Sequence record: NC_021531.1 | Direction: 5' to 3' (one strand) | DNA: 64,000 nucleotides | Shown here: positions 1 through 64,000 of the stretch, piece by piece | Layout of the letters: the number at the start of each line of letters is the position of its first letter | Position numbering within the stretch: position 1 is the stretch's first letter | Translations under genes and position numbers: made by a program | Notes under the pieces: generated by a model | Told to the model about the DNA's origin: nothing | Database searches by the model: none | What the model saw: only the letters and a program-made list of their open reading frames with translations

Positions 1-495
1 ATGCAATCAGAACTGTTTATCAAACACATGAACGAAACTGCCTACTTTGAAGCGGAGACTGGTGCAGATGCCGTCTCACCACGTGAGGTCCTTCGACAAG
101 CGCTTTCGCGGTGGCACAATGCGAATACTGGAAAGTATCTGCAGACAGTTATCGTTGTTACTACAACTATCAGCGATGTGGCTGATCATGAAGAGCTAGG
201 CTATACTGCCGTATGGCTTGATACAGACGTTGTTGACGAAGAAGACATCACCACCTTACTTATTGGCGGTTTGGTGCCGGCTGACATCAACGGCACCCCC
301 GTCCCGGCGGCAGGCGGTAAATTAATTGCACGCGGATATCTCTGGAACACCGACCTTTGTTTCGTGCAATGTTTAGATAGTACGCAGGATATCAATACAC
401 GACTGCTCACTGCAGACATTCTGAAAGATGCTATCGTGTCCGAATTCGAAAAGATTCTACCCTACGAAGAATATTTGGCTAAAACAGCAGAATAA
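1..495 (+). CDS. hypothetical protein
   Basis: 164-aa ORF from the ATG at the window edge (true start may differ); no recognisable motif. Confidence 0.6.
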   Translation: MQSELFIKHMNETAYFEAETGADAVSPREVLRQALSRWHNANTGKYLQTVIVVTTTISDVADHEELGYTAVWLDTDVVDEEDITTLLIGGLVPADINGTPVPAAGGKLIARGYLWNTDLCFVQCLDSTQDINTRLLTADILKDAIVSEFEKILPYEEYLAKTAE

Positions 496-528
496 ATACC
501 CCACTATCCTTATACTTGGAGACATCAC

Positions 529-1026
529 ATGACCGCAATTTTAACGCATGTTACGCTTGGCGAACAAGAACATGAACTGCTACCTTTCGCTAAACTGCAA
601 GGTAATTACTCTGACCATGAAATCAGCTACCAGTTAGGCCAGCGGATTACCGACAGTATCCACCAAATGCAGGCGAACGGGTTGATGGACTTACGTGGTA
701 CTAACTTCATTTACGTTCACGAATACCGGCGGTGGGATGGGCGCATGATTGAAGACGACCGTTACAACGACGTCTCCATCACCATGTTCAAATCCCCTGA
801 CAGTTTATTCCTTCGCCGTATCTATTCACCGGACGAGGGATATACGTACTCCTTTGAAGAGAACGGTGGGATGGACGGTTCGGTGTGGGGGATGACCTAC
901 CGCAATGGTCAGCCTATTGTCCAGTCTATTCAGCGCGGCGGTAAAATCGACGATGCGTTACCGCACTATTTAAAACAACCTTTCGAGACTTTACTCGGCT
1001 ACATGCAAACGGGGATGAAACTCTAA
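529..1026 (+). CDS. hypothetical protein
   Basis: 165-aa ORF with GGAG SD upstream; TAATG overlap with next gene. Confidence 0.75.
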   Translation: MTAILTHVTLGEQEHELLPFAKLQGNYSDHEISYQLGQRITDSIHQMQANGLMDLRGTNFIYVHEYRRWDGRMIEDDRYNDVSITMFKSPDSLFLRRIYSPDEGYTYSFEENGGMDGSVWGMTYRNGQPIVQSIQRGGKIDDALPHYLKQPFETLLGYMQTGMKL

Positions 1027-1526
1027 TGGTCGCTATCATCACTAACAACGGCAAGCACAAACTCACAGTAGACTCGTCGGGCGATTTCCGCTCAATGATT
1101 GCACTGGAGAAGAATGCGGTAAACAGCCTTTACCGTGTTCTGCATACCGAACTCGAACGCCAGTGCATGCGTCAACGCGTGGATAATATCCTCGTGCTTG
1201 AAACGATGTCGATGGAACGTTCAGAGACTATCCGGGTTTCTTACAACGTCGGGTTCAACATTCCGATTGAGCTGGCGTCGGATTGTCAGATGGTCGAATA
1301 CTCTACTAACGACCTTGCTGAAATCACAGGACGACTGGAATTCGTTGATAAAGACATGATTCGTTATCGTCGCACCATTCTGATTACCCCTACGCAGATT
1401 AACGCGATGTCTATCGACGGTAATGATTTCGATGAGACGCTGGCCCATGACCTTCAACGTCGCCTGAACGAGTACACGGCGCTGTATCCGCATCGTGGAC
1501 TCTCTGAAGCGACAAAAGCGCTGTAA
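1026..1526 (+). CDS. hypothetical protein
   Basis: 166-aa ORF translationally coupled to previous gene. Confidence 0.75.
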   Translation: MVAIITNNGKHKLTVDSSGDFRSMIALEKNAVNSLYRVLHTELERQCMRQRVDNILVLETMSMERSETIRVSYNVGFNIPIELASDCQMVEYSTNDLAEITGRLEFVDKDMIRYRRTILITPTQINAMSIDGNDFDETLAHDLQRRLNEYTALYPHRGLSEATKAL

Positions 1527-1537
1527 GTTTATGGGGG

Positions 1538-1565
1538 TTTTTTACAAGACCCCCGATTGATATAG
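1538..1565 (+). promoter_or_regulatory. putative phage (middle-type) promoter TTTTTTACA-N12-GATATAG
   Basis: Recurrent bipartite motif with fixed 12-nt spacer; upstream of 1589 gene. Confidence 0.6.
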
Positions 1566-1588
1566 ACCCTCTGCTAAAGGTATTGACA

Positions 1589-2503
1589 ATGACACATCTC
1601 GAAGAGCAATTAAAACGCATTCATCTCTCCCCGGCGCAGGAGAACTTTTTTCGTCAGGTCGCCACCATCGATAACGATAAGTATCTTGATGCTACCGACA
1701 CAACTGCGGCAGTCCGCCATGCTGCGGTGCAGTTAGCCAAAGATGTGCTCGAAGGTAAGCCTCTGTATCAGGTATTTATCAACACCGCGGACGAAGAGAA
1801 ATCTTACCGTATTCGCCCACGCCAGTTAAAGCTTGACCTCGGTGGATATGTTTACACTGACAACTGGGCAGTTAATACTTTTGACTTCGCAGTGTTATTC
1901 GGCGTCGCCATGAAAACGGTTTACGTTAATAACGACCTTGTGTTGAACGTATCCCCAGAAGGGGCAATCCTGTTTAACGAGGCGTTATTGTCCGCACAGT
2001 GCAACTACGTCGAATCGGCGTTCGCGATTGCAACCGCTGACAAAGCCCCACTTAACGAATTACTACCGATGATTTTCGCGTACATCAAAGGTGTGCTGCT
2101 CGTTAAGCAGAAAGTCCGCGTCCCAAAAATAGATGGTGAATTCGACGATGTTCGCCGTCGCCTGTCCAAGTATATTCCCAAACGTTCGACTTGGACGGAC
2201 TACCTGCAGTTTTACAGTGTTAAGCTGCCGTTTGACGGTCCGACCGGTCCCGTGGACTTGCTGGCAAGCTTGACCGATATCACCGTCGATTCGTTGCCGG
2301 GTACACAGCTTTACTACAAATCGCTCGGTGGACAGTGTATCTGTTTGCAGACGCTGCAGGAAGTAGAGCAGCCTGCTATCACTGACGGTATCTTCACTGC
2401 CGCGCATGACGCGGCGTTACTCACCCCTGAACTGCTTTATATCGACACGCCTGAGCGTGAGCAAGAGCTGTACAATCTTTTCCAATTCTACCATAAGGGC
2501 TAA
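1589..2503 (+). CDS. hypothetical protein
   Basis: Long ORF; ATG 1589 preceded by AAGG SD. Confidence 0.8.
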   Translation: MTHLEEQLKRIHLSPAQENFFRQVATIDNDKYLDATDTTAAVRHAAVQLAKDVLEGKPLYQVFINTADEEKSYRIRPRQLKLDLGGYVYTDNWAVNTFDFAVLFGVAMKTVYVNNDLVLNVSPEGAILFNEALLSAQCNYVESAFAIATADKAPLNELLPMIFAYIKGVLLVKQKVRVPKIDGEFDDVRRRLSKYIPKRSTWTDYLQFYSVKLPFDGPTGPVDLLASLTDITVDSLPGTQLYYKSLGGQCICLQTLQEVEQPAITDGIFTAAHDAALLTPELLYIDTPEREQELYNLFQFYHKG

Positions 2504-2506
2504 GAC

Positions 2507-3400
2507 ATGTCTGACCGTTTTCATTCTTACTTTAAAGATTACGAACATTCACCTGAGCAACGTGCGTCTATGTTAGCTGCCGCCGCTCGTCTGATGGTCG
2601 CCGTCGTGTTCGACAAACCTATCATCGTAGTGGGTGAAGATTTTGACGGCGTCGAATCACCTGACCGTGAAGGTGAGCTCGATGTCAGCGCGTTAACACC
2701 ACGTTTCCAGAATCGTACTTTCGTCCGCATGATTGACGTACCGTATCTGATTCCGGAAGAAGTCCGTCAGTGGCAGAAACATCCGAACTACAAAGACGTT
2801 GACCTGCGTGCCGCGGTCGAAGAAAGTCATCTGGCTTTCGGCATGCCGTTCTTTGAGCACTTCGGTGAGTTCTTCAAGAAGAACGACGACGGTAGCTGGG
2901 TAGTTGAACTGGGTAAACTGGTTTGCACTGACAAACCGGGTCTGGTTGCTGCGGCGCGTGAATGGCTGCAAGCTTATCGCGAGTCCGAGCATTACGACGC
3001 GGCGCAGGCTGGTCTGAACCTGCAACGTGACGCTACGACCTACATCGGGTTCATTGAGAACGGTGTGCTGGACGAGCATGAACGTACTCACACTCTGAAG
3101 TCGGCGCATCTGTACTTCATGCGTATGTTCCGTTGGCTGCCTCTGCCGGAAGCGGCCGATGGTTATGCGCTCTGGAAACAGACGCTGGAGGAAGACTTCG
3201 AGCACGTTAACGAAATGTCCAGCGACTGGCCTCAGCTGTGGCCGTGCACTGTAGTTGATAACCCAGACGATCTGCTCGACCGTCAGTTCCCTATCGTGCA
3301 AACCGATAAAGACCTCGGCGCTTTCGGTAATGACGCTTACGGCGGGTACTGCATCTACATGCCGCGTTATGTGCTGGCGCAGTATACGTTCGACTGCTAA
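2507..3400 (+). CDS. hypothetical protein
   Basis: 297-aa ORF, phage-typical codon usage, followed by terminator. Confidence 0.8.
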   Translation: MSDRFHSYFKDYEHSPEQRASMLAAAARLMVAVVFDKPIIVVGEDFDGVESPDREGELDVSALTPRFQNRTFVRMIDVPYLIPEEVRQWQKHPNYKDVDLRAAVEESHLAFGMPFFEHFGEFFKKNDDGSWVVELGKLVCTDKPGLVAAAREWLQAYRESEHYDAAQAGLNLQRDATTYIGFIENGVLDEHERTHTLKSAHLYFMRMFRWLPLPEAADGYALWKQTLEEDFEHVNEMSSDWPQLWPCTVVDNPDDLLDRQFPIVQTDKDLGAFGNDAYGGYCIYMPRYVLAQYTFDC

Positions 3401-3403
3401 GCC

Positions 3404-3438
3404 AAAGACCCCACTTCGGTGGGGTTCTTTATTTTTTT
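3404..3438 (+). terminator. intrinsic terminator
   Basis: ACCCCAC-TTCG-GTGGGGT hairpin plus T tract. Confidence 0.85.
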
Positions 3439-3462
3439 ATGGAATGGCCGTCTAGACTGATA

Positions 3463-3490
3463 TTTTTTACAGTTGACCCGTTTGATATAG
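3463..3490 (+). promoter_or_regulatory. putative phage (middle-type) promoter
   Basis: TTTTTTACA-N12-GATATAG, followed by AAGGAG SD and GTG at 3508. Confidence 0.6.
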
Positions 3491-3507
3491 TGGAAAGGAG
3501 AGATTTC

Positions 3508-3885
3508 GTGAATAAGAACTTTTTTGACTACTTGAGGGCGGGTGAGTTTCCTTGTGAGGTCACCTACGACGGAGGCAAATATAAAACGTTTATCGCGTTC
3601 ATTACCACGACTCCCTACTTCAAGAGTTTCATCGATGAATTTACCGCTGTAGAAGAATGCATCAACTTTGAATTACCGCATACCTTGACCTGTCCGTCCG
3701 CACTGACAGTCGCCGATGTTAAAACCATGATGAAAAATTCAGACCACATGGACTACCTGTTGCGGCATCTGGTTGATAAGTTGCTCCGTGCAGAGGATTC
3801 GTATGAGTCAATCTTCGCGGCGTTGTTTGACTATTACTACATGGTTCGGAACTACACCCAGATACCATTAGACACCGTACACTAA
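3508..3885 (+). CDS. hypothetical protein
   Basis: ORF; start moved to GTG 3508 because of AAGGAG SD and upstream promoter motif. Confidence 0.65.
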   Translation: MNKNFFDYLRAGEFPCEVTYDGGKYKTFIAFITTTPYFKSFIDEFTAVEECINFELPHTLTCPSALTVADVKTMMKNSDHMDYLLRHLVDKLLRAEDSYESIFAALFDYYYMVRNYTQIPLDTVH

Positions 3886-3907
3886 CTTCCGAGTGAGGAG
3901 AGAAACA

Positions 3908-4297
3908 ATGGGTAGAAAGATTAGCCCGGTGGACGTAGTTCGACTCCACCCGGACGACCTTGCCAACATCAAGCCGAAGTCTGAGCTGGATAAGAAATTC
4001 TTAACAGGAATTGAGTGGGGTTTTGCCCTACATCCGGATGAGGTTCGTAATACTGAACAACCCCACCTGAAAGGTCCGGTTGAAATCGACTGGCGTACCG
4101 CAGGGGAAGGTTGCGACGACATCGTGTCAGCGATTAATGCGGTTACTGTCAGCAGTGAGGATTTACCGATTGCCGGCCCTGCCGAGCACCTCATCTCCTT
4201 GCGCCGATTTATCAACGCCCAAGCGGAAACGGTACGTAACGGCGATGCGTGGCAGCTGGGGACTTCATTACATCTGAAGTCTGTATTCGGCGGATGA
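3908..4297 (+). CDS. hypothetical protein
   Basis: ORF; ATG 3908 after GAGGAG SD. Confidence 0.7.
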   Translation: MGRKISPVDVVRLHPDDLANIKPKSELDKKFLTGIEWGFALHPDEVRNTEQPHLKGPVEIDWRTAGEGCDDIVSAINAVTVSSEDLPIAGPAEHLISLRRFINAQAETVRNGDAWQLGTSLHLKSVFGG

Positions 4298-4310
4298 AAA
4301 AAAGAAGAGA

Positions 4311-4350
4311 CTACTCTCCCCAGCGGGAGAGTAGCTACTTTTATTTTTTT
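4311..4350. terminator. bidirectional intrinsic terminator
   Basis: CTACTCTCCC-CAGC-GGGAGAGTAG with A tract before and T tract after, between convergent genes. Confidence 0.85.
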
Positions 4351-5161
4351 ATACTGCGAAGCGACCACCGCTACGGTAGTTATCACGGTTGCCTTGGTTG
4401 TCGTTGTGGACCAACGCACGCTTAGCAACCAGTAACTGGTCATCGTAGGATTGACCGGCATCGCGATACTCTTCAACGAAGTCTTTGAACTTATCGAACG
4501 ACACACCGTTTTCTAAACGGGCTACGTCCAAGTCCAGTGAGAGTTGGTTGTAGATGTATTGCTTAGTTGCCCACGATGCCAATAATGCAATCGCCGGATA
4601 GAACGGTGGTTTAATCTCGTTCAGTTCCGGGGACAGCTTCGTACGCACCTTCAGTCGGGTTCCGTACTGGAACATACCCGGGTCTTTAACGGACACCGTG
4701 TTCGGACCCAGTACAATCACTTCAGACGACGTCAGGCGAGGCATCGCTGAGTGGGAGTTCACCACTTGCTCAGTGCTGGAAACCACGCCCGATGTTGAAC
4801 CAGTCAGGTACGAACCTGCCGGTGGAAGGGTATACGCTTGTCCCGCAACAGGAGTTCCCACTAAGTGCGCTGCGATGATATCATTACCGCCGGTACGCTC
4901 TTCAGGGATGTAATAAATGCGAGTGAATTGGTCGTGAGGGTCTTGCTCGTAGGATAACGCCGAAAGGTCGATTTCTTTCAACTGGCCGAATTGCGAGAGG
5001 TCGGGGATAACAGTATCCTTTAAGACTTTCTCAACAATCTGGTTCTCAATTGACGCCGGTGCGCCAAACATTCGCATTCCGGGTTCAATGAAAGTAGCAT
5101 CCAGAATCGGTTTCGGGATATTCCGCCGTATCATTCTGAGGCATGCGTCGATGGCACTCAT
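4349..5161 (-). CDS. probable virion structural protein (late gene)
   Basis: 270-aa ORF with GGAG SD; TATG late-type motif upstream on minus strand; product inferred from orientation and context only. Confidence 0.55.
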   Translation of the reverse strand: MSAIDACLRMIRRNIPKPILDATFIEPGMRMFGAPASIENQIVEKVLKDTVIPDLSQFGQLKEIDLSALSYEQDPHDQFTRIYYIPEERTGGNDIIAAHLVGTPVAGQAYTLPPAGSYLTGSTSGVVSSTEQVVNSHSAMPRLTSSEVIVLGPNTVSVKDPGMFQYGTRLKVRTKLSPELNEIKPPFYPAIALLASWATKQYIYNQLSLDLDVARLENGVSFDKFKDFVEEYRDAGQSYDDQLLVAKRALVHNDNQGNRDNYRSGGRFAV

Positions 5162-5281
5162 TATAAGCTCCTAGAAATCATTATGCGGGGTTCATAGCAT
5201 CTGTCTAACCCTACCCTACAGGGGTAAGTTTTTTTACAACACGGACCCATTCTTTGGGGGTTCAATCAATCTAATTAGAAA

Positions 5282-5292
5282 CATATATTATC
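5282..5292 (+). promoter_or_regulatory. putative early (vRNAP) promoter
   Basis: CATATATTATC, similar to phiKZ early motif TATATTAC. Confidence 0.5.
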
Positions 5293-5322
5293 TGTGGGAA
5301 GCAGTATACATGTGGAGTTTCT

Positions 5323-5670
5323 ATGTCTGAAATTATCCTGGTCATACCCCCGGTAGACTTATCAGCGTTGGGTCGCGTTTATCAAGTGAATCGTTTGTCA
5401 TTTGTGGAGCTGGCCCGCGCTATCGAGAATTTGATATACCCGGGGCGTCACTTGGACATAAGTGATGCGTACAATACTTTCGCCGAGGCTTTCTTTGCTA
5501 CCGACCTGTGGTTCACTATCTCAACTCTGGGTCAAGAAAAACCTCTGTACTTTAAAGAAATTAACGGAGCATTAGTCGCATGTACAACTTTAAATTCTAC
5601 CCAGCTGACGTTCATGGTTGGTTTTGGGATGCGATCCAAAAGACAGGCTATGCAGACGCGTTACGCATGA
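5323..5670 (+). CDS. hypothetical protein
   Basis: 115-aa ORF, GGAG SD, first of a coupled operon. Confidence 0.7.
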   Translation: MSEIILVIPPVDLSALGRVYQVNRLSFVELARAIENLIYPGRHLDISDAYNTFAEAFFATDLWFTISTLGQEKPLYFKEINGALVACTTLNSTQLTFMVGFGMRSKRQAMQTRYA

Positions 5671-6188
5671 GAACGCGCGAGCAGGAGCAGATGACTGTCG
5701 ATATGCTCAACTGCGCGTTGTTCTTTACGTTTAAATCCGTCGAAGCAATTCCTGGATTTACGCCGGAAGAGTTGTTGGCTAAATACATTAATCCTGAGCA
5801 GCTATTCGAATTCCTGAATAAGAACGGTGAAGCCCGTCCGGTTCGCCACGCTGTGGTTCGTACTATCCGTCAGAACGTGTTTGACCCACACTCACCTCTG
5901 ATACATGTCCCTGACGTTATCGTCAAACGGCCTCCGGATATCGAGTTAGCGTACATGGCGTACAATGACGCGTTCCGCTCGTTCCGTGACAAAGTCGAAT
6001 TAATGATTCGTCGTGTACTGGGCGATAAATTCAACCGCTATGCTATAGTTGAGCTTACTGCGCTCGCAGACGCCAATGAAATCGTACGTGCGTTGAATTT
6101 GAAAATACACGGCGACATCCGTCACAAATATTACATGGAACAATTCCCAGATGGCCGATTTGACAGCGGAAAGGGTGGTGGGCATTGA
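5580..6188 (+). CDS. hypothetical protein
   Basis: ORF; start 5580 (GGAG upstream) or 5667 (ATGA overlap). Confidence 0.7.
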   Translation: MYNFKFYPADVHGWFWDAIQKTGYADALRMRTREQEQMTVDMLNCALFFTFKSVEAIPGFTPEELLAKYINPEQLFEFLNKNGEARPVRHAVVRTIRQNVFDPHSPLIHVPDVIVKRPPDIELAYMAYNDAFRSFRDKVELMIRRVLGDKFNRYAIVELTALADANEIVRALNLKIHGDIRHKYYMEQFPDGRFDSGKGGGH

Positions 6189-6543
6189 TGTAATTCTAAC
6201 CACCGCATGGACAACCCTTATTTTAGACGATGACGAACGCGACTACCATTTGTTTACGCGTTACCAACGTCACGTGCTTTTGAAAGACATACTTCACGGC
6301 TTATTCCCAAATTACTTACAAAACTACAACGAGTGGGGTGCCATTGACATGGGCTTTACCCACCGTTTAGTTTGCTCGTACATCCGTGAAGCGAAAATGG
6401 ACTTATCCCGACTCATTGGTCTTGAATTAATGCGGGCCATGCGCGGGTGTATGGGCATTGAGAAAGGGTATCGTTTTTACTATCGTATCGACGGAAAGCT
6501 ACTCCGGTATTATCCGCGTCGGTCTAGGAGGTATGATGGTTAA
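6151..6543 (+). CDS. hypothetical protein
   Basis: 130-aa ORF overlapping neighbours. Confidence 0.65.
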   Translation: MADLTAERVVGIDVILTTAWTTLILDDDERDYHLFTRYQRHVLLKDILHGLFPNYLQNYNEWGAIDMGFTHRLVCSYIREAKMDLSRLIGLELMRAMRGCMGIEKGYRFYYRIDGKLLRYYPRRSRRYDG

Positions 6544-6931
6544 ACTATCCCATCGTGTAATTTATTTCGACTTGTCTCCCGTCTATCAAGCGTTGCGTAA
6601 GCCGCTCGAGAAAGCGGGTGGGGACAGTGTAGATTTTTACTTGTCCATCGGTGAGTATGACCACCTCGTTCGACAAATTGTTTTGTTGGACCTACTCACC
6701 CGCACTGAGCACATTACCTTCTGTTCAGCGCAGTTAGCATTGAAACGGTATGTGCGGGATATGGATTTCTTAATCTGCTTCCCGCAAGCCGTCAATCTTT
6801 TAGAGAGCGAATTGGGTAATTCACGTGCGGTATTCCATAGCGTGGAAGACGCCATCCCCGTACCCATTAATCCATACACGATGATGGAGCCAGTCAAAGG
6901 CACCATCTGGGCATTTATCACAGGAGCCTAA
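6536..6931 (+). CDS. hypothetical protein
   Basis: AGGAGG SD at 6526-6531; ATG at 6533 or 6536. Confidence 0.7.
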   Translation: MVKLSHRVIYFDLSPVYQALRKPLEKAGGDSVDFYLSIGEYDHLVRQIVLLDLLTRTEHITFCSAQLALKRYVRDMDFLICFPQAVNLLESELGNSRAVFHSVEDAIPVPINPYTMMEPVKGTIWAFITGA

Positions 6932-6932
6932 A

Positions 6933-7436
6933 ATGCAAGACACTCGCGACGAGTATTATCTGATTCCGGACTATCAAAATCTGGTAGGGCAGTTGACGGA
7001 ATTCGACCCGGGCTCGTTACTCTCGGCTGTTTGTGAAGACGTCAACAAGATGCTCAACTATGTGTTGATGCTTCGTGAAGATAACGAAGAAATCCCGACC
7101 ATGATGGAAAGCACCATGCAGTACATCCATCGTGAAATGGCGGAACGTAAAGTTATCCTGACGCAAGAACAAGCGCTGGAGTACGGACGCTTAGTGGGTC
7201 AGTTGGTTCGTGCGTACATCAGCGCCATCACCAGCACCTTCTTCTGGTTTACTCGTCATGCTCAATGGGTTGGTGCGCGCTATACTGGCGACGGCTCTGG
7301 TGGCGTGGAGTTCATTCTGCGTTATGGCGTTGTTAAGCTGCCGGAGTACGAAGACCCTGCGGTCGTGCGTGCCCTGGGTCCTGAAGTCTCCACCAAGCTT
7401 GATTTGCTGGCGGGTCGTTTAGGGGCGAGCTTATGA
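6933..7436 (+). CDS. hypothetical protein
   Basis: 167-aa ORF, AGGAG SD. Confidence 0.8.
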   Translation: MQDTRDEYYLIPDYQNLVGQLTEFDPGSLLSAVCEDVNKMLNYVLMLREDNEEIPTMMESTMQYIHREMAERKVILTQEQALEYGRLVGQLVRAYISAITSTFFWFTRHAQWVGARYTGDGSGGVEFILRYGVVKLPEYEDPAVVRALGPEVSTKLDLLAGRLGASL

Positions 7437-7981
7437 GTAGACGTGTGCTGTATCCTGTGATGGATGCAATACACGCTTACGGTGTTGAGAGCTTCGCGGC
7501 TCTCATTCGCGAAAACCTCGTGGAAGGACTCGACGGAGTCAACATTGAGGTTTTCGACGACGCCAATTTTTATCGCGTGTTTGCATATGCGTATATCGCG
7601 GGGGCGATGAGCGGCAGTTCTCAGGTGTTCCTTGATGCGTTTGGTGTGGATAACCTTGAACCGTTGGACTTACATCCGAACGTTCCCGGAATCAAAACCG
7701 GACAATTTACGCTTGATGGCGACGATACCGTAAACTTCAGTCTCGACGACGATCCGAACGATTTGATTAACAGCGAAGTTGCCACGTTTATCTTACCGTT
7801 TACAGTAGACTCGTCTGAGGCGGATACGGTGGAAGTGACCAGTCGTTATGTCGATATGCTCAATAAAGAACTGTTTACGCAGACCGGTCTGGTGAGTGTG
7901 ATACGTTCGATGTTCCCGGGCCAATACATTGACTACCGAGGCGACGACCTCCTCTCCATGGTCGTTGTATGTGACGTATGA
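7433..7981 (+). CDS. hypothetical protein (acidic)
   Basis: 182-aa ORF, ATGA overlap. Confidence 0.75.
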   Translation: MSRRVLYPVMDAIHAYGVESFAALIRENLVEGLDGVNIEVFDDANFYRVFAYAYIAGAMSGSSQVFLDAFGVDNLEPLDLHPNVPGIKTGQFTLDGDDTVNFSLDDDPNDLINSEVATFILPFTVDSSEADTVEVTSRYVDMLNKELFTQTGLVSVIRSMFPGQYIDYRGDDLLSMVVVCDV

Positions 7982-8415
7982 AATTAATCCTGACCCTTGA
8001 AGACATCATTCCTCGTGAGAATGTCACGAAGACGGTTGACTTCATGCTAAAGGAAGGTATGCGTGAGCCACCGGCTCACGCGCTTATCTTTATTTTAGCG
8101 CAAACGTTTGTTAGCAACCTTACCGTCGACGCACAAGTCGGTGAGGGGGAGTTTGCCATGTTTACAGCACCACCTATTACATGTGGCAGGCTTGCGGTCA
8201 TAATCAAAAGAATGTTTCCGATGGACTCTGTTATCCCGATAAAGATGTGGGGAATGGGATGGGGCGATTTCCAGCCGAGCTATTTTAATTATGATAGACT
8301 CGTTACCATTCTCGGGGCGATGGACATGCTCTATCGCAAAGACGTCGTCATCGGTCAAGTTATCAAAGGACCAGCTGATACCCTTATCACTGTGGAACGC
8401 CCTTTTTCATTATGA
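7978..8415 (+). CDS. hypothetical protein
   Basis: 145-aa ORF, ATGA overlap. Confidence 0.7.
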   Translation: MKLILTLEDIIPRENVTKTVDFMLKEGMREPPAHALIFILAQTFVSNLTVDAQVGEGEFAMFTAPPITCGRLAVIIKRMFPMDSVIPIKMWGMGWGDFQPSYFNYDRLVTILGAMDMLYRKDVVIGQVIKGPADTLITVERPFSL

Positions 8416-8421
8416 CCTAAC

Positions 8422-8448
8422 TTTTTACAATTCATCCAACCTGTATAG
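8422..8448 (+). promoter_or_regulatory. putative phage (middle-type) promoter
   Basis: TTTTTACA-N12-TGTATAG. Confidence 0.6.
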
Positions 8449-8472
8449 GCACAGGTTAACTCGAGGTTGAAG

Positions 8473-9084
8473 ATGAGTCAGTACAACATTACAAATGCCG
8501 GGCCGGTTTTGCAGGACCACGGCATTATTGATTACCTGCAGGGGTCTGAGCCGTTCATGCGATTGATGAATGAATGGCAACGAGCGTTACAGGTCTGCGC
8601 TATCAGCCTCACCAAGGAGAACCTGGAGGCAATCGTAAGTGGGGAAGGTGAACCCTACGAAGAGATAGTCGCGCGCTTTTCATGGTCGATTATTGACCAG
8701 TACAATTTCGTCGTTCCGTTTAATCTGCGTGCAGAGTTGCGTGAGTTCATGAAAGCGGTATCGAAAGAATACCGCGTCTGGGAGTTCGACAAGGCGCTGT
8801 CGTCCGATTATCGTGAGGATGAGTACACTGAAGGTATGTGCATCATTCACGGCCTGTACAAAGAAGGGGCGAGTGACACTGCGGACTCTCAGGTGTTGGC
8901 GCAATATTTCGCAGACCGAGTAGCGCGGGGGCTGGCGAAAGCAATTGAAGCGAGTTATAAAACGCCACTGACATTTTTTATGAACCGCCACCCGAAAGAT
9001 TTTAAACGTGGGCTGATGCGCGTAACTTTTAACGACCAGAACCCGTTCGTTAAGTTCCAATTAGCCCTCACAATGGAGGATTAA
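8473..9084 (+). CDS. hypothetical protein
   Basis: ORF; ATG 8473 after GAGG SD. Confidence 0.75.
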   Translation: MSQYNITNAGPVLQDHGIIDYLQGSEPFMRLMNEWQRALQVCAISLTKENLEAIVSGEGEPYEEIVARFSWSIIDQYNFVVPFNLRAELREFMKAVSKEYRVWEFDKALSSDYREDEYTEGMCIIHGLYKEGASDTADSQVLAQYFADRVARGLAKAIEASYKTPLTFFMNRHPKDFKRGLMRVTFNDQNPFVKFQLALTMED

Positions 9085-9489
9085 ATGTTCGACATTAATA
9101 CTGTCCCGCATGGGGTTGTCGTAAACATCACCTACGATACGCCCTTGCGCGGGTCTGAGCAGTACGTCGAAGTGCTTGGTACCTGTGGCTACAAAATGGC
9201 CATGGATATCGAAGACGTAAACGCCATTCACCAAAACATCTACTCCTCGCTTGAAGCGCAACCGGCTAACAACCTGCAGGAGTACAACTTCCTCATCTTC
9301 CGTGATAAGGAAGGAATCAAACGCGCGGCTGCCGATGCGTGGATTCGTAATGTGGTTGTGGTGAAGAAGATTAAAGCACAATGCACGATTGCAATTGACA
9401 ATGTCGATGAGATTGAACACATTCGCCGGGCGCTTGCGTCACGTGGTCTGAATGATGTTGAAATCACCGTCATTGAGCAAACAGGTTAA
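9085..9489 (+). CDS. conserved phiKZ-like hypothetical protein (upstream of DNA polymerase, gp49-like)
   Basis: 134-aa ORF, GGAGG SD; assignment from recalled synteny. Confidence 0.6.
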   Translation: MFDINTVPHGVVVNITYDTPLRGSEQYVEVLGTCGYKMAMDIEDVNAIHQNIYSSLEAQPANNLQEYNFLIFRDKEGIKRAAADAWIRNVVVVKKIKAQCTIAIDNVDEIEHIRRALASRGLNDVEITVIEQTG

Positions 9490-9544
9490 GGGGCTCCGGC
9501 CCCTTTATTTTTTGGCACAGACTACAAACAGCAACCGGATAACC

Positions 9545-9841
9545 ATGAATCGTATAGAAGGCGTAGTAAGCGCTTATAATACCGACCCAGAAAACCCCAC
9601 TATCACTGTAACCTCTACCAAGACGGGCCGTGACTACACGGTACGTATTTGGTACGACCGCAAATTCTGGCGCGGCCTTCGCATGGGTGACACCGTAATG
9701 TTACAACTGAACAAGCAAGACGAGTACGGCCTAAAACAACTGCTGAAAGTTGGTGAAGGTGAGGGACTCGACTTTGGCGACAAATTCCCTAAGCCGTTTA
9801 ATCCTGCAGAGGACGGTGTGGGTAAGTGGCTCGTTCAGTGA
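9545..9841 (+). CDS. small hypothetical protein, possible OB fold
   Basis: beta-rich pattern ending LRMGDTVML. Confidence 0.55.
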   Translation: MNRIEGVVSAYNTDPENPTITVTSTKTGRDYTVRIWYDRKFWRGLRMGDTVMLQLNKQDEYGLKQLLKVGEGEGLDFGDKFPKPFNPAEDGVGKWLVQ

Positions 9842-9883
9842 TTTAATATGCAGAGGTACTGATTACTTTGAGATCGGACTCAC

Positions 9884-9922
9884 CCAGATTCCCACGTGGA
9901 GTCTGGGACTTTTTCTTTTTTT
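9884..9922 (+). terminator. intrinsic terminator
   Basis: CCCAGATTCC-CACGT-GGAGTCTGGG plus T tract. Confidence 0.75.
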
Positions 9923-9970
9923 ACGCATCCCGTCGTTAATGTGTCCAATAACAATAACCGCGGTGCCATC

Positions 9971-10441
9971 ATGAAATTTAAAGACATCATTGATTTTCTC
10001 ACACTCGACACGTTTTCAGGCACAGTAGTCGACATCGGTACAACCACTTATCCGATAAAGAATGAGGGTGATGCGGAGGTTGTCTCGTTAGATATCACCA
10101 TCGAATCTGAAGGCGACCCTGAGCGTAAATTCGTTTATCACATGGGGCCCATTGAATTCATGGGCGTCATTAAAGACCACAAACTCGCCGTCGGGGACTT
10201 TATCTCGGTAAGGAAATACCCATTGCAGAAACATTACGGTGTGCGTAAACATCGTAATCTGCAGTACCCCGCGCCGTTAGAACGGGCCGCCGCAAGATAC
10301 ATGCTCACAGCCGGTGTGAAAGTATTATCCCTGCAAGCCCGCGAGCGTAGGGAGTACCATGGCTCTGACGACTTGACCGCTCAGCATTTAGACAACCACG
10401 CGCTTCGTGCAATCTTAATTCGCCAGCGCTTGGAGAAGTAG
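9971..10441 (+). CDS. hypothetical protein, possible OB fold
   Basis: FSGTVVDIG...LAVGDFISVRK pattern. Confidence 0.55.
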   Translation: MKFKDIIDFLTLDTFSGTVVDIGTTTYPIKNEGDAEVVSLDITIESEGDPERKFVYHMGPIEFMGVIKDHKLAVGDFISVRKYPLQKHYGVRKHRNLQYPAPLERAAARYMLTAGVKVLSLQARERREYHGSDDLTAQHLDNHALRAILIRQRLEK

Positions 10442-10460
10442 ATTTAAAGGGTCCCGGCCC

Positions 10461-10488
10461 TTTTTTACGATTCAGTCCATTAGTTTAG
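10461..10488 (+). promoter_or_regulatory. putative middle-type promoter of DNA polymerase gene, overlapping terminator T tract
   Basis: TTTTTTACG-N12-AGTTTAG directly after GGG..CCC hairpin. Confidence 0.5.
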
Positions 10489-10516
10489 AGGCTGTAAAAA
10501 GAATTAGAGGGTCGGC

Positions 10517-12718
10517 ATGACTATTGAATACGATTCACCTTTCCGTTTGAACAAGGAAGAGTACGAACGCGACATCGACGTTATTGATGCGTACTTCGAG
10601 CAGATTTTCCATTACGTTGATAACCAAACTGGTCATGAGTACGATATCGAAACCATCCGCATGAACATCAAGGAGATGTTTAAAGAGGGTGGCGAGTTGG
10701 AACACACGTTCCCGAAAGTGCGTATGTTTGTGCGTAACCAGAAAACCGGTGACCGTGAAGAGAAGTTCGTTACTATCGATAAACTTTTCCAGAAGGTGAT
10801 TGAGAAGGAACTGATTAGCGCCCCATCACTGACTTTCTATCTGCCAGAAACTGTTAAGCGCTCTAAGCTGTCTGAGTTCATGGAAAAGAACGTGGCTAAG
10901 CGTGCAGTTATCAAAGGCGAAATGTTTGCTGCGAAAGCTGCGGGTAACTCGGTACTGCACATCAACAAAAAGAACGAGCAGAACGCCGTTAAAACTCTGA
11001 ACAACGGTTCGTCTGGTGCATTCAGCTCACCGTACACCATTCTGTACAACCAGTCTTCACACTCGGTACTGACGTCTACCTGCCGTACTGCAACATCGTT
11101 TGCAAACGCAGCCAACGAACGTCTGTTGGGTGGACGTCGTCACTACGACACACCGAACCGAGTTATCGACCACTTCCTGTCTATCGGTACGCTCACTGAC
11201 TTCCGTGAGTTCGGACAGATTGTGGAAGAATTCAATCTGCACATTCCAACCGTTGATGAAACGATGGAAGTTATCCACTACTCGTCCAACGATTACTGGA
11301 TTAACCCGGAAGCAGATAAGAAAATCCGTCAGTACGTTGAGAACACTCCTGGACTCGAACGTGCGGCATTGGTCTACATGGGCGACATGTTCCATCTGGC
11401 CAAATTCAACGACGGCATGATGCGTGATTTCTTCAAAGCACTTATCAGTAAAGAAGTGTTTGATGAAGAAGTGACCGATTGGGATAAGGCGCTGAAAACG
11501 ATTGACGGCGATATGAAAATCGTTATCTCGCAGTTCCGTACCGATATCGTGCCGGTCGGTAAAGCATTTGGTGACGTTCGCAAGAAAGATGAAGAGACCG
11601 ATAAGTGGCTGCCATGGGATCAACAGGACGATTTCAAACAATTGATTCGTACTGGTCTGTTCCTGCAGAAAACTATTGGTCGTTATTCGAAGTTCATCAA
11701 AGTGCTGCTGACCAATAAAAACCTGCCTGTTAACATTGCACGTATGCCGGACGTGGTACGTAAAGTGGGTGTGGTATCTGATACCGACTCCACAATGATG
11801 ACGGCGCAGTGGTGGGCAACGTGGTTTACTGGTTCGTACTTCGGTGAAGAAGCGACCCGTGTTTCGGACATGATTATCTATTTGGCAACGCAGCACATGC
11901 GTCACCTTATGGCGAGTATGTCTAAGAATATGGGGGTACACACCGATCGTATCTTCTTGTATGCGGCAAAGAACGAGTTTAAGTTTGACTCCTTTGCACT
12001 GACCACCAAAGCTAAGCACTACTTCTCACTCATTACTGCACAGGAAGGTCAGCTGTTGACCGACCCAGAGCTGGAAGTGAAGGGCGTATCCTTACGTACC
12101 TCGAACATCCCGCCAATCGTTATGGATGAGTTTAAGAAAACCATCAAAGGTTTCTGTAAGACGGTAGCGGCGGGCGAGCAGATTGAGATTCTGCCTGTAC
12201 TGCGTCGTGTAGCAGAAATTGAACACGAGGTTGCCTCTACCGTACGTAACGGTCGGGCAGATTACCTCAAAACCACCAACATCAAAGACCGCAGTGCATA
12301 TGCGGACGATGATGAAAAGAACTACCACTATCACCGTATGTATAACGCCATCTTCGGGCCGAAGTATGGTTATCTCGATGAACCTCCTTACGAGGCAGTA
12401 CGTCTGCCGGTAAACCTCGAGAACAAAACCCAAATTGCTGACTGGTTAGCTTCGATTGAAGACCCTATCATTAAAGCGGGTGCGGAGAAGTGGTTTGAAG
12501 AGAACCCAAAACGTAAATATACCTCACTGATGCTGCCGGACTATCTGGTGAGCAACCACGGGATACCGCCTGACCTTATCAAGGCAGCGAACTCTCGTCG
12601 TACAGCCTTTGCTACGGTTGAACCGTATTATCATGTGCTGGAGTGTTTAGGTGTGTTTATGATTGACGAAGATCGTACTCGTCTGTTGAGTGACTACTAC
12701 GGGGAGGCGATTGAATAA
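10517..12718 (+). CDS. family B DNA polymerase, catalytic part (phiKZ gp50-like)
   Basis: Motif B-like KTLNNGSSG, motif C-like VSDTDS, KAKHY and EVKGVSL; lacks exonuclease and motif A, which are in 40524-42326. Confidence 0.9.
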   Translation: MTIEYDSPFRLNKEEYERDIDVIDAYFEQIFHYVDNQTGHEYDIETIRMNIKEMFKEGGELEHTFPKVRMFVRNQKTGDREEKFVTIDKLFQKVIEKELISAPSLTFYLPETVKRSKLSEFMEKNVAKRAVIKGEMFAAKAAGNSVLHINKKNEQNAVKTLNNGSSGAFSSPYTILYNQSSHSVLTSTCRTATSFANAANERLLGGRRHYDTPNRVIDHFLSIGTLTDFREFGQIVEEFNLHIPTVDETMEVIHYSSNDYWINPEADKKIRQYVENTPGLERAALVYMGDMFHLAKFNDGMMRDFFKALISKEVFDEEVTDWDKALKTIDGDMKIVISQFRTDIVPVGKAFGDVRKKDEETDKWLPWDQQDDFKQLIRTGLFLQKTIGRYSKFIKVLLTNKNLPVNIARMPDVVRKVGVVSDTDSTMMTAQWWATWFTGSYFGEEATRVSDMIIYLATQHMRHLMASMSKNMGVHTDRIFLYAAKNEFKFDSFALTTKAKHYFSLITAQEGQLLTDPELEVKGVSLRTSNIPPIVMDEFKKTIKGFCKTVAAGEQIEILPVLRRVAEIEHEVASTVRNGRADYLKTTNIKDRSAYADDDEKNYHYHRMYNAIFGPKYGYLDEPPYEAVRLPVNLENKTQIADWLASIEDPIIKAGAEKWFEENPKRKYTSLMLPDYLVSNHGIPPDLIKAANSRRTAFATVEPYYHVLECLGVFMIDEDRTRLLSDYYGEAIE

Positions 12719-12726
12719 GGAACAAT

Positions 12727-13080
12727 ATGGAAAAGTATTTCTTCTGCAAAGATATTGACGCGGCTGCTCCTGAGTTTGCGTCTACCGCGTACCCGACCGC
12801 AGCAGCTGCGGTCTTAAACTATCTGCTCTACTGTCACCCGACGGTTAAGCACATGTGTAAGCTGTCACGTCGGGCTGATGATAAGCCATATCAGTTGACA
12901 ACCTCTCGCCCTAATGAGAAGTTGTCGATGATGGTGTGTGAAACTGATGTCAAGGTAAGCGATGGTCAAGGTCGTGCTATTTACGGCGATGACCAGACGA
13001 TTACCAAGCCGTTAGTTGACCTGACGATTCGTGAAATCGCTGAAGCCTATCGTCTGCCGCTTATCATCGAAAGACACTAA
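12727..13080 (+). CDS. hypothetical protein
   Basis: 117-aa ORF, AAGGA SD. Confidence 0.7.
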   Translation: MEKYFFCKDIDAAAPEFASTAYPTAAAAVLNYLLYCHPTVKHMCKLSRRADDKPYQLTTSRPNEKLSMMVCETDVKVSDGQGRAIYGDDQTITKPLVDLTIREIAEAYRLPLIIERH

Positions 13081-13086
13081 AAGGTG

Positions 13087-13119
13087 CCCTATCTCGGTTT
13101 TCCGGGATAGGGATTTTTT
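13087..13119 (+). terminator. intrinsic terminator
   Basis: CCCTATCTCGG-TTTT-CCGGGATAGGG plus T tract. Confidence 0.8.
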
Positions 13120-13361
13120 GGACGAACCCGCGTCATTCCTAGAAAGTGGTTTTTTGGAGTGTTCATTTTAACTCTTATTATATGCAACTTCCCTTCACGG
13201 GGGAGGGGCCTACGGGGGAGGGGGTAATATGTATATATATGGAGATAATTTAGTAATAGTAAATTGATCTATTAATTTAATAAATAATTAGGTTATTAAC
13301 TTAGTAGATCAGATCCGTAGTAAGTAACTAAGATCGATCTAAACTTAAAAAAGAAAAGTAA
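13120..13361. other. non-coding G-quadruplex plus AT-rich GATC-rich region; candidate replication origin
   Basis: G5-A-G4-CCTAC-G5-A-G5 at 13199-13224, very AT-rich tract, five GATC in 13266-13339. Confidence 0.45.
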
Positions 13362-13389
13362 ACCTACCTACCCTAATGGGTAGGTAGGT
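13362..13389 (-). terminator. intrinsic terminator of minus-strand gene
   Basis: ACCTACCTACCC-TAAT-GGGTAGGTAGGT with A tract on plus side. Confidence 0.85.
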
Positions 13390-13391
13390 AG

Positions 13392-14453
13392 TTATGATCC
13401 GATCACTGCATTCAGCTTACTGAATACGTTCTGATCCAAAGTGAGTTTTACTGAGGAAGGTAAACGTTCAGTGAACCGTAACTGGAAGAAGTTCCTTAAC
13501 TCTCTAACCAGTGTTGGGTAGTAACGGGCCATAGCTGGGTTATCGTAGTTTACCACATACGCCATAAAGTTCAGGTTCACCAGTTGGTAGAACCAGCGCT
13601 GTTGGTTTGTACGGGAATACGATTCATCTGCCAGTAACCCTAACGCACTCGGTTTCCCATTGAAATACATGAGGAGGTGGTTCATTACCACACCGGGGAG
13701 CGGACTACCGGATAACAGTCGCTCACGGATAACCTTTGCATTACGGTCTACGAGTGGTGCGAGCATTGGGATAGGATAGTCTCTGAAGTCATCATCCTTT
13801 TCGATAGCTACACCGTTGGCCAAGAACCGATGACGGTTGAATACCGCTAAGTCCATGTACGTAGGGAGCATACGGTAAACGACATACCGCCAGAGGAAGG
13901 TCTGCAGATTTATCCCACCGTGGTTTTTGTTACGCTGGTAATATTTGTAGGCTTGGAAGTATTGCCAAACCAGAGCAACCAGATTAATTTCAATATAGCT
14001 AATACCGCGTCCACCGTTCTTCGTACCCATCTGCCAGTTCAGATTGGTGTAGTCGTGGAACAGGTAGCGGGCAGGCTGTAGTTCTCGCCACGGGGTATTC
14101 GGGTCGATGTGTTCAATAGAGATAGCGATTAACTCCGCTTGTCCCTGAATGAACTCACCTACATGGATTTCTCCAGGGTGACTGGGAGAGACTAAACGCA
14201 TGGCTGCGCCGATGTTGATGAACTTACGTCGGCACGCCCAGTATATGTCGTCGTACGTGGCGTCGGGTTGAAAGCCGATAGCCGAGAGGATACGCACCAG
14301 TAGGTGTTCGGATTTCACTCGGTTCTGCAGGCCCTCTACACGGTTACGAATACGTCTCTGATTATTTTTTACAACAGATGCAATAGTTATGGACGTAGGG
14401 TCAACGTTATGTGACTTTATGATGCTCTGCTGGATATCCGCGTTACTGAACAT
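13392..14453 (-). CDS. conserved phiKZ-like virion/head protein divergent from chimallin
   Basis: 353-aa ORF, AGGAG SD, AGTATG late-type motif upstream; product from synteny. Confidence 0.6.
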   Translation of the reverse strand: MFSNADIQQSIIKSHNVDPTSITIASVVKNNQRRIRNRVEGLQNRVKSEHLLVRILSAIGFQPDATYDDIYWACRRKFINIGAAMRLVSPSHPGEIHVGEFIQGQAELIAISIEHIDPNTPWRELQPARYLFHDYTNLNWQMGTKNGGRGISYIEINLVALVWQYFQAYKYYQRNKNHGGINLQTFLWRYVVYRMLPTYMDLAVFNRHRFLANGVAIEKDDDFRDYPIPMLAPLVDRNAKVIRERLLSGSPLPGVVMNHLLMYFNGKPSALGLLADESYSRTNQQRWFYQLVNLNFMAYVVNYDNPAMARYYPTLVRELRNFFQLRFTERLPSSVKLTLDQNVFSKLNAVIGS

Positions 14454-14500
14454 GTGGAAGTCTCCTAAGGGTGGTCATACTATCCCACCGCGTTACTCTA

Positions 14501-14529
14501 AAAAATTACAGATAGATTTTATTGTATTG
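14501..14529 (+). promoter_or_regulatory. putative middle-type promoter upstream of chimallin
   Basis: AAAAATTACA-N12-TGTATTG; resembles phiKZ middle motif AAanntTAC. Confidence 0.5.
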
Positions 14530-14656
14530 AACCAGAGCGCTTAAAACCGTTCTACGTGTTTGAGTAATGTTATTGAAAGATTATTCAAACATATTTTATT
14601 CCCGTGAGTTAACTCAAAGTAATCATTTCAATCTCTATAAACAGGAAATAAATACC

Positions 14657-16438
14657 ATGGTAGAATTCTACGACGAAAACAAAAACTCCAACACTTCTAA
14701 AGACTCTAACGCTGCTACTGGCAACGTTCAGGGCTTTTCTGTTGGTACCGCTGCCGAAATGAACATGGCCTTTGAGTGGAGCTCCGTCAACTCTCAGGCT
14801 GGTAAGTTCGTCGAGCTGATTAAAGAAGCGGCGAAAGAGAACAAGTATCTGGCCAACTTCCAGGTCGGTACTGTTGATGCGGTAACCGGTGAATTCGGTT
14901 CTGCGGCTTACGTCGCTGGTGAACTGCGTGGCATCCCGCTGTTCGGTATCGTGTTCTTCGAGAAGGGCCTGTCCCTGCGTCTGGTGGTAAACAACAATCA
15001 GGAAGATTACTACTCTATCGCTTCCCTGATTAACAAAGACGTTATCGCCACTGTTGCGAAAACGCTGAAAACCACCCACAGCCTGTCTCAGGACCCGCGC
15101 TTCATTTCCATCAACACCATCCCGGATCTGGATATCGCCCTGACCCGTGAGCGTGCTCTGTCCATCATGGGCCAGATGATGACCAGCATCTTCGGTCGTG
15201 CTTCTGGCTATCTGGGCAAACTGGTCGTCACCAAAAACGACAAGTTCATCGCACAGGTTGGCAGTATCGGTGAAGGCGCAGTGCTGGACGTAAACGGTCA
15301 CGCACAGCGTGCTGACTTCGGTATCAAACTGTCTCACGTGCCGATGCAGCAGAACACTGCACCGACTCTGATGTCCGGTACCAACGCTCAGCAGTATCCG
15401 AACTGCGCCGCAGCTGGTTACGCTAACCTGCGTTACACCGGTATCGTGAAGAACGCTGACGGTTCCATGAAAGACCGCCGTCAGATTTCTCCTGAGCTGG
15501 TTGTGAGCCTGATGGACTCCTCTACCCTGACTGCGAACGCACCGTTCGAACGTCAGCTTCTGATGCTGGGTGTTGCGGCTAAAACTGCAGCGCTGGGCGG
15601 CTGGATGGAATTCATCAAGAACTCTCTGGACGGTAAGACTCGTAAAATCTCTGCGCTGGCGCAGAACTGCAACTGGGGTGCAGACGTGTCTAACACCGAC
15701 TGGAAAGCGATGGACAAATCTGCAGAAGCGGCTGAACGCTTCCTGCGTGAGTTCTGCTACGAAACCGCTGGTCTGGTAGTTGAGCACCGTGCTGGTAACG
15801 GTATCGGTGGTCTGATTGGTCTGCTGTCCGAAGTGGCACAGAACAAACCTCAGGCGCTGGAAACCCTGCTGGCTCTGCTGGACAACATGTTCCCGGCTGT
15901 AGACAATCTGAAGTTCTCCGATGGTCTGCGTCAGGCATTCGGCGGTAACGTTACACTGAACGCGTCTCACATCGTGTCTGGTGTTGTTCCGACCGTAGCC
16001 GGTGTTTACCGTGGTTCTAACGGCCTGCGTTCATACTCCGATATGGACCTGCTGCGCACCACTACCCACCTGGGTGACGACCGTGCCGAAGTGCTGAAAT
16101 ACTTCCGTGCTCAGTCCTACAAACACCGTAACATGTCTCCGAAACAGCAGCGTATCTATCTGGCGCAGCTGGCTAACAGCATGTTCTCTGGCAACGATCC
16201 GATTCCGACCGGTGAAGCTGTTCAGATTTCCATCAACCCCACTTTCGCTAAGTTCCTGTACGAAGCGATTGATGCACACGGCCTGTTGCAGCTGACTGGC
16301 GTTAACGCTGTGTCTGTTGCGGATTCCGTACCGTTCTACAACAACACTGGCGAACTGTTCGTAATGTCTGGTGTTGGTGGCGTGTCTACCAACAGCGCGT
16401 TCGACTTCGCTCAGCAGTCTGGCTATTTCAGCATGTAA
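14657..16438 (+). CDS. chmA: chimallin, phage nuclear shell protein (phiKZ gp54-like)
   Basis: ~593 aa from ATG 14657 (AGGA SD); lies between DNA polymerase and RNAP beta' gene; motifs DVNGHAQRADF, AAGYANLRY, SDMDLL and TGEAVQISINP resemble known chimallins; strongly biased high-expression codons. Confidence 0.9.
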   Translation: MVEFYDENKNSNTSKDSNAATGNVQGFSVGTAAEMNMAFEWSSVNSQAGKFVELIKEAAKENKYLANFQVGTVDAVTGEFGSAAYVAGELRGIPLFGIVFFEKGLSLRLVVNNNQEDYYSIASLINKDVIATVAKTLKTTHSLSQDPRFISINTIPDLDIALTRERALSIMGQMMTSIFGRASGYLGKLVVTKNDKFIAQVGSIGEGAVLDVNGHAQRADFGIKLSHVPMQQNTAPTLMSGTNAQQYPNCAAAGYANLRYTGIVKNADGSMKDRRQISPELVVSLMDSSTLTANAPFERQLLMLGVAAKTAALGGWMEFIKNSLDGKTRKISALAQNCNWGADVSNTDWKAMDKSAEAAERFLREFCYETAGLVVEHRAGNGIGGLIGLLSEVAQNKPQALETLLALLDNMFPAVDNLKFSDGLRQAFGGNVTLNASHIVSGVVPTVAGVYRGSNGLRSYSDMDLLRTTTHLGDDRAEVLKYFRAQSYKHRNMSPKQQRIYLAQLANSMFSGNDPIPTGEAVQISINPTFAKFLYEAIDAHGLLQLTGVNAVSVADSVPFYNNTGELFVMSGVGGVSTNSAFDFAQQSGYFSM

Positions 16439-16459
16439 TATCCGGCTGTAACTAAAGAC

Positions 16460-16487
16460 GGGAGAGGATAAAACCTCTCCCCCTTTT
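16460..16487 (+). terminator. intrinsic terminator
   Basis: GGGAGAGG-ATAAAA-CCTCTCCC plus T run. Confidence 0.75.
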
Positions 16488-16516
16488 CAACTGCTATTTT
16501 TTTCGTTGGAGTAAGA

Positions 16517-18139
16517 ATGAGTGAGCAAACCACTGAATACTACGGTATTTCAGGCGAGATAGAAAATCTCGACAATTACTACTTTCAGCTCATGCTGGAA
16601 GCGCGTGCAAAGGGTGTTAAACCGCCCGTGGTTATCAACGACATTGCACGTGAGTTCGACAGTAGCGTCGTTACTGAGCACATCGATGCGTTACTGCAGA
16701 ACCGTATTGTCAATGAGAAGTTGAACAACACGCCGATTTGCAGCATTCATTGTGAGCACCCAACCGCGCACCGTTACAACCTTGGCAATAAATGTCCGAG
16801 CTGCGGTTTCGTGGTCACGGAGAACCGACTCGAGTCGGAAGTGTGGCTACAAGCGCCAACCGAAATGCAAGCGTTTATCAATCCGCGTTTCTGGTTATTA
16901 TTCAACGCGAACTTTGGCGGCCTAACGCAGCTGAAGAAGTTCGACCGCACTAACTATACGTTAGAGCGTGGTGCAGATTTGATAATGTGGTTAATTGACC
17001 CTAATTACAAACTGCCCGACCAAGTCCCATCCCGTATGCAGACGACTATCGCAGTTCTGGAAGAGAACTGTTATGTACGTGGGATGGAAAACTTCTACGA
17101 ACACCACGGCCGTGTATTTGAAATCTTAGTCCGTAAGGAGAACTGGGATAAAATCATGAACGTGGGCAGAAATACGAACGGTGAGCCAGAACGTGACCGT
17201 GAGCGTTGGATTAAGTTCTTTGCTGAACAGGCAAACGCAATCTTCTCCCGACACTTGCCAATCATCACGTCGAAGTTTATCGTGGCGGAAGAGACGCAGC
17301 GTGGCTTAAGCGTTGACCCGGTATTTGTAGGGGCGATTGATGCGGTGAAAACCATTGCGTCTATCTATACTCGACAGACCGCGTTAGACGTGCGCTTCTT
17401 GCTGGGTCGTGCTATCAAAGCTAACCGTCAGTTGGCGTATTTCTACAACGACCTGCGAAAAGAAACCTTGTCGCAGAAAACCGGTATCTACCGTTCGAAA
17501 GTCAGTTCGACCTTCATTCCGTTCGGTGGCCGTGCAACAATTTCACCTATCTCCGAGCCACACAGCACCTGGGACTTGCATGCACCTTGGCGTTGGATGG
17601 TAAACTTGATGTCAATCGACATTGAGAATAAACTGATGGGTCGTGGCTATACAGCGCGTGAGTGCGAAACGCGAATCGCATTTGCTTGTATGCAATACGA
17701 CCGTGAGATTGATGAGATTCTGGACGAGCTCATTGCGGAATCGCCGGGTGGCAAAGGTATCATGGTTGTGATGCTGCGTAACCCGACGCTGGTACAGCTT
17801 TCTGTCGAAACCTTCTGGATTACCAAAGTCATCAAAGATGTGAATCAGTGTTCGATTCGTATCTCTGTACGCGCCATCAAGATGATGAACGCCGACTTCG
17901 ATGGTGACCAGTTGATGGTGTGGCGTCCAGTCGATAAGCGCGAAATGGATTTGGCAATGGGTTATCGTCCGGACAACGGTTTTATGTCTGCAACGAACGT
18001 AGACGAAGTAGCCCATGGGATGGTCTTGCACAATGAGGTCATCAGTATGCAAAACAACTTCCTCGCGGATGAGGAAGAAGATGAGCACATGGGTACACCG
18101 CTCGACGCCGTATTATTAGAAGCTCTGGCTAACAATTGA
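16517..18139 (+). CDS. non-virion RNA polymerase beta' N-terminal (catalytic) subunit (phiKZ gp55-like)
   Basis: NADFDGDQ catalytic motif, RNPTL motif, N-terminal Cys/His zinc site. Confidence 0.92.
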   Translation: MSEQTTEYYGISGEIENLDNYYFQLMLEARAKGVKPPVVINDIAREFDSSVVTEHIDALLQNRIVNEKLNNTPICSIHCEHPTAHRYNLGNKCPSCGFVVTENRLESEVWLQAPTEMQAFINPRFWLLFNANFGGLTQLKKFDRTNYTLERGADLIMWLIDPNYKLPDQVPSRMQTTIAVLEENCYVRGMENFYEHHGRVFEILVRKENWDKIMNVGRNTNGEPERDRERWIKFFAEQANAIFSRHLPIITSKFIVAEETQRGLSVDPVFVGAIDAVKTIASIYTRQTALDVRFLLGRAIKANRQLAYFYNDLRKETLSQKTGIYRSKVSSTFIPFGGRATISPISEPHSTWDLHAPWRWMVNLMSIDIENKLMGRGYTARECETRIAFACMQYDREIDEILDELIAESPGGKGIMVVMLRNPTLVQLSVETFWITKVIKDVNQCSIRISVRAIKMMNADFDGDQLMVWRPVDKREMDLAMGYRPDNGFMSATNVDEVAHGMVLHNEVISMQNNFLADEEEDEHMGTPLDAVLLEALANN

Positions 18140-18149
18140 GGAGTATTGC

Positions 18150-18734
18150 ATGAGTATGTGGGACCAACCCGGGACTGCGTTTACGAAGATCACCGGTGAC
18201 GCCGCTAACTTCCTCAACAGCACGTTCGATATCAATTCGTTCGCGTCTGACTTTGTTGATAAAGTGAAGCAGCAAGTCCAAAAAGTAGCCAGCATTGATT
18301 TGTTCCGTCTGACTTCTGCCGCAGCGCGTAAGATGCGTTTCGCCAGTGGTGCAGATATCGTGCGTCAGTTAGAACAACTCGGCGAATTCCAAATGGCCCC
18401 TCCTGTAATGCAGCCGTTCTTGGTTGCGATGCCGGAGTACCGTACGTTGTATAACAACAACATGGCGGCTGGCTTTGAGAATGGGTTCGCCAAACACGAC
18501 CAGTTCCGTGGGAATGCATATATGCACACCGACGCCAACTATCGTGAAGCGACCGATGGCATGGTAACTGAATACCATCCGACTCACTTGTTTAACTGGG
18601 TGCTGCCGGAAGAGCGTGAAGGTAAATTGTCACGCATCAATAAAGTTGACCTGCAAATCTGCTGGAGTCGTGCGCGTGATTTGGATTGGGAAGATTCTGA
18701 CCCCTACTCCGAATACAACGCGTCCTGCTACTAA
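18150..18734 (+). CDS. conserved hypothetical protein
   Basis: 194-aa ORF, GAGGAG SD, in chimallivirus core block. Confidence 0.8.
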   Translation: MSMWDQPGTAFTKITGDAANFLNSTFDINSFASDFVDKVKQQVQKVASIDLFRLTSAAARKMRFASGADIVRQLEQLGEFQMAPPVMQPFLVAMPEYRTLYNNNMAAGFENGFAKHDQFRGNAYMHTDANYREATDGMVTEYHPTHLFNWVLPEEREGKLSRINKVDLQICWSRARDLDWEDSDPYSEYNASCY

Positions 18735-18740
18735 TCACAA

Positions 18741-18767
18741 GAGGGGCTTTGGGCCCCTCTTTTTTTC
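18741..18767 (+). terminator. intrinsic terminator
   Basis: GAGGGGC-TTTGG-GCCCCTC plus T tract. Confidence 0.8.
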
Positions 18768-18779
18768 TGAGGTTTCGTT

Positions 18780-19154
18780 ATGACTAATATTGTAGTGGGC
18801 ACGCTCTCTACTCGTGGCTGGGCCACCACCGCAGAAGAAAAAATCCGCGAGGTGATGAACAATTACACCGAAGCAGGTTTCAGTCAGTCAATTATTTATC
18901 AGGGGAATATCAAATCTCTTGAACATGCCCGCTTCCGTACCGAACAAGACCCTGAAGCGCTCCGCTCAGAAGTCAAGAAAGACCTTCTTTCATTGTACGG
19001 TAATATCTTCCCGGATGGAGTACAAGTCAATACATTCATACAGGAAGACCCTGAAAGCGATGTCCGCTTAAAGCTGATTATCGAAGTTCAGGTGACCGAA
19101 GGTACTGAACAGTATTCGATTGAAAAATACGTGGAAGTGGAGAATAAAGAATGA
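18780..19154 (+). CDS. conserved hypothetical protein, possibly gp25-like fold
   Basis: 124-aa ORF, GAGG SD; fold guess from pattern only. Confidence 0.6.
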   Translation: MTNIVVGTLSTRGWATTAEEKIREVMNNYTEAGFSQSIIYQGNIKSLEHARFRTEQDPEALRSEVKKDLLSLYGNIFPDGVQVNTFIQEDPESDVRLKLIIEVQVTEGTEQYSIEKYVEVENKE

Positions 19155-19774
19155 CCGAACAACAAAAGCCGGTTCGTGAATTAACCGAAATCGAAAAATT
19201 TCAACTGGAGCAGGTGAAAGAGTTGGAAAGCACCTTTGTGAATTTGACTGGCGCGACCCGCTATTCCGACTCGACGTTCCGCCGTCTGGGTCTGCCTATC
19301 CTGACCGGCCTGTTAGACGATACCTTCAACCCGCTGCTGTGGGCTGAGTTCATTGGCTCTAACTACGTGCCACTGGAAATCCTGACTGACGATCTGAGGG
19401 ATGTACTTTTTACATTACCCCCACTCCTTATGCCGGGACCAGCCATCATTGCACGTGACAACCAACAGTCACTTTCGGATGCGTCCACTGAGATTGCCTT
19501 ACAAGGTGAAATCATTGCAGAGAACGGTGGTATTCTGATTAATCAGCTGATTAACAGCACTGCCGGCGCAATTGACCGTGCCATGTACGGTATGAATTTC
19601 GAACGTGCTCGCCAGACTATCGCCACACTGAACGAAGTCTTCGAGCATTACGGTATTGACGGTCGTATTGAGTATCCGGAAGGGTTGTCTGAACCTGACC
19701 CGGCTTCTCGACCTAAAGCCGAGCAACCGAAGGAAAGAGAACGTTATGCCATTGACGATGGAGACGCACTATAG
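19151..19774 (+). CDS. conserved hypothetical protein
   Basis: 207-aa ORF, ATGA overlap. Confidence 0.75.
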   Translation: MTEQQKPVRELTEIEKFQLEQVKELESTFVNLTGATRYSDSTFRRLGLPILTGLLDDTFNPLLWAEFIGSNYVPLEILTDDLRDVLFTLPPLLMPGPAIIARDNQQSLSDASTEIALQGEIIAENGGILINQLINSTAGAIDRAMYGMNFERARQTIATLNEVFEHYGIDGRIEYPEGLSEPDPASRPKAEQPKERERYAIDDGDAL

Positions 19775-20885
19775 TGCGGTAACTAAACTCGTCGGCTGTA
19801 AAAGAGTGGTATTTTTCGGTGATGTGCACCTGCTCCATGGGCGGGTGCCTACCTCTCACATAGCCAACTCGCTCGTGAAGTTGATTACCGAGTTAAAAAA
19901 TACAGCAGATGCCATTTATATAGTAGGGGATTTATTTGACGACTCGAAGCACCTTCGCTCCGATGATACGCACGACGCGTTGGACTTTATTGCATGGCTG
20001 TTGAAGTGGTGCAAAGAGACCGGAACAGCGCTGCGTATCTTGGAGGGAACCCACTCGCATGACCACGGCCAATCAAAGTTTGTGCCGCGTATCAATAAGG
20101 CGATTGGGGCTGATGTGATGTATTTGTCGGGGATTGGGATTCACCATGACCCTGTGCTGGACATGACCGTAGGTTGGGTTCAGGATGACTACAACACAAA
20201 GGCGACAGAGACAGAGCAGGAAATGGCGGAACTGATGAAAACGCGCGGTATCGACAAAGTGGATTTCTTTGTCATGCACGGTTGCTTTCATTTCCAGCTA
20301 CCTGTTTTTAGTGAGAAGTCGTTTAATGAGAGTTTCTGGGTTAAGCGTGCGAAGCGTGCCATCTTTATCGGCCATGACCACCGCCCGAAACTCAATGGCA
20401 TTATCCGCGTCACTGGAAGTCCAGAGCGCCTCGCCATGGGTGAGGAGGAAGAAAAAGGTATTACCATCGCGGACTTTACGGATGAGCATACCCGACTGTA
20501 CTTTCGCGTGAACACCGATGCGTGCATGCAGTTAACCGTGCGCGCAATGGATGACTACGATGCGCATTATCAGGCGTGTCTGGCTGCGTTAAAACGCATT
20601 GACGAATCCCCCGTACCAGAGGTGGGGCGTCTTAAGATTGAATATGCATTCGATAGTCCGATTGCCGAGCATATTGCGCGGTGGAAAAAAGAATACATAT
20701 TTAATATCAAGGGAGACAAACTTCGCGACCCGAAAGTTGAAAAGCTTTTAGTCGAGGCGTTTAGTCACACATCTGAAGTCGAGACCATCGACCCAGATAA
20801 CGTGCAATCTATTATTCTGGCAGAAATGGCCGAGCTAGAATACGACCCGAATATTGTTTCGGAGATTATTGAATCAGTACGATGA
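19746..20885 (+). CDS. SbcD/Mre11-like metallophosphoesterase nuclease
   Basis: GDVH, GDLFD, GTHSHD, HG and GHDH motifs; start likely 19746 or 19758. Confidence 0.85.
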   Translation: MPLTMETHYSAVTKLVGCKRVVFFGDVHLLHGRVPTSHIANSLVKLITELKNTADAIYIVGDLFDDSKHLRSDDTHDALDFIAWLLKWCKETGTALRILEGTHSHDHGQSKFVPRINKAIGADVMYLSGIGIHHDPVLDMTVGWVQDDYNTKATETEQEMAELMKTRGIDKVDFFVMHGCFHFQLPVFSEKSFNESFWVKRAKRAIFIGHDHRPKLNGIIRVTGSPERLAMGEEEEKGITIADFTDEHTRLYFRVNTDACMQLTVRAMDDYDAHYQACLAALKRIDESPVPEVGRLKIEYAFDSPIAEHIARWKKEYIFNIKGDKLRDPKVEKLLVEAFSHTSEVETIDPDNVQSIILAEMAELEYDPNIVSEIIESVR

Positions 20886-20894
20886 GGAGAGCTA

Positions 20895-21716
20895 ATGGCT
20901 CTGTCGACCGTTGATCGGGTTTTTGGGTTAGAATACCCCATGTCCATTGCAACGTCCCTTGCGTTTGAGGGCTTACTCCATACGGGTGAGCATGCAGCTG
21001 ATAAAGGTGAACCCCCGGTTCACAAATTCCGCGCTATCTTTGTGAATGTGCGTACCTTATTTCGCAACGTCTATAATGCGTTCGAAGATAAAAAAGCAGA
21101 ACTTGATGCAGATATTGCTCTTGCAGCAATCGAAGAAGATGTGAAAACCATTCGGGAGACGGTAGCCGCCGTCTCCCCTTCGACCATATGTGTCTTCTAC
21201 CTCTGCCAGTACAAATCAATCAACAAAGAATTCCCTCAGGCCAAGTTTAAAAATCCCACCACCCCGAACCAAACCCATTACAACTCCGTTGAGTTGGATG
21301 TGTATAAGCGCGTGGTGAAAGATGAGTTGTTTGATGTCAAGCTCTTCGATGTGGAGATTTCGAACAACGTGGACACGGTGTGCTTAACGCATTTACCTGT
21401 GGACCTGCTGTGGCAGAAGAATTTCCCTAAACTGATGTTACTGGAATCCCATACCGGGAAAGTGAAAGGCCAACTCGAGTGGTACACTAAGCTGAACGGT
21501 AAGCCAGAAAACGTTCCTTTTAATAAAGCAACCCTACAGCTGTATGGCGATGGGGTTATGTTCTCACCGGAGGATTTGAAGTCTCGTCGTGTATTGGAGA
21601 AGGTGGCTGTGAAGTTTAACTGGAACCAAGCGACGACTATGAGCCGCATTAAATCCACATTGCGCATCGCCAACGAACCGTTCTTAATCGAGTATATCGA
21701 CCGGTTAAGTAAATAA
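20895..21716 (+). CDS. conserved hypothetical protein, possible degenerate 5'-3' nuclease (PIN/FEN-like) fold
   Basis: 273-aa ORF, GAGGAG SD; IFVNVRTLFRN and CLTHLPVDLL patterns. Confidence 0.55.
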   Translation: MALSTVDRVFGLEYPMSIATSLAFEGLLHTGEHAADKGEPPVHKFRAIFVNVRTLFRNVYNAFEDKKAELDADIALAAIEEDVKTIRETVAAVSPSTICVFYLCQYKSINKEFPQAKFKNPTTPNQTHYNSVELDVYKRVVKDELFDVKLFDVEISNNVDTVCLTHLPVDLLWQKNFPKLMLLESHTGKVKGQLEWYTKLNGKPENVPFNKATLQLYGDGVMFSPEDLKSRRVLEKVAVKFNWNQATTMSRIKSTLRIANEPFLIEYIDRLSK

Positions 21717-21784
21717 CTCTTAATTTTTACGTCACCTACAATTGATGTGTAGCGTGACACCAACAACTAAAAGGACCTGTCATC

Positions 21785-22480
21785 ATGGCGTTCAACCATA
21801 AGTTTCTTAAAGACAAATCTATTCTGCCGAAAACCAAACCTGACGCACGTGGCCAGCAAAAATCCATGTCCATTGAGCCGAACATGTTCAATGGTGAGTG
21901 TGAGGGGCTGACCTTCAAATACTTCTTCGGGAAGGGCGAAGGTCTGTACCCGGCAATGAAACTGGGCACCCTGCGCGCAATCTGCGACGCGCTGGAAGAT
22001 GCCCTGCGTAACAAAGAGCAGAGCAAGCTCGAGTTCGAAATCACCAACAGTCAGAACAAACCGGCGACCATTATTACCGTGGGTCGTGGCGAAGATCTGA
22101 TTCCGTTCCTCGGTCTGTCCGGTGATGTTAACGGCCAGAAAAAGGCACAGAAGTTCATGTGGTATGCTGACAAAGGCGTGCGCTTGCTGCGTAACGGTCA
22201 GCCGGTTCCGGATCTGGAAGTGCATGAGCGTATGACCCGTACGTTCGTAAAAGAGTTCGACCTGTTTGTTCGTGCACTGGAAGACGTGTTCAATCCGCGT
22301 GAATGGAACAACAACGGTGGCGGCGGTCAAGCTAGCCGTGGTTCTTATCAGGGTGGTGGTCAGCGTCAAGGTGGTGGCTCTTATCAGGGAGGCGGCTCTT
22401 ATCAAGGCGGTGGTCAGTCTGGCGGTCAAGGCGGCGGTTCTATGGCTGCGGCGACTAACGAATACGACGAAATGTTCTAA
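21785..22480 (+). CDS. chmC: ChmC-like nucleic-acid-binding protein with G/Q/S/Y-rich C-terminal tail (phiKZ gp67-like)
   Basis: Directly upstream of the sigma-like subunit and PicA; 231 aa with disordered tail. Confidence 0.7.
   Translation: MAFNHKFLKDKSILPKTKPDARGQQKSMSIEPNMFNGECEGLTFKYFFGKGEGLYPAMKLGTLRAICDALEDALRNKEQSKLEFEITNSQNKPATIITVGRGEDLIPFLGLSGDVNGQKKAQKFMWYADKGVRLLRNGQPVPDLEVHERMTRTFVKEFDLFVRALEDVFNPREWNNNGGGGQASRGSYQGGGQRQGGGSYQGGGSYQGGGQSGGQGGGSMAAATNEYDEMF
22345..22437 (+). repeat. in-frame degenerate repeat encoding GSYQGGG units
   Basis: GGYTCTTATCARGGN repeated three times. Confidence 0.7.
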
Positions 22481-22493
22481 TCGGTGCTGGCAC

Positions 22494-22514
22494 AGGGGTG
22501 GGTTTTCCCACCCC
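22494..22514 (+). terminator. hairpin, probable terminator or mRNA stabiliser
   Basis: GGGGTGGG-TTTT-CCCACCCC; no clear U tract. Confidence 0.5.
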
Positions 22515-22533
22515 TACACTGAAAGTGGTTTGA

Positions 22534-22559
22534 AATATATGTTATCGTCGTGAATAACC
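22534..22559 (+). promoter_or_regulatory. putative early promoter
   Basis: AATATATGTTATC-GTC-GTGAATAAC. Confidence 0.55.
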
Positions 22560-22573
22560 CGAGGAGCAATCTG

Positions 22574-24214
22574 ATGAACATTGAGAAAATTCGCGAAAGC
22601 GTGGTGATTAGTCGTAACGGCGAAACCATTACTTTTAATAACGTGCCGCACATCAACCGTAAAAAGAACACGGTCAAGATTCGCATGGAAGATGATGGGG
22701 ATTTCCTGTCACGTGACCAACTGCTGTTCCTCGAACTGAATCGTCTCTGGGGTACGTTCTCCGAGAAAGAACTCGACGAAGTTTGGGAGATTTACAAGAA
22801 TGTGCAACTGCTGGTTACTGAACCGGACGATGTACGTTTTGAAGTGTTGCCGGACATGCTGCGTCGTTTGGTTGAGCTGCATTACGTCGACCGTTACATT
22901 GCACTTTACCCGCAAGACAAAGTGTGGATTCCGAAGAAGCTCGAAAACAACTTCGACAACATTTCTCCGAACTACACGGAAGCCATGACGTATCTGGTCT
23001 CTGACTATTATAACCTCATGACTTTCACTCTGGCATTGAAACCACTGATTCCGGTCTTCGCGGCATTCGGTGCGTATCCACCTGTGAAGATGAACTCACA
23101 GTCTGCTCGTCGTAAAATCGTGACCTTGACGAACGATTGCTTCGAAATTCTGCTGACGTCCAAACTGGGCAGTCATCCAGCGATTCAAAAGCTGCGCGAC
23201 TCTTTACCACACACCATCGTGAAAATTCAGAAGGAAGCCGGTTCCCAGAACTCGAATGCTCCGTCACTGACACTGATTGCGGTCGTGGAAGGTTATGGCA
23301 TCGACGCGCTGGAAGAGTACATCACAGCATTTACTGTTGTGAACATTCTGGCACTGCAACCGGTAGGTGCGGATTTCAAAGAAGGTGTGATGGATGAAAA
23401 CTCCATCGTAAGCCGCATCTTCTATGGCATTCGTCCGGAAGTGTTGAATGGGTTTGCTGATAAAATGTCAGCACACCACGTCACCGAGAAACCGCATGCG
23501 TCCACCATGAAACTCAATGGCGAGCGCGGCAAGACCTCCGTGATTGATACCGTGAATGCACGCTCTACAGCACCGATTAAAGAATCGGAACGTACGGCGT
23601 TTTACTTTACGGAGTATCGTCGAGCGTTGAAACGTATCGAAGCAGACATCGCACCAGCCCGATGCAAACAGCACATCGATGGGATTATCGAACATCATCC
23701 ACGTCCGTTCTCTGAACTGCACGAGTGGTTGGTGTCGGTGGTGTTACATCGTCATGCGCACCGCGGTACGTATAAAGATGTCGACCAGAAAGCCTTCATG
23801 CATGGCATGGGCATTGCGCAGGCAATCTGGGCAAGCTATGGAATGTTTTCGGCCGCAGCACTGCTAAGCTGTTCTGCGTTACCGGGTCGTGACGGTTTGG
23901 AATATCCGTTCCTGCCAATCGAATCCGATATCAAAGAAAAGTCGGAAATATATTATCCTCAGGCATACCGTGCGCATAAAGGTACGGAAACCATCAGTCC
24001 TTTACGTGAGTCAGTGATGATTCTGATTCGCGATTACATTAACCCGTACAGCTTCCATCTGAAAACCTCACCTGAGGTCGCAGAGATTCTGGGCGTGCAA
24101 CCGGAAGTGAAAGGTTACATCCCGGGTAAGAATCTCCAAATGGAGTTGTCCGAAATGCTACTGATTCAGGCACGACAGAAACATCGTGAACTGCATCCGT
24201 TGGCCGCCGAATAA
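22574..24214 (+). CDS. non-virion RNA polymerase sigma-like subunit (phiKZ gp68-like)
   Basis: ~546 aa, GAGGAG SD; conserved position between ChmC and PicA. Confidence 0.7.
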   Translation: MNIEKIRESVVISRNGETITFNNVPHINRKKNTVKIRMEDDGDFLSRDQLLFLELNRLWGTFSEKELDEVWEIYKNVQLLVTEPDDVRFEVLPDMLRRLVELHYVDRYIALYPQDKVWIPKKLENNFDNISPNYTEAMTYLVSDYYNLMTFTLALKPLIPVFAAFGAYPPVKMNSQSARRKIVTLTNDCFEILLTSKLGSHPAIQKLRDSLPHTIVKIQKEAGSQNSNAPSLTLIAVVEGYGIDALEEYITAFTVVNILALQPVGADFKEGVMDENSIVSRIFYGIRPEVLNGFADKMSAHHVTEKPHASTMKLNGERGKTSVIDTVNARSTAPIKESERTAFYFTEYRRALKRIEADIAPARCKQHIDGIIEHHPRPFSELHEWLVSVVLHRHAHRGTYKDVDQKAFMHGMGIAQAIWASYGMFSAAALLSCSALPGRDGLEYPFLPIESDIKEKSEIYYPQAYRAHKGTETISPLRESVMILIRDYINPYSFHLKTSPEVAEILGVQPEVKGYIPGKNLQMELSEMLLIQARQKHRELHPLAAE

Positions 24215-24252
24215 TTACACGCAACTATAAAGAACATATCGAGGAGTAATCA

Positions 24253-25971
24253 ATGAAACTGCTGCAACTGCAAATGTACCCGGTCTACGAAATCCCTGAG
24301 CAGATTCGTCGCCGAATTGCATTTAACGCAGGTACCGAAGACCTGACCCATCTGAGCGATGTGATTGTTCAGAATGGTGCGGGCGCGACCAGCGCGTTTG
24401 ATTATGGCGAAGCAATGGGTAAGATTGTAGGCTTTGACCCGACCCCGGGCAGCTTCGAGAAACCGATTGTTGATATTTCCGAACAGAACAATACTGTCAC
24501 CCCTTTCCGCTTCGAGCAGCGTAGCCGCATTTATAACTTCGTGGCGGTAGTGGTGGTAAACCCAATCAACGAAACTCGCTCGCAGGAGATTCGTTACATC
24601 CTGACCGGTTACACGTCAGAAGCCGACCCGACGTTGGCGAGCCTGTTGCCTGACGATATGGTGTTGTACATCAACGACATCTATGGCGTGCGTCTGAGCT
24701 ATAAGTACGACGCCGTCGGTAACCGCTATGTTGACCCGAACTCGTTCCAGATGGTAGACAACTATGTACTGTCGAACACACTGGTAACGCAACAGGGTAC
24801 CGAACTGACGCTGGACCCGATTGCGCTGACTAAGGCAGCCAAAACGGTTTCCAATCTGGACGTGAATCCGCTGGCAGGTGAGGAGCTTTCCTTTAGCGTC
24901 AACTCCGATAGCGTACTTGGCCCGTCACTGCAATCTGAAGCGCAACTGCTTACAGCGCAGCTGACTCGTCCGGAGTCGTTCATCGGTGCGATGTCCACGG
25001 GCTTCCTTAACTCATTACTGAATGAGCAGGAGTCTAACTCCCTGACGGGCATCAATGCGTTCTTTGATAACGGCACCATGTCACTGGAAGGTGAGATGCG
25101 TCGTCTGGGCGTAGTGAAGTCGTATAAGAACCACAACTTCGCTAACGCCATGCGTACTGCATTGTCACGTAACAACTTCGTGACCGATGCTTATCGCCAG
25201 TCTCAGGATGCTAAGTTCCGTCTGGGTGACCTGCGTGCTGTGCTGTTCAACCCGGCTGACCTCAACCGTATGCTGCAAGAATCGCTGAGCACCGCTCTGC
25301 GTAACATGCACATGGGTATTGATAAAACCGATAGCTGGACTAGCACCAACGGCTTTGCTACCGAAGCGTCATTGGTAGCGTATGACGTTGGCATGCGCAT
25401 GGGTCAGGTGATGGCTAAGAACCTGATTAATACCGTACGTGTCGTCTTTGACAACCGTATGGCGAACTTCGACACGCAGCCACAGCTGTCGGTGGTGCCG
25501 GGTTCGGCGGAGTCAATTAGTGAAGGGGGTATCCCAGCGCTGATGGCTCGCAACTTCATGCGTGAAATGATGCAGACCTTCATTGCGGCAACTCGTCACA
25601 ATGCGGTTCGTGTCAAAATGGTGGTGATTGCCCGTCTGGGTCAGGTAATCCGTATTGAGATTACGCCGGACGGTGAACCAACCACCGAGTTCTACACCTT
25701 CGCGTCGTTCATGTCTTCCCGTATGCATATCGGCCTGACCTACGACAATACTTACAACAACACCGTTGCGAAAAATACCAGCACGTTGTTCAATACAATC
25801 CAACACGGCTTTGATGAGTATACTCGTCGCGATTCCTCGAACGCGGTGATGGTCTCATTGTCGAATGTTGCTCCGTCTAACGGGTTTACGATTCCGGATT
25901 CACCGGTCTCCCAGCCCGCGTCTGGCGGGTTCTCGTTCGGCAGCGATGACGTTACTGGATTCAAACTCTAA
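24253..25971 (+). CDS. picA: PicA/Imp1 phage nuclear protein-import factor (phiKZ gp69-like)
   Basis: 572 aa, GAGGAG SD; conserved position after the sigma-like subunit. Confidence 0.7.
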   Translation: MKLLQLQMYPVYEIPEQIRRRIAFNAGTEDLTHLSDVIVQNGAGATSAFDYGEAMGKIVGFDPTPGSFEKPIVDISEQNNTVTPFRFEQRSRIYNFVAVVVVNPINETRSQEIRYILTGYTSEADPTLASLLPDDMVLYINDIYGVRLSYKYDAVGNRYVDPNSFQMVDNYVLSNTLVTQQGTELTLDPIALTKAAKTVSNLDVNPLAGEELSFSVNSDSVLGPSLQSEAQLLTAQLTRPESFIGAMSTGFLNSLLNEQESNSLTGINAFFDNGTMSLEGEMRRLGVVKSYKNHNFANAMRTALSRNNFVTDAYRQSQDAKFRLGDLRAVLFNPADLNRMLQESLSTALRNMHMGIDKTDSWTSTNGFATEASLVAYDVGMRMGQVMAKNLINTVRVVFDNRMANFDTQPQLSVVPGSAESISEGGIPALMARNFMREMMQTFIAATRHNAVRVKMVVIARLGQVIRIEITPDGEPTTEFYTFASFMSSRMHIGLTYDNTYNNTVAKNTSTLFNTIQHGFDEYTRRDSSNAVMVSLSNVAPSNGFTIPDSPVSQPASGGFSFGSDDVTGFKL

Positions 25972-25983
25972 AAGGAAACCACG

Positions 25984-27399
25984 ATGAGTACCAAGCTGAA
26001 CATTATTGACTTCTACCGCGCCCAGTTGGATTCACTGGGCTTTGGGGATAAAGATGCGTTCCTCTTCCACAAAGAAGATGGTGAGCTGACTGACCCGGTG
26101 AAGTTCAAGTACGCAGGTGAGGAGCGCCAGATGGTGCTCCCTACTTACCAGATGATTAAAGCTGGTTTGCGTGATGAGTTGGGTAACGATTGCCATGCGT
26201 ATCACCCACTGTGTGAATCGGTCATGACGGGTGAGTCCGGCACCATCCGCTTCCTTAAGCAGGCGATTAAGAATCAGCTGTACGTGAAAGGCATGAGCTT
26301 TATCACGTTCCTGATTAAGGCGCTGGCCGATGGGAAGTCTTCACGTTCCGCAACCTTTAAGAAGTTTGTGGCGGAGATGACCAAAGGCATCAAAGATCCG
26401 AAAATCGATGATAAGTTACTGCGTAGCTGGATGAACGTGGCGACGTATATCAAAGATAAGATGGATAAGAAGCAGCGCATTATGCTGAGCATCCAGCCTG
26501 ACCAGAAAATCGACGGTGCGAAATATCTGCGGGCGGCGAACTACAAGCATGCGTTCAGTGAAGAGCAGGATGACGGTACAGCAACGTACTTCGGTGTCCG
26601 TCTGGAACGTAAGCAGGACAAAGTGATTATTCACAACCTGCTCACCACCGTGTTCGGTTGGTATCCGGAAGAGATGGGGTCAAACGACCAACGTGCCTAT
26701 TACGGTTCGTTGATTCGTGGCTGGGCGGAATTCGTGTTGAAGTTTAATCAACATGCAAAAGGTCTGAAAGATATCGTTCCAGACTACGAGCTGTTGAATG
26801 ACACGTGGCTGCCTGAGCTGGACAACATGCGTGAGTACGACGGGAAAATTCAAACCCTGCCGTACAATACCGGTAGTCGTGATGCCAATGTCGAAACCAC
26901 GCAGAAAGATTTCCGTGTGGGTGGACAACGTAGTTACGAAGAGCCGGTTGCGCAGACTGCGACGGAAATCCGCAAAACGGAGAACGGGTTAATTGACCCT
27001 CTGTCTCTGTTGTCTCCGAAAACGGCACCGAACTCCGGTAACGTGTTTGTGAACGGTACCCGTCAGGTTGACCTGTCACAATACGCACCGATTGAACAGA
27101 AGCTGATTCGCGAAGGCCGTACTCAGGCACAGCCGTCGAAAATCTCTTCTATTCCGTTGTCACAAGCACTGGGTGGTGGTCATACGCCGCGTGCGGGAAG
27201 CGCTGCTGATTTCTTCGGCGGTAACACTGGTAACGTGTTCACCAACACAACCAGTAACAGCAACCCGTTCACCAGTACCACTTCCAGCAATCCGTTTGCA
27301 GCTGCGTCGAATAACAATCCGTTCACCGGGGGTGGTAACAATAACCCATTCGGTGGTGGCGGTAGTAACGACAACAGTTTGTTTAGCGGTATGCTGTAA
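25984..27399 (+). CDS. conserved chimallivirus protein (phiKZ gp70-like) with NPF-repeat tail
   Basis: 471 aa, AAGGA SD; synteny; low-complexity C-terminus. Confidence 0.7.
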   Translation: MSTKLNIIDFYRAQLDSLGFGDKDAFLFHKEDGELTDPVKFKYAGEERQMVLPTYQMIKAGLRDELGNDCHAYHPLCESVMTGESGTIRFLKQAIKNQLYVKGMSFITFLIKALADGKSSRSATFKKFVAEMTKGIKDPKIDDKLLRSWMNVATYIKDKMDKKQRIMLSIQPDQKIDGAKYLRAANYKHAFSEEQDDGTATYFGVRLERKQDKVIIHNLLTTVFGWYPEEMGSNDQRAYYGSLIRGWAEFVLKFNQHAKGLKDIVPDYELLNDTWLPELDNMREYDGKIQTLPYNTGSRDANVETTQKDFRVGGQRSYEEPVAQTATEIRKTENGLIDPLSLLSPKTAPNSGNVFVNGTRQVDLSQYAPIEQKLIREGRTQAQPSKISSIPLSQALGGGHTPRAGSAADFFGGNTGNVFTNTTSNSNPFTSTTSSNPFAAASNNNPFTGGGNNNPFGGGGSNDNSLFSGML

Positions 27400-27400
27400 G

Positions 27401-27437
27401 CAAAAAATAAATAAGGGGTTAGCACCCCTTATTTTTT
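27401..27437. terminator. bidirectional intrinsic terminator
   Basis: AAATAAGGGGT-TAGC-ACCCCTTATTT flanked by A and T tracts between convergent genes. Confidence 0.85.
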
Positions 27438-27760
27438 TAAACGACCGCGGAGTCCAAGATGCTGGCTACCACACCGATGTCCGGAATCATCAATGTCTGG
27501 ATATCAGGGGTAAACTCCATCGGGCTTCGCAGATTGTTTAAAAGCATGATTGGGAAGACCAGTTCGCTTGGGATACCGGCCAGTCTGCAATACGCATACA
27601 GGCTGTGCATCTCCGGATACGAGTAGCGTGGGTCTACCGCTACTGCTTTCTTTGTGTCCGGATGGTTCCGCAAGTAGTCGAGATGGTCAATGATGAGTTG
27701 GCGCTCTATTGTGCTAAGGGCAGGAATGGCCGACTCGTAAGTTACAAAGCTATCAAGCAC
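27437..27760 (-). CDS. small protein with LysM-like (T4 gp53 / tail-X type) pattern
   Basis: GTG start with AAGGAGG SD; IMLLNNLRSPMEF..IQTLMIPD pattern. Confidence 0.55.
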   Translation of the reverse strand: MLDSFVTYESAIPALSTIERQLIIDHLDYLRNHPDTKKAVAVDPRYSYPEMHSLYAYCRLAGIPSELVFPIMLLNNLRSPMEFTPDIQTLMIPDIGVVASILDSAVV

Positions 27761-27782
27761 AACTTCCTCCTTTAAAATAAAT

Positions 27783-27809
27783 TAACATATATGTTATCTT
27801 GGTGTAAAC
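27783..27809 (+). promoter_or_regulatory. palindromic early promoter / divergent control site
   Basis: TAACATATATGTTA palindrome within CATATATGTTATC-TTG-GTGTAAAC. Confidence 0.55.
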
Positions 27810-27827
27810 CTGTGAGGAGTATTAAGA

Positions 27828-30041
27828 ATGCAATCCTATACCGAGTTAAAGAGCACCCACGCTGACCGTGAAGCTTTGATAGATGAAGTTTCCGGTGCAC
27901 GTGCGGCTATGGTTGGCGGTCATATGAAATCGGCAGTGCCGGTGGATAACCCACACCATACGCTCCATTTCACTGGCGCGGACACCGAGTATGAAAAGTA
28001 TCTGTTTAACCATGTGGTTGAAGACCAAGGTGAGGTCTATCAGTACAACTACAATGGCCGTTTTCTGAGAGCCATCTTTACACGTACCGCGTGTCGTAGT
28101 GACTCCACGCCTCTGCAGCGTGCAATCTTCTTCCGTCGTTCCGCATTAGGCGATGGTGGGCGTCCGGTTATTGATTTGCTGGAGACCACTGGCTATACGG
28201 ACCATGACCACGTATTTACTTCTCTGCAAAAGGAGACGCCGAAACTCCAGCGCCTTCTGCGCGGGGAAACAAACATTCTGGATGTGGGCGACAACCTCAC
28301 TGAACTCAACTGCCAGAAAGATGGGGAATTCGTAGACGGCGTGAATCTGGTCACCGTACCGATTTCCCATCCGGAGAATATTGAGGATGCGTACCTCATC
28401 TCCAAAACCGCAGCAAAGATGATGCATGGCTACGGGTATCGTCGAATTACCATGGTGATGCGTGATGGTGATGTCCTGCTAGACATCATGGGCTATCGCG
28501 CAGCGGATGGTCGCTGGGTACCAAAATATTTCCCGAATGTCGGTGAAGCCATCCCGAACAGTGGTTTGGTTATCGCCAAACGTTTGTACGACCCACTGTA
28601 CGCCGCCATCGACATGTCATCCGGTGAACTGCAACACCCGTCGCCGTTCTTTGACCGTTGTGAATATGTTGATGCGGACCCGGAGTACATGGCAAACCCA
28701 TCTGAGGAGAATGGGTCTCGCGTTATCGATATCAAAGTGTGGCGTAACGATGCACAGGTGAAAAACGGGGTCAATAACATCCGTTGTACTGAAGAGAACA
28801 AACGTCTGTTGGATGAATACGCGCTGGGTCTGAAAGACTACTATGCGAGCATTCTGCGTTTCTACTTCTCAGTAAAAGAAGATGTTATCTGGTCACCGAA
28901 AGCTTCCCTGCTGATTCGTACTGCGCTGGCTTCCGATTGCCACGAAGTGTTCCAAGAGTTCCAGCGAGATATCCGTGATGAACTCACCAAGTCCGTACGT
29001 CGTCATGAAAACAAACCTGACTACGTTGACTCGAACATGAAGAAGCTGCAGGAAGCGCCGGAACGTAACCTGAAAGAAGCGATAACGAATTACACGATTG
29101 AGATTGTGGTGCGTTATCCAATTCCGGTTACGGTTTCATCGAAGATTACTGACCGTTCTGGTACCAAAGGTATTGTCGGCGCAGTGATTGATGATGAAGA
29201 TATGCCGCTTGATGAATTCGGTATGCGTATTCACTGTCTGCGTAGTGCGAACGCCATCATGCGTCGTTCTACTTACTCGGCCCCGTATCACATCTTCTGG
29301 TCGGCTGCTTCTGAGCAGTTGAAAATCCGCATGAAACCAATGCTGGAAGAAAACCGGATAGATGATGCGTGGAAAGAGTTGATGGATTATCTGGATTGCT
29401 ATAACGAGAAGTGGCGTCGTGCAATCGACCTGACCCATCAGACGACCGAACAACGTATCAAGCTGTTCGAGCAGATTTACGAAACCAGTATTCGTATTCA
29501 CCTGCCGCATGAACTGCCGAAGTCGCCTATCGAGCTGTGTGATGGTTTGGGGCGGTTCGAACCGAAACGTACTCGACTGCTGATGACCGACTATAACGGA
29601 AATAAGCAGTGGACGAAAAACACGTTCTATACCGGATACGTGGAAACCTTACGTCTGGATAAAACTGGTCGTGAGTTCTCGTCCATGTCGTCTATGTTTA
29701 CGAACTATCTCGGTGCGATTGACGCCAGCGGTGCCGGCGCCGGTAACTATCCGATGAAGTATAAGGCAATCAAGTTCGGCGGTGAGTCAGAACGCCGACT
29801 GCTCGAAGGTTACCGTAAAGGGACTTTCGATGAGATTCATAACCGTGCGAACTCGCCGGATGTGCATCGTGCTGTGGTACGTGGGTTGTATGAATCCCAC
29901 ACACCGACTTCACCGGGTTATCTGATTGACCGAAAAGAGTTCCCGATGGGCTTCTCGCAGATTGATAAACTGGTGGATAACATTCACCGCTGCGAAGGTT
30001 TCCGATTAGTACGGCCACGTCGCGAGGATGTAACTGAATGA
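27828..30041 (+). CDS. non-virion RNA polymerase beta C-terminal subunit (phiKZ gp71-73-like)
   Basis: SKITDRSGTKG (GDK..R.G.KG), NIEDAYLIS and KFGGESE motifs; uninterrupted. Confidence 0.9.
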   Translation: MQSYTELKSTHADREALIDEVSGARAAMVGGHMKSAVPVDNPHHTLHFTGADTEYEKYLFNHVVEDQGEVYQYNYNGRFLRAIFTRTACRSDSTPLQRAIFFRRSALGDGGRPVIDLLETTGYTDHDHVFTSLQKETPKLQRLLRGETNILDVGDNLTELNCQKDGEFVDGVNLVTVPISHPENIEDAYLISKTAAKMMHGYGYRRITMVMRDGDVLLDIMGYRAADGRWVPKYFPNVGEAIPNSGLVIAKRLYDPLYAAIDMSSGELQHPSPFFDRCEYVDADPEYMANPSEENGSRVIDIKVWRNDAQVKNGVNNIRCTEENKRLLDEYALGLKDYYASILRFYFSVKEDVIWSPKASLLIRTALASDCHEVFQEFQRDIRDELTKSVRRHENKPDYVDSNMKKLQEAPERNLKEAITNYTIEIVVRYPIPVTVSSKITDRSGTKGIVGAVIDDEDMPLDEFGMRIHCLRSANAIMRRSTYSAPYHIFWSAASEQLKIRMKPMLEENRIDDAWKELMDYLDCYNEKWRRAIDLTHQTTEQRIKLFEQIYETSIRIHLPHELPKSPIELCDGLGRFEPKRTRLLMTDYNGNKQWTKNTFYTGYVETLRLDKTGREFSSMSSMFTNYLGAIDASGAGAGNYPMKYKAIKFGGESERRLLEGYRKGTFDEIHNRANSPDVHRAVVRGLYESHTPTSPGYLIDRKEFPMGFSQIDKLVDNIHRCEGFRLVRPRREDVTE

Positions 30042-32149
30042 AAAAGGGCTTAGCTGTACACGTGCGTGACTTGCGTAATCTCACCAAATCGCAGGTCTGG
30101 AAATTGAGTGGCCGTTATGACGTGACGTTTGATGACAACGTGACCCTGCCGATGGCGGGGCGTCACATCAAACTGAGCTGGCCATACTGGGCATTCTCTC
30201 GTCTGTACGATTTTGTCCCCACGCCAAGCTATCTCGCGTATCATCGCGATGAGGTATCCACCGATAAGAAACATCTGGATATGCTGGGCGATATGTTTAA
30301 GCTGGCGAAGCATTACGGGATTCCGATTGCGGATATCCGGTATGTCTTGTCAGAACACGGCTACACGGATGCTTATAACGGTTCCGTGGAAAACCTGATT
30401 CCGTATGTGTCAACGGTGGACGTGGATACCTTCCGCGAAATCTGGCGACACCCGCGTATGGACGTTGTGCGTGAACTGGCTCGTAAGTATCCGGAAGGGT
30501 ACGATGAGGAAGGGAACGACATGGTGGAACTGGCGTATCAGGAAATCGAGATGATTTTCGAAGACCCAGCCATGCGCCGAAATGCGGCAGTGATGTCGGT
30601 ACGCGACAAAACAGTTAAGTCTGATACGATTCTACAGGCGTTTGTCCGTGGGAAACTGTCGGAGATTGACTCGCGCGTATTCAGTAATCAGGTTTGGTCA
30701 GGGTTCTTCACCGGTCTGGATGATGTCGGCCGTGTGAAAGAGTCCTGTTCAACATCCCGTTCGCACCTGTATAACACAGATAACATCGCGGATGCTGAAT
30801 ATACCAGCCGTAAATTCCAGTTGGTCGCCAACGTGCTGATGAACTTCACCACTGGCGATTGCGGAACGACCCATGCGCACCGTAAGACCTTTACGGATAC
30901 CCGTGGCTCCGAAGCTGCGTGGAATGCAATGGTCGGGATGTACTTTAAACTGGAAGGTCATCAAGACCGACCGTGGCAACGCTTTAATAAAGGTGAGTTC
31001 AAGCAGTATGTGAACAAACCGCTCATCTTCCGTTCAGCCATGACCTGTAAACTGTTACACCGCCAGTCCATCTGTTCGGTGTGTATGGGCGATATGGTCG
31101 ATAACATGTCTGAAGGGACTGCGCCGGGTCATCTGGCCTCGACTTCCATTTCGGAAAAGGGGTCACAGGGGATTCTGTCCACGAAGCACTTGGACTTCCT
31201 GCGCAAAGTTCTCCAACTGGTGTTCACCACCACGATGGAACGTTACATCACACTGTTTAAACACAGCACGGTGAAAGCGGTTCGTCTGCAGAATAAACCT
31301 CTGGTTGGTAAATGGGACGATTACGAGCTGACCATTCAGGATAAGATTCACTCCGAGCTTATCCAGATTGCGTACCACGGCTCGTTGTCGGACTTAGATG
31401 AAACTGCGTTGCCCGACATCAATGCGTTGACCTTTGTGCGCGTAGATAAAGAAGGGAATATCCTCGATGAAGAATCCATCAACGTGCGTATGGGCGTCTG
31501 TGGGAACTTCTCACCAGACTTCCTGAAACACTATCTGCGCAACAAAGATAAACTGCGCATTGTGGGTAAATCTGTCCACATCCCTCTCGCCGGTTGGAAC
31601 GTGAACCGTCCTCTGTTAGTTTATACAAATCGGTCAGAAAGTATGGCAGAGTTTGTATCCGCAATGGAGGCGAAAATCCGTTCTGCGTCTGTCGATGGTG
31701 AAGACCGTTTAGTGAAGTCGAAGAAGATGGAAGGCAATCAGCGTTCTGCATTCTTCAAGAACAAAAACGGTGTGGTTAAGTCCATTTCACTGGTGGACCA
31801 ACGGGGTGCAACAGAGCAGCAATGTACCGATGCGATGTTCGACATGTATCAGTTCATTGACCGTAAGCTCAAGGGTATTCCGATGTCCCATATCGGCATT
31901 ATGCTGGCCGTCTCTCGTGTGGAATCACCGACCAACTCCTTCCCAGCAGTTGGCTTTGATAACGAAGACTTTAACCAGCAATCCGGTAAACGGTTCTGTG
32001 ACCACAACACCATCATAGGTCGTCGTTCTGCTGTCCCAATGTTTTTCTATGAGGGCCAGCAAGATTACCTTGACAACATCGGCTTTTGGACCGACCGTGT
32101 GCGTCCTGCGTCTCTGTATGACGGGGCGATGCCGGCGGTTAAGAAATAA
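30038..32149 (+). CDS. non-virion RNA polymerase beta' C-terminal subunit (phiKZ gp74-like)
   Basis: GDCGT, C..ICSVCMG zinc site, GHLASTSISEKGSQGILSTKH trigger-loop-like motif. Confidence 0.9.
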   Translation: MKKGLAVHVRDLRNLTKSQVWKLSGRYDVTFDDNVTLPMAGRHIKLSWPYWAFSRLYDFVPTPSYLAYHRDEVSTDKKHLDMLGDMFKLAKHYGIPIADIRYVLSEHGYTDAYNGSVENLIPYVSTVDVDTFREIWRHPRMDVVRELARKYPEGYDEEGNDMVELAYQEIEMIFEDPAMRRNAAVMSVRDKTVKSDTILQAFVRGKLSEIDSRVFSNQVWSGFFTGLDDVGRVKESCSTSRSHLYNTDNIADAEYTSRKFQLVANVLMNFTTGDCGTTHAHRKTFTDTRGSEAAWNAMVGMYFKLEGHQDRPWQRFNKGEFKQYVNKPLIFRSAMTCKLLHRQSICSVCMGDMVDNMSEGTAPGHLASTSISEKGSQGILSTKHLDFLRKVLQLVFTTTMERYITLFKHSTVKAVRLQNKPLVGKWDDYELTIQDKIHSELIQIAYHGSLSDLDETALPDINALTFVRVDKEGNILDEESINVRMGVCGNFSPDFLKHYLRNKDKLRIVGKSVHIPLAGWNVNRPLLVYTNRSESMAEFVSAMEAKIRSASVDGEDRLVKSKKMEGNQRSAFFKNKNGVVKSISLVDQRGATEQQCTDAMFDMYQFIDRKLKGIPMSHIGIMLAVSRVESPTNSFPAVGFDNEDFNQQSGKRFCDHNTIIGRRSAVPMFFYEGQQDYLDNIGFWTDRVRPASLYDGAMPAVKK

Positions 32150-32153
32150 ACTG

Positions 32154-32178
32154 AGGGGCTCCGGCCCCTCTCTTTTTT
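32154..32178 (+). terminator. intrinsic terminator
   Basis: GAGGGGC-TCCG-GCCCCTC plus T tract. Confidence 0.8.
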
Positions 32179-32190
32179 GTGAGGGGCAAG

Positions 32191-33891
32191 ATGTTCGTCA
32201 TTAACGTTATGCATACCAGCATGGGCTTTCGAATAGAAGTGCCCGTGAGGGTTATCGAATTAGCCATTTTAAAGTTCGCTGAAGATAACTTGCATGCGCC
32301 CAAGATGGGGCGCGACCATGGGAGAATTACCGTCGAAAAGGGGGACGCCTATTACGTACACGTTCCTTCGATGAACTGGTTCTACTTCCACAAGGACTAC
32401 TTCCATCGCATTAAGCAGATTGTTCTGAACACTGCGATTGAGTACAACAAGCAAGTGGAGGTGAAGGAACACACCTACCAACGCGGTGAGCCGTACAAGT
32501 GCGAATTCGATAACTATGGATTTCAGATGGAAGTGACCGACCCTGAGTCGCGTTTCTACTATCAGAATGAAGTGGTAGAAAAAGCACTTGACCCGCTGTA
32601 CCTGCAGATTATCTTTGCCATCCAGACAGGGAGAGGTAAGACAAAATCAGCACAAAAGGTCATGGTGAAACGCGGTGTTCGCACCGTATTAATCCATCGC
32701 CCCACTTACGTAGCCAAGTGGAAGTTCGACTGTATCGACGATGAAACCGGTCTGCGTGTGGATGAGAAGCACGTGTACGTTGCGCAGGGAACGCAAGGTA
32801 TTTATGACCTGATTGAAGACGGTCGAACCGGCAAGCTCGACAAAATGGGTATAAAGGTGGTTATCCTCCCGACGGTGTCACTGTTTAACTTCATGAAGGA
32901 AGCGATTGCAACCATGGCGTCAAGCCCGGTGAACTTCGAGTCTTTCTACGACGATATCGGTGCCGGTCAGGTGGTGTACGACGAAGTGCACGAACACTTC
33001 CTGTTGGTGTACCTCAGTGGGATTTTGTTGAACCCGCCGTACTCACTGGAGATGTCTGCTACCTTGAAGCCGGGCGCTGCGAAGAAGTTTATCGCTGACC
33101 GTTATCTGGAACGTTTCCCGATGCGCTTCCGCGTCAGTGTTCCTTATATCCCAGTGGTGGATATCCGTGGCCTGTACTACAGCATTGATGACCCAAGCTT
33201 TATCAGGCGTGTGGGTCGCATGTCGCCGTATAACCACAAGTTGTTCGAGCAGCAACTTATTAAACACAAGCTTGAAGATTCGTACTTCTCGATGGTGTTT
33301 GATATCATGAAGCGGTCCTTCCTCGATAAGTATGAGCCGGGTCAAAAAGCGTTGGTATTCTTCTCCTTAGTAGAAATGTGCGTCGCGTTCACAAAGTATG
33401 TGAAGCACCGACTGCGTAACGGAGATGGGCCAAGCGGACTGACCGTGGCGAAGTACAATGCGGGGGACAGCTACGACGAGTTCATTGCTGCAGATATCGG
33501 GGTCTCGACTCCGGGGAAAGCAGGTACCGCAATTGACATACCCGGTTTGGTGGTGGCTATTGTTACCATTGCAATCGATGACCGTCAGTTGAATGAGCAG
33601 ATTGCTGGTCGTCCACGTGAAGTGACTAAGTGGGACTTAACACCAAAAGTGTTTTTCCTGCATTGCAGTGAAATGCCAAAGCACTTGCAGTATTTGGCGT
33701 CACGGCAAGAGTCGCTGAAGGAAGTAGTGAAGTCGTTCCTGACTTCATTCTCCCCTTACGTTATAAGGAAAACGCATGCTAGCTCCTCCTTCTCCGGCAG
33801 TGCCCCTACCGCCGTATCAAGGTTTAAGTCTATCAAGCCTTCTCGAAAAGGTTTTACGGGCTTACCCGGCCGTCGAGGACGCCGTCGTTAA
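32191..33891 (+). CDS. superfamily 2 (UvsW-like) DNA/RNA helicase (phiKZ gp75-like)
   Basis: QTGRGKT Walker A, DEVH, SAT, GTAIDIP and QIAGR motifs. Confidence 0.9.
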   Translation: MFVINVMHTSMGFRIEVPVRVIELAILKFAEDNLHAPKMGRDHGRITVEKGDAYYVHVPSMNWFYFHKDYFHRIKQIVLNTAIEYNKQVEVKEHTYQRGEPYKCEFDNYGFQMEVTDPESRFYYQNEVVEKALDPLYLQIIFAIQTGRGKTKSAQKVMVKRGVRTVLIHRPTYVAKWKFDCIDDETGLRVDEKHVYVAQGTQGIYDLIEDGRTGKLDKMGIKVVILPTVSLFNFMKEAIATMASSPVNFESFYDDIGAGQVVYDEVHEHFLLVYLSGILLNPPYSLEMSATLKPGAAKKFIADRYLERFPMRFRVSVPYIPVVDIRGLYYSIDDPSFIRRVGRMSPYNHKLFEQQLIKHKLEDSYFSMVFDIMKRSFLDKYEPGQKALVFFSLVEMCVAFTKYVKHRLRNGDGPSGLTVAKYNAGDSYDEFIAADIGVSTPGKAGTAIDIPGLVVAIVTIAIDDRQLNEQIAGRPREVTKWDLTPKVFFLHCSEMPKHLQYLASRQESLKEVVKSFLTSFSPYVIRKTHASSSFSGSAPTAVSRFKSIKPSRKGFTGLPGRRGRRR

Positions 33892-34153
33892 GTTATGTGA
33901 AGACTCGGTGACTCGCCGAGCTTTCCATTACTACATGGTGACCGAGCATTACGCTGGAATGTTTATCACCCAACGCGGAAAGACGTACTACGTAACTCGT
34001 GTTAGCAGCATCCGCAATACCGCCTCGTATGAGCAGTATAGTTGGGTACTCTGGCACGATGACCAATCCGGTACGTCGGTAGACGAGAACCCGAAAGTGG
34101 CCTATCGCTTGTATTCACACAAGTGGATGGACTGGGTTACCGTTAAACATTAA
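33776..34153 (+). CDS. hypothetical protein
   Basis: AAGGA SD before ATG 33776, overlapping helicase end; alternative start 33935. Confidence 0.45.
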   Translation: MLAPPSPAVPLPPYQGLSLSSLLEKVLRAYPAVEDAVVKLCEDSVTRRAFHYYMVTEHYAGMFITQRGKTYYVTRVSSIRNTASYEQYSWVLWHDDQSGTSVDENPKVAYRLYSHKWMDWVTVKH

Positions 34154-34219
34154 TAACAAGGGGGACATTCATTATGTCCCCCACTACCCTTATTTTTTTG
34201 ATAAAAGGAAATAACGAAC

Positions 34220-34840
34220 ATGTCTCGTCGTAAAAAGAAACCGTCCTATAATCCGCGCTCTGGCGGTCGTAAAGAGATCTTCGGTGCGGTACAAAACATC
34301 CTGCGCTGCGAAGACAAGTGGAAAGACCACGCCGAGCGTGTAGGTCTCATGATTGAGCAAGAGCGCGAAGCTGTTGCTAAACTGGAAGACGAACAGAAAA
34401 AAGCGATCGCTGAACCGGCACTGGAACGTATGTACGCCGCTTTTGTTGGCTGGTTGGACCATTACAACAAAGTGTACGCTGACGCCAGTGTGCGCGCTGA
34501 CCAAATCGGTACAACCGCGCTGGAAATGGTGAACACCAAAGACGTTAAGTGGAAAGACATTGAGCTGATGCTTATTGAACCGACCGCTTCACTGGCGGAA
34601 CTGGATGCAGAAATGACCAACATGCTGCTGACCGCTACCTCTTCTATTCTTCCTGCGATTGCTGAATACCAGCTGAAAACTGGCGACGGTAAAGACAATG
34701 CCGACATCGCCGCGGTGCTGGAAGCTATTCAGGCCAACGCAGCACCTCTTCCGGAGCCGGCCTTCGAAGCTGTTGACGAAGACACCACCCGTGAAGATCG
34801 CGCCGAAGACGCGTTCGAGCGCGCATCCGCCCAGTCTTAA
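34220..34840 (+). CDS. hypothetical protein, basic N-terminus
   Basis: 206-aa ORF, AAGGA SD, high-expression codon usage. Confidence 0.8.
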   Translation: MSRRKKKPSYNPRSGGRKEIFGAVQNILRCEDKWKDHAERVGLMIEQEREAVAKLEDEQKKAIAEPALERMYAAFVGWLDHYNKVYADASVRADQIGTTALEMVNTKDVKWKDIELMLIEPTASLAELDAEMTNMLLTATSSILPAIAEYQLKTGDGKDNADIAAVLEAIQANAAPLPEPAFEAVDEDTTREDRAEDAFERASAQS

Positions 34841-34860
34841 TCTGTAGGGGTATCTGACCA

Positions 34861-37023
34861 ATGAGTCAAGAAACTGAAAACCAAGGTCGCCCATTTATGG
34901 GTGGCCCTGCTCACCATGTGGACGAAGCACTGCCGTCCGCTGAAGACCATGGCTTCAAAAAGATTGATGAAGAGGATTACGATCCGGAAGCCGCCCGTAA
35001 ACTGTGGTTAGAAACACGTGAGCGTGAGCGCAAAGCCGCACTGGAGGCAGGGAATGGTGGTGAAAGTGGCAATAGTGGGGGGCATGCCTCTCCGACTGCG
35101 CGCGTTATCAATCCAAGCGCTCCTGCTGGCGGGCGTGCAGATAGCGAGCGAGCAGGAAGTGGAACAGGACAGGAAGTCGAGACAGCCGTTCACCGACACG
35201 TCGATCCTACCCCTGTGCAAATCCCTGTTCAGCAGCCCGTGGAACGGCAAGTTTCCACAGCACCCGCCGCACGAGCTGCATCCGAAGCAGTTCCACACGT
35301 TGACGCTGCCCCGGCACAGCCGCAGCATGCGCCGACCCAAACGCAGGAAGTGACGCATGGCATCAAGCAAGAAACCACGCAAGCGCAAGGCGCGGAAAGC
35401 GTTTTACAACGACCAGCGTCTGGCGGACAGGAACGAGGACATGTCCAACAACCTGTCTCGCCAGTCAGCCCAGCTCAACAGCCAGCTGCAGATGCTGCGC
35501 CGGCCGCAGCAGCGGATGACTCAGCTACGGACAAGACGCGTCGCATAGCGTCCCTGCTGGAATCTCCGGTACCGCGTGGTGAACGTAGCGAGTTGATGAA
35601 ACTCGATGACGATGACCCGGTTGGTATGTTGTCGGGTATGGCACTGGTCGGTGGTCTGCGTAATCTGGCGCAGTCATCCAAAAGCTTCAATGCGTTCTTC
35701 CGTACGCTGGAGCGTAATCAGGAAGGTCATCCGGTCTTCCGTTCGCCGCAAGAAGAGGATATCTACAACCGCATCCTGCAGATTATGCAGATCGCGTCCC
35801 CTTCTATGCAGAACGGTAATCAGGCTCAGTCCGAAGCTGCGCTGCGTGAAGACATCCAATGGCGTCAGGAACTCGATACCGGTTCAGATGAGAAGTTCGT
35901 CATCAAGAACCATCCGAAACAAGCGCACGGTTTGATGAAGTCTATCTACCGTCGTCAGAACTCGGGTGCGCCGGTTACGGTATTCCTACCTGCGTCGGGT
36001 TTCTTTATCACGTCGAAAGCGCCGCATGAAAACGATTTCTGCGACTACGACGTGGCGCAGACCATGGATACCAATCAGGTAGGTCTGTCGACCTTCGGTA
36101 TTCTGCTGTCCGCATCGTCTGGCCTGTATCTGAAGCACATGGTTAACTTCGCCCTGAAATTCGTCGTGGATACCACGCTCGATATCGGCGACGGTGACAT
36201 GCATCAGACGCTGTATGCGAAAATCGATGAACGTGACTACTGGCTGGTTGTCATGGCATGCACCATTGCGAAATACCCAGGCGGTATTCCGTGGCTGATG
36301 TCATGTACTGAACCGCAGTGTACGTTTGAAGAAGAGCAGAAGCTGAACATCGCCCGCTGCATTCGTTACGCGAACGGGATTCTGTCGCCGACTCAGCTGG
36401 CCATCATTAACCGCCAGCGTGAAGGTGAACCGTTAACCTTCGACCAGCAGAACGAGTATCGTCGTCAGCACGTGGTTGACCCATCCTCCAAATGGGAAGA
36501 CAACGACCTGACCTTCCGCTTTGCTCACGCGTCAATTGCTCGTTATATTGACACGTCTGAAGAGTGGGTGGCGGACATTAACCAGTCCACGACCGATGCG
36601 TTGGGTAACTATGCGACAGAGCAAGAGCGTAACAGCTACATGCGTACTGCCGCAGAGACCCGTCGTCTGACTCGTTACCTGCACTTCATCGAATCCATCA
36701 CTGCGAAAGCAGAAGGTGATGATGAGCCGTACGTTGAACGCGACCCGATTAAAATCCGTGAAGCGCTGGTTGCATTGTCTTCTGACCGTGCATTCGTTTC
36801 ACGCTTTGAAGCGGCTATCGAGAAGTTCAACGAGCGCAGTCGTCTGGCCATCTTTGGCTACATGTCCCATCGCTGTCCGCAGTGTGGTGCACAGACGGGT
36901 GAGAAAGATGGCGCGTTCCGTGGTATCGTTGAGATTTCACCGGACAGACTTTTTTTCGTGCTCTCTCGAGTGGTGTACGAGATTCAGAAACTCTTAACCG
37001 ATCAATACGAAAATATTGGTTAG
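34861..37023 (+). CDS. tail/baseplate-hub assembly chaperone-like protein (phiKZ gp77-like; T4 gp26-type zinc motifs) with disordered N-terminus
   Basis: CTEPQC and CPQCG pairs, C-terminal RLFF, ~230-aa P/A/Q-rich N-terminus; function is inference. Confidence 0.6.
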   Translation: MSQETENQGRPFMGGPAHHVDEALPSAEDHGFKKIDEEDYDPEAARKLWLETRERERKAALEAGNGGESGNSGGHASPTARVINPSAPAGGRADSERAGSGTGQEVETAVHRHVDPTPVQIPVQQPVERQVSTAPAARAASEAVPHVDAAPAQPQHAPTQTQEVTHGIKQETTQAQGAESVLQRPASGGQERGHVQQPVSPVSPAQQPAADAAPAAAADDSATDKTRRIASLLESPVPRGERSELMKLDDDDPVGMLSGMALVGGLRNLAQSSKSFNAFFRTLERNQEGHPVFRSPQEEDIYNRILQIMQIASPSMQNGNQAQSEAALREDIQWRQELDTGSDEKFVIKNHPKQAHGLMKSIYRRQNSGAPVTVFLPASGFFITSKAPHENDFCDYDVAQTMDTNQVGLSTFGILLSASSGLYLKHMVNFALKFVVDTTLDIGDGDMHQTLYAKIDERDYWLVVMACTIAKYPGGIPWLMSCTEPQCTFEEEQKLNIARCIRYANGILSPTQLAIINRQREGEPLTFDQQNEYRRQHVVDPSSKWEDNDLTFRFAHASIARYIDTSEEWVADINQSTTDALGNYATEQERNSYMRTAAETRRLTRYLHFIESITAKAEGDDEPYVERDPIKIREALVALSSDRAFVSRFEAAIEKFNERSRLAIFGYMSHRCPQCGAQTGEKDGAFRGIVEISPDRLFFVLSRVVYEIQKLLTDQYENIG
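36951..36957 (+). promoter_or_regulatory. -1 ribosomal frameshift slippery site U UUU UUC
   Basis: In frame within CTT TTT TTC; the -1 frame is open 36933-37412. Confidence 0.7.
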
Positions 37024-37412
37024 ACAACGTCGGCTTAAGCCATGAAACCCTGATTAACACGCTTAAGCTTGACACCACCTCTCTGTTTAAGCGTCGCGAT
37101 CATCGGGCCGTGACCTACCAAGAAGCGTTTGACGAGCTGATGGCCTCGTACGACGCCTCCTTGGAATTAGACACGGGGCGGTTTCACGTGGGGATGTCCA
37201 GTCAGGAAGACCCACTTGCTAACTCGCTGTACCAGATATGGGTGGAGACGTTCATTCGTGAGGATGTTTTCAAGTATACCGGGATGAACCTTGACCAGTT
37301 CTTAGACCAGCCGCGTTGGAAGATTGAGATGCAGTTAAAAGCTATCAAGCGTCGCCATCAGGACGAGAACGCACTGGCCACCGAAATACAGAACAGCCTA
37401 CCGAAAGACTAA
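36957..37412 (+). CDS. -1 frameshift extension (GT-type C-terminal domain); otherwise 100-aa ORF from GTG 37110
   Basis: No stop in this frame from 36933 to 37409, no ATG before 37110, weak SD at 37110. Confidence 0.65.
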   Translation, partial: RALSSGVRDSETLNRSIRKYWLDNVGLSHETLINTLKLDTTSLFKRRDHRAVTYQEAFDELMASYDASLELDTGRFHVGMSSQEDPLANSLYQIWVETFIREDVFKYTGMNLDQFLDQPRWKIEMQLKAIKRRHQDENALATEIQNSLPKD

Positions 37413-37414
37413 AC

Positions 37415-37445
37415 GGGTGCCCTTCGGGGCACCTTTCTTTTTTTG
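37415..37445 (+). terminator. intrinsic terminator
   Basis: GGTGCCC-TTCG-GGGCACC plus T tract. Confidence 0.85.
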
Positions 37446-37483
37446 TCGCAATCGTATGTATCCACCATTAGGACCTTACAGTC

Positions 37484-38347
37484 ATGAACGAACTATACAA
37501 CTTCTACGCCAACTGCTTAATCGAGGTGCGCCATCCTGAGCGCGCTGCGCCGTTGTGCGAGTTGGTGATGATGGCCATCGACAACGATTACGAACCTGCA
37601 CTGGAGCAGATTTATAATCTGGAAATGGATGACGTTGCTACGCACATCGACACGCTGGAAGGTTGGATTATCAGCTGCGTAGTAGGGTTAGGTCATCGAC
37701 TGGGTATCGCTTTTGATGCCGACACCTGCTACCGCAATCCGCGTATTCCGCTGTTGGTATTAAAAGCCGTACTGGAAGACCTCGAGAACTTCGAGGACTA
37801 TGAACATTTGCAAGCGATTGCTGAATCGGGCGAGCCGGAAGTGATTGTGTTGGAAAACATGATTCGCTACGTGCGCGGGGATGATTTCTTTGAGATTGGT
37901 TCCGCGATTACGCTGGTAGAGCCACGCATCATGAACGTCATCGGCAACTTCCTGAACGCACGGGCAATCACTGACCAGGCGACGGCAATTGACGATGCTG
38001 AACTGCAACGTTTGGCTAAGTACATTCTGCTGTACCCTGAGAACCCATCCGTCTGGGCTTTCCAGAACGCTGCGCGTACCACTGAGCCGAATGTGTTGGC
38101 AACCACGCTTGTGTTTGAGAACACCGGTGTGCCAGAAGAACGCCTGCTGGAGATTTACGCGGTCGGGATGTCCATTTACAACAACGACACCTTTGACGGG
38201 GCGTATGCCGCACTGGAACAGCGTCTGGCAATTATCAATAACGATGCATTACCTGCCATGCCTATTCTTAAATCGGCGGTAGAGTCACTGCGCGCGATTT
38301 ACGAGGTCACGAATGGACAAGCTTCATTACCTGATAGCGGCGTGTAA
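37484..38347 (+). CDS. probable virion head protein (SPN3US gp41-like by synteny)
   Basis: 287-aa ORF; CGTATG late-type motif upstream. Confidence 0.6.
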   Translation: MNELYNFYANCLIEVRHPERAAPLCELVMMAIDNDYEPALEQIYNLEMDDVATHIDTLEGWIISCVVGLGHRLGIAFDADTCYRNPRIPLLVLKAVLEDLENFEDYEHLQAIAESGEPEVIVLENMIRYVRGDDFFEIGSAITLVEPRIMNVIGNFLNARAITDQATAIDDAELQRLAKYILLYPENPSVWAFQNAARTTEPNVLATTLVFENTGVPEERLLEIYAVGMSIYNNDTFDGAYAALEQRLAIINNDALPAMPILKSAVESLRAIYEVTNGQASLPDSGV

Positions 38348-39608
38348 CAGTCACGCGTGGAAGCGACTGACGTGGCGCATGTCTATCTTTAACGTGTGCC
38401 GGTTTCCGGAGAACGTGGAGCCGAAAGCATACGACCTGAATTTCATTGACGGCATTCCGCACTTCTGGAACGTGGATGAAGATTCGTTGGGGAACTGGGA
38501 AGCGATTGCCGGAACGAAAAAGGATGAAGAACTGTTCTGGCCGGAAGAAGAAATCGCGATTAAGGCGGGGGATTATCCGGGACTGAATAAAGACCTGATA
38601 ACCTCAGCGGGTCGCTATGTCGCCAACTGGATTGTGGTGTACTTCTCAGTGGGCACTCGCTTACCTTATCTGGAAGACGGCACTTCGTTCTTGGTTTATG
38701 AGAACGAACTGTATAGCCGTTGTCTGGAATACGGCACGGATAAGCCGGACGACACGGAAGCGTTGCGCCCGAGCCATGTAGCCGCGTTTATACAGGGCCT
38801 GAGCGAGCTTTCTCCAATGTGTAAGGCGATTGCACCGACAGGCACGTTGCGTTCGTTAGAGACGCATCCAGACCTGTATAAGGTACGTGATGCTTTGCTG
38901 GAGAAGCACAAGGATGAGCTGGATGACCCGGCTGTCGTGGTGAAGATTCAGAAGATTCTGGATGACATGGATACCGAATGGTTGCAGGGCGACCAGTCAA
39001 TCGAGTTCTATAAGTCCAAGAAATCCCGCATGCGTCGTCGTAAGCTGCTTATCATGCACGGGATTGAAGCCGCCTTTAAAGAAGGCGGTGATTATACGCT
39101 GATTCCGACATCGCTGATTGAGGGCGGTGACCTGACCAAACTCGTTGAGAAGTTCAACGGGGTGCGTGAGGGTTCCTTCTCCCGTGGTGCCGAAACAGCA
39201 AAAGGTGGTGAACAGGTTCGAATCATCCAGATGATTTTCCAGAACCACCGTATCACCTCTGACGATTGCGGTACGAAGCTTACACATCTCGTCTTTATTA
39301 ATGAGGCGAATGTCACTCGCTATATCGGCATGAACATGGTTGAGACAGGGAAGCTTGTCCCGTTAACCAAGTCGATGCTGAACGGTATGGTGGGCAAAGC
39401 TATCCGCATTCGACGTCCTATCTTATGCCAACGAGGTCACGTTGACACTTGTGCCGGCTGCTCCAGCGTTGCAAAGTCGAAAGAAGAACGAGCGATTGCC
39501 GCGGATATTTCCGGGGCGATGTCGAACGTTATGTTGAACGCAATGGGTGCAATGCATGGCCGAGATACCGTGGTGGCCGAATTCAAACCCCGATTCCACA
39601 TTACCTAA
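38313..39608 (+). CDS. virion RNA polymerase beta' C-terminal subunit (phiKZ gp80-like)
   Basis: SDDCGT, PILCQRGHVDTCAGC zinc site, trigger-loop-like NAMGAMH. Confidence 0.88.
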   Translation: MDKLHYLIAACNSHAWKRLTWRMSIFNVCRFPENVEPKAYDLNFIDGIPHFWNVDEDSLGNWEAIAGTKKDEELFWPEEEIAIKAGDYPGLNKDLITSAGRYVANWIVVYFSVGTRLPYLEDGTSFLVYENELYSRCLEYGTDKPDDTEALRPSHVAAFIQGLSELSPMCKAIAPTGTLRSLETHPDLYKVRDALLEKHKDELDDPAVVVKIQKILDDMDTEWLQGDQSIEFYKSKKSRMRRRKLLIMHGIEAAFKEGGDYTLIPTSLIEGGDLTKLVEKFNGVREGSFSRGAETAKGGEQVRIIQMIFQNHRITSDDCGTKLTHLVFINEANVTRYIGMNMVETGKLVPLTKSMLNGMVGKAIRIRRPILCQRGHVDTCAGCSSVAKSKEERAIAADISGAMSNVMLNAMGAMHGRDTVVAEFKPRFHIT

Positions 39609-39618
39609 GGAACTAGTC

Positions 39619-40200
39619 ATGGGAAACCAAGATAAGAACAAACGGCAGTCTACCGCTGAACAGTCCACCGTTGTAGAAACCACCGGTGTGTCACAGGACG
39701 CTGCCCGCCCGGAACTGACCTCTGCCGCGGCTGCTGACCCGCAGACCATCGCGCCTGCTGGTACTATCAACGCCGAAGAGCAGAACGACCTGAAACTGCT
39801 GGGTCAGTTGCTGGAAGAGTACAGCGCAAACTCCGGTATGCATGTTGACCTCAACAGCTCGAAGTCCAAAACGGCGTTCACCAAACTGCACCACGCTTTC
39901 CGCCTGCTGTTCAAACAGCGCGGCACCGCATTCAAACAAGCCTTCGCCCTGTTCGTGAAGTCTGTGGTTGAAGCGAAAACCAAAGCGTACCATCCGAAAG
40001 TGGTTAACTACCATCTGGATAACCTGAACGCTGACGAGCAGACCGCGTTTATCGTGTTCATCAACCTCGTCACCCGCTTTGCCCGTTTCGACAACAAGGC
40101 GAAGTTCGCGAAGAACACCAACGTGTCTCGCCTGACCGAACTGGTTTCCGATCCGGAACTGAAAGGTCTGCTGGACGAAGTGTTCCTCGTCAAGCACTAA
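39619..40200 (+). CDS. hypothetical protein
   Basis: AAGGA SD before ATG 39619; high-expression codons. Confidence 0.75.
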   Translation: MGNQDKNKRQSTAEQSTVVETTGVSQDAARPELTSAAAADPQTIAPAGTINAEEQNDLKLLGQLLEEYSANSGMHVDLNSSKSKTAFTKLHHAFRLLFKQRGTAFKQAFALFVKSVVEAKTKAYHPKVVNYHLDNLNADEQTAFIVFINLVTRFARFDNKAKFAKNTNVSRLTELVSDPELKGLLDEVFLVKH

Positions 40201-40256
40201 AAAATAAAAGGCACCCTACCTTCCCTCGCGGGAAGGTAGGACCTTTATCTTTTTTT
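40201..40256. terminator. intrinsic terminator (bidirectional-type)
   Basis: CCTACCTTCCC-TCGC-GGGAAGGTAGG with A and T tracts. Confidence 0.85.
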
Positions 40257-40335
40257 GGATAGATATCATCAGGGTGACAGAACAATCCCGTCTCTGTTTG
40301 AGGTTAACACCTTACAATGGTTGAAAGGAGTGAGA

Positions 40336-40464
40336 ATGAAAAGTCCTACACCCAAGACGATACCTGTCCGCCAGCCTTCGTTGGCCGACACAATTAAACT
40401 GATGGCTAGTCTGACAGGACGACCATCACGTGTTCCCGTTTCTGCAAAATCAAAGGAGTTTTAA
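40336..40464 (+). CDS. small hypothetical protein (42 aa)
   Basis: AAGGAG SD; early-type motif at 40259-40283; hairpin downstream at 40470-40495. Confidence 0.45.
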   Translation: MKSPTPKTIPVRQPSLADTIKLMASLTGRPSRVPVSAKSKEF

Positions 40465-40523
40465 TTTAATAGGGTGGTGTTAGCGCACCACCCTACTACT
40501 CCATATAATACTTATTTTTTTGT

Positions 40524-42326
40524 TTACGCGGCTTCTTCGTCGATAGTGGTAACCACTTCTTCGTTAGCTGCGTTCATGCGTTTCAAGAATGCTTCTAACA
40601 CCACATCTTTATCTGGCATCAGGAACAACTCGTTCGCAATTTCCATGGCGTTGACACGGCCGGCGGTCAGGTTAACACCTGCACGACGACGAACTTCTTC
40701 ACTTACCCCTTCGATAGAAATCAATTCGATGATAGTGGTCTCACGAGACTGGTTTGCCATGTTCGTACAAGACGGGTATGCCTGTGTTAAGTCCGCATCC
40801 GCCGTTTGACCACGGAAGGCAGTCAACAGCGATGGTACTTCTTTAACCACATGCAGACCGTTCTCAGCGTTCATGTGTGCCGGCAGGGTAACAATCCAGC
40901 CATCTGTCCCGATAACCTCTTCATCAAAGTCATTCTTAATCGCATTACCCACTGAACCGATAACCAGACCCTGCTCCCAGAGGAAGTAGGTGAACTCGTT
41001 ACAGATACGTTTAGGTAATGACGGGAAGATATCGTACATCGATACACCCGAAAGAATCGTAAGTGCTGAAGACAGGTCGTTCGTCTGTTCATCCAACAAC
41101 ACAATGAGCAAGTTATCCATTATGTTGTATGCGCAGTATTCGAGCGGGAAGTCTCTCTGCGCTTGTATGTGCCAGTCGACGTTGTCTTTATACTCGAGTC
41201 CCGGGATATCTAACTTACCCACCCCCACTTCGGTTTCCAGAATGGCGGAAAGTCGATAGGTCGGGCGGTTACCTTCGTGCGTACGGATTTTCTTAAACAG
41301 ACACATGGCATCTACAGCGTAGAAAGATGCCTGGCAGTACAACACGTGCCACTGGTCAGCAGGTGACTTGGTCAGTGTCTTCGATTCGGTTTTCTTCGAA
41401 GCCTGGTCGCGCTTATACCACACGTTGCGGTATTTGTGCGGCACATCCGGATGGCAGAAGACGTCTTCGTACGGAATACCTTCGGCGTCCAGCTCCTTCA
41501 TCATGATTGTTAAGTCGTAGTCGATGTTCCACGCTACCAGTAAGTCAGGCAACAGTCGGTGAACTTCATGGAACATGGCCACGATACATTGCGCAGGCGT
41601 TGCACAACGGTGAACGAACAGCTCGTACCCGTTTTCCTTAATCAGGTCGCGGTATTCGATTTGCCCTTTCGGGAGTTTCTTGCCCTTTTTATTTTTTGTG
41701 AACGGAACCCGACTTAACAGTTCAATCGTTTTCTTTTCAATGGCCTCATGACCGCCCTTAATACGGTCAAAGTATTCTGCATGCGCAAAGAAGTGAATCT
41801 CTTTGTCACAAACAAATGAGACCATCTCCATACGTTTCGAACCGTCGTCTTCTTTGGTTTCGACGTCGAATACGCAGGAGCGGTTAAGTGATTGTGCATT
41901 CGGATACTTCTCTTTGTACTTCTGTTTAATCCAACTGGTGACCGGTAAGTCTGCCCAATACACAAACGGGCTGCGACATGCCATTTTCAGCGACAGTTTT
42001 GGATTCGGGAAATTGTGCCCCAGCGCCATTTGAATGGTCTGTGACATCTTAACATCCGTCGTGTGGTACTCAACGCACTTCTCACGCAGTTCGAACTCTT
42101 TCTTTTCCTGATGGTTACGGAAAGAAGGTCCTTCGCGGGTAACAAAAATCGGTCGTTTTACGTTCTCACGCATTACCAGTCGCGGGATTTGACGCCCATC
42201 TTTAGTATGGACGACCTCCTTTATGACGACCAAGTCGTTTTGCTTTTCGGCATCGGTCGAGTAGGCGACGGACTTACATTCTTTGCCAACGACATCTTCG
42301 GGGTTAAAGTGTAAGTTGCTTACCAT
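40524..42326 (-). CDS. family B DNA polymerase, 3'-5' exonuclease plus motif A part (phiKZ gp82-like)
   Basis: ExoI FDVET, ExoII WNIDYD, ExoIII YNIMD, motif A DADLTQAYPS. Confidence 0.9.
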   Translation of the reverse strand: MVSNLHFNPEDVVGKECKSVAYSTDAEKQNDLVVIKEVVHTKDGRQIPRLVMRENVKRPIFVTREGPSFRNHQEKKEFELREKCVEYHTTDVKMSQTIQMALGHNFPNPKLSLKMACRSPFVYWADLPVTSWIKQKYKEKYPNAQSLNRSCVFDVETKEDDGSKRMEMVSFVCDKEIHFFAHAEYFDRIKGGHEAIEKKTIELLSRVPFTKNKKGKKLPKGQIEYRDLIKENGYELFVHRCATPAQCIVAMFHEVHRLLPDLLVAWNIDYDLTIMMKELDAEGIPYEDVFCHPDVPHKYRNVWYKRDQASKKTESKTLTKSPADQWHVLYCQASFYAVDAMCLFKKIRTHEGNRPTYRLSAILETEVGVGKLDIPGLEYKDNVDWHIQAQRDFPLEYCAYNIMDNLLIVLLDEQTNDLSSALTILSGVSMYDIFPSLPKRICNEFTYFLWEQGLVIGSVGNAIKNDFDEEVIGTDGWIVTLPAHMNAENGLHVVKEVPSLLTAFRGQTADADLTQAYPSCTNMANQSRETTIIELISIEGVSEEVRRRAGVNLTAGRVNAMEIANELFLMPDKDVVLEAFLKRMNAANEEVVTTIDEEAA

Positions 42327-42371
42327 AGCGGCCCTTCTTATTCGGTTGCTCGATTCTGGATTCTTAGGTAT

Positions 42372-42399
42372 CTATACTAGAGCATTCAATTGTAAAAAA
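42372..42399 (-). promoter_or_regulatory. putative middle-type promoter of exonuclease/polymerase gene
   Basis: Minus strand TTTTTTACA-N12-AGTATAG. Confidence 0.6.
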
Positions 42400-42413
42400 T
42401 TCTGAGGACTCCC

Positions 42414-43754
42414 ATGGGACACTGGTTAAACCTTGCTGCACGTCTCGCGAACGGACAGCATGTAGCTACGGAATCTATCCGATTCCAAAACCGCGACAAA
42501 TTTGAGAAGGTCACTGCTGCCGTAGCCGAAATGCGTAAGACCGATTATAGCCGTACGGCGTATGAAACGTCGACCATTCCTGCGGTGATTAAGGAATGCT
42601 TCGGTATCACCGTGCGACTGTGCGATGCGTCGGAGCTGGGTCTGGCTGACCAACGTCTGGCTGCCGTGCACCCGCCTGAACTCGACAAGAACCACCCGTT
42701 GGTTCCTGAGTTCCAACGCATTACCTACAAAGGTAACAACGATTTAGGGATTTACAGCAAGTTCGCGAAAGACGGTGTTATCATCGGCGAAGTGAACGAC
42801 CTCGAAGCAACCGTGGGTGGCGATTACAGCAAAGTTATTTGTCAGCTGTACGTCACCCCTGCGCTTTTTGCTGACGAATCTTTCACAGATGAAGAGCTCG
42901 GGGCCATCATTCTGCACGAAGTGGGTCACATCTACACCTACTTCAAACTCATTGGTCGTACGCTGCTGACGAACATGATTGCGGACGCTGCTGCCAACCG
43001 TCTGATGAAAATCGAAGACCCGAAAGAGAAAATGAAGGTTGTGGCTGACGTTGAGAAACTCCTCAACACCAAAATTGCCCAGCCGGAAACTCTGCTGGAA
43101 GAGTACCGCAAAGAGCCTCTGTATCTGCACTTGGTGACCGAGCTGTCACAAACGCGTGTCAATGCGGTGGCGTCTAACGGTTACGTCAACCGTAACTGGG
43201 AACGTCTGGCCGATGACTTTGCCGCCCGTTGTGGTGCCGCTCAGCATCTGGCAACCGGTCTGTACAAACTCGAAACGTCGCCAATGTATCTGGCACGCAA
43301 CAATTCGTTTGTAGACTATGGTACCCACATCGTTGTACAGGCTGCCATCCTGAGCTTTTATATTTACAATGCTGTGTACATGCCGTTCATCACCGCGGGC
43401 TGCTTTATCTTCGGGCTGATTATCACCGACCCGCAGGATTACATCTACGATCAGCCGCATGAGCGTTTCGCCACCATGCGCCGTACGATGATTGAAGAAC
43501 TGCGTATTTACGAAGGTGTAAACAGTAAAGAAGCCAACGAGTACCGCAAGCGTGTATTGCGCGAAATCGCTGTGGTTGATGACCTGTTGTCTCAGGTAAA
43601 CGATAAGTCGAACATCTTCAAACTGTTCCACGATTACCTGACCCCGTCAGGCCGTCGTGAGAAGAAGGCCATCGACTTCCAGCAGGACATTGAGAAATTC
43701 TTGACGTCCGATTTGGCCGTGGCTTCCGCTCGACTGAGCGCCGGGGCGAAATAA
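42414..43754 (+). CDS. virion head protein with M48-like zinc metallopeptidase motifs (SPN3US gp45-like)
   Basis: ATE/S maturation site, ILHEVGH, ERLADDFAARCG..LATGLYKL, hydrophobic segment. Confidence 0.7.
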   Translation: MGHWLNLAARLANGQHVATESIRFQNRDKFEKVTAAVAEMRKTDYSRTAYETSTIPAVIKECFGITVRLCDASELGLADQRLAAVHPPELDKNHPLVPEFQRITYKGNNDLGIYSKFAKDGVIIGEVNDLEATVGGDYSKVICQLYVTPALFADESFTDEELGAIILHEVGHIYTYFKLIGRTLLTNMIADAAANRLMKIEDPKEKMKVVADVEKLLNTKIAQPETLLEEYRKEPLYLHLVTELSQTRVNAVASNGYVNRNWERLADDFAARCGAAQHLATGLYKLETSPMYLARNNSFVDYGTHIVVQAAILSFYIYNAVYMPFITAGCFIFGLIITDPQDYIYDQPHERFATMRRTMIEELRIYEGVNSKEANEYRKRVLREIAVVDDLLSQVNDKSNIFKLFHDYLTPSGRREKKAIDFQQDIEKFLTSDLAVASARLSAGAK

Positions 43755-43772
43755 CTTTAACGAGGAACTATC

Positions 43773-44213
43773 ATGACACACAAAGTTACCATGGGTGCGT
43801 TGATTTATGATTTCAAACGCAAGAATGAAGGTAAAGGCGTTCAGGCTACACAGGCGCTGACCACACTTGTTGCAATCACGCTGGCCTATAATGCCCCGCT
43901 GCCGAATAACGGCCCGACCGGTGGTCAGGAAGCCGCTCGTACAACCCTGCGCCCGTACATCACTGATATCGCTTCGCGTATCAACGAAATCATGCACATT
44001 GATTTCACCTCCATTGACTCGCTGTCGATTGCGCTGTACTGCAACCGCTACGAGCAAGCGTGGAACCCGCGTGGCGCTATCGACGCGTTCTCTATCCAGC
44101 AGATTGTCCACGAAGGCATCGGGTCGGACATCTGGGAAACCGTGAAACTGTGGCTGGACCGCTTTATGGACGCCATCAGCTTCTATCAGTTGGAACAACG
44201 CGAAGAGGGCTAA
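43773..44213 (+). CDS. probable virion head protein (gp46-like)
   Basis: 146-aa ORF, GAGGA SD; synteny. Confidence 0.65.
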   Translation: MTHKVTMGALIYDFKRKNEGKGVQATQALTTLVAITLAYNAPLPNNGPTGGQEAARTTLRPYITDIASRINEIMHIDFTSIDSLSIALYCNRYEQAWNPRGAIDAFSIQQIVHEGIGSDIWETVKLWLDRFMDAISFYQLEQREEG

Positions 44214-44216
44214 GCC

Positions 44217-45917
44217 ATGACCGGAACTACTGGTTTAGTTTCTAACCCTCGCTACCGTTTAGGCGAACTGGGCGAACTGGCTCGCCAGCAAGCGCAGATT
44301 GATGTCAACTCCACGCAGGAAGTCGTTGACTTTCTGAAGAAGACTGACCTCGTTGCTAACCACAATCTGAAAGTGCTGGAAGCACTGGAAGACGTGATTG
44401 CAGAGATTCGCAATTACGGGATGAACACAGACACGTTCATCGCAGTCGAATCTATCCGCCCGGGGACTATCCCTCAGGCGGTACGCAATGTGCTGACCAG
44501 CAACTACTCTCGCACCCATCGTGAAGAAACGGTGGTTGCACTGGAGTCGTACGCACAGGTTGGTAAATACGGCATCCTGCTTCTGCTCGTGGGCGCGGTT
44601 ATCAAAATTCTGTCGTGGATTGTCGGTAACGCTTCTGCGGCTGCCGGTGGTGCAGGTTCAGAAGGTGATGACTATAAGTCCGATGCTGACGGTCGTGTTG
44701 AAGGGGCAGAGCTGGGTGATAACTCGATTCTTGAGTCCCTGAAGTCCAGTTCGGTACGTGATGCTTACGTTACCGTGTTCCCGCAGGCGAAGGATGACAA
44801 GTCGAAGAAAGCGCTGAACGATGTGGCGGCGATTCTTGATGCTCGTGTGCAAGAAGCACAGGGCGAGAATTACTTCAACGACTTGTCTGCAGCGGCCATG
44901 GGCGGTAAGTCATTCTTCGGACCTATCCTCAAGAAAGCGGCCGATGGTGATATCAGTCAACGTGAAGCAACGCTCGAACTGATTACCCAAATCGTGGCAA
45001 CCGGTGCACCGTCTGCTATCTTCAATGACCGTGCCGCACAAAGTGCGTGGGCTGTTCTGCCGAAAGGGGCTAAAGAGTGCGGGGTGCGTTATGCAACTGG
45101 CTCTCTGTTCAAGCGTTATGCGAATAACCTGAACAACTTGAACGGTGATGCGGATAAGCTCACGAAGACTATTGAGAAGGTGGTGTCTAACCTGCTGTCT
45201 AATGCAGCTTCCGACGAACGTGAGGCCGCAAACCTCGCGCTGGACTTCGTACAAGAAGTCTCCACTATCTCAGCGGTGGTCTTCTCCATGCTGGAACGCG
45301 ATGGCAGTGGTAACCCAACGATGTCGACTGAATTGTCGTCTGTTGGCTTCCGTATCAAACCGGACTTCGCTAAGAAGTTGATTGGTTATACCGAAGCGAC
45401 GGGTACCACCGGGTCGTATGAGTTCCGTTACGTGACGTCCTCAGCGTTCATGTGCACAGAACTGTTGACTGACCTTGTGAAGGATTCCGGTATCTCCGAT
45501 ACTGACCATCCGGCACTGTTGCGCTCACTGGTCATGCTCGGCCCAAGCGAGCTGGAATCGAACCCACGTACCGATATTGAGAAATACTCGGCACTGCAGA
45601 AACGTTTCCAGTCGCTGTACGATCAAATCGACACGCTCGGTAAGAAGTTTACCAAAGCGAGTAAGAACCCGCCGCTGTTTACTAAGTTTGAAGAAAACAT
45701 CTTTGACATGATTTCTAAGAACAAGCAGACCGCGGCCATCGGTAAAGACACGGGTCTGTACGAAGTGGGTGCAGCCAGTGACGAACCGGGTTCGAGCTTC
45801 TTCAAGGGTACCAAGGCAGTCTTGGCAGTGTGCCGTGACTTTGCCAAGGTAGGCGGGGCGTTAACGAAGGTTGTTGACCGCCACAACAAATGCCCGTGGA
45901 CGAAGATGAAAAAATAA
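44217..45917 (+). CDS. virion head / ejection protein (gp47-like)
   Basis: 566 aa, ALE/S maturation site followed by hydrophobic helix. Confidence 0.7.
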   Translation: MTGTTGLVSNPRYRLGELGELARQQAQIDVNSTQEVVDFLKKTDLVANHNLKVLEALEDVIAEIRNYGMNTDTFIAVESIRPGTIPQAVRNVLTSNYSRTHREETVVALESYAQVGKYGILLLLVGAVIKILSWIVGNASAAAGGAGSEGDDYKSDADGRVEGAELGDNSILESLKSSSVRDAYVTVFPQAKDDKSKKALNDVAAILDARVQEAQGENYFNDLSAAAMGGKSFFGPILKKAADGDISQREATLELITQIVATGAPSAIFNDRAAQSAWAVLPKGAKECGVRYATGSLFKRYANNLNNLNGDADKLTKTIEKVVSNLLSNAASDEREAANLALDFVQEVSTISAVVFSMLERDGSGNPTMSTELSSVGFRIKPDFAKKLIGYTEATGTTGSYEFRYVTSSAFMCTELLTDLVKDSGISDTDHPALLRSLVMLGPSELESNPRTDIEKYSALQKRFQSLYDQIDTLGKKFTKASKNPPLFTKFEENIFDMISKNKQTAAIGKDTGLYEVGAASDEPGSSFFKGTKAVLAVCRDFAKVGGALTKVVDRHNKCPWTKMKK

Positions 45918-45958
45918 AGTAAGGCCCTACCCCATCGGGGTAGGGTACCTTTTATTTT
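45918..45958. terminator. bidirectional intrinsic terminator
   Basis: CCCTACCCC-ATC-GGGGTAGGG between convergent genes. Confidence 0.8.
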
Positions 45959-48876
45959 GTTTGGTCGTGACGGTTGTAGCTCAGCACCACATCGTCCTTC
46001 AGACCGATACTGCCATCCGGTTCGATTTCCAGTTTCTTACCAAGCGTCGCACGTGCAGCAGGACTGAGTACCGTAAAGATACGCATGTCTTTGTCCACAC
46101 CCATCCCTTCCATCTCCGCAGAGATAATCGAACCTTGCAGCGCGGTTTTCAATGCTTCGGTGATGTCGGAGGTGGATACCGTTTGGTTCGATGCCAGCCA
46201 GTCGGTAATCACCAGACGGGTTTGCTCGCGGATTGCCTTAATCAGGTCAGAGTTCTGACGGTTAGACGCGGTCAGGTAGTAGTTAATGCTGAAGCGATTC
46301 TCGGCTTTAATCGGTGCCACAGTACCGTCGCCCAGACGAGCGTCGATATAACCCATGGTCGTTTGCGGCACGAAGTACCCGGTGGTACGTTCAAGCAGCT
46401 CGCTTTGAATCTTCGGCAATACTTCCGTCACGGTCTCAACGACAAAGTCTGTTACCTTATCGCGGTACGCCCGCACCTCTTTCGTGGTGGAGAACAGGTA
46501 ACGTGCGTCAAACACACCCATCTCACAGCGGAAGCGAACTTTACGCGGCTCAGCAATGATGGAGTTCCCTTGCGGGTCTTTCACCAGTTCGCCGGCTTTG
46601 TATTTCACTTTCTGTTTACCAGTCAGCTCGTCAATAACCGGGTCACCTTTACGGTGTAGGTATTGGAAGACAATCGGCGGGTCTTGTGTTTCGTCGATGG
46701 TGTATTTCGGCACACCACGCTCGTTACGGTCATAGACATCGTACTCCCATGTCGCCAGCACGTCTTGCGTGTAACGCAGGTAGTTAATCGAGTCAGTGAC
46801 TGGACGAGACTTACACCAGTACGCAGACAGGGATTTACCCAGTACCAGCTCCAGCGATTCATGGGTAATACCAATCGCGTCACGAGAAGGCGGGGTAATG
46901 TAAGTGTCCAGCGTTGCGCGTTCGTAATCCCGCGGGAAGTAGTTCGAGCAACCGTAGAACACGCTCATATCCACCGTCAGTGCCATCGGTAGCATTAACG
47001 TGTTTTCACCGACGTTGAAATTAGTCATAATCATTTCGTGATTACGGTCAACGTCAAGGTTGGTTTTCAGTTCAAACTCGAACACACGCTCATCATCTAA
47101 GTAACCGACCAGTTTACCGTTGACATACGCACGGTCTGTCCCGTACCCACGCGGGGTAAAGGAAATCTGTGCCCAGCACTGGTCATCCGCTAACGCTTTG
47201 TACGCTTCTGAGGAACGAGTCACCACACGCAGTTTGTACCCTTCTTCCGTACGCACCACCTCGTAGTTCTCGGTTACCACCTGCAGTTCCGTTGTCGGGT
47301 TGGTCGACATAAAGCGCTTCGACTCAATCGCTGGTTTTGCCAGATGGTAAACACGGACACTTAACGCGTCGTTGTTTCGGTCAACCACGTAATGGAACGG
47401 CGTGTAGTAGTAACTCGCTGCGTTAGCTGCGGCCACCAAATCACGGCTGGTCATAAAACGCTGACCTTCCGTCATCGCAGGGTCAACATACAACCCGGTA
47501 CCGTCTGACTTATAAATAGTCTCCGGCAGGATGGTTGCGCGGTTACCATTGAATCGCACTGTCGAAAGGGCTTCCAGCTCTTCCCACGTAAAGTACAGTG
47601 GGGCTGCTAACGTACCAATCGGCGAACTGACTTCTTTCAGTGTGGACTCCGGCATCGGCGATGACAAGTGATACGTCCGCGAGGTAACGTAGTCAATTGG
47701 CTTGGTCAGGCTGAGACCGTACATCGTGTCGACAGTTGAACGCAGTTGTGCTTCACTGATAGGGGCCTTACGCGCACCAATCGAGTTATCGATAACGCGA
47801 GCACGGAACTCTTCCAGCGTCAACGGGTTACGCCCACCGACAGTCGTCGCCTGTGAAATCACACGACGCACTGAGAGCGATTTAAACGGGTTGGAGTAGT
47901 TCTCGTCCGTCTCTTCGTTCAAGTCCGCCATGTACATCTGGAAGTCGTCAGCAGGATAGTTGCTGAGGTCAATCGACAACGGCCCCAATGTGGTATACAC
48001 GTCAATGCGCACATCGCCGGTCACTTGCCCACTATTGATGTACACTTCTGGAATCTTCACCGAGAGGACATTCGACCCCAGTTCCATGACCGCGGTAGGA
48101 ACAGATGGGTCATAGACTTCTTTCGAGAAAGTCTGTGCCAGCTCTTTCCATTTATTCCCGGTTGCGGTGTTACGCATCCACGCACGAGCATAGAAGAACT
48201 TGTTGTTGAACGGGAAGGTACGCTTCCAGCCGGTGTCCGGCAAAATCACATCGGTCGCAGTCGAGATAGCATACTGCATCATCGGGATTTTGATACGCAG
48301 CAAGTTGACACCGCTGTCGGCCGTCGTGACCATCCAGTCCAAGGCGTTGGTGTCAACCTCTTTTACTGGGTTGGCCGGTTCTGTGACCCACAGCACTTCG
48401 AAAGAGTCAAACGGCAGCACCTGAATCTCGATAGCGTACTGTAATGTGAACGTGTAGCCCGCCACTTTAACGTACGAGTCACGAGGAATAATGATACGAC
48501 GAATCCCTTGTGTCTCCAGCGGCATCGCACGGGTACGTAAGGAGTCAACGTCCACGTAAAGTAGCATGTGCGTGGTAGAAGGCTGGGCAAAGATGTCCAC
48601 AGCATCGCGGTCGGACATGTGGCGGTACAAGTCTTCCCACGACGTTGCCATCGATGCGTACATCTTCGGCAGTAACTGACGCATACCTTCAATCGTCGAG
48701 TGGCTCAGCATCACACCCATCTCGGCAATGAATGCAACCGGGTCAGTTGGGTCGGCCAACGTCATTCCCGGTTTAGCAACGGCCTGACGCAGGGTGTTCA
48801 GCGACAACGTTTGCATTAAAGCGGGGTTGTGTGCCACGGTGAGCACTTTACCAGAGAGGTCCTGAATTGTTTCCAT
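45952..48876 (-). CDS. baseplate wedge protein (baseplate-J / T4 gp6-like)
   Basis: ~974 aa from ATG 48876 (TAATG coupling); GGRNPLTLEEFRAR matches J-type GG.D.E....R.R. Confidence 0.7.
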   Translation of the reverse strand: METIQDLSGKVLTVAHNPALMQTLSLNTLRQAVAKPGMTLADPTDPVAFIAEMGVMLSHSTIEGMRQLLPKMYASMATSWEDLYRHMSDRDAVDIFAQPSTTHMLLYVDVDSLRTRAMPLETQGIRRIIIPRDSYVKVAGYTFTLQYAIEIQVLPFDSFEVLWVTEPANPVKEVDTNALDWMVTTADSGVNLLRIKIPMMQYAISTATDVILPDTGWKRTFPFNNKFFYARAWMRNTATGNKWKELAQTFSKEVYDPSVPTAVMELGSNVLSVKIPEVYINSGQVTGDVRIDVYTTLGPLSIDLSNYPADDFQMYMADLNEETDENYSNPFKSLSVRRVISQATTVGGRNPLTLEEFRARVIDNSIGARKAPISEAQLRSTVDTMYGLSLTKPIDYVTSRTYHLSSPMPESTLKEVSSPIGTLAAPLYFTWEELEALSTVRFNGNRATILPETIYKSDGTGLYVDPAMTEGQRFMTSRDLVAAANAASYYYTPFHYVVDRNNDALSVRVYHLAKPAIESKRFMSTNPTTELQVVTENYEVVRTEEGYKLRVVTRSSEAYKALADDQCWAQISFTPRGYGTDRAYVNGKLVGYLDDERVFEFELKTNLDVDRNHEMIMTNFNVGENTLMLPMALTVDMSVFYGCSNYFPRDYERATLDTYITPPSRDAIGITHESLELVLGKSLSAYWCKSRPVTDSINYLRYTQDVLATWEYDVYDRNERGVPKYTIDETQDPPIVFQYLHRKGDPVIDELTGKQKVKYKAGELVKDPQGNSIIAEPRKVRFRCEMGVFDARYLFSTTKEVRAYRDKVTDFVVETVTEVLPKIQSELLERTTGYFVPQTTMGYIDARLGDGTVAPIKAENRFSINYYLTASNRQNSDLIKAIREQTRLVITDWLASNQTVSTSDITEALKTALQGSIISAEMEGMGVDKDMRIFTVLSPAARATLGKKLEIEPDGSIGLKDDVVLSYNRHDQTK

Positions 48877-50096
48877 TATAAAAGTCCTGCTTGTTTCAGC
48901 ACGTACTCGTAATCGGTCTGATAGACCCACCACGACAGTTGCCGACGGATGGTATCGATGTGCGGATAGCCGTAGTAGTTGAACAGCGGCAGTTCATGAA
49001 CTTCGAGTTTGCGAAGGAAGCTCGCCCCGATAGGCATAAACTCATCGTAGTTCGGGTCCGGAATCATATCCGGGTTAAAGATGGCGACCGTACGGTTGAA
49101 CATGTCCATGTAAAGCGGGTCATCGTAACGTGCCCCAATCATCTGCCATTGAATGGTGATGGTCACATCGTCGTTAAGCTGTGGCTTGGTGTTGTCGACA
49201 CTGGCCATGGCCCCGGCGTTGTTATTGGTCGGCCACATGATGCAGCCACACGTAAAGCGCTGGATGTTACCGAGAGAATCGTAGTTGATGGTGTAGATAC
49301 GAGACTGGTAATCGATACGGCGCTGAATGGAGTTAATGATACGTGGCTTAAACTTGCCTTTACGTACCCCCGCCATATACTCGAGCCATACCGTCATCAT
49401 TTTCATAATCGGGTTACCGACCATGTTGTTGAAAGTAGTCGAGCCACTGTAGGCGTAGTTCACTTCCCACGTCGAATCGACAATACCCCACTGCTCACGT
49501 TCAATACCTTCGTTCGATAACCAGCTGTCAACCGAGTTGTCTGGCGGGCCTGAGAAACTCACCAGCGAGGAGCTGAGTAATGGTATGAAGGCCTGCAAGT
49601 TGTCAAACGGCACTTCCGGGCGAAACGGTTTACCCAAAGCGGGTTCATCGCTGGCAGCAAAGCCAAATGGGAACAAGGGGTCAAGGGCCGCAAGGATAGA
49701 GTAATCCAGCGACGCGGTGTCCTGCGCACACATATTCGCAAACCGTCGGGATTGCGAGATATTGTTGTAATCGAGGTTTAAATCGGGCCTTACGATAAAC
49801 GACACCCCGCCGTATTCGCGGTTCACGGGAACTGGGTTGTTCGCCATCCTATGGTTGAACCCCATTAAGGGGTTAGTGAGCCTTTGAGCCGCTAAGCCCA
49901 TACCCTTTGACAACCCGATACGGTTTTTCCACGTGGTCAATTCATCGTTGAGATTGTACGGAGTTACCGGGTTAGTGGTAGACGTACGACTGTCTAAGTA
50001 ACTCGCGAGAGATGGGATTTCCGCCCCTTCACCGGTGGCGTCGGATGTTTCTTTTCTTAACGCTTCAATCTCTGCCTGTTGTTTATAATCGGCCAT
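48876..50096 (-). CDS. tail-tube-like baseplate protein
   Basis: 406-aa ORF; tube-fold-like pattern; synteny with baseplate gene. Confidence 0.55.
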   Translation of the reverse strand: MADYKQQAEIEALRKETSDATGEGAEIPSLASYLDSRTSTTNPVTPYNLNDELTTWKNRIGLSKGMGLAAQRLTNPLMGFNHRMANNPVPVNREYGGVSFIVRPDLNLDYNNISQSRRFANMCAQDTASLDYSILAALDPLFPFGFAASDEPALGKPFRPEVPFDNLQAFIPLLSSSLVSFSGPPDNSVDSWLSNEGIEREQWGIVDSTWEVNYAYSGSTTFNNMVGNPIMKMMTVWLEYMAGVRKGKFKPRIINSIQRRIDYQSRIYTINYDSLGNIQRFTCGCIMWPTNNNAGAMASVDNTKPQLNDDVTITIQWQMIGARYDDPLYMDMFNRTVAIFNPDMIPDPNYDEFMPIGASFLRKLEVHELPLFNYYGYPHIDTIRRQLSWWVYQTDYEYVLKQAGLL

Positions 50097-50117
50097 TTTT
50101 CAACTCCGGAGTTAAAA
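50097..50117. promoter_or_regulatory. palindromic shared ribosome-binding site of divergent genes
   Basis: AACTCCGGAGTT gives GGAG on both strands; the two ATGs are 21 bp apart. Confidence 0.6.
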
Positions 50118-51266
50118 ATGAAAAAAGATGTTGAGACAACTCTTGTCTCTTTCTTAACTAAGTTCCCTGATTTTATCAGGCAGCGCCATGATAGCCTCGA
50201 AGAGTTCAATGCGCAGCTGTATAACGAATATCTGACCATGGTCGAACAGTCGTTGTCCTCGCTGGACTATCTGCCGGGCATTCTGGACTCTATCCAAACC
50301 TTGCTGGCAGCCAACCAATTGACGGCGATATCGCTGTTGGTCGGTGTACCTGATGTGGACATCGTGGGGACGCTGGATAAGATTTCTACTAAGCGCTCAC
50401 CGCTTGACGCGGCCGCACGTACCGGTTCACGCTTAGGTGCAGCGTTCGCTGCTGGTGAATCGACCCGTCTGGGACTGCCGTCATACGATAAACTCATCCC
50501 TGCGGTTGAGTCTACTCGTCCGGGACGTCGCGTTGCTCGTGAATCTACCGAGAACGTAGAAGACATCCTGCTGAACGGCGACAAGACCGCCAACGCGGGT
50601 TACGGCAAAGACACGCTGAAACAGATTAACGACATGGACAAATTGTCCACCGGTAAGATGTTCTCCTGTGTGTTCGAGCGCGACGGTAACAAAGCTGAGC
50701 TGATGCTCCGCCTGCGTCTGGCTGTTAAGTCTGCGCCGACGGCTGCTATGCGTACCTTCATCGCTTTCAGCGACCAAACCAAAACCTTCTCTGAGCGCTG
50801 GATTAAAGCCGGTGTGGGTCAGCTGGGTTATGCGAAGGATATCTTCTTCTCTAACGACCTGATTGACGAGTACCGTAAAAATCGCTACCGCGACAAGACC
50901 GGCTACTACAAGCAGCTCATGGAACGCCGCAACGGTAACTGGCTGTCTGGCCTGCTGAGCTTCTCCCCGTCTATCAACAACGCTTCGGCTGTGATGATTG
51001 TGTCTCGTGACACTCTCGATGGCCTGCAGGCTGAACTGGGCGGTGACTTCGACGATTACAACGTTCGTAAGCGCGTCTTTGAAGATACGCTGACCGTGTA
51101 CTTCGTGGTAGTCGATACCCAGTGGAACCGCGTGGTGATTTACACCCGTGGCATGGACGGCGCAATGGAGTTGGATAAGTCTGACTTCGCGAAATCCAGC
51201 AAGGGCGGTTCAAACGTGAACCAGATTATCGAAGCATATCGTTCTGGCGCACAGCCGGTACTGTAA
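50118..51266 (+). CDS. virion head protein (gp50-like)
   Basis: ATG 50118; AGE/S and ARE/S maturation-type sites. Confidence 0.7.
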   Translation: MKKDVETTLVSFLTKFPDFIRQRHDSLEEFNAQLYNEYLTMVEQSLSSLDYLPGILDSIQTLLAANQLTAISLLVGVPDVDIVGTLDKISTKRSPLDAAARTGSRLGAAFAAGESTRLGLPSYDKLIPAVESTRPGRRVARESTENVEDILLNGDKTANAGYGKDTLKQINDMDKLSTGKMFSCVFERDGNKAELMLRLRLAVKSAPTAAMRTFIAFSDQTKTFSERWIKAGVGQLGYAKDIFFSNDLIDEYRKNRYRDKTGYYKQLMERRNGNWLSGLLSFSPSINNASAVMIVSRDTLDGLQAELGGDFDDYNVRKRVFEDTLTVYFVVVDTQWNRVVIYTRGMDGAMELDKSDFAKSSKGGSNVNQIIEAYRSGAQPVL

Positions 51267-51276
51267 GGGCGGTGAA

Positions 51277-52197
51277 ATGAACATTTCGAATGTATTAAGC
51301 ACCATGCTGCCGAGCTTTGAAAGCTCCCAGCTGAAAGACAGCGTCCGTGACAACACGGCGGCTATCACCAACGAACTGCTGCCGCAGTACCAAACACTGC
51401 GTGAAGTCGTCGGTGTTGATTTCAAATCCGCAGATGTGAAGAAGATGTCGAAAGATATCACCGGCTATCTGCGCGATACTAAACTCGAACTGAAGGGTGT
51501 GCATAACGCCACGATGGTCGACTACATTATCGAAGTCATGAAAAACATCGGCACGCTGCAGGGCTTCCTGATTGAGCGTATCGATGCGGACATCGGTAAA
51601 AAGGTGATGACGGCCCAGCTGTCATTTAACAAACAAACCCTGCTGCACCTGATTGACCTGATTGAGTTCTATGGTCAGTACACTGCGACGTTGATTAACT
51701 GGCTGACGCACGAAGAGCTGCAAGCCGTTGACACCAACATCAAAACGCAGGGTGTGGCACCGACTGACCTGAAATACCTGCAGATGCGTATGGCGACCTT
51801 TGGTGTGGCCACCCGTATTCTGGGTACGCCGGTCAACAAACTCAAAGCGGACTACGGTGAGATCCCGGATGCGATGTTCACGGAAGAAACCTTCTATGAA
51901 CTGACCCGCGCTTTCGGTCAGGAAAAGACTGACCCGATGGGGATGTCCTCCGTTCCGTTCCCGCTGTCTGTTATCTTCCGCATTCGCCTGAACATGGCTG
52001 AGCGTCAGATGGACCACCTCGATGAGCTGACCACTGCTGCAAAAGCCACCGAGCTGCGTCTGATGCTTTACCGTCGCCAGCTGGCCGAAGGTACGGGTGA
52101 TGCGTACACCGAAGACCTCATCGAAGCACAAGAGAAACGTCTGAACGATCTCAAGTACAAACGTGAGCGTCTGGAGAAGAAGTATGGATTACAATAA
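51277..52197 (+). CDS. virion head protein (gp51-like)
   Basis: 306 aa, high-expression codons; synteny. Confidence 0.65.
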   Translation: MNISNVLSTMLPSFESSQLKDSVRDNTAAITNELLPQYQTLREVVGVDFKSADVKKMSKDITGYLRDTKLELKGVHNATMVDYIIEVMKNIGTLQGFLIERIDADIGKKVMTAQLSFNKQTLLHLIDLIEFYGQYTATLINWLTHEELQAVDTNIKTQGVAPTDLKYLQMRMATFGVATRILGTPVNKLKADYGEIPDAMFTEETFYELTRAFGQEKTDPMGMSSVPFPLSVIFRIRLNMAERQMDHLDELTTAAKATELRLMLYRRQLAEGTGDAYTEDLIEAQEKRLNDLKYKRERLEKKYGLQ

Positions 52198-52741
52198 CCC
52201 AGATTACAGTGCTGCCGTACGAGTCATTGACGATTATATGGAGAAGCTGCAAAAGAACCCGATTATGGTCCATGACGACACCGTTATCCATGGGGTTCTC
52301 GCGGCTGCTGCTGTCATTCTCCCGCGGTTTAAACTGATGTGTGTTGAATCCGTTCAACGCGTATTATATGACGACTTCAAACAGTTGGGATATACGTTCA
52401 ATGCGTTTTATAATGAAACGATTGCGTTTGTCTTAGACGGGAAGCGTCGCCAATCGGGAACAGGCAGCTACGCGTCGATAATTCAGGCGTACCTGAACGA
52501 CATTACCAGCACCGTGCATGCCGACGATTTCGGTAGCCTGGGTGCGGCGATTTTGAACTCGACGTTTGGACGCTCAGGAACGGTACGTTCAATGGGTCCG
52601 GTGAATTACTCCATCAAGCCGGACATGCGCGCATTATCTTATGCAGACCACGAATTACTGGCACAATGGATTACGCGTGTAAACGGTCTTTCCGACATGG
52701 TTACATCGTTATCTGTTTTCTTGAAGATCGCACGTCCCTAA
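52184..52741 (+). CDS. virion head protein (gp52-like)
   Basis: GGAG SD before ATG 52184; synteny. Confidence 0.6.
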   Translation: MDYNNPDYSAAVRVIDDYMEKLQKNPIMVHDDTVIHGVLAAAAVILPRFKLMCVESVQRVLYDDFKQLGYTFNAFYNETIAFVLDGKRRQSGTGSYASIIQAYLNDITSTVHADDFGSLGAAILNSTFGRSGTVRSMGPVNYSIKPDMRALSYADHELLAQWITRVNGLSDMVTSLSVFLKIARP

Positions 52742-52801
52742 GGGGGCCCCTTTCTAGGGGCGTGTAGTTTACATGGTTAACCAAAAACAGGAACCACAAA
52801 T

Positions 52802-54097
52802 ATGAACTTTATGCAAAAACGGGCAGCTCGTGAGTCTATCGAAGACGGCGCTACCGACGCAGGTATCAGCAACATCTCTACCGGCGAAGACAACCTGGAC
52901 GTCCAACTGACCGAAGTTGCTCCGCTGGATCAACAGATGGATCAGCTGGCGGGCGATGCTGAAGTCCTGGCTGCCGACACCGAGCGTACCGAAGCTGCGA
53001 TCGACAACGCTGATGAAGCGCTGGCCGCTGGCGAAGAACTGCCAGAAGAAGAACTGGCACCGGCAATCGTTGCTGGTGAGAGCATCCGTCGCCGCTGGCG
53101 TCTGGAGACCCCGCAGGTTGCTCGTGAAAGCTTCCGCCGTGGTCGTGGCCTGACTCGTTCTGCCTGCGAAGGCTGGAAAGAGAACCTGAAAAAACTGTGG
53201 CAGGCGTTCATCGAAATGGTGCGCACTGTTATCCGTAAAGCGAAAGAGCTGAAGCTGAAATATTTCAACGTCGGCAAATCTGCGGTCAAGCGTGCGAAAG
53301 CGTACGAAGAGCGCATGAAAAAGCTGGGCACCAAGAAAGAGAAAGACGAAATCTCTGGTAGCTTCGTAGACAAACTGTCTATCGAAGGCAAATTCGATCC
53401 GGAAGCGTCTGCCTCTATCGCGAAAGAAGCGACCCAGGGTAAAGCCAAAGGCGCGATCAGCAAACTGGCTGCTCAGGCTGACAAAGCTGCTGCATTCGTT
53501 GTTTCTGCTTCTGAAGGCGGCGAAACTTCCTTCTCCGATCCAGCTGGCGGTAAAGTTGAGCTGTTCGGTACTGCCGGTTCTAAACTGCGCGTGCTGCCTC
53601 AGTTCGATGACGCTACTGGCGTCGATGCGATGCAGACCATCATGGCTCTGCCGGGTAACGCCTATATCCAGTGCGCTACCAAAAAGCTCAGCACCAAAGA
53701 CGGTGAATCTACTCTGACCGTTGTTGCGTTCACCACTACTGGTGATGCGAACGATGAGAAGAACGTCCCGACTCCGGACGCGGGCAAACTGCGTGCCGCT
53801 ATCTCCAGCCTGAAAGCTGTCGGCGAAGGCTTCGAAAAAGTCCTGAAAGACTTCGATGCGTATGACCGTGAGCTGGACAAACTGGAAAAAGCTGCTGATA
53901 AAGCATCCAAAGCGTTCGATAAAGCGACCGACGAAGGTGACCGCACTCTGCTGTCTAACTCTCGTACCATCGCTGATCAGGCGGTTCGTAACTATCAGGC
54001 TCTGAACCGTGGCGTACAGCACGTTGGTCGTACTGTTATCGCTGGTCTGTCCGGTTACATCGGTGCCGGCATCGGCGCGTACGGCAACAGCAAGTAA
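52802..54097 (+). CDS. abundant inner-head/ejection protein, phiKZ gp93 family (SPN3US gp53-like)
   Basis: Acidic propeptide; multiple AxE/S sites (ARES, AGES, ARES); paralog of next gene. Confidence 0.82.
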   Translation: MNFMQKRAARESIEDGATDAGISNISTGEDNLDVQLTEVAPLDQQMDQLAGDAEVLAADTERTEAAIDNADEALAAGEELPEEELAPAIVAGESIRRRWRLETPQVARESFRRGRGLTRSACEGWKENLKKLWQAFIEMVRTVIRKAKELKLKYFNVGKSAVKRAKAYEERMKKLGTKKEKDEISGSFVDKLSIEGKFDPEASASIAKEATQGKAKGAISKLAAQADKAAAFVVSASEGGETSFSDPAGGKVELFGTAGSKLRVLPQFDDATGVDAMQTIMALPGNAYIQCATKKLSTKDGESTLTVVAFTTTGDANDEKNVPTPDAGKLRAAISSLKAVGEGFEKVLKDFDAYDRELDKLEKAADKASKAFDKATDEGDRTLLSNSRTIADQAVRNYQALNRGVQHVGRTVIAGLSGYIGAGIGAYGNSK

Positions 54098-54168
54098 TTG
54101 CTGAGCTGGTAAGATAACCGTCCAACTTCTTTAACGAGGGGCCAGGTGGCCCCTTAGAGGAATCGATA

Positions 54169-55443
54169 ATGAACTTTATGCAACAACGTGCTGCGCGCGA
54201 ATCTATCGCCGACGACATCATCCTGGTTGACGCAGTAGACCTGCCGCAGGATTCTGTTGAAGGTATTCTGTCTGACGTACAGTCTGACACCAAGCAGATC
54301 GACAGCCTCGACGCTGACGGTCAGCTGATGGCTGAAGATGGCGACGAAACCGAAGCAACTCTGGGCGTGCTGGACGAAGCTCAGGCGGCTGCTGACGGCG
54401 AAACGCCGGAAGACGGTTCTGACCCGATGGAAGTTGAAGACGACATGAGCGAAGATGCTGCGGAAGCGGTTGAAGTGGCTCAGGAGTCTATCCGTCGTCG
54501 CTGGTTCCCGCACAAAGCTTCTGTAGCGCAGGAAAGCTTCGGTGCTCGTCACCGTCGTACTGCGGTTCGTGAAAGCCTGTGGGATACCATCAAACAGTTC
54601 CTGCGTAACGCAGTTGAGTGGATCAAAGCACAGTTCCGCAAACTGAAAGACCGCTGGCTGAAATTCAGCAACAAAGGTAAATCCATCCAGAAAAAATCTA
54701 AAGCTTTCGACGCGGCTATCCGTAAACTGGGTACCAAGAAAAAAGACGAGATCTCTGGTGGCTTTATCAAACAGCTGTCTGTCGGTAAATCCTTCAAAGG
54801 TAACGACACTGCGTTCCTGAACGAGCAGCTTTCTGGCGTGATCGGCTTCCAGTCCTTCCAGGCTGGTGTGCTGGACGGCATCTCCGGTATCGTTGAGAAA
54901 GCGGCTGCAGGTACTGTAACGGCTGAGCAGGTTCGTTCTGCTATGGCAGAGCAGAGCAAAGACGCTGAGAAAGAAGTCGGCGGCAACGGTGAAGAAAGCA
55001 TCATCGGCGGCAAGTTCATCAAAGTTGAAGCATCTGAGTCTGATGCAGAGATGGCTACCATCTCCCTGATCGACGACGAAGCTGAAGCTGAATCCGAAGT
55101 TCCGACTCCGGCTATTCCGCAGATGAACAACGTCAACACCTTCTTCAACAAGCTGGGCATCGAGATCGAGAAACGCGTTAAAGCGTATCACTCTAACGAA
55201 CAGAAAGCTGAAAAATACCGTAGCGGTATTGAAAAGGTTCTGCGTAAAGTTGACAACATCAAAGTCGGCGAAGACAAAGAGCTGGAAGAAGCTGTACGTC
55301 AGCTGCGCGTAGCGGTTAACGGCGCGAACTCCTTCGTGTCCTTCACTGAGCGTGTTGCTGCACACGTGCTGGTCTCTCTGACCGCGGGTGTGAACGGCTA
55401 CCTGGCTGCAGGTATCGCTGCGTACGACAAATCCAAAAGCTAA
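54169..55443 (+). CDS. abundant inner-head/ejection protein, phiKZ gp93 family (SPN3US gp54-like)
   Basis: MNFMQ.RAARES start shared with previous gene; AQES sites; KGKSIQK / LGTKKKDEISG similarity. Confidence 0.82.
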   Translation: MNFMQQRAARESIADDIILVDAVDLPQDSVEGILSDVQSDTKQIDSLDADGQLMAEDGDETEATLGVLDEAQAAADGETPEDGSDPMEVEDDMSEDAAEAVEVAQESIRRRWFPHKASVAQESFGARHRRTAVRESLWDTIKQFLRNAVEWIKAQFRKLKDRWLKFSNKGKSIQKKSKAFDAAIRKLGTKKKDEISGGFIKQLSVGKSFKGNDTAFLNEQLSGVIGFQSFQAGVLDGISGIVEKAAAGTVTAEQVRSAMAEQSKDAEKEVGGNGEESIIGGKFIKVEASESDAEMATISLIDDEAEAESEVPTPAIPQMNNVNTFFNKLGIEIEKRVKAYHSNEQKAEKYRSGIEKVLRKVDNIKVGEDKELEEAVRQLRVAVNGANSFVSFTERVAAHVLVSLTAGVNGYLAAGIAAYDKSKS

Positions 55444-55468
55444 TCATTGATTAGTCGATGGTGAGTAA

Positions 55469-55499
55469 TGGGGCCTTCGGGCCCCATTTCTTTTTTTTA
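55469..55499 (+). terminator. intrinsic terminator
   Basis: ATGGGCC-TTCG-GGCCCCAT plus T tract. Confidence 0.8.
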
Positions 55500-55509
55500 A
55501 TTTTTTACG

Positions 55510-55533
55510 GATATATGTAATCGTAGTGATAAC
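55510..55533 (+). promoter_or_regulatory. putative early promoter
   Basis: GATATATGTAATC-GTA-GTGATAAC. Confidence 0.55.
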
Positions 55534-55547
55534 CACGAGGAGAAATC

Positions 55548-56021
55548 ATGAAAGAATTACACATTTTGAATCTGTCCGGCGTCAAAGAAGCCGAGCACGA
55601 TAAAGATTATCTGTTCCTTACCTTCCACGGCGAGAGCGGGAACTACTTGGTTCACAAGGTAGTGGCTGAAGGTATTGTGACGTGGATGCTCGCGAACGAA
55701 GACCAAGGCGGTTACTATCCGCTCGTGTTTGGCGACTTTAAACTCAACGCAGGCCGCCCGTACAAACACCACCACAAAACGCACAAAGAACGTCTGCGTA
55801 ACAAACGTTATTACTTCCGCGAATGGTTTGCTTGTGAAGCGGAAGTAAATCGCACGAAAACGGAACATCCGGGTATTGCGATTTCCATACCGGGTGGTAA
55901 TGTCCGTGTTCGCCGTAATAGTACCCCTGGCTGGGATAAAGGCCCACACGACTGGCATTTAGAGTGGCGCATCTTCATGCCCGTTGCTAACTTCACCATT
56001 AAACCAACTACTGACTTCTAA
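55548..56021 (+). CDS. hypothetical protein (paralog family member 1)
   Basis: GAGGAG SD; similar to next ORF. Confidence 0.8.
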   Translation: MKELHILNLSGVKEAEHDKDYLFLTFHGESGNYLVHKVVAEGIVTWMLANEDQGGYYPLVFGDFKLNAGRPYKHHHKTHKERLRNKRYYFREWFACEAEVNRTKTEHPGIAISIPGGNVRVRRNSTPGWDKGPHDWHLEWRIFMPVANFTIKPTTDF

Positions 56022-56046
56022 TTCTATTTATACTGAGGAATCAATC

Positions 56047-56574
56047 ATGACCGTTCGTCAATCTAAAGGCCGTAAAGAAAAACTGTCCCTGCACGTTCTG
56101 GATATCGCCAACGTGTATACCGATGCCAATGGCCAAATCGTACTGGAGTTCGAAGGGAAAAACGCCCGTGAAGTGCGCCTTATCAAAGAAACCGCTTACG
56201 GCATTCTGGCGTGGCTGTCTGGCTGGACTGAAGACAACCAGCAGGTTAATCTGGAATTCAACGATGTGATTCTGGATGCCTCTCGTCCGAAAAGCAAACG
56301 CACCGAAAAGCACTATGACCGTCTGCGCGAAGTAATGGCGCTGATTAACACCGCTACCCGTATCAATATCGACAGCGGTAGCTTTGCCTGCTACTTCACC
56401 GTGGGTGATGTTGACCCCGAACTGGAGCCGCATGTGGTCCACCGTCTGTTGGTCGACGATGCTGACATTCGCGTTGACTTCACGGAAGAAGTGGCCAACA
56501 TCTACGTTTATAAGCCGGTGCGTCAGGCGTTCCTGTCGCAGTACACTCGTACTCCTGTAGAGGAAACAGAATAA
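56047..56574 (+). CDS. hypothetical protein (paralog family member 2)
   Basis: GAGGA SD before ATG 56047. Confidence 0.8.
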   Translation: MTVRQSKGRKEKLSLHVLDIANVYTDANGQIVLEFEGKNAREVRLIKETAYGILAWLSGWTEDNQQVNLEFNDVILDASRPKSKRTEKHYDRLREVMALINTATRINIDSGSFACYFTVGDVDPELEPHVVHRLLVDDADIRVDFTEEVANIYVYKPVRQAFLSQYTRTPVEETE

Positions 56575-57131
56575 TGTTGACCGAACAACAAAAAGACAGT
56601 CTGCGTAAAGCAGGTAATCGTCTGCACAATCTGATGGACTACCATGTCGAACATCGTCCTGCGATGCAGTTGCAGCAATATTTCTTCTTAAAAGACTCCC
56701 GGCCATTTATCTACGTTCACTCGCGTGTCCATTTGGCGATTTTAACGTGGTACGCGATGTTGCGTAAAGGCGACGAGAGCGGGTTCCGCGATGGGCCGTT
56801 GCAACTTGATACGCACGACATGGTTCTATTCGAGGAGCTCACCGGCAACCATAAAACCTTCTTTGAAGGCATGCTTGCTGGTACCATTTTACTGGAATTA
56901 GAAAAGGGCGACATGGAGACCGCCTTTATTCTTGGCCGCACACAGGAAAATCCTGGGTTCGATTTGGCAGAAGACGATACGGACCCGTTCTACTTGCCAT
57001 TGCAATTCGAAGGACGTTATGTGGGGGTTGAGGCTATCGGTTTGGGGAATAATGAGGTGGTATACGTCCCATTCATCACCGCGCCTACTGGTGAAACCCA
57101 GATAAATGTGCGCGAAGCCCACAAGCTGTAA
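56574..57131 (+). CDS. hypothetical protein (possible distant paralog 3)
   Basis: TAATG coupling; GAGGA SD. Confidence 0.75.
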   Translation: MLTEQQKDSLRKAGNRLHNLMDYHVEHRPAMQLQQYFFLKDSRPFIYVHSRVHLAILTWYAMLRKGDESGFRDGPLQLDTHDMVLFEELTGNHKTFFEGMLAGTILLELEKGDMETAFILGRTQENPGFDLAEDDTDPFYLPLQFEGRYVGVEAIGLGNNEVVYVPFITAPTGETQINVREAHKL

Positions 57132-57136
57132 TAATA

Positions 57137-57166
57137 ACCACCCTTCGGGGTGGTTGTTTTTTTTCG
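57137..57166 (+). terminator. intrinsic terminator
   Basis: AACCACCC-TTCG-GGGTGGTT plus T tract. Confidence 0.85.
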
Positions 57167-57206
57167 TTTCAAATGGTATGAGGCGCTTATCCAGAGGACA
57201 CTCCCC

Positions 57207-58694
57207 ATGCTCCAGTATTTTGAAATACCGTCATTGGACGCTACCATGCGTAAGTCCATGGCTGATGGTATCATATCTCGCGTCCTCTTAGAGTCCGGCA
57301 TCGACCCTAAGAAAGTCATCTACACAGATGACCTCGACAACGCGCAACAACCCGGTGCCACTGTCGGCGACCAGACAGAGATTCTGTACGCATCGCCCGA
57401 TTTGATTGAAGTGGAAATTGTCGAAGAACGAGACGAGATGGAACGTATCGCACGGGGTGTGGGTCTGCATCGTGAGCGCTACTTCTTTGAGAACAAACAT
57501 GACCACGTGAGAGCGTGGGCTACTCGTGTCTTTTATAATGTCACGGTGAACATCAAACGTCGTTCTAAGTCACGTACAGACTTGCATCGTTGGTGTAACC
57601 GTCTGAACTCCCTGATTGACATGGGGCGTTATTCGACCAAGATGGAATCCGAATCGTACTTCCTGATTCCGATGGAAGCACTGCGTTTACTGAACGCCTG
57701 TTACGTCGCGGCCGAAACCCGTGTACCACGTCACGCCAGCTTTAAGGATTACCTCAAAGCGTATTTCAGTGACGAGATTACCGTTACTACCGACGTTGCT
57801 GGCCAGAAGAACCGTTTAGCGGTTCGTCACTCCCCAACCCGTGTGGAAGTGGTGTACGACGTTAACGGGCCGCAGACCGGTAAGGATGAAAACGATTGGA
57901 GCGCAACGTTCAGCTTCAACTACCGTTATCAGCGCCCTGAAGAGGTACTGATTGAACATCCGTACATCTTAAACCAGACCCCGATTGCCAAAGAGTATTT
58001 CCCGCAGCCTGAACCACCCTTCTTATCTAACGAAGAGATGGTTGACCGTGGGATTGTACAGTCTCTGCAAGATGCGCTGGCCTATGAAGGTACTCGCCCC
58101 CCATTACTGCAACTGCCGTATTTGTTGTCGGATGAAGAGCAGTATCTGAAGCTCCATCGTGTCCGCCGTGCCTACGAGATTCCTATCTTTGGCACCGACG
58201 TCGCCTTCGGACCTGAGAACATGTCAAACCCTGACGTGCTCAGTATCGACCAAGTGCCGTACACGTGGGTTGAGCCGATTAAGGAGTACATCCAATATTG
58301 TCGTGACCGCGACCCAACAGGCCAGTGCTGCATCTTCCAGTTCCAGCTGTACAAAAACACGTTCTATATCGAACCGTCGAAATACCGTTGGGATGGTGAG
58401 TGGTTGATTCTCGAAGATGAGATTGATGTCACTGCGCAGTATTACGCTATGGAAGTTCTGCGTACCGACTGGGGTAACTTCCCGAAACAGTGTTTGTCTA
58501 TCATCGACAAATTCCCGGGTGTTATCGACTGGATTATTGATTGGCTGATTCCGGGTCGTGTTAACCCGCGCCCTGTTAAACCGACCGTACCGGATGTCAT
58601 TGACCACATCGACAAAGACCGCCCTGATAACGGTTACTGGCTGACCATCTTCAACACGAGCATTATCGACGCTCGCAAAATGGGAGAACGTTAA
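57207..58694 (+). CDS. virion neck/tail-completion-type structural protein
   Basis: ATG 57207 after GAGGA; GGTATG late motif upstream; T4 gp15-like pattern is tentative. Confidence 0.55.
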   Translation: MLQYFEIPSLDATMRKSMADGIISRVLLESGIDPKKVIYTDDLDNAQQPGATVGDQTEILYASPDLIEVEIVEERDEMERIARGVGLHRERYFFENKHDHVRAWATRVFYNVTVNIKRRSKSRTDLHRWCNRLNSLIDMGRYSTKMESESYFLIPMEALRLLNACYVAAETRVPRHASFKDYLKAYFSDEITVTTDVAGQKNRLAVRHSPTRVEVVYDVNGPQTGKDENDWSATFSFNYRYQRPEEVLIEHPYILNQTPIAKEYFPQPEPPFLSNEEMVDRGIVQSLQDALAYEGTRPPLLQLPYLLSDEEQYLKLHRVRRAYEIPIFGTDVAFGPENMSNPDVLSIDQVPYTWVEPIKEYIQYCRDRDPTGQCCIFQFQLYKNTFYIEPSKYRWDGEWLILEDEIDVTAQYYAMEVLRTDWGNFPKQCLSIIDKFPGVIDWIIDWLIPGRVNPRPVKPTVPDVIDHIDKDRPDNGYWLTIFNTSIIDARKMGER

Positions 58695-60028
58695 TGCAGT
58701 TCATTCAAGCAGGTGGACGCCAAAAGTCCGAAGTCGTGACGGTCGAACCGCCCCGTCCCGAGATTACCAAAGCCAAAGACGGCGTGGTCGAAAAGACGAA
58801 CATCACCACCGAGCCTTCACGTACGACGGTAGTGGACTTGGAGCGTATCCCCAAGAGACACTTGTTGCAGTATACGTCAGGCTCGCCTTGGCCGGTGGAT
58901 TACTACCACCGACTGTCTGGGATAAATGACCCGAAGGCGTTCTTTGACCCGTCGGTGGACAACGCCACCCAGCAGTTCGAAGAAATCAAAGGGCAGATTC
59001 TTCGTGTTGGTTCTGCGTTAAGCTGGAATCAGGACTCCAAGAGTAAGGAGTTCACAATTACCGGTGAAGCAACGTTGGCCAACAGTATTATCCCGACCGA
59101 AGGTGATATCTTCATTGCTGACATCGGGGATGCACGTCGCGGCATCTTTGCGGTCAACAGCACCCAACGTAACGCCTACAACAAAATCGCCACGTACCAG
59201 ATTACGTACACAATGCTTTACGAGACCACACCGGAAACGGACAGGGCTTTACAGGCAGCGATTAAACGTACGTTCTTCTACGTGGCTGACCGGGCGTGGG
59301 TATCTGAAGACACGCTGTTAACGCAAGACGAGTATAACACGTTCCTGAGCGTGCGTGCTGAGCTGGAGTATCTGGAGAATATGTACGTTCGCATGTTCTA
59401 CGACCAAGAGATTGGTTCACTCCGCCTGCCAGTTACAGCCCGCAAGAACTACGATGTCTTCCTGACGCAGTTTGTGCGTGATATTGGCCTCAACCGTACC
59501 CCGGATGAGTTAACCATTTATCCACACACGCCATATCGTCATGATGACATGTTCACGGTCTGGAAAGCGCTCATCTGGCATAACGCGTCGATGTTACCGC
59601 AATGTCACAAAGACGGGAAGTGGTTCCAAGTCCAGACTTTCCGAACCTATCAGGTGCCGAACACCGTAGGGTGGTCACGCGTCCAATCCACCGTTTTCTT
59701 TGAGGGTCATTTACGACTGAAGAACATCCCGGACAACGTACCGGACTTCGACGCCGTAGAGGACCGTAGAAGCGATTTTACGGGCACTGTGCTTAAAGAC
59801 CTACCCTTGTTCGTTAAACCGTCGTTAACGCCGTATGTGTTCTCTGAGGCGTTTTACGGGGGGTCTTACGCATCGGTACTAGAATATGCAATCCAACTCT
59901 ATCTGAAGAAAGATAAACTGCGTGCGGATATCCCGTTAAAACTGGCAGAAGAATGTAAGCGACTCCCGCTGACTGCCCAGTTCTATTACGCACCGGTGGT
60001 TTATCTCCTGCTTAAATACGTGAGGTAA
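58694..60028 (+). CDS. virion neck (head-closure, T4 gp14-like) structural protein
   Basis: IPTEGDIFIAD resembles gp14-type P.EGD motif; coupled to previous gene. Confidence 0.55.
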   Translation: MQFIQAGGRQKSEVVTVEPPRPEITKAKDGVVEKTNITTEPSRTTVVDLERIPKRHLLQYTSGSPWPVDYYHRLSGINDPKAFFDPSVDNATQQFEEIKGQILRVGSALSWNQDSKSKEFTITGEATLANSIIPTEGDIFIADIGDARRGIFAVNSTQRNAYNKIATYQITYTMLYETTPETDRALQAAIKRTFFYVADRAWVSEDTLLTQDEYNTFLSVRAELEYLENMYVRMFYDQEIGSLRLPVTARKNYDVFLTQFVRDIGLNRTPDELTIYPHTPYRHDDMFTVWKALIWHNASMLPQCHKDGKWFQVQTFRTYQVPNTVGWSRVQSTVFFEGHLRLKNIPDNVPDFDAVEDRRSDFTGTVLKDLPLFVKPSLTPYVFSEAFYGGSYASVLEYAIQLYLKKDKLRADIPLKLAEECKRLPLTAQFYYAPVVYLLLKYVR

Positions 60029-60579
60029 TGATGAAGAAGTCGCCTGCTTTCTACCTGTTCCATTCGTGGTACGGCTGGCGTGTGCCCGAGTATGCCACGC
60101 TTACCCGCTATGCTCGTGAAGAGCACGGGTTGTTTCTGCCAGAAGATCGCAACAAAGCGAAAGCAATTCTGCTGAACAAAAAGACGGTATTCTTAACCGT
60201 CGCGCAGGCGGCTGAGTACCTCAAGGATGGCGGGTCTTTAGATATCAACGACCCCGATAACGATGCGTTGCCGGTGTATCAGTTAATCATGGAACATCTG
60301 AACAACTGGTACATGTACCTGACACAACCCTCGTTGATTGTGCGTAAGGTGCCTATTGAGGGATTGCGTGAGTTTAATAAACTGGCGGGCGACCTCTTCC
60401 CGGTGGCCAACCGCAAAGGGTATTTCAAAAAGCCGGAAATCACCATGTCCATGCAGCTGGCGTCGTTCTTCGAAGACATTAAGCCGACGGCTCAACAGCA
60501 TCGCTTTAATGACCAGCTGATGTTGATGATTGAAAGCGCTTACCGCAAACGTGGGGGTGGTTATGTTCGCTCGGTTTAA
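60028..60579 (+). CDS. conserved hypothetical protein (phiKZ gp100-like)
   Basis: 183-aa ORF, GAGG SD, TAATG coupling. Confidence 0.65.
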   Translation: MMKKSPAFYLFHSWYGWRVPEYATLTRYAREEHGLFLPEDRNKAKAILLNKKTVFLTVAQAAEYLKDGGSLDINDPDNDALPVYQLIMEHLNNWYMYLTQPSLIVRKVPIEGLREFNKLAGDLFPVANRKGYFKKPEITMSMQLASFFEDIKPTAQQHRFNDQLMLMIESAYRKRGGGYVRSV

Positions 60580-61852
60580 AGCGATTGTAGGCAAACACAT
60601 CGCAAAAGCCGTCGGTAGTCCAAAGCTTACGTACACTGTGGTTTTGAAAGCAAACGGAATTGCGGTCAAAGCCATGAAAGTGCACTCCATTACCCGACGT
60701 TCGGAATTCGTTCGCACGATGGGTACCACCACGTTCATCACAATCCTTGTTCCAATGACGCAGTTGCGTCTGTTGCTGTCAAAGACCTACGGGAACCTGA
60801 CGTGTACGCTCGGCACGTTCTCGCAAGGCAAGCTGTTACGTCGTGAGGTGTTGTACGGTGTGGTTCAAAACGCACAAGACCTTGACATGACCGCGCCGAC
60901 AAAGAACATGGGTCTTGGTGATGAAATCGATTTCTCGGTGGTCACACTGGAGTTGATGAACGAGGCTATCTGGAAACTGCGATTGGTGCAGCAGGGTCTT
61001 AACGTGCAGCGTAACGACCCGTTAACGGTATGTCGATTTCTCTTAGCACGTACGACGAGGGCACAGGATGCACAGAAGGGCGAGACGGAAGGGTTACAGT
61101 ATGCTGAGGAGCCGCAGACGCCATATTCATCGATTGTGGTTCCTGACGGCACCCCATTCCGCGGTATCTTCGATTACCTCCAAAACCGATACGGTGTGTA
61201 TGCCCAAGGGTTGGGCGTGTTCAACTATGAAGATGTGTGGTTTCTCTTTAGACCGTGGAATAAAGCCCGGTTTCAGGAAGACGACTATCGGTTGGTTGTC
61301 TACGCTGTAGCGGCCGATGACATGGCACAGCCTGACCACACGTTCCGTATCGAAGGGAAGACGTATTACGTCGTTGTAGCGGGCGATAATCGCCTCGTCG
61401 ACCAGCGTGACCAGTCAGCCCTTAATGAGGGCACAGGATACCGTGTAGCCTCTGTGCGTGCGTTAGATGGCCGTACTATCGACCAGACCGAGAACGGGCC
61501 CACACAGACCGTCTCAGACGCGTTTGTAAGCACCGCTAACCCGTCACCGCATAACTCTGGGTTAACCAATGCTAACTTCGGCGAGAAACGCTTTGCAGAC
61601 AGCGATAAAGCGATACGTAGCGAGCTTGCTCGAAAAGCAGGTCGTTATCTGACCGTACGCTGGTCACACGCAATGTTTGGGGCAGTACGTCCGGGTATGG
61701 GTGTGCAGTACAACTATGCCAACGACGGTGGTATGTTCACCAAACACGGGACGGTTATTGGGGAAGTCTACCACACGGCATTAGACGGTGGGGGTGCTGC
61801 TGGCGAACAGTACGTTTCGTCATCAGACATCATGCTCTGGATTGCTGACTGA
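60563..61852 (+). CDS. baseplate hub-type protein (phiKZ gp101-like)
   Basis: Start 60563; GIFDYLQNRYGVY pattern; synteny. Confidence 0.6.
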   Translation: MFARFKAIVGKHIAKAVGSPKLTYTVVLKANGIAVKAMKVHSITRRSEFVRTMGTTTFITILVPMTQLRLLLSKTYGNLTCTLGTFSQGKLLRREVLYGVVQNAQDLDMTAPTKNMGLGDEIDFSVVTLELMNEAIWKLRLVQQGLNVQRNDPLTVCRFLLARTTRAQDAQKGETEGLQYAEEPQTPYSSIVVPDGTPFRGIFDYLQNRYGVYAQGLGVFNYEDVWFLFRPWNKARFQEDDYRLVVYAVAADDMAQPDHTFRIEGKTYYVVVAGDNRLVDQRDQSALNEGTGYRVASVRALDGRTIDQTENGPTQTVSDAFVSTANPSPHNSGLTNANFGEKRFADSDKAIRSELARKAGRYLTVRWSHAMFGAVRPGMGVQYNYANDGGMFTKHGTVIGEVYHTALDGGGAAGEQYVSSSDIMLWIAD

Positions 61853-61880
61853 TTTTTTACAACTGAAAGATTAGATATAG
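61853..61880 (+). promoter_or_regulatory. putative middle-type promoter with no ORF before the next terminator
   Basis: TTTTTTACA-N12-GATATAG. Confidence 0.6.
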
Positions 61881-62030
61881 GCAGCCAGGGGATACCTGAG
61901 TTGGGGAGGGGGTTTTTTAACGAGTGATGAGCGTAGCGAATCACGACTTCCTTATTCCTAAGTAATCCTCTCTAAGGATTACGCTCAGTAAGTGTGCTCT
62001 CCCTTCGGGGAGAGTCCTTATTTTTCTTTT
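61881..62030 (+). ncRNA. candidate small structured non-coding RNA / primer RNA
   Basis: Bounded by promoter motif and terminator; internal hairpins; no SD-led ORF. Confidence 0.4.
61997..62030 (+). terminator. intrinsic terminator
   Basis: CTCTCCC-TTCG-GGGAGAG plus T-rich tract. Confidence 0.8.
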
Positions 62031-62084
62031 ACGTCATTTTCTAATCCTATGCTAACAAACACCTCTTTAACAAGGAATTATTCG

Positions 62085-62828
62085 ATGAACGAAATTATCC
62101 GTTACATGCTCTCCGCCGATGTCATTCTGAAGATTGACGAATACGAGAAAGCAACGTTCGGTAAAAAAGCCACCAAGCTCTGGGACCGTATCATCAAAGT
62201 CCTGCCGCACGGTGAGCAGATTGAAATTCTGGGTGTGCAGGCAACCAACCGCGATACCACCATTGCTATCCTCTATAAAGTCGATGGCGTGGAAGGCGGT
62301 AAAAACCTGCCTATCGCTGACGAAGGTTCACTGGGCAACCTGCTGTTCATGCACTGCGTAGCGTTTGCTACCCCGTACCAGATTTTGCATACGCTGTATA
62401 GCTTCGACTATATCTACGCGATTGCAAACATCATCTCGGGCCGTATTAAGCCGGGCGACTCCGACACTTATCCGCAATACGTTAAGCGTATCCGTCCGGA
62501 AGACTTCGACGACGAAGTTTCGCTGGATGTGTTCCGCTTTGAGCTGATTGGTGAAAACCGCACCGACGACTTCGTGACCTACCTGAAAGCGATCGTGCGC
62601 TACCATGCGCAGATGTCGACTGACGATATGTCCAACAACCACAACGAGCTGTATCCGGTTCTGATGTACGGTAACCGTGTAGCCTTCGGTACGTACATTC
62701 CGTTCCCAGCCCGTATCCTCGCACCGTACCACGACAGCACTATCCTGCCCGAGCCGGAAGAGCTGGGTCTGTTGTTCAGTGATGCGGTCAATGTGATTAG
62801 CGAACAGCGTCACCATCTGCAGCATTAA
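62085..62828 (+). CDS. hypothetical protein
   Basis: AAGGA SD before ATG 62085; phage-typical codons. Confidence 0.8.
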   Translation: MNEIIRYMLSADVILKIDEYEKATFGKKATKLWDRIIKVLPHGEQIEILGVQATNRDTTIAILYKVDGVEGGKNLPIADEGSLGNLLFMHCVAFATPYQILHTLYSFDYIYAIANIISGRIKPGDSDTYPQYVKRIRPEDFDDEVSLDVFRFELIGENRTDDFVTYLKAIVRYHAQMSTDDMSNNHNELYPVLMYGNRVAFGTYIPFPARILAPYHDSTILPEPEELGLLFSDAVNVISEQRHHLQH

Positions 62829-62840
62829 AAATAAAGCCGA

Positions 62841-62880
62841 CTACTACCCTTCGGGGTAGTAGCGGTTATTTTCTTTTTTT
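62841..62880 (+). terminator. intrinsic terminator
   Basis: CTACTACCC-TTCG-GGGTAGTAG plus T tract. Confidence 0.85.
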
Positions 62881-62899
62881 CCTAACGAAAAATATTTCA

Positions 62900-62920
62900 G
62901 ATATATATTACTTTTGTGAA
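62900..62920 (+). promoter_or_regulatory. putative early promoter
   Basis: GATATATATTAC contains the phiKZ early motif TATATTAC. Confidence 0.65.
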
Positions 62921-62965
62921 CGAGATACATTATCTCTTAATCTAATACACTGTGGAGCTATTCAA

Positions 62966-63241
62966 ATGTCTATTATTCGTGTTCTGATTCATACCCTCGC
63001 TATTCTGGCTGTCGCTGTATTCTTCATCCTGTCTCCATTCGCAGTAATGGATTTGCTGGGTGGTCAAGAGAATGCAATCGTTGCTGGTTTAGGTGGCGCG
63101 CTTTACATCGTCACCGCTTTAGGTTTCCTCTTCAGCGATGCTTTAGAATTGAACTTCGGTCCATTCCGCTGGTACCGCAATCTCGTTGAAAAGAACCGTT
63201 ACGTGGCTCCAGTGTGGAACTACATCTTCGGCAACGAATAA
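62966..63241 (+). CDS. small membrane protein (two predicted TM helices)
   Basis: GGAG SD; two long hydrophobic stretches. Confidence 0.75.
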   Translation: MSIIRVLIHTLAILAVAVFFILSPFAVMDLLGGQENAIVAGLGGALYIVTALGFLFSDALELNFGPFRWYRNLVEKNRYVAPVWNYIFGNE

Positions 63242-63290
63242 CCCCAACTCTTAACTGACTCACAACAACTCATTTATAAGGAATACTATT

Positions 63291-63464
63291 ATGCGCAACG
63301 ACAACCTCGACGCCCTGCTGAAACTCTCTGGTAAAGAACTGGCTGCTGTAATGGCTCAGGTTAAAGCTGAAAAGGCAGCGGGTCAACGCCTGGCGTCTGT
63401 TAATCCGGTAAAGGCGTACCTGTCTACCGATTCCCATCCTAACCGTATCATCAATAAGGTGTAA
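63291..63464 (+). CDS. small hypothetical protein (57 aa, not in ORF track)
   Basis: AAGGA SD, MRNDNLDALLKLSGK..., high-expression codons, next ATG 2 bp after stop. Confidence 0.7.
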   Translation: MRNDNLDALLKLSGKELAAVMAQVKAEKAAGQRLASVNPVKAYLSTDSHPNRIINKV

Positions 63465-63466
63465 CC

Positions 63467-63916
63467 ATGTACGTACTGAATGACAAAGGCGCAGCACGCG
63501 TCGCTGAACTGAAAATTCTCTCCGGCGTTGAACTGACGCCGGTACATGGCAAACAAACCATCCAACGTGACGGAGGCATCTACCGTAAATTTAAATTGAC
63601 TAACCACGGACGGGTGCACTTCGTCGAACTGGAGCTTGATGAATACAGTCTGACACATCCGGCTGACATTCAACCAATCACGCTCGACGATGAAGAACCT
63701 ATCGTGTTCGAAACCATGCACAACTGTTCACGTGGTGCACGCTACAAAGTCGAGCTGTGTCGTGACGGCGGACGTGGGTTCATCAAAGTGAAAACACTGG
63801 CAGGCATCAACCCGAGCGATTTCAGCTTTGCCATTAACCACATCATCCAAGACCTGTTAACGAGCGCTGCTCAAAACATGCGGATGAAAATTAACTCTTT
63901 CCCTCAAATTTCTTAA
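63467..63916 (+). CDS. hypothetical protein
   Basis: 149-aa ORF in early cluster. Confidence 0.75.
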   Translation: MYVLNDKGAARVAELKILSGVELTPVHGKQTIQRDGGIYRKFKLTNHGRVHFVELELDEYSLTHPADIQPITLDDEEPIVFETMHNCSRGARYKVELCRDGGRGFIKVKTLAGINPSDFSFAINHIIQDLLTSAAQNMRMKINSFPQIS

Positions 63917-63930
63917 TAAGGATTTCCAAC

Positions 63931-64000
63931 ATGAAAGCTTACTTCAATACTCGCGTTCTGGCTGTTTTCATCATCGCAACCCTGCTGGGTACTCTGGGTG
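63931..64000 (+). CDS. partial protein with signal peptide / TM N-terminus
   Basis: AAGGA SD; MKAYFNTRVLAVFIIATLLGTLG, truncated by window end. Confidence 0.6.
   Translation, partial: MKAYFNTRVLAVFIIATLLGTLG

What the first reader, a model, noticed from the sequence alone, without database searches (positions are those of the whole stretch)
13226..13361. oriC-like DNA-unwinding element with clustered GATC sites
Seen: about 135 bp that are extremely AT-rich, walled by terminators on both sides. It has five GATC sites (13266, 13307, 13312, 13332, 13336) and four TAGTA repeats. GATCTATTAATTT (13266-13278) differs at one position from the E. coli oriC left 13-mer GATCTATTTATTT as I recall it. 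Inference: candidate replication origin, possibly sensitive to Dam methylation. I know of no mapped origin for phiKZ-like phages.
Basis: partly seen in the sequence, partly recalled or inferred. Interest (0 to 1): 0.75.

Follow-up and report, generated by a model that had tools for sequence, protein, structure and literature searches.

The report
AT-rich GATC island behind phage promoter
In jumbo phage CR5, the easiest-to-melt, GATC-densest stretch of the whole genome lies just downstream of a conserved late-type phage promoter; it is not an E. coli-style origin, and whether it starts replication is still untested.

Summary
The window is Cronobacter phage CR5 (Derbicusvirus), bases 1-64000. 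Bases 13226-13361 are 79% A+T, the least stable duplex in the 224-kb genome. GATC is six-fold depleted genome-wide (160 vs 964 expected), yet 5 sites lie here (0.19 expected) and 8 within 171 bp, the same density as E. coli oriC.

The oriC reading fails its tests:
- There is no DnaA-box cluster.
- The 12/13 match to the oriC 13-mer is at chance level.
- GC skew does not turn here.
- CR5 has no Dam homologue.
- The island is absent outside the genus.

The island sits in a 311-bp gap between convergent genes. Directly upstream is a module: TATTATATG (a phiKZ-type late TATG promoter), a hairpin starting at +1, and a GGAG-rich tract. Ten phages from at least six genera carry this module at the same position. 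Their hairpins have seven different stems, with G·U pairs that form only in + strand RNA.

Derbicusvirus added three things: a second G-tract (the genome's only strong G-quadruplex motif), the AT-rich island with a hairpin kept by compensatory changes, and GATC palindromes whose number is kept while positions shift.

Best reading (0.45): a transcribed, non-coding + strand unit. Main rival (0.22): a transcription-primed T7/T4-type origin.

The parts
13087..13118 (+). Intrinsic terminator A of CR5_021 and the DNA-polymerase operon: an 11-bp stem plus a T-run. On the minus strand it has only a weak U-run.
   Evidence: Terminator scan. The stem is conserved in all relatives.
13176..13184 (+). TATTATATG, a late-type (phiKZ nvRNAP-like TATG) promoter motif. 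The predicted start of transcription is G13184.
   Evidence: phiKZ late promoters are TATG with +1 at the G (PMC4666361). The 9-mer occurs only 4 times in 224 kb, 3 of them intergenic. It sits at the same syntenic position in SNUABM11, Huxley, ChrisDB, Caitlin, Asesino and Vibrio pVp-JHP1101; SPN3US has TATAGTATG. No transcript data exist.
13184..13209 (+). Hairpin starting at +1, pairing CUUCCCU with GGGGGAG around a UCAC loop. It is stable only as + strand RNA.
   Evidence: Energy is -13.1 kcal/mol on the + strand against -4.8 on the - strand. The two substitutions in Phobos keep the pairs (C-G to U·G, and U·G to C-G). Ten phages have a hairpin at the same place with 7 different stems and GAAA or UUCG loops.
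13197..13224 (+). Two direct repeats of ACGGGGGAGGGG forming G5-A-G4-N5-G5-A-G5. This is a GGAG-rich (Shine-Dalgarno-like) purine tract and a G-quadruplex motif.
   Evidence: Direct repeat D2. It is one of two G4 motifs in the genome and the only one with tracts of 4 or more G. It is 100% conserved in CR5, EarlPhillipIV, Derbicus, SNUABM38 and Phobos. The second repeat differs in the ENA contig but remains G4-capable. Other genera have a single GGAG-rich tract.
13225..13242 (+). Conserved TAATATGTATATATATGG. It contains an ATG 7 nt after GGAGG, but the reading frame is only 3-12 codons long and is not conserved.
   Evidence: Alignments A2 and A4. The frame is 12 codons in CR5, 7 in the EarlPhillipIV group and 3 in Phobos, read from the alignment. 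The early-promoter matrix rejects it on both strands.
13226..13361 (.). The reported AT-rich island: 79% A+T, the least stable duplex of the genome, with 5 GATC sites.
   Evidence: A+T content of 76-80% is kept in all Derbicusvirus lineages while the sequence diverges. The island is absent in other genera.
13265..13311 (+). Central inverted repeat or hairpin: 19-nt arms and a 9-nt loop. GATC sites 1 and 2 form the base of the stem.
   Evidence: Inverted repeat I1. Phobos has a hairpin at the same place with a different sequence. The alignment fold finds 6 pairs changed on both sides, most of them in this stem. The ENA lineage keeps it too.
13305..13341 (.). GATC doublets GATCAGATC (13307-13315) and GATCGATC (13332-13339). 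The second lies inside the palindrome AGATCGATCT. Three of the genome's nine TAGATC sites are in the island.
   Evidence: GATCGATC occurs once in the genome, and GATCNGATC only at 13307 and 13396. Relatives carry the 12-bp palindrome TAGATCGATCTA.
13345..13389 (-). Terminator B of CR5_022: a 12-bp perfect stem at 13362-13389, followed on the minus strand by the T-run that reads as the A-tract 13345-13361. On the plus strand there is no U-tract.
   Evidence: Terminator scan. The stem is conserved while the loop varies.
13392..13436 (-). 3' end of CR5_022, the homologue of phiKZ gp052. It carries three more GATC sites, including GATCCGATC in the last codons.
   Evidence: GATCCGATC is conserved in all five aligned phages that cover this stretch, Phobos included.

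Best explanation
The 135 bp are the genus-specific, AT-rich middle of a small non-coding unit transcribed rightward on the + strand. They are not a free-standing oriC-type origin.

Anatomy (shown). After terminator A comes TATTATATG, then a hairpin starting at the G of TATG, then a GGAG-rich purine tract. This three-part module sits at the same place in at least six genera of SPN3US/Erwinia-type jumbo phages and in an unclassified Vibrio phage: behind the DNA-polymerase operon, facing the 3' end of the phiKZ-gp052 homologue. Derbicusvirus extended it with a second G-tract, about 130 bp of 80% A+T holding a hairpin kept by compensatory changes, and a cluster of GATC/TAGATC palindromes. The unit ends at terminator B, which works only for the opposite strand.

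Mechanism (inferred).
1. The phage non-virion RNA polymerase starts at G13184.
2. The nascent RNA folds at once into the 5' hairpin, which together with the Shine-Dalgarno-like tract resembles a 5' stabiliser.
3. Transcription crosses the island.
4. It then either ends at the 13362-13389 hairpin, giving a roughly 205-nt RNA, or runs on antisense through CR5_022 towards the chimallin-like gene, which has early promoters but no TATG of its own within 110 bp.

The island is thus a transcribed leader or ncRNA body. The extreme meltability and the GATC number, which is kept while positions turn over, suggest a second, DNA-level role layered on top. I cannot assign that role.
For: Promoter:
- phiKZ late promoters are TATG with +1 at the G (PMC4666361).
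- CR5 late and structural genes show (t/g)TATG 20-45 nt before the start codon.
- TATTATATG occurs 4 times in 224 kb. Three are intergenic, and each is followed by at least 250 nt without an annotated gene.
- The motif is conserved at the syntenic site in other genera and in a Vibrio phage whose neighbouring protein is only 28% identical.

RNA strand:
- The +1 hairpin has 7 different stems in 10 phages.
- It is more stable on the + strand in 7 of 8 cases.
- It has G·U pairs and GAAA or UUCG loops on the + strand only.
- The 5' helix pairs in 92 of 92 cells on + against 68 of 92 on -.
- The + strand of the gap folds at z = -5.5, against -3.9 for the - strand.

Central hairpin: 6 pairs changed on both sides in Phobos, most of them in this stem.

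Non-coding: there is no conserved ORF, no Rfam family and no tRNA.

Conservation: the core 13176-13242 is identical apart from 2 pair-keeping changes in five of the six aligned relatives, while flanking coding DNA is 70-80% identical.

Precedent: intergenic and 5'UTR sRNAs are common in phiKZ-like phages (PMC11512511; PMC10914365).
Against: - There are no transcript data for any Derbicusvirus, so the TSS, the 3' end and the RNA's existence are all inferred.
- TATG is a short motif and is easy to find in AT-rich DNA.
- No U-tract terminator closes the unit on the + strand.
- An RNA role does not explain why this is the most meltable DNA in the genome, why it carries the only strong G4 motif, or why GATC density is kept in a genome purged of GATC.
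- In the AT-rich part the two strands fold about equally well, so the hairpin there could act as DNA.
- The covariation rests on few independent lineages: four within the genus.
Confidence: 0.45

Rival explanations
1. Transcription-primed replication origin of the T7 / T4 oriF-oriG / ColE1 / mitochondrial LSP-CSBII type. The TATG promoter fires into the G5AG4...G5AG5 tract. The G-rich RNA and the displaced G-rich strand form a persistent R-loop or hybrid G-quadruplex. The adjacent, easily melted island opens for helicase loading, and the RNA 3' end primes rightward leading-strand synthesis. The GATC palindromes bind a controlling protein.
For: - A promoter points into the least stable duplex of the genome.
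- The only strong G4 motif in 224 kb lies between promoter and island, on the non-template strand.
- GATC density equals that of oriC and is kept with turnover across the genus.
- The site is immediately behind the DNA polymerase operon in every genus examined, and abuts the polymerase stop codon in the Vibrio phage.
- Rightward synthesis would run in the same direction as most genes and fits the overall positive G-C skew.
- No origin of a nucleus-forming phage turned up in the literature searches.
Against: - The island, the G4 motif and the GATC cluster are absent from other genera that keep the promoter module.
- In Phobos the island sequence and most GATC sites differ.
- There are no iterons and no identifiable initiator. 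The neighbouring CR5_021 gives a confident model with no known DNA-binding fold.
- There is no skew inflection.
- CR5 has no Dam, and host Dam and SeqA may not reach DNA inside a phage nucleus (inference).
- Every element of the model is a possibility read from sequence, not a measurement.
Confidence: 0.22
2. A DNA site for a GATC/TAGATC-recognising protein that is unrelated to replication initiation. One possibility is a packaging-initiation (pac) site like that of P1, with several GATC hexamers flanking an AT-rich bendable centre and sensitivity to methylation. Another is an operator or organising site. The genome-wide purge of GATC would keep this locus unique.
For: - Strong GATC depletion (0.71 per kb) and the island are both specific to Derbicusvirus. 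Sampled loci of other genera show 1.7-3 per kb and no island.
- Number rather than position of GATC is kept, as expected for clustered binding sites.
- The sites form palindromes: TAGATCGATCTA and TAGATCTA in relatives, AGATCGATCT in CR5.
- Two GATC sites persist in the last codons of CR5_022 even though synonymous codons could remove them.
Against: - The hexamer contexts are heterogeneous, not the TGATCA/G of P1.
- The terminase gene is 20 kb away across the record junction, at 216.5-218.6 kb.
- No candidate binding protein was found.
- No terminus data exist.
- This reading does not explain the conserved promoter, hairpin and purine module.
Confidence: 0.12
3. Functionless AT-rich filler: an insertion or slippage product in a gap where selection is weak. 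GATC sites survive only because nothing selects against them there.
For: The island is genus-specific. Its sequence evolves faster than the flanks between CR5 and Phobos. Part of the gap is a degenerate duplicate of terminator A (D1).
Against: - Whatever purges GATC genome-wide should also act in non-coding DNA.
- The cluster recurs in all lineages, at partly different positions.
- The hairpin is kept by compensatory changes.
- A+T content of 76-80% is kept in every lineage.
- Within the CR5 and EarlPhillipIV groups the gap is more conserved (93%) than the coding flanks (about 80%).
Confidence: 0.1
4. A minus-strand early (virion RNA polymerase) promoter at 13242-13224 (ATACATATTACC), with the island acting as its AT-rich upstream element. 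It would drive a C-rich sRNA ending at terminator A.
For: There is a 9/10 match to the ATATATTACC core of CR5 early promoters, with AT-rich DNA upstream in the minus sense.
Against: A matrix built from 9 CR5 early promoters recovers about 18 sites, all on the + strand, with scores of 16-34. This site scores -4.1, rank 3880, and lacks the invariant downstream GTGA box. The hairpins pair only in + strand RNA.
Confidence: 0.02

Closest known systems
E. coli oriC: DNA-unwinding element with 13-mers plus a GATC cluster
   Same: The GATC density is identical: 11 per 232 bp in oriC against 8 per 171 bp here. There is an AT-rich segment of lowest duplex stability. One 13-mer matches at 12 of 13 positions.
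   Different: There are no DnaA boxes. There is one 13-mer-like sequence instead of three in tandem, and the match is at chance level. There is no skew switch. The phage has no Dam. At 79% A+T it is far more AT-rich than oriC, which is 59%.
Transcription-activated phage and organelle origins: the T7 primary origin (phi1.1A/B promoters plus an AT-rich region), T4 oriF/oriG (middle promoter plus a downstream unwinding element, R-loop primer), ColE1 RNA II, and human mtDNA LSP-CSBII (a G5-6AG7-8 tract). These are cited from established knowledge.
   Same: A phage-polymerase promoter points into an AT-rich, easily melted segment. A G5AG4/G5AG5 tract on the non-template strand lies between them, closely resembling CSBII in form. 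The site is next to replication genes.
   Different: Nothing has been measured: no R-loop, no primer, no origin activity. The unwinding element and the G4 motif are missing in sister genera that keep the promoter module.
phiKZ late promoters (TATG, +1 G; P119L) and the intergenic or 5'UTR sRNAs of phiKZ and 201phi2-1
   Same: The TATG motif sits just before a structured 5' end. The unit is short and non-coding, lies between genes, and is conserved by position across genera (PMC4666361, PMC11512511, PMC10914365).
   Different: The extended 9-mer TATTATATG, the obligatory +1 hairpin plus GGAG tract, and the AT/GATC island are not described in those papers. The conserved sRNA reported there lies upstream of the gp182 tail gene, which is a different locus.
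P1 pac site and P1 oriR, which are GATC clusters needing Dam methylation (from established knowledge)
   Same: Several GATC-containing hexamers lie within about 160 bp around an AT-rich centre, in a phage of Enterobacterales.
   Different: The hexamers are not TGATCA/G. The site is not in or beside the terminase genes. There are no iterons or DnaA boxes as in oriR. Methylation status is unknown.
5' mRNA stabilisers: a 5'-terminal stem-loop such as that of ompA, and STAB-SD elements such as that of cryIIIA (from established knowledge)
   Same: There is a hairpin beginning at +1, followed within 0-8 nt by a Shine-Dalgarno-like GGAG tract with no conserved ORF behind it.
   Different: No stabilised downstream message has been identified. 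In CR5 the next + strand gene starts 1.47 kb away, beyond an antisense gene.

Membership tests
oriC-type (DnaA-dependent) bacterial origin | Cluster of DnaA boxes (TTATCCACA-like) | tested here: not met
   Within the gap (L001 4382-4692) there is a single 2-mismatch hit, TTATCTCCA. There are no hits at 0 or 1 mismatch.
oriC-type (DnaA-dependent) bacterial origin | Tandem AT-rich 13-mers (GATCTnTTnTTTT, three copies) | tested here: not met
   There is one 12/13 match at 13266-13278, and 70 of 100 shuffles give a hit at up to 2 mismatches. oriC shows three GATCT-starting 13-mers in tandem; here there is one.
oriC-type (DnaA-dependent) bacterial origin | GATC cluster far above background | tested here: met
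   Eight sites in 171 bp against 0.12 expected at the genome rate. The density equals that of oriC.
oriC-type (DnaA-dependent) bacterial origin | GC-skew polarity switch at the site | tested here: not met
   The cumulative skew rises through 13.2 kb and its extremes lie elsewhere. Skew follows gene orientation, so this test is weak for a phage.
oriC-type (DnaA-dependent) bacterial origin | Supports autonomous or infection-dependent replication | not testable with these tools
   Needs marker-frequency sequencing or a plasmid replication assay.
Transcription-primed phage origin (T7 primary origin, T4 oriF/oriG) | Phage-polymerase promoter directed into the unwinding element | tested here: inconclusive
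   A TATG-type motif is conserved by position in 10 phages and points into the island. No transcript start has been mapped.
Transcription-primed phage origin (T7 primary origin, T4 oriF/oriG) | AT-rich DNA-unwinding element directly downstream of the promoter | tested here: met
   It has the lowest nearest-neighbour stability in the genome at three window sizes, starting about 40 bp after the predicted start.
Transcription-primed phage origin (T7 primary origin, T4 oriF/oriG) | Persistent RNA-DNA hybrid used as primer; origin activity | not testable with these tools
   Only the sequence potential is visible: a G4 motif on the non-template strand.
phiKZ-type late (nvRNAP) promoter | TATG with transcription starting at the G | tested here: inconclusive
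   The motif is present at 13181-13184 and a conserved hairpin begins at that G. The 5' end has not been measured.
phiKZ-type early (vRNAP) promoter | Match to the CR5 early consensus cagATATAT(A/G)TTAYCnnnGTGA | tested here: not met
   The best scores in the locus are 1.6 and -4.1, against 16-34 for about 18 sites taken as real.
P1-type pac site | Repeated TGATCA/G hexamers in two groups, located in or near the terminase genes | tested here: not met
   The hexamers are TGATCT, AGATCA, AGATCC, AGATCG and CGATCT. The terminase large subunit lies at 216,482-218,587. Termini cannot be tested here.
Any Rfam RNA family | Score at or above the family's gathering threshold | tested here: not met
   The best hit is 17.6 bits against thresholds of 39 or more.

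The most novel reading that the evidence does not exclude
The conserved module of promoter, +1 hairpin and purine tract behind the DNA-polymerase operon is the transcription-primed replication origin of this clade of phiKZ-related, probably nucleus-forming jumbo phages. Derbicusvirus reinforced it with a G-quadruplex R-loop stabiliser, a dedicated unwinding element and a GATC-palindrome control cluster, while purging GATC from the rest of the genome so that the locus stays unique.
Probability: 0.2. Interest if true: 0.85.

Novelty: new variant of a known kind. Interest (0 to 1): 0.6.

Why it matters
My literature searches found no replication origin mapped for any phiKZ-like or nucleus-forming jumbo phage. 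How these phages start DNA synthesis inside a protein shell that excludes host factors is an open question.

This locus combines four genome-wide extremes within 200 bp:
- the least stable duplex
- the densest GATC cluster, in a genome purged of GATC
- the only strong G-quadruplex motif
- a 65-nt core identical, apart from two pair-keeping changes, across most sampled lineages of the genus

A promoter module conserved across genera points straight into it. That makes it a precise target, easy to test by marker-frequency sequencing and 5'-end mapping.

Even if it is not an origin, two results stand on their own. One is the TATTATATG / +1 hairpin / GGAG module as a positionally conserved regulatory unit. 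The other is the pairing of genus-wide GATC avoidance with a single GATC island. I did not find either described in the papers I could read.

Tried and rejected
1. Minus-strand early promoter. A position weight matrix from 9 CR5 early promoters rejects it.

2. Small protein gene.
- There is no conserved ORF. The SD-ATG frame is 12, 7 or 3 codons long in different lineages.
- A 25-codon minus-strand frame loses its ATG in relatives.

3. Known RNA family or tRNA. None found.

4. More relatives from public collections.
- The viral-contig scan returned only Derbicus, Phobos and CR5.
- The metagenome protein scan found nothing.
- The metagenome DNA pattern hit only unrelated sequences, six of them from high-GC organisms.
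- Two extra lineages came instead from the CR5_021 homologue search: ENA contig L034 and Logan contig L035.

5. GC skew as an origin test. There is no inflection, but skew tracks gene orientation, so the test says little.

6. DnaA boxes. Absent.

7. Phage-encoded Dam. tblastn with E. coli Dam against CR5 gives nothing better than E = 3.

8. CR5_021 as a candidate site-binding protein. The model is confident (pLDDT 93), but there is no PDB fold match (best E = 0.38) and no Pfam or annotated PHROG family.

9. phiKZ transcript-start tables, to test a start at the equivalent TATG. No supplement is held.

10. A second 'G-run doublet plus AT-rich' locus at 223,733-223,873. It is most likely a small coding gene, since relatives annotate a CDS there.

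11. One literature search was set up badly and returned nothing useful.

Full report
**Identity and setting**

The window is bases 1-64000 of Cronobacter phage CR5 (NC_021531, 223,989 bp, genus Derbicusvirus). CR5 is related to phiKZ. It carries split multisubunit RNA-polymerase genes, a divergent family-B DNA polymerase (PF20286) and a chimallin-like gene, CR5_023.

The finding lies in a 311-bp gap (13081-13391) between two convergent genes:
- CR5_021 (12727-13080, + strand) is the last gene of the DNA-polymerase operon.
- CR5_022 (13392-14453, - strand) is a homologue of phiKZ gp052.

The chimallin-like gene follows on the + strand.

Yes.

The segment is 79% A+T. It contains the most AT-rich 100 bp of the whole genome. 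By nearest-neighbour energies it is the least stable duplex at 60-, 100- and 140-bp windows, about six standard deviations from the mean and clearly ahead of the runners-up.

GATC is the most depleted 4-bp palindrome in CR5, with 160 observed against 964 expected. Yet 5 sites lie in these 136 bp, where local composition predicts 0.19 (P about 2e-6). Eight lie within 171 bp, the densest cluster in the genome. That density equals E. coli oriC, which has 11 in 232 bp.

The one-mismatch resemblance to the oriC left 13-mer is factually correct but sits at chance level.

Of the two 'walls', only the right one is a terminator, and it serves the minus strand.

**What surrounds it**

Within the CR5 and EarlPhillipIV groups the gap is 93% identical, while coding flanks are about 80% identical. 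Adding Phobos, an ENA metagenome contig and a Logan contig splits the gap into two parts.

The first part is a core, 13176-13242. It is identical in five of the six aligned relatives, apart from two substitutions in Phobos that both keep a base pair. In the ENA contig the second G-repeat and the TA-rich tail differ.

The second part is the AT-rich island itself. Its sequence diverges, but three properties are kept:
- A+T content stays at 76-80%.
- A central hairpin is maintained by compensatory changes. The alignment fold finds 6 pairs changed on both sides in Phobos, most of them in this stem.
- A GATC cluster persists.

GATC counts in and around the gap are 8 (CR5), 9 (EarlPhillipIV and Derbicus), 8 (SNUABM38), at least 5 (the ENA contig, which is truncated) and 5 (Phobos). 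Some positions are not homologous. The number is conserved while positions turn over.

**The conserved module**

The core begins with TATTATATG. In phiKZ, late promoters of the non-virion RNA polymerase are TATG, with transcription starting at the G (PMC4666361). CR5 late and structural genes show (t/g)TATG 20-45 nt before their start codons. Early genes show a different, long consensus, cagATATAT(A/G)TTAYCnnnGTGA.

At the same syntenic position I found the same three-part arrangement in SNUABM11 (Wellingtonvirus), Huxley, ChrisDB and Caitlin (Machinavirus), Asesino (Erskinevirus), SPN3US (Seoulvirus, variant TATAGTATG) and Vibrio phage pVp-JHP1101:
- the TATTATATG motif
- a hairpin beginning at or near the G
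- a GGAG-rich purine tract within 0-8 nt

The hairpins have seven different stem sequences. They carry GAAA or UUCG loops and G·U wobbles that pair only in + strand RNA. In 7 of 8 cases they are clearly more stable on the + strand. This is good comparative evidence that the + strand is transcribed from this point and that the 5' hairpin matters as RNA.

In those genera the gap is only 43-100 bp. There is no AT-rich island and no GATC site in it. Their sampled loci are only mildly GATC-poor, at 1.7-3 per kb against 0.71 per kb in CR5.

**What Derbicusvirus added**

- The purine tract became two ACGGGGGAGGGG repeats. The first doubles as the 3' arm of the hairpin. Together they form G5-A-G4-N5-G5-A-G5, one of two G-quadruplex motifs in the genome and the only one with tracts of four or more G.
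- Then come TAATATGTATATATATGG, the island, an A-tract and terminator B.
- Terminator B has a U-run only on the minus strand, so + strand transcripts are not obviously stopped there.
- No ORF is conserved.
- Rfam and tRNA searches are empty.

**Tests of the oriC reading**

- There is no DnaA-box cluster.
- There are no tandem 13-mers.
- Skew shows no switch, though skew follows gene orientation here and is weak evidence.
- There is no phage Dam.
- The island is missing outside the genus.

Membership in the oriC family is therefore rejected. The neighbouring genus-specific protein CR5_021 gives a confident model with no known fold, so it neither supports nor contradicts a DNA-binding role.

**Interpretation**

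The best-supported statement is that the reported segment is the AT-rich body of a small, non-coding, + strand transcription unit. A late-type promoter launches it, and a 5' hairpin plus a Shine-Dalgarno-like tract may act as a 5' stabiliser. I put this at 0.45.

The product may be a roughly 205-nt RNA ending at the 13362-13389 hairpin. Alternatively it may be a longer transcript running antisense through CR5_022 towards the chimallin-like gene. That gene has two early promoters, at 14509 and 14586, but no TATG in its last 110 upstream bases.

This reading leaves several things unexplained: the extreme meltability, the G-quadruplex motif and the maintained GATC density. All three point to a DNA-level function.

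The most coherent rival explains all of them. It is a transcription-primed origin built like the T7 primary origin, T4 oriF/oriG, ColE1 or the mitochondrial LSP-CSBII region. Every one of its steps is inferred, and the sister genera lack the unwinding element, so I give it 0.22.

The remaining readings rank as follows:
- a GATC-palindrome protein site such as a pac site: 0.12
- neutral filler: 0.10
- a minus-strand early promoter: 0.02, rejected by the position weight matrix

**Verdict**

The 'oriC-like' label is wrong. 'Origin' is possible but unproven. The anatomy is that of a genus-specific extension of a promoter, hairpin and purine module that is conserved across genera and that I did not find described.

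I found no report of a mapped origin for nucleus-forming phages. This locus is therefore a well-defined first target for marker-frequency and 5'-end mapping experiments.

Noticed in passing
window 40201-40523 (minus strand): A second convergent gap, 323 bp long, lies directly after the stop of the other DNA-polymerase gene, CR5_045. It starts with TATTATATG and an immediate hairpin (TAGGGTGGTG...CACCACCCTA), followed by about 290 nt without an annotated gene, up to a bidirectional terminator. The roughly 275-bp insert is present in CR5 and Phobos, where Phobos has TATCATATG and annotates a 62-aa gene on the other strand. It is absent from EarlPhillipIV; the BLAST matches to Derbicus and SNUABM38 are equally short.
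   Followed up: partly
L006 39281-39570 (CR5 153281-153570, minus strand): A third intergenic TATTATATG shares the identical 13-mer TATTATATGCAAC with the locus under study. It precedes a 290-nt leader of the 69-aa gene CR5_163. The region is conserved at about 87% in the genus.
   Followed up: partly
whole CR5 genome; in the window 5278, 14509, 14586, 22532, 27784, 55508, 62898: There is a phiKZ-like early-promoter class, cagATATAT(A/G)TTAYCnnnGTGA, usually just after a terminator and T-run. About 18 sites score 16 or more and all are on the + strand. Two of them lie upstream of the chimallin-like gene CR5_023.
   Followed up: partly
whole CR5 genome; window 34276-37101 and 52726-55167: GATC (observed/expected 0.17) and CTAG (0.38) are strongly depleted genome-wide. 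The strong GATC depletion is seen in Derbicusvirus only; sampled loci of sister genera have 1.7-3 GATC per kb. Two coding patches are relatively GATC-rich: 34.3-37.1 kb, and 52.7-55.2 kb in the internal head protein genes. They may be recent acquisitions.
   Followed up: no
L008 10733-10873 (CR5 223733-223873, about 120-260 bp before window base 1 on the circular map): This is the second least stable duplex in the genome. Two AAGGGGGGAT repeats with a GATC between them are followed by 130 bp of 77% A+T containing ATGGATAA repeats, and then an early promoter. It probably holds a 31-codon ORF, because relatives annotate a CDS there. The resemblance to the studied locus (a G-run doublet followed by AT-rich DNA) is unexplained.
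   Followed up: partly
window 12727-13080 (CR5_021): A 117-aa protein found only in Derbicusvirus-like sequences. AlphaFold gives a confident model (pLDDT 93, pTM 0.85; mixed alpha/beta), but there is no significant match in the PDB and no Pfam family.
   Followed up: yes
window 13100-13158: The 3' half of terminator A with its T-run (13100-13122) is repeated 36 bp downstream at 78% identity (13136-13158). This suggests a past local duplication inside the gap.
   Followed up: no

Follow-up and report, generated by a model that had tools for sequence, protein, structure and literature searches.

The segment between positions 13176 and 13349 of the Cronobacter phage CR5 genome appears to be a composite cis-acting element, possibly a transcription-activated replication origin of the Derbicusvirus clade that resembles T4 oriF and mitochondrial CSB II in type. 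Judged from its sequence, we regard this assignment as tentative and somewhat short of an even chance. The window that was analysed comprises bases 1-64000 (64,000 nucleotides) of the CR5 record (NC_021531.1, 223,989 bp, genus Derbicusvirus), and genome-wide counts were made on the whole genome assembled from this record. Three independent genome-wide extremes and a conserved promoter lie within 230 bp at this site.

By the proteins it encodes, CR5 is a phiKZ-like jumbo phage of the nucleus-forming, chimallin-encoding kind. The gp023 product (14657-16438) matches the nuclear-shell (chimallin) PHROG, its homologues in the relatives carry the Pfam chimallin family, and gp024 codes for an RNA polymerase beta-like subunit. 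The element lies in a 311-bp intergenic gap (13081-13391) between the convergent, terminator-capped genes gp021 (12727-13080, plus strand) and gp022 (13392-14453, minus strand). A DNA polymerase gene is close by, since gp020, located upstream of gp021, encodes a divergent family-B enzyme. An intrinsic terminator on the plus strand (13087-13119), composed of an 11-bp stem and a T-run and kept in relatives, closes the DNA polymerase-gp021 operon and forms the left boundary of the element. The right boundary is given by the conserved intrinsic terminator of gp022 on the minus strand (13350-13389), in which a 12-bp stem formed by ACCTACCTACCC and GGGTAGGTAGGT is followed by a T-run.

The original prediction had placed a G-quadruplex (G4) motif in a non-coding gap beside the polymerase operon, and this location held, the gap downstream of gp020 and gp021 containing no conserved open reading frame. 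A hidden small gene was considered and rejected, as the reading frames of 22-46 amino acids are not conserved and insertions or deletions of 1-2 nucleotides in the G4 loop break any frame, which rules out coding. A mini-ORF behind the SD-like GGAGG (ATG at 13229) was likewise discarded; it spans 12, 7 or 3 codons depending on the phage. Little could be learned from the flanking proteins. The predicted structure of gp022 (pLDDT 84.7) had no match in the PDB and only one unnamed cluster in AFDB, suggesting a new fold without a named match, and atlas leads for gp021 and gp022 stayed below the reliability bar. Moreover, gp021 is not co-conserved with the element, its place being taken by unrelated small proteins in the related contigs L139 and L140.

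The G4 motif G5-A-G4-CCTAC-G5-A-G5 was found exactly where it had been predicted, at 13199-13224 on the plus strand. With tracts of 5, 4, 5 and 5 guanines and loops of 1, 5 and 1 nucleotides it conforms to the canonical intramolecular quadruplex (four tracts of at least 3 G, loops of 1-7 nt). On both strands of the 224-kb genome no other G4 motif has 4 G or more in each of four tracts, and its G4Hunter score of 2.68 is the genome-wide maximum. None of 200 simulated genomes (order-1 and order-3 Markov models) contained such a motif, which is thus far from chance. The motif can also be read as two tandem ACGGGGGAGGGG units, a perfect 12-nt direct repeat with a period of 15. Since a single duplication could have produced it, conservation weighs more than the simulation count. 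G4-aware folding of the RNA gave -33 to -37 kcal/mol compared with -17 kcal/mol for the best hairpin, and the RNA quadruplex is predicted to be very stable.

The G-tracts are preceded by the leader CAACTTCCCTTCAC (13185-13198, plus strand), of which CAACTTCC is invariant. Its pyrimidine tract is predicted to pair with either G-repeat, forming a hairpin that would rival the quadruplex. This candidate was dropped because the hairpin was not better than those of shuffled sequences (z = -0.73) and the leader is altered in L139 and L140. The element is present in one copy per genome. Recurrence of the G-run GGGGAGGGGG at 61903-61912, which had been noted before, was found as described; the run belongs to a different intergenic unit and is not a copy of the element. 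It is one of two other non-hairpin G-runs, at 61903 and 154590, both of which are followed by T-runs. A second, two-tract look-alike of the element was observed at 223.7 kb.

Upstream of the quadruplex, TATTATATG at 13176-13184 on the plus strand corresponds by motif and conservation to a phiKZ-type late promoter of the TATG class, as recognized by the non-virion RNA polymerase (nvRNAP). The TATATG at 13179-13184 that had been noted before is present and forms part of it. The almost invariant core TATTATATGCAAC lies 15 nt upstream of the G4 and is directed into the motif. A TATG whose G is +1 defines the late promoters of phiKZ, and in vitro none of its positions is dispensable (PMC4666361). 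In CR5, TATG precedes the start codons of many late genes (head, tail and baseplate) by 30-45 nt, and the extended version TATTATATG(CAAC) also occurs at the intergenic sites 153570 and 40510, both on the minus strand. Plus-strand transcription by nvRNAP would thus probably start at G13184 and proceed rightwards. With this start, the G-rich strand is the non-template strand and the G4 occupies positions +16 to +41 of the RNA.

Other promoter classes were sought in the same region. A weight matrix built from CR5's own early sites gave no score above 2 for the early (virion RNAP) promoter TTTTCAGATATATATTACTTTAGTGA on either strand of 13100-13420, compared with 19-38 for true sites. The minus-strand sequence TATACATATTAC, a partial look-alike of an early promoter, was rejected by this matrix. 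Scanning the gap for sigma-70 promoters yielded none; the host RNA polymerase is not expected to act in such phages.

The conservation that the original prediction had proposed to check was found across the clade, with a central loop that varies. The 26 nucleotides of the motif are identical in Derbicus, EarlPhillipIV, pEa_SNUABM_38 and Phobos, which makes five Derbicusvirus genomes including CR5. Derbicus, EarlPhillipIV and pEa_SNUABM_38 agree with CR5 at every position of a 65-nt block that extends from TATTATATG across the G-tracts to TATATATA, and Phobos differs by two transitions. Deeper relatives were obtained by a search for gp022 homologues, after which their contigs were fetched. In L138, L139 and L140, whose gp022 proteins are 72%, 54% and 53% identical to that of CR5, all four G-tracts and both single-A loops are kept. 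Their common layout consists of TATT(A/G)TATGCAACTTCC, 6-9 nt, GGGGAGGGG, a loop, G4-6-A-G5 and pure A/T. Across 7 lineages the central loop reads CCTAC, CTTC, CTT or CTTA, the tracts comprise 4-6 G and the units are spaced by 13-15 nt, while the single-A loops are invariant in all relatives examined. Conserved G-tracts around a free loop are the pattern predicted by selection on a quadruplex and would fit a phased protein dimer poorly. TATG (13181-13184) is invariant in all 7 relatives, in which its distance to the G4 is fixed at 15-16 nt.

The same TATG is invariant in genera with a short gap. In Asesino, SPN3US, Caitlin and L144 (gp022 about 41-43% identical) the gap measures only about 80-100 bp and lacks the G4, the AT tract and the GATC cluster. 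It contains a bidirectional terminator, TATTATATG or TATAGTATG, a covarying GNRA hairpin and a purine-rich GGGAGAGGG-like box. This distribution indicates that the promoter is ancestral at this spot and that the G4 and the AT tract are an innovation of the Derbicus clade. The retention of the promoter in genera without the G4 furthermore implies that it has some other, ancestral job. Scans based on gp022 recovered only known genomes from IMG/VR and nothing from JGI metagenomes, and a loose G-repeat pattern run against IMG/VR produced more than 100 unrelated, uninformative matches.

Directly behind the last G-tract lies the 16-nt, A/T-only tract TAATATGTATATATAT (13225-13240, plus strand), which would form a weak RNA-DNA hybrid and is proposed as a zone of pausing, 3'-end formation or priming. 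In every relative the G4 is followed by 7-10 nt of pure A/T. The adjoining region (13241-13349) is a candidate DNA unwinding element. That an AT-rich tract immediately follows the motif had been stated before and proved correct, positions 13243-13362 (79% A+T) being the AT-richest 120-bp window of the 223,989-bp genome. Sequence conservation of this region is low. In Phobos 51 of 114 aligned columns of the AT-rich tract downstream of the G4 are kept, and in distant relatives 41-51 identities were counted in more than 110 columns, the composition being retained. Such a combination would fit an unwinding element better than the body of a functional RNA. The region also contains an AT-rich palindrome (13265-13311) with 19-nt arms that are 89% complementary, a 9-nt spacer and GATC at both ends. 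Palindromes rich in A and T occur at the same place in every relative with sequences that differ by lineage, and a comparison of the L139 and L140 palindromes revealed a compensatory change from CCG/CGG to CTG/CAG. To judge from this pattern, the AT palindromes are under selection.

The GATC sites form a cluster at 13266-13433, which accounts for 8 of the 160 sites of the genome; the last three lie within the 3' end of gp022. Genome-wide, GATC is depleted 5.5-fold in CR5 (160 observed, 875 expected). One 150-bp window at this locus holds 7 sites compared with 3 in the next best, corresponding to a genome-wide Poisson probability of about 1e-7. Within the cluster, AGATC pentamers are arranged as inverted pairs and AGATCGATCT (13331-13340) is a perfect palindrome. 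The cluster is kept in relatives, with 3-8 sites between +60 and +232 of the G4. Phobos has lost most of the intergenic sites and has kept the G4 perfectly. In genera without the G4, GATC is much less depleted (2.5-3.2 per kb).

In the gap of L139, L140 and L141 the G-rich strand can be folded into a covarying structured RNA of about 170 nt. Fourteen pairs are changed on both sides, as against 7.0 +/- 1.7 in shuffled sequences (none of 500 reached 14) and 0-5 in slid controls, and folding of the opposite strand is poorer. Coming from three sequences, this is only suggestive of a structured RNA made from the plus strand of the gap in these phages. Such an RNA would fit a primer, for which ColE1 RNA II is a structured precedent, and equally a stand-alone non-coding or antisense RNA. 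A scan of the gap against Rfam 15 gave best scores of 12-18 bits compared with gathering scores of 39-112, and the relatives yielded no match.

These features can be joined into the following mechanism. The phage nvRNAP would start at G13184 of the TATG promoter and read into the motif, with the G-rich strand as non-template. At about 15-40 nt of the transcript, a four-tetrad G4 could form, made up of RNA only or of RNA together with the displaced DNA strand. The polymerase would then enter the pure A/T tract, where the weak hybrid may cause pausing or termination, and the RNA would remain anchored as an R-loop. Once trimmed, perhaps by the RNase H domain protein gp186, the RNA would prime the leading strand rightwards from its 3' end. 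The neighbouring very AT-rich, palindrome-bearing DNA would melt, and the DnaB-like helicase gp069 could be loaded there, the GATC cluster possibly marking the site for additional control at the DNA level. CR5 encodes both proteins (gp186, PF00075, E = 3.6e-24; gp069, a match to the divergent DnaB family PF20307), and their presence is permissive for an R-loop origin of the T4 type and not specific to it.

The original prediction of an R-loop- or primer-forming origin is partly supported by these data. The promoter, the G-tracts, the A/T tract, the AT-richest stretch, the palindromes and the GATC cluster are all in place; the recurrence at 61903 is not a copy of the element. We infer that an origin with an R-loop is the best single explanation, now better founded, and that the locus is a candidate for this function. 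A bolder version of this proposal is possible, and we rate it as clearly below even. The locus would be the first identifiable origin of a nucleus-forming (chimallin) jumbo phage, at which the phage's own multisubunit RNA polymerase makes a short, G4-anchored R-loop primer at TATG, beside an unwinding element that is AT-rich and palindromic and has a GATC cluster as its mark. Such a mechanism is not known from phages, and the look-alike at 223.7 kb might be another such site.

Several further analyses bear on an origin function. Cumulative, raw and codon-position GC skew as well as AT skew (third positions split by gene strand) followed gene orientation and carried no replication signal. DnaA boxes (TTWTNCACA with at most one mismatch) did not occur in 12943-13549. 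In place of the at least three phased direct repeats of about 17-22 bp that make up an iteron-type origin, the locus has only two 12-nt units with a spacing of 13-15 nt. Many public sequencing runs contain CR5-like DNA of about 97-98% identity. The four RNA-labelled runs that were examined gave low-depth contigs only; depth did not peak at the element and was zero at this position in two of them. One of the four includes the whole 224-kb contig and thus contains DNA. Speaking against an origin, TATG is a late-class signal in phiKZ, and earlier firing would be expected of an origin. Inside the phage nucleus the DNA may be out of reach of host Dam and SeqA, and what GATC does at oriC may then have no bearing here.

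The strongest rival to an origin is a non-coding or antisense RNA that is driven by the late promoter and carries the G4 at its 5' end, an interpretation which we find somewhat unlikely. The element would then be an RNA gene or a promoter-proximal element, and the G4 of the plus-strand transcript would act at the RNA level, for example through stability, protein binding or sponging, the RNA either being short (about 45-60 nt) with its end behind the G4 or running on as an antisense RNA to gp022. Such a role would agree with the TATG that is kept at the 3' end of the gp022 homologue even in the absence of the G4 and is followed there by the covarying GNRA hairpin and the GGGAGAGGG-like box, with the structured RNA of about 170 nt on the same strand in L139, L140 and L141, and with the predicted stability of the RNA G4. 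Small and antisense RNAs are moreover known in phiKZ-like phages (PMC11512511; PMC10914365). However, it leaves unexplained why a GATC cluster survives in a GATC-purged genome and why the AT-rich body keeps its composition and palindromes and not its sequence. The structured segment is absent from CR5 itself, no canonical plus-strand terminator follows the AT tract, Rfam offered no match, and the low-depth contigs of the RNA-labelled runs were without a depth peak. Halting of transcription is a quite improbable function of the locus. In that case, the G4 and the A/T tract would act as a stop or insulator, keeping the late transcript or polymerase-operon read-through from running into the convergent gp022 transcription, and the pyrimidine leader would serve as an anti-G4 switch. 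A structure followed by an A/U-only tract has the geometry of an intrinsic terminator, in which a G4 can replace the hairpin (PMC3488243). The position between convergent units, the alternative hairpin of CUUCCCUU with a G-repeat and the T-runs behind the G-runs at 61903 and 154590 are compatible with this function. Nevertheless, the gap is already bordered by a good hairpin terminator on either strand, a terminator 15 nt past its own promoter requires another purpose, and the 110 bp of AT-rich palindromic DNA with the GATC cluster would be left without explanation.

Two further explanations invoke proteins that bind the DNA. A phage protein might read the GATC palindromes at a recognition or cleavage site (pac or recombination-initiating), with the G-repeats and the AT tract as structural flags; this we consider improbable. 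The single copy per genome is as expected for such a site. The same is true of the clustering of GATC in a genome purged of it, with AGATC inverted pairs and the perfect palindrome AGATCGATCT, and the P1 pac site is made of Dam-methylatable TGATCA/G hexamers. The terminase gene, however, is far off at 216.5 kb, and Phobos combines a perfect G4 with the loss of most intergenic GATC sites. Neither does a cleavage site account for the fixed distance between promoter and G4. Furthermore, headful packaging with circular permutation is assumed for phiKZ-like genomes, and the 224-kb contig of the public run is permuted relative to the record. Finally, the tandem ACGGGGGAGGGG units could be iteron-like sites for a sequence-specific phage DNA-binding protein, with no quadruplex involved. 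The perfect 12-nt direct repeat and the single-A loops that are invariant in all relatives would suit this idea, which is nonetheless very improbable: a spacing that drifts between 13 and 15 bp and tracts that vary from 4 to 6 G are awkward for a phased dimer, the copies number only two, and no candidate binding protein is co-conserved.

For phiKZ-like, nucleus-forming phages, literature searches recovered neither a mapped replication origin nor a description of a functional G-quadruplex. The locus, set apart by three independent genome-wide extremes and by its conservation across the clade, provides a precise, mutable target of 170 bp for asking how replication in the phage nucleus starts and if its primer comes from the phage RNA polymerase. 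Should it serve as an origin, it would be a novel form of a known type, a promoter with an unwinding element, here with a built-in four-tract G4 and in a nucleus-forming jumbo phage. If it instead gives rise to a functional RNA, it would represent a phage RNA with a conserved G4, likewise a rarity among bacteria and their viruses. Under either reading, G4 function in prokaryotes could be tested here in a clean natural setting.

Comparison with known systems revealed partial likeness to several classes of origin. The GATC sites of CR5, which is a phage of Dam-positive Enterobacterales, are densely clustered here in AT-rich DNA, and this recalls enterobacterial oriC, P1 oriR and P1 pac. The 13-mer GATCTATTAATTT fits the oriC 13-mer consensus with one mismatch, a frequency not above chance (2 found, 1.28 expected). 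Unlike the CR5 gap, oriC contains DnaA boxes. Lytic origins of herpesviruses (KSHV and EBV oriLyt, PRV OriL) have G4 motifs or G-rich transcripts beside AT-rich palindromes, as far as the cited accounts go (PMC10714766, PMC12203722, PMC8623188). According to the same partial accounts, they differ from CR5 in belonging to eukaryotic viruses, in being much larger and in having many protein-binding sites.

The minimal T4 origins oriF (uvsY) and oriG (34) consist of a promoter and a downstream AT-rich unwinding element, and a persistent R-loop, processed by RNase H, primes the leading strand (PMC3016281). Composition and not sequence is needed in the T4 unwinding element, whose sequence can be replaced (PMC3016281); similarly, the AT tract of CR5 is poorly conserved in sequence and keeps its AT-richness. 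A phage promoter, assigned by motif and conservation, likewise leads into an AT-rich element within about 100 bp in CR5, where the AT-richest window begins about 60 nt downstream. In contrast, the T4 origins have no G4 or G-cluster between the promoter and the unwinding element and use the host RNA polymerase with MotA, whereas the candidate CR5 element has a TATG for the phage multisubunit RNA polymerase, would operate inside the phage nucleus and has an added GATC cluster. In mitochondrial CSB II, the RNA of a GnAGn tract folds into a G4 that, together with a weak hybrid downstream, ends transcription prematurely, and the R-loop is anchored by a mixed RNA-DNA G4 in which the non-template strand takes part (PMC3488243; PMC4176368). 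CR5 appears to share this arrangement, with GnAGn on the presumed non-template strand downstream of the promoter and a weak A/U hybrid behind it. However, CSB II (between LSP and OriH) has a single GnAGn unit, which supplies two tracts and is about 100 nt away from the promoter, whereas the two units of CR5, at 15 nt from the probable start, supply four tracts and thereby suffice for a G4 made entirely of RNA or entirely of DNA. The polymerases are unrelated, and the likeness to CSB II is best regarded as analogy, not homology. Overall, the CR5 element seems to combine the layout of the T4 origins with that of CSB II.

Outside the window, the CR5 record contains a second element at 223705-223880 (L130:12705-12880 in the piece covering this end of the record), whose layout is that of the G-quadruplex element at 13199-13224. 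It consists of TTTTTTACAAC, a tract of pyrimidines, AAGGGGGGAT repeated in tandem, an AT-rich window and a terminator, in this order. The tandem repeat (GGAAGGGGGGATCAAGGGGGGATGG) has the second-highest G4Hunter score in the CR5 genome, and conservation of the G-part is 100% in the related Derbicusvirus genomes Derbicus, SNUABM38 and Phobos. Direct and inverted repeats as well as several AUGGAU/AGGAA motifs are found in the AT-rich part, which is the third AT-richest window of the genome. The whole element may represent either another site resembling an origin or the gene of a small RNA. Beside it, a nearly invariant stretch of ~175 nt on the - strand (record 223480-223655; L130:12480-12655) is bounded by an inverted TTTTTTACAAC copy and a - strand terminator. 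Small CDSs annotated at its counterpart in Phobos and SNUABM38 are mutually inconsistent, and the stretch looks like a conserved non-coding RNA.

The motif TTTTTTACAAC is present in nine copies, most of them intergenic, and may be a promoter motif. One copy marks the start of an intergenic unit at window 61855-62035, which ends with a terminator (62000-62035) and includes the other GGGGAGGGGG copy, at 61903. This unit has a box, GGGGAG(A)GGGGG-T-run...GAGCGTAGCGA...TCCTTATTC, in common with record positions 154590-154640 (L128:41590-41640, in a further piece outside the window), where it is located 96 nt upstream of an early promoter at 154697. The consensus of the early (virion RNAP) promoters of CR5 is TTTTCAGATATATATTACTTTAGTGA, with approx. 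seven strong sites genome-wide. A site in the window lies at 62894-62919, and weaker ones upstream of the chimallin gene occupy 14505-14530 and 14582-14607. The window also has a second class, ATATATGTTATCnnnGTGA, with occurrences at 22535, 27787 and 55511.

GATC is 5.5-fold under-represented in the whole CR5 genome including the window (160 sites, 0.71 per kb), whereas homologous 8-10 kb of the related genera Asesino, SPN3US and Caitlin, which lack the G-quadruplex, contain 2.5-3.2 sites per kb. Judged from these densities, the GATC purge seems to be specific to the clade with the G-quadruplex/GATC element.

CR5-like sequence with ~97-98% identity to window 11800-15200 was found in public runs labeled as food, bee, manure, plant, marine, wastewater and liver metagenomes or metatranscriptomes. 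One RNA-labeled run contains a contig of 224,364 nt. The gap at 13060-13408 differs from CR5 by one substitution and one indel in this strain, compared with ~3% divergence in the flanking genes. The public assembly contig L141 of a relative ends at position 4369, exactly at the AT tract beside the expected place of the G-quadruplex, an indication that short-read assemblies break at the G4/AT junction.

The annotation of two genes in the record can be made more precise. The hypothetical protein gp023 (window 14657-16438) is a homologue of chimallin, the nuclear shell protein, and gp186 (record 170585-172126; L129:8585-10126), labeled as ribonuclease, contains an RNase H domain.

In three contigs of relatives carrying a gp022 homologue (L139, L140 and L141, each at 4068-4300), the interval from the GATCGATCG box to the gp022 terminator contains ~170 nt of additional sequence, on the counterpart of the CR5 + strand. 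This segment displays good covariation for a multi-helix RNA, with 14 compensatory pairs, a number reached by none of 500 shuffles; a match in Rfam was not obtained. In other genera of chimallin phages, the gp022 homologue is always followed 3′ by TATTATATG or TATAGTATG together with a covarying hairpin that has a GNRA loop and a box rich in purines (L124:3650-3725, L125:4576-4640, L126:4566-4625 and L144:4060-4125). This combination appears to be a conserved unit with a late antisense promoter. At the counterpart position in phiKZ, TTTATG directly follows a terminator containing GGAGGGGG.

Follow-up and report, generated by a model that had tools for sequence, protein, structure and literature searches.

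The window analysed here is a 64,000-nucleotide stretch of sequence record NC_021531.1, from Cronobacter phage CR5. At 25984-27399 on the plus strand, with its stop codon at 27397-27399, it encodes a protein of 471 amino acids, CR5_033, which is the ortholog of PhiPA3 gp64, PhiKZ gp70 and Goslar gp173. CR5_033 matches phrog_3520 with E=1.7e-132, PhiPA3 gp64 and Goslar gp173 match the same PHROG, and BLASTP against PhiPA3 gp64 detects the homologous folded domain at E=4e-16. The record annotates the start at 26131, but the gene in fact begins with the ATG at 25984, placed there because alignment columns within residues 1-49 are invariant.

Residues 1-290 (25984-26853, plus strand) make up a folded N-terminal domain, modelled by AF2 with a pLDDT of about 90, that is specific to this phage family. 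Foldseek returned no fold relative for it in PDB (best E=0.32), with neither an OB fold nor a nucleic-acid-binding fold detected, and its structure matches in BFVD are uncharacterised jumbo-phage proteins only. A phmmer search of PDB sequences gave no match for CR5_033, PicA or ChmA. The net charge of the domain is +1 in CR5, with a family median of -1. A motif H74-P75...E78 is invariant in the family alignments, including two distant ones. A zinc site formed by C70/H71/H74/C77 was considered and rejected, as the two distant alignments retain only the H, P and E, and the Cys columns are neither invariant nor nearly so. After the domain, about 180 residues (292-471 in the AF2 model) are disordered, mostly with pLDDT below 50. 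They comprise a linker, residues 291-408 (26854-27207, plus strand), with pLDDT below 50 except for about 60 at residues 361-380, and a low-complexity tail formed by the last 63 residues, 409-471 (27208-27396, plus strand). Within the linker, a helix is predicted weakly at 369-376, and S391-L392 form a motif that is almost invariant.

The neighbourhood is that of the phage nuclear shell. CR5_032 (24253-25971, plus strand), the PicA/Imp1 ortholog by phrog_3141, which it shares with PhiPA3 gp63 and Goslar gp174, lies directly before CR5_033; the NPF-tail gene does come right after PicA, as first described. Upstream on the same strand lie CR5_031 (22574-24214), ortholog of the nvRNAP subunit PhiKZ gp68 (PDB match to PHIKZ068, E=7.6e-7), and CR5_030 (21785-22480), the ChmC/Imp6 ortholog (phrog_3284), whose G/Q/Y-rich tail ends in SYQGGG repeats and bears an acidic-hydrophobic tip. 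The ChmA (chimallin) candidate is CR5_023 (14657-16438, plus strand), identified by phrog_4795, 'nuclear shell protein' (E=1e-8), together with synteny; it sits between the genes for DNA polymerase and an RNAP beta subunit. The labels PicA, ChmC and ChmA, given in the original prediction from the letters alone, hold by these PHROG assignments. The four genes had been called clustered, and they do share one conserved block, but ChmA lies 9.5 kb upstream of CR5_033 and is not adjacent to it. Downstream, a bidirectional intrinsic-terminator hairpin (27409-27434) separates CR5_033 from the convergent CR5_034 (27437-27760, minus strand), a small conserved gene (phrog_3455) found after the gp70-family gene in almost every genome examined. 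The order SbcD, gp66, ChmC, gp68, PicA, gp70-family, small reverse gene, nvRNAP beta/beta', helicase was found at every full-length locus examined, and the gp70-family gene is directly downstream of PicA and upstream of nvRNAP beta/beta' in all loci examined. A Pfam scan of eight neighbouring proteins of the window recognized no family apart from RNAP.

One uniform criterion for low-complexity, low-charge tails, applied throughout the window, selects only ChmC and CR5_033. The further claim that ChmA, ChmC, PicA and CR5_033 all end in aromatic-spaced disordered tails holds only in part. ChmC has its SYQGGG repeats, the last 40 or so residues of PicA (25849-25968) form a Phe-containing tail with a short end, ...GGFSFGSDDVTGFKL, and the ChmA tail, which has F and Y, corresponds to known lattice-docking segments.

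The translated tail of CR5_033 is identical to the string on which the original prediction was built, with four regularly spaced NPF motifs plus FFGG, NVF and LFSG, and it is indeed nearly uncharged, with 3% charged residues against 27% in the remainder of the protein. Its composition is N14 G11 S9 F8 T8 P4; 67% of residues are G, S, N or T, and there is one Phe per 8 residues. The eight Phe residues occur in DFFGG, NVF, the four NPF motifs and the terminal SLFSGML, with successive gaps of 1, 8, 10, 9, 9, 9 and 11. The NPF motifs (27262-27351, plus strand) begin at residues 427, 436, 445 and 454, encoded at 27262-27270, 27289-27297, 27316-27324 and 27343-27351, for a period of 9 residues or 27 nucleotides. 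Among 200,000 composition-preserving shuffles of the tail, none contained four NPF motifs and only 7 contained three. The CV of sticker spacing in the CR5 tail alone, 0.63 against 0.79 when shuffled, is reached by 21% of shuffles and is not significant by itself. Tandem Repeats Finder detected no DNA-level tandem repeat, so it is the protein that preserves the periodicity. Within the CR5 clade, at 69-98% identity, DFFG, NxF, all four NPF motifs and FSG are invariant and all eight Phe positions are kept, while the spacers drift in both sequence and length, indels included. The tail is real, non-random, under selection and disordered.

The family as a whole comprises 972 cluster representatives at E<=1e-3; tail statistics rest on 188 sequences, 183 of them with a near-complete domain. 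A long extension after the domain, with a median of 169 residues, is universal in the 183 representatives. Charge falls from a median of 26% in the domain to 7% in the last 70 residues of these same sequences. In about 65-75% of representatives the tail is uncharged and Y, F, M, L or W recurs in it at even intervals, and about 25% have Arg/Asp-repeat tails that are 45-79% charged. Sticker spacing is more even than in shuffles for 90% of 136 uncharged tails (median CV 0.63 vs 0.79). Phe predominates among the stickers in 36 of the 183 representatives, and at least three NPF motifs occur in only 7, making NPF clade-specific; sister lineages swap NP for other residues yet keep the Phe, and some orthologs contain true FG-type repeats (SFGG, SMFG, NPFG). 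Conservation of NPF spacing, proposed earlier as a check, has two sides: every Phe motif is invariant in the CR5 clade, but across the 183 representatives NPF, unlike the long extension, is not universal. PhiPA3 gp64, PhiKZ gp70, 201phi2-1 gp126, Goslar gp173 and RAY gp245 all resemble CR5_033 in the homologous domain, the position after PicA and the long disordered extension. The flavour of the tail differs, from NPF/Phe in N/S/T/G in CR5 to Met/Pro/Gln-rich in PhiPA3 and PhiKZ, Tyr/Phe/Gln/Pro-rich in 201phi2-1, Gln/Met/Pro-rich in RAY and weakly low-complexity in Goslar.

PhiPA3 gp64 localises to the nuclear shell, was labelled by RecA-miniTurboID, and was pulled down with ChmB together with PicA (PMC10643120). 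PhiKZ gp70 and Goslar gp173 have been described as nuclear, not shell, proteins. Literature searches on gp70/gp64/gp173, and on low complexity or FG repeats in the phage nucleus, turned up neither a functional study of the family nor a description of its tail.

A third CR5 protein, CR5_074, encoded 45 kb from CR5_033, has four NPF motifs plus NIF in an internal linker. Protein searches with CR5_074 returned only close relatives. In contig SRR25400273_6969, the CR5_074-type protein and the gp70-family protein have both switched to x[ILM]F, with the Phe columns invariant.

Co-variation of tails was measured in 29 non-redundant genomes by comparing 3-mer sharing with that under permutation of genomes, with ChmC as the negative control. 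Between PicA and gp70-family tails, 106 3-mers are in common, compared with 46.3+-8.9 when permuted (z=6.7, 0 of 50,000 permutations), and the last five residues also resemble each other (P=0.001). ChmA and gp70-family tails, with ChmA represented by 13 sequences, give z=3.0 for 3-mers (P=0.004) and P=0.008 for the last five residues, a likeness that is clear in L045 and L050. The genomes are phylogenetically non-independent, so these permutation P-values imply more independent events than there are. Charge fractions correlate as well, with rho=0.69 for PicA and gp70 and rho=0.97 for ChmA and gp70 (n=9). At least eight distinct flavours are matched in PicA and gp70-family proteins: NPFG, SFG, NSLLD, GGLGGG, ...LGLL, ...DLF, F[ST]F and R/D. 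All comparisons with ChmC were null, its tail keeping one flavour and the acidic-hydrophobic tip in all lineages, and the comparison of ChmA with PicA tails was not significant (P=0.10-0.15). No match is seen in seven lineages whose PicA lacks a low-complexity tail, among them RAY, Goslar, Proteus phage 10, SA002 and Eowyn. Within CR5, the tails of PicA and CR5_033 have no 3-mer in common, only Phe/Gly character; ChmA ends in ...GYFSM and CR5_033 in ...LFSGML, a weak likeness, and direct CTS2 mimicry in CR5 is not claimed. Gene conversion or recent DNA copying between the 3' ends of PicA and gp70 genes was discarded, the only matches being codon-repeat stretches of 7-49 nucleotides. A related-locus search with a close-relative alignment produced 18 loci, and one with four single representatives found no further paired loci. 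The tail flavour of the gp70 family matches that of PicA and, more weakly, that of ChmA, and does not match that of ChmC, a relationship reported here for the first time.

From these sequence patterns we propose, with moderate confidence, that the CR5_033 tail is most likely a docking or cohesion module, multivalent and specific to its lineage, in the shell neighbourhood of PicA and ChmA. The tail would act as a sticker-and-spacer array, its evenly spaced Phe residues, four of them within NPF, being carried by fast-drifting N/S/T/G spacers. Multivalent contacts of low affinity may hold the folded domain to the ChmA lattice, near the import factor PicA. Either the tails of CR5_033, PicA and, in the CR5 clade, CR5_074 would offer the same short motif to one common site, or like tails would stick to one another. 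What the analysis shows is orthology, disorder, selection on the Phe motifs, their even spacing and the co-variation, lineage by lineage, with the tails of PicA and ChmA; that the tail binds a partner, which one, and whether it serves import are inferences. The multivalent docking system suggested originally fits the co-variation of tail flavour with the PicA and ChmA tails and the CR5_074 linker; on the other side, PhiKZ gp70 co-expressed with Imp1/PicA in E. coli did not co-purify with it (10.1101/2024.03.27.586873).

Aromatic or Q/N/G-rich tails and R/D-repeat tails are typical of RNA-associated low-complexity domains, and both tail classes of the family would fit that description. The tail might accordingly be a generic condensate-promoting domain, working in the nucleus with nvRNAP or mRNA, with its likeness to PicA and ChmA reflecting a shared physicochemical environment and not a ligand. 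We consider this unlikely, though it has some standing: the gene is embedded among those for nvRNAP subunits, the PhiKZ and Goslar orthologs are reported as nuclear, and the N/G-rich disordered C-terminal region of ChmC drives formation of condensates with RNA (PMC11077065). That ChmC tail, however, is the sole known condensate tail and shows no co-variation with the gp70-family tail. Net charge is close to zero in the folded domain, where no nucleic-acid-binding fold was detected, and NSLLD, SFGSFG and the extreme C-terminal residues that are shared with PicA are more specific than composition.

The original prediction also offered an FG-like selective phase. Here many copies of the tail, together with PicA tails, would fill an opening in the ChmA lattice with a cohesive hydrophobic mesh that admits proteins with the right surface. 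GLFG-type nucleoporin FG domains do resemble the CR5_033 tail in their uncharged N/S/T/G-rich spacers and regular Phe, and some orthologs have SFG, LFG or MFG; the density of Phe, the even sticker spacing, the flavour common to the PicA tail and the presence of PhiPA3 gp64 at the shell all lend the idea some appeal. Nucleoporin FG domains, however, run to hundreds of residues, whereas the CR5 tail has just 63, with 8 stickers that are mostly NPF and only 2 FG dipeptides among its 8 Phe, and Pfam FG-nucleoporin models gave no match even at E<=10 for CR5_033 plus its seven FG-richest relatives. Chemistry is not conserved in the family, NPF being confined to one clade; the Arg/Asp-repeat tails of about a quarter of orthologs are so highly charged that they cannot form an FG-like hydrophobic phase. 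With no gp70-Imp1 complex detected, neither a pore scaffold nor a transport receptor known, and no protein-sized pore seen by cryo-ET according to a 2025 review, an FG-like phase is improbable, and this half of the original prediction is not upheld.

It is quite improbable that the tail is a passive spacer under neutral drift, its likeness to neighbouring tails arising from a mutational or repeat-expansion bias common to the lineage or from occasional 3'-end recombination between the adjacent genes. Such an origin would account for fast spacer change by indels, the very diverse tail chemistry in the family, and the weak, short DNA matches of PicA and gp70 3' ends in repeat-rich classes, but not for eight Phe positions that stay invariant while the spacers drift, nor for non-random sticker spacing in nine-tenths of the tails. 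ChmC, in the same operon, lacks the lineage flavour, and distant CR5_074 has it; long DNA identity was not found. A eukaryote-style NPF ligand array for an EH-domain-like partner is hardly credible, since the four NPF motifs that suggest it are a feature of one clade, sister lineages replace NP and retain Phe, and a Pfam scan of eight neighbouring proteins detected no EH domain.

The docking or cohesion module favoured here has partial parallels in known systems. Prion-like and FUS-like domains share with the tail its low charge, its polar spacers and a sticker spacing that is more regular than expected by chance, but gp70-family stickers switch by lineage (F, Y, M, L, W or R/D) along with partner proteins. 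Bacterial SSB has a fold, then a disordered linker, then a short terminal tip; the likeness to CR5_033 is one of architecture only, with no OB fold detected and no homology found, and is an analogy, not membership. ChmC is closer in setting, being shell-associated, from the same gene block, and built as a folded domain with an uncharged, aromatic-containing G/N-rich tail behind it; it differs in its single, non-co-varying tail flavour and in a folded domain that binds RNA. ChmA has flexible tails, CTS1 and CTS2, that dock on adjacent protomers (PMC9365700). Like gp70-family tails, these are flexible, carry hydrophobic anchors and belong to the shell, and their chemistry tracks that of the gp70-family tail; they are short, gain partial order when bound and keep the lattice together, whereas the CR5_033 tail is a repeated array.

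The central question about the phage nucleus is how folded proteins pass the closed lattice of ChmA: PicA/Imp1 is essential and selective, while neither a pore nor a signal or mechanism of import is known. On a more ambitious and decidedly unlikely view, the tails of PicA, gp70-family proteins and ChmA, with linkers such as that of CR5_074, would form a lineage-specific 'address code' of short cohesive motifs that builds a selective entry or tethering zone. Such a code would amount to a protein-lattice counterpart, arisen by convergence, of the nuclear-pore FG-repeat barrier, with a chemistry (Phe, Tyr, Met, Leu, Trp or Arg/Asp) repeatedly re-invented in concert. The gp64/gp70 family, conserved, next to PicA and seen at the shell in PhiPA3, has been left uncharacterised. 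That the tails of three shell-neighbourhood proteins change together, and that of ChmC does not, provides a testable clue to contacts at the shell, and the local tail flavour may serve as a sequence-only predictor of further members of the system, such as CR5_074, in any chimallivirus.

The window matches, at 100% identity, the opening 64 kb of Cronobacter phage CR5 (NC_021531.1, genus Derbicusvirus). CR5_033, the gene directly downstream of PicA in this phage, occupies 25984-27399 on the plus strand and encodes 471 residues. The record places its start at 26131 (422 aa); the actual ATG is at 25984, 12 nt past the PicA stop, because homologs align from residue 3-5 and invariant columns fall within residues 1-49. 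Translation returns the string quoted in the original prediction as an exact match to residues 409-471 (nt 27208-27396, plus strand), the last 63 residues, confirming the observation. Of this tail 3% is charged, compared to 27% of the remaining protein, and Gly, Ser, Asn and Thr make up 67%. Its eight Phe residues occur as DFFGG, NVF, four NPF and SLFSG, with the NPF motifs starting at residues 427, 436, 445 and 454, a strict nine-residue period. Four NPF motifs were reached in none of 200,000 composition-preserving shuffles of the tail, and no tandem repeat was found there at the DNA level. A bidirectional terminator hairpin (27409-27434) separates CR5_033 from the convergent CR5_034.

AlphaFold2, run with 42 sequences, models residues 1-290 as a confident domain (pLDDT about 90) and gives practically no confident structure from residue 292 to the end. 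Because confidence stops near residue 290, about 180 residues form a disordered region, and the tail is its low-complexity end. The folded domain has a net charge of about zero. Foldseek found no solved structure that resembles it (best E=0.32), and its BFVD matches are to uncharacterised jumbo-phage proteins only. The close alignment shows no variation at H74, P75 and E78 (residues 71-78, 26194-26220), and two distant alignments keep the corresponding H, P and E columns fixed or almost fixed. The flanking Cys residues are not conserved; the H, P and E positions are a candidate functional site. In the disordered part, the residues around S391-L392 (residues 383-398, 27130-27180) make up a short motif that is near-invariant among the 42 relatives, and a helix at residues 369-376 is weakly predicted (pLDDT about 60). 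This motif region may be a separate binding element.

The gene names in the original prediction are correct, and the gene after PicA is the gp70/gp64 ortholog, as PHROG matches, gene order, an alignment to PhiPA3 gp64 (E=4e-16) and the ChmA assignment all indicate. CR5_030, CR5_032 and CR5_033 share PHROG families with PhiPA3 gp61 (ChmC), gp63 (PicA) and gp64, and with Goslar gp176, gp174 and gp173, respectively. CR5_031 matches PhiKZ gp68, a solved subunit of the nvRNAP. CR5_023 is identified as ChmA because it hits the PHROG "nuclear shell protein" family and lies between the genes for DNA polymerase and an RNAP subunit. The common order SbcD, gp66, ChmC, gp68, PicA, gp70-family gene, small reverse gene, nvRNAP beta and beta', helicase is seen in PhiKZ, PhiPA3, 201phi2-1, Goslar, RAY, SPN3US, Wellington, Huxley and Asesino, and also in pVa-21, Eowyn, Proteus phage 10, SA002, FLC9, Xoo-sp14, JM-2012 and long metagenomic contigs. 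CR5_033 is a new member of a known, uncharacterised family.

Three annotation matters arose alongside. In Pseudomonas phage Viktualia (L026, PV037725.1 162091-163482) the annotated CDS is on the minus strand, and tblastn and synteny put the gp70-family ortholog on the plus strand, probably a strand mis-annotation. A metagenomic relative (L007:14042-16645) has, at the helicase position after nvRNAP beta', a gene for an 867-residue protein that includes a LAGLIDADG homing-endonuclease domain, probably an intein or homing-endonuclease insertion. A Ser/Ala-rich low-complexity ORF at 52945-53472 on the minus strand of CR5 is antisense to a plus-strand ORF (52802-54097) and is probably not a gene.

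Published work places both PicA and gp64 at the shell. GFP-fused PhiPA3 gp64 localizes to the nuclear shell (PMC10643120). The protein is expressed early, is labeled by RecA-miniTurboID, is pulled down with ChmB together with PicA, and is termed an "uncharacterized nuclear-shell-associated protein" (PMC10643120; PMC11077065). PhiKZ gp70 is listed as nuclear, and its co-expression with Imp1/PicA in E. coli gave no co-purification of the two (10.1101/2024.03.27.586873), a result that fits weak or indirect contacts and also fits no contact. A 2026 preprint uses Goslar gp173 as a nuclear-localizing tag. The family goes unmentioned in two recent reviews and in the papers on essentiality and knock-down, and no published description of its tail was found in the literature searched.

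At a threshold of E<=1e-3, 972 relatives emerged from a profile search over 1.84 billion cluster representatives. Of 188 analysed, 183 have a near-complete domain, each followed by an extension of median length 169 residues. Two Salmonella phage proteins, P0042 (SPFM14) and P0043 (SPFM12), were left out as likely artefacts of assembly or annotation: their similarity to the family breaks up into as many as 15 short stretches in scrambled order. Among the 183 representatives, median charge is 7% in the last 70 residues versus 26% in the domain, and the dominant hydrophobic residue there differs: Tyr (64 representatives), Leu (50), Phe (36), Met (27) or Trp (6). About one quarter carry Arg/Asp-repeat tails, 45-79% charged. 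The hydrophobic residues, or stickers, are spaced more evenly than in shuffles in 90% of 136 uncharged tails, and 91% of extensions have a hydrophobic residue among the last three positions. Conservation of the NPF motif holds close to CR5 and not family-wide: six sequences of the CR5/Derbicus clade (69-98% identity) share DFFG, NxF, the four NPF and the terminal FSG without change, and at least three NPF occur in only seven of the 183 representatives. Within the clade, spacers vary in both sequence and length around the invariant Phe motifs, which argues for selection on the stickers. Since NPF is rare, the dominant residue varies and an Arg/Asp class exists, the kind of tail is only loosely conserved; the long low-complexity disordered extension itself is universal.

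Genome by genome, the PicA C-terminal tail carries the flavour, that is, the sticker and spacer chemistry, of the gp70-family tail. Both tails have NPFG repeats in locus L008, SFG repeats in L047, L049, L052 and L053, an NSLLD motif in L041, L042, L044 and L046, and GGLGGG repeats in SPN3US, phiEaH2 and Asesino. PicA ends in LGLL in PhiPA3 and 201phi2-1, where the gp70-family proteins end in GLGLL and GMGLI, respectively; both proteins end in DLF in JM-2012, and both have Arg/Asp/Ser-rich tails in pVa-21, Xoo-sp14 and three metagenomic contigs. At least eight distinct flavours are matched. In loci L045 and L050, the gp70-family protein, PicA and ChmA share nearly identical last four residues. 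In seven lineages PicA lacks a low-complexity tail, and in CR5 itself the two tails have Phe/Gly character in common and no shared 3-mers.

Across 29 genomes, non-redundant at 80% identity, PicA and gp70-family tails share 106 3-mers versus 46.3+-8.9 after permutation (z=6.7, 0/50,000), agree in their last five residues (P=0.001) and correlate in charge (rho=0.69); as the genomes are related, permutation P-values count lineages, not independent events. ChmA and gp70-family tails, in a small sample (n=13), also agree in 3-mers (z=3.0, P=0.004) and last five residues (P=0.008), with a charge correlation of rho=0.97 (n=9). Between ChmA and PicA neither 3-mers (P=0.10) nor last five residues (P=0.15) are significant, while charge gives rho=0.80 (n=9). 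The ChmC tail, taken as a control, is null against the others by 3-mers (P=0.96, 0.51, 0.70) and not significant by last five residues or charge. This null result, despite a low-complexity tail encoded in the same operon, argues against lineage-wide compositional bias. The 3' ends of PicA and gp70-family genes have no long stretch of DNA identity in common, so recent gene conversion is not the source of the likeness.

The C-terminal tails of ChmA in pVa-21 (L030) and Xoo-sp14 (L032), phages of the Arg/Asp class, are Arg-rich (23-30% K+R), as is the N-terminus of pVa-21 ChmA. Flexible C-terminal segments of ChmA dock onto neighbouring protomers and are required for self-assembly (PMC9365700); from the Arg-rich tails, these lattice-linking segments seem to have exchanged hydrophobic for charged chemistry in this class. 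In nearly all lineages (loci L002-L053) the ChmC tail (22307-22477 in CR5) keeps a G/N/Q/Y-rich stretch and ends in an acidic-hydrophobic tip, [FY]D[DE]xx (EYDEMF in CR5), even where Arg/Asp chemistry prevails in the other tails. The tip itself has the look of a short, conserved binding motif.

An ORF scan of 214 of the 224 kb of CR5 turned up a single further real ORF that combines repeated NPF with an uncharged segment of low complexity. CR5_074 (phrog_8185; record 72665-74209, L054:8665-10209), outside the window, adjoins a polymerase gene and carries NPFT, three NPFL and NIFT in an internal linker. Close relatives keep four NPF, and two distant relatives have (S/N/G)(I/L/V)F in their place; the Phe columns are invariant and the preceding residues variable. 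One of the distant relatives is encoded on a 111-kb contig that also encodes a gp70-family protein with an (S/G)(L/M)F tail. Elsewhere outside the window, two ORFs around CR5_157 (record 136236-137047, minus strand, L055), a sparsely annotated region, contain Cys/Ser/Gly repeats with CSG-type periodicity.

Disorder, selection on the Phe positions and even spacing of the stickers characterise the CR5_033 tail; tail chemistry in the family shifts with the PicA tail, less with the ChmA tail and, in the CR5 clade, with the CR5_074 linker. Such a tail could present multiple copies of one short, weak motif particular to the lineage. This multivalent array would bind the site that the PicA tail also uses, whether on ChmA or on a different component of the shell, or would stick to like tails, and would thereby keep the folded domain in the neighbourhood of PicA and ChmA. 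On these sequence patterns, we put the chance that the tail is a docking or cohesion array of this kind at about even. A condensate role inside the nucleus, with the nvRNAP or mRNA, appears unlikely. The original prediction, which is partly supported, offered multivalent docking or an FG-like selective phase at the shell; the co-varying flavours of PicA, ChmA and CR5_074 agree with the former, and against the latter stand the Arg/Asp tail class, the shortness of the CR5_033 tail, its few FG dipeptides and the lack of a known pore, which leave it decidedly improbable. That the tail is a passive spacer we rate slightly lower still, and an NPF ligand of the EH-domain type is very unlikely. The joint change of tail chemistry across the gp70 family, PicA and ChmA seems not to have been described before and provides a testable lead on how the import site of the phage nucleus is organised.
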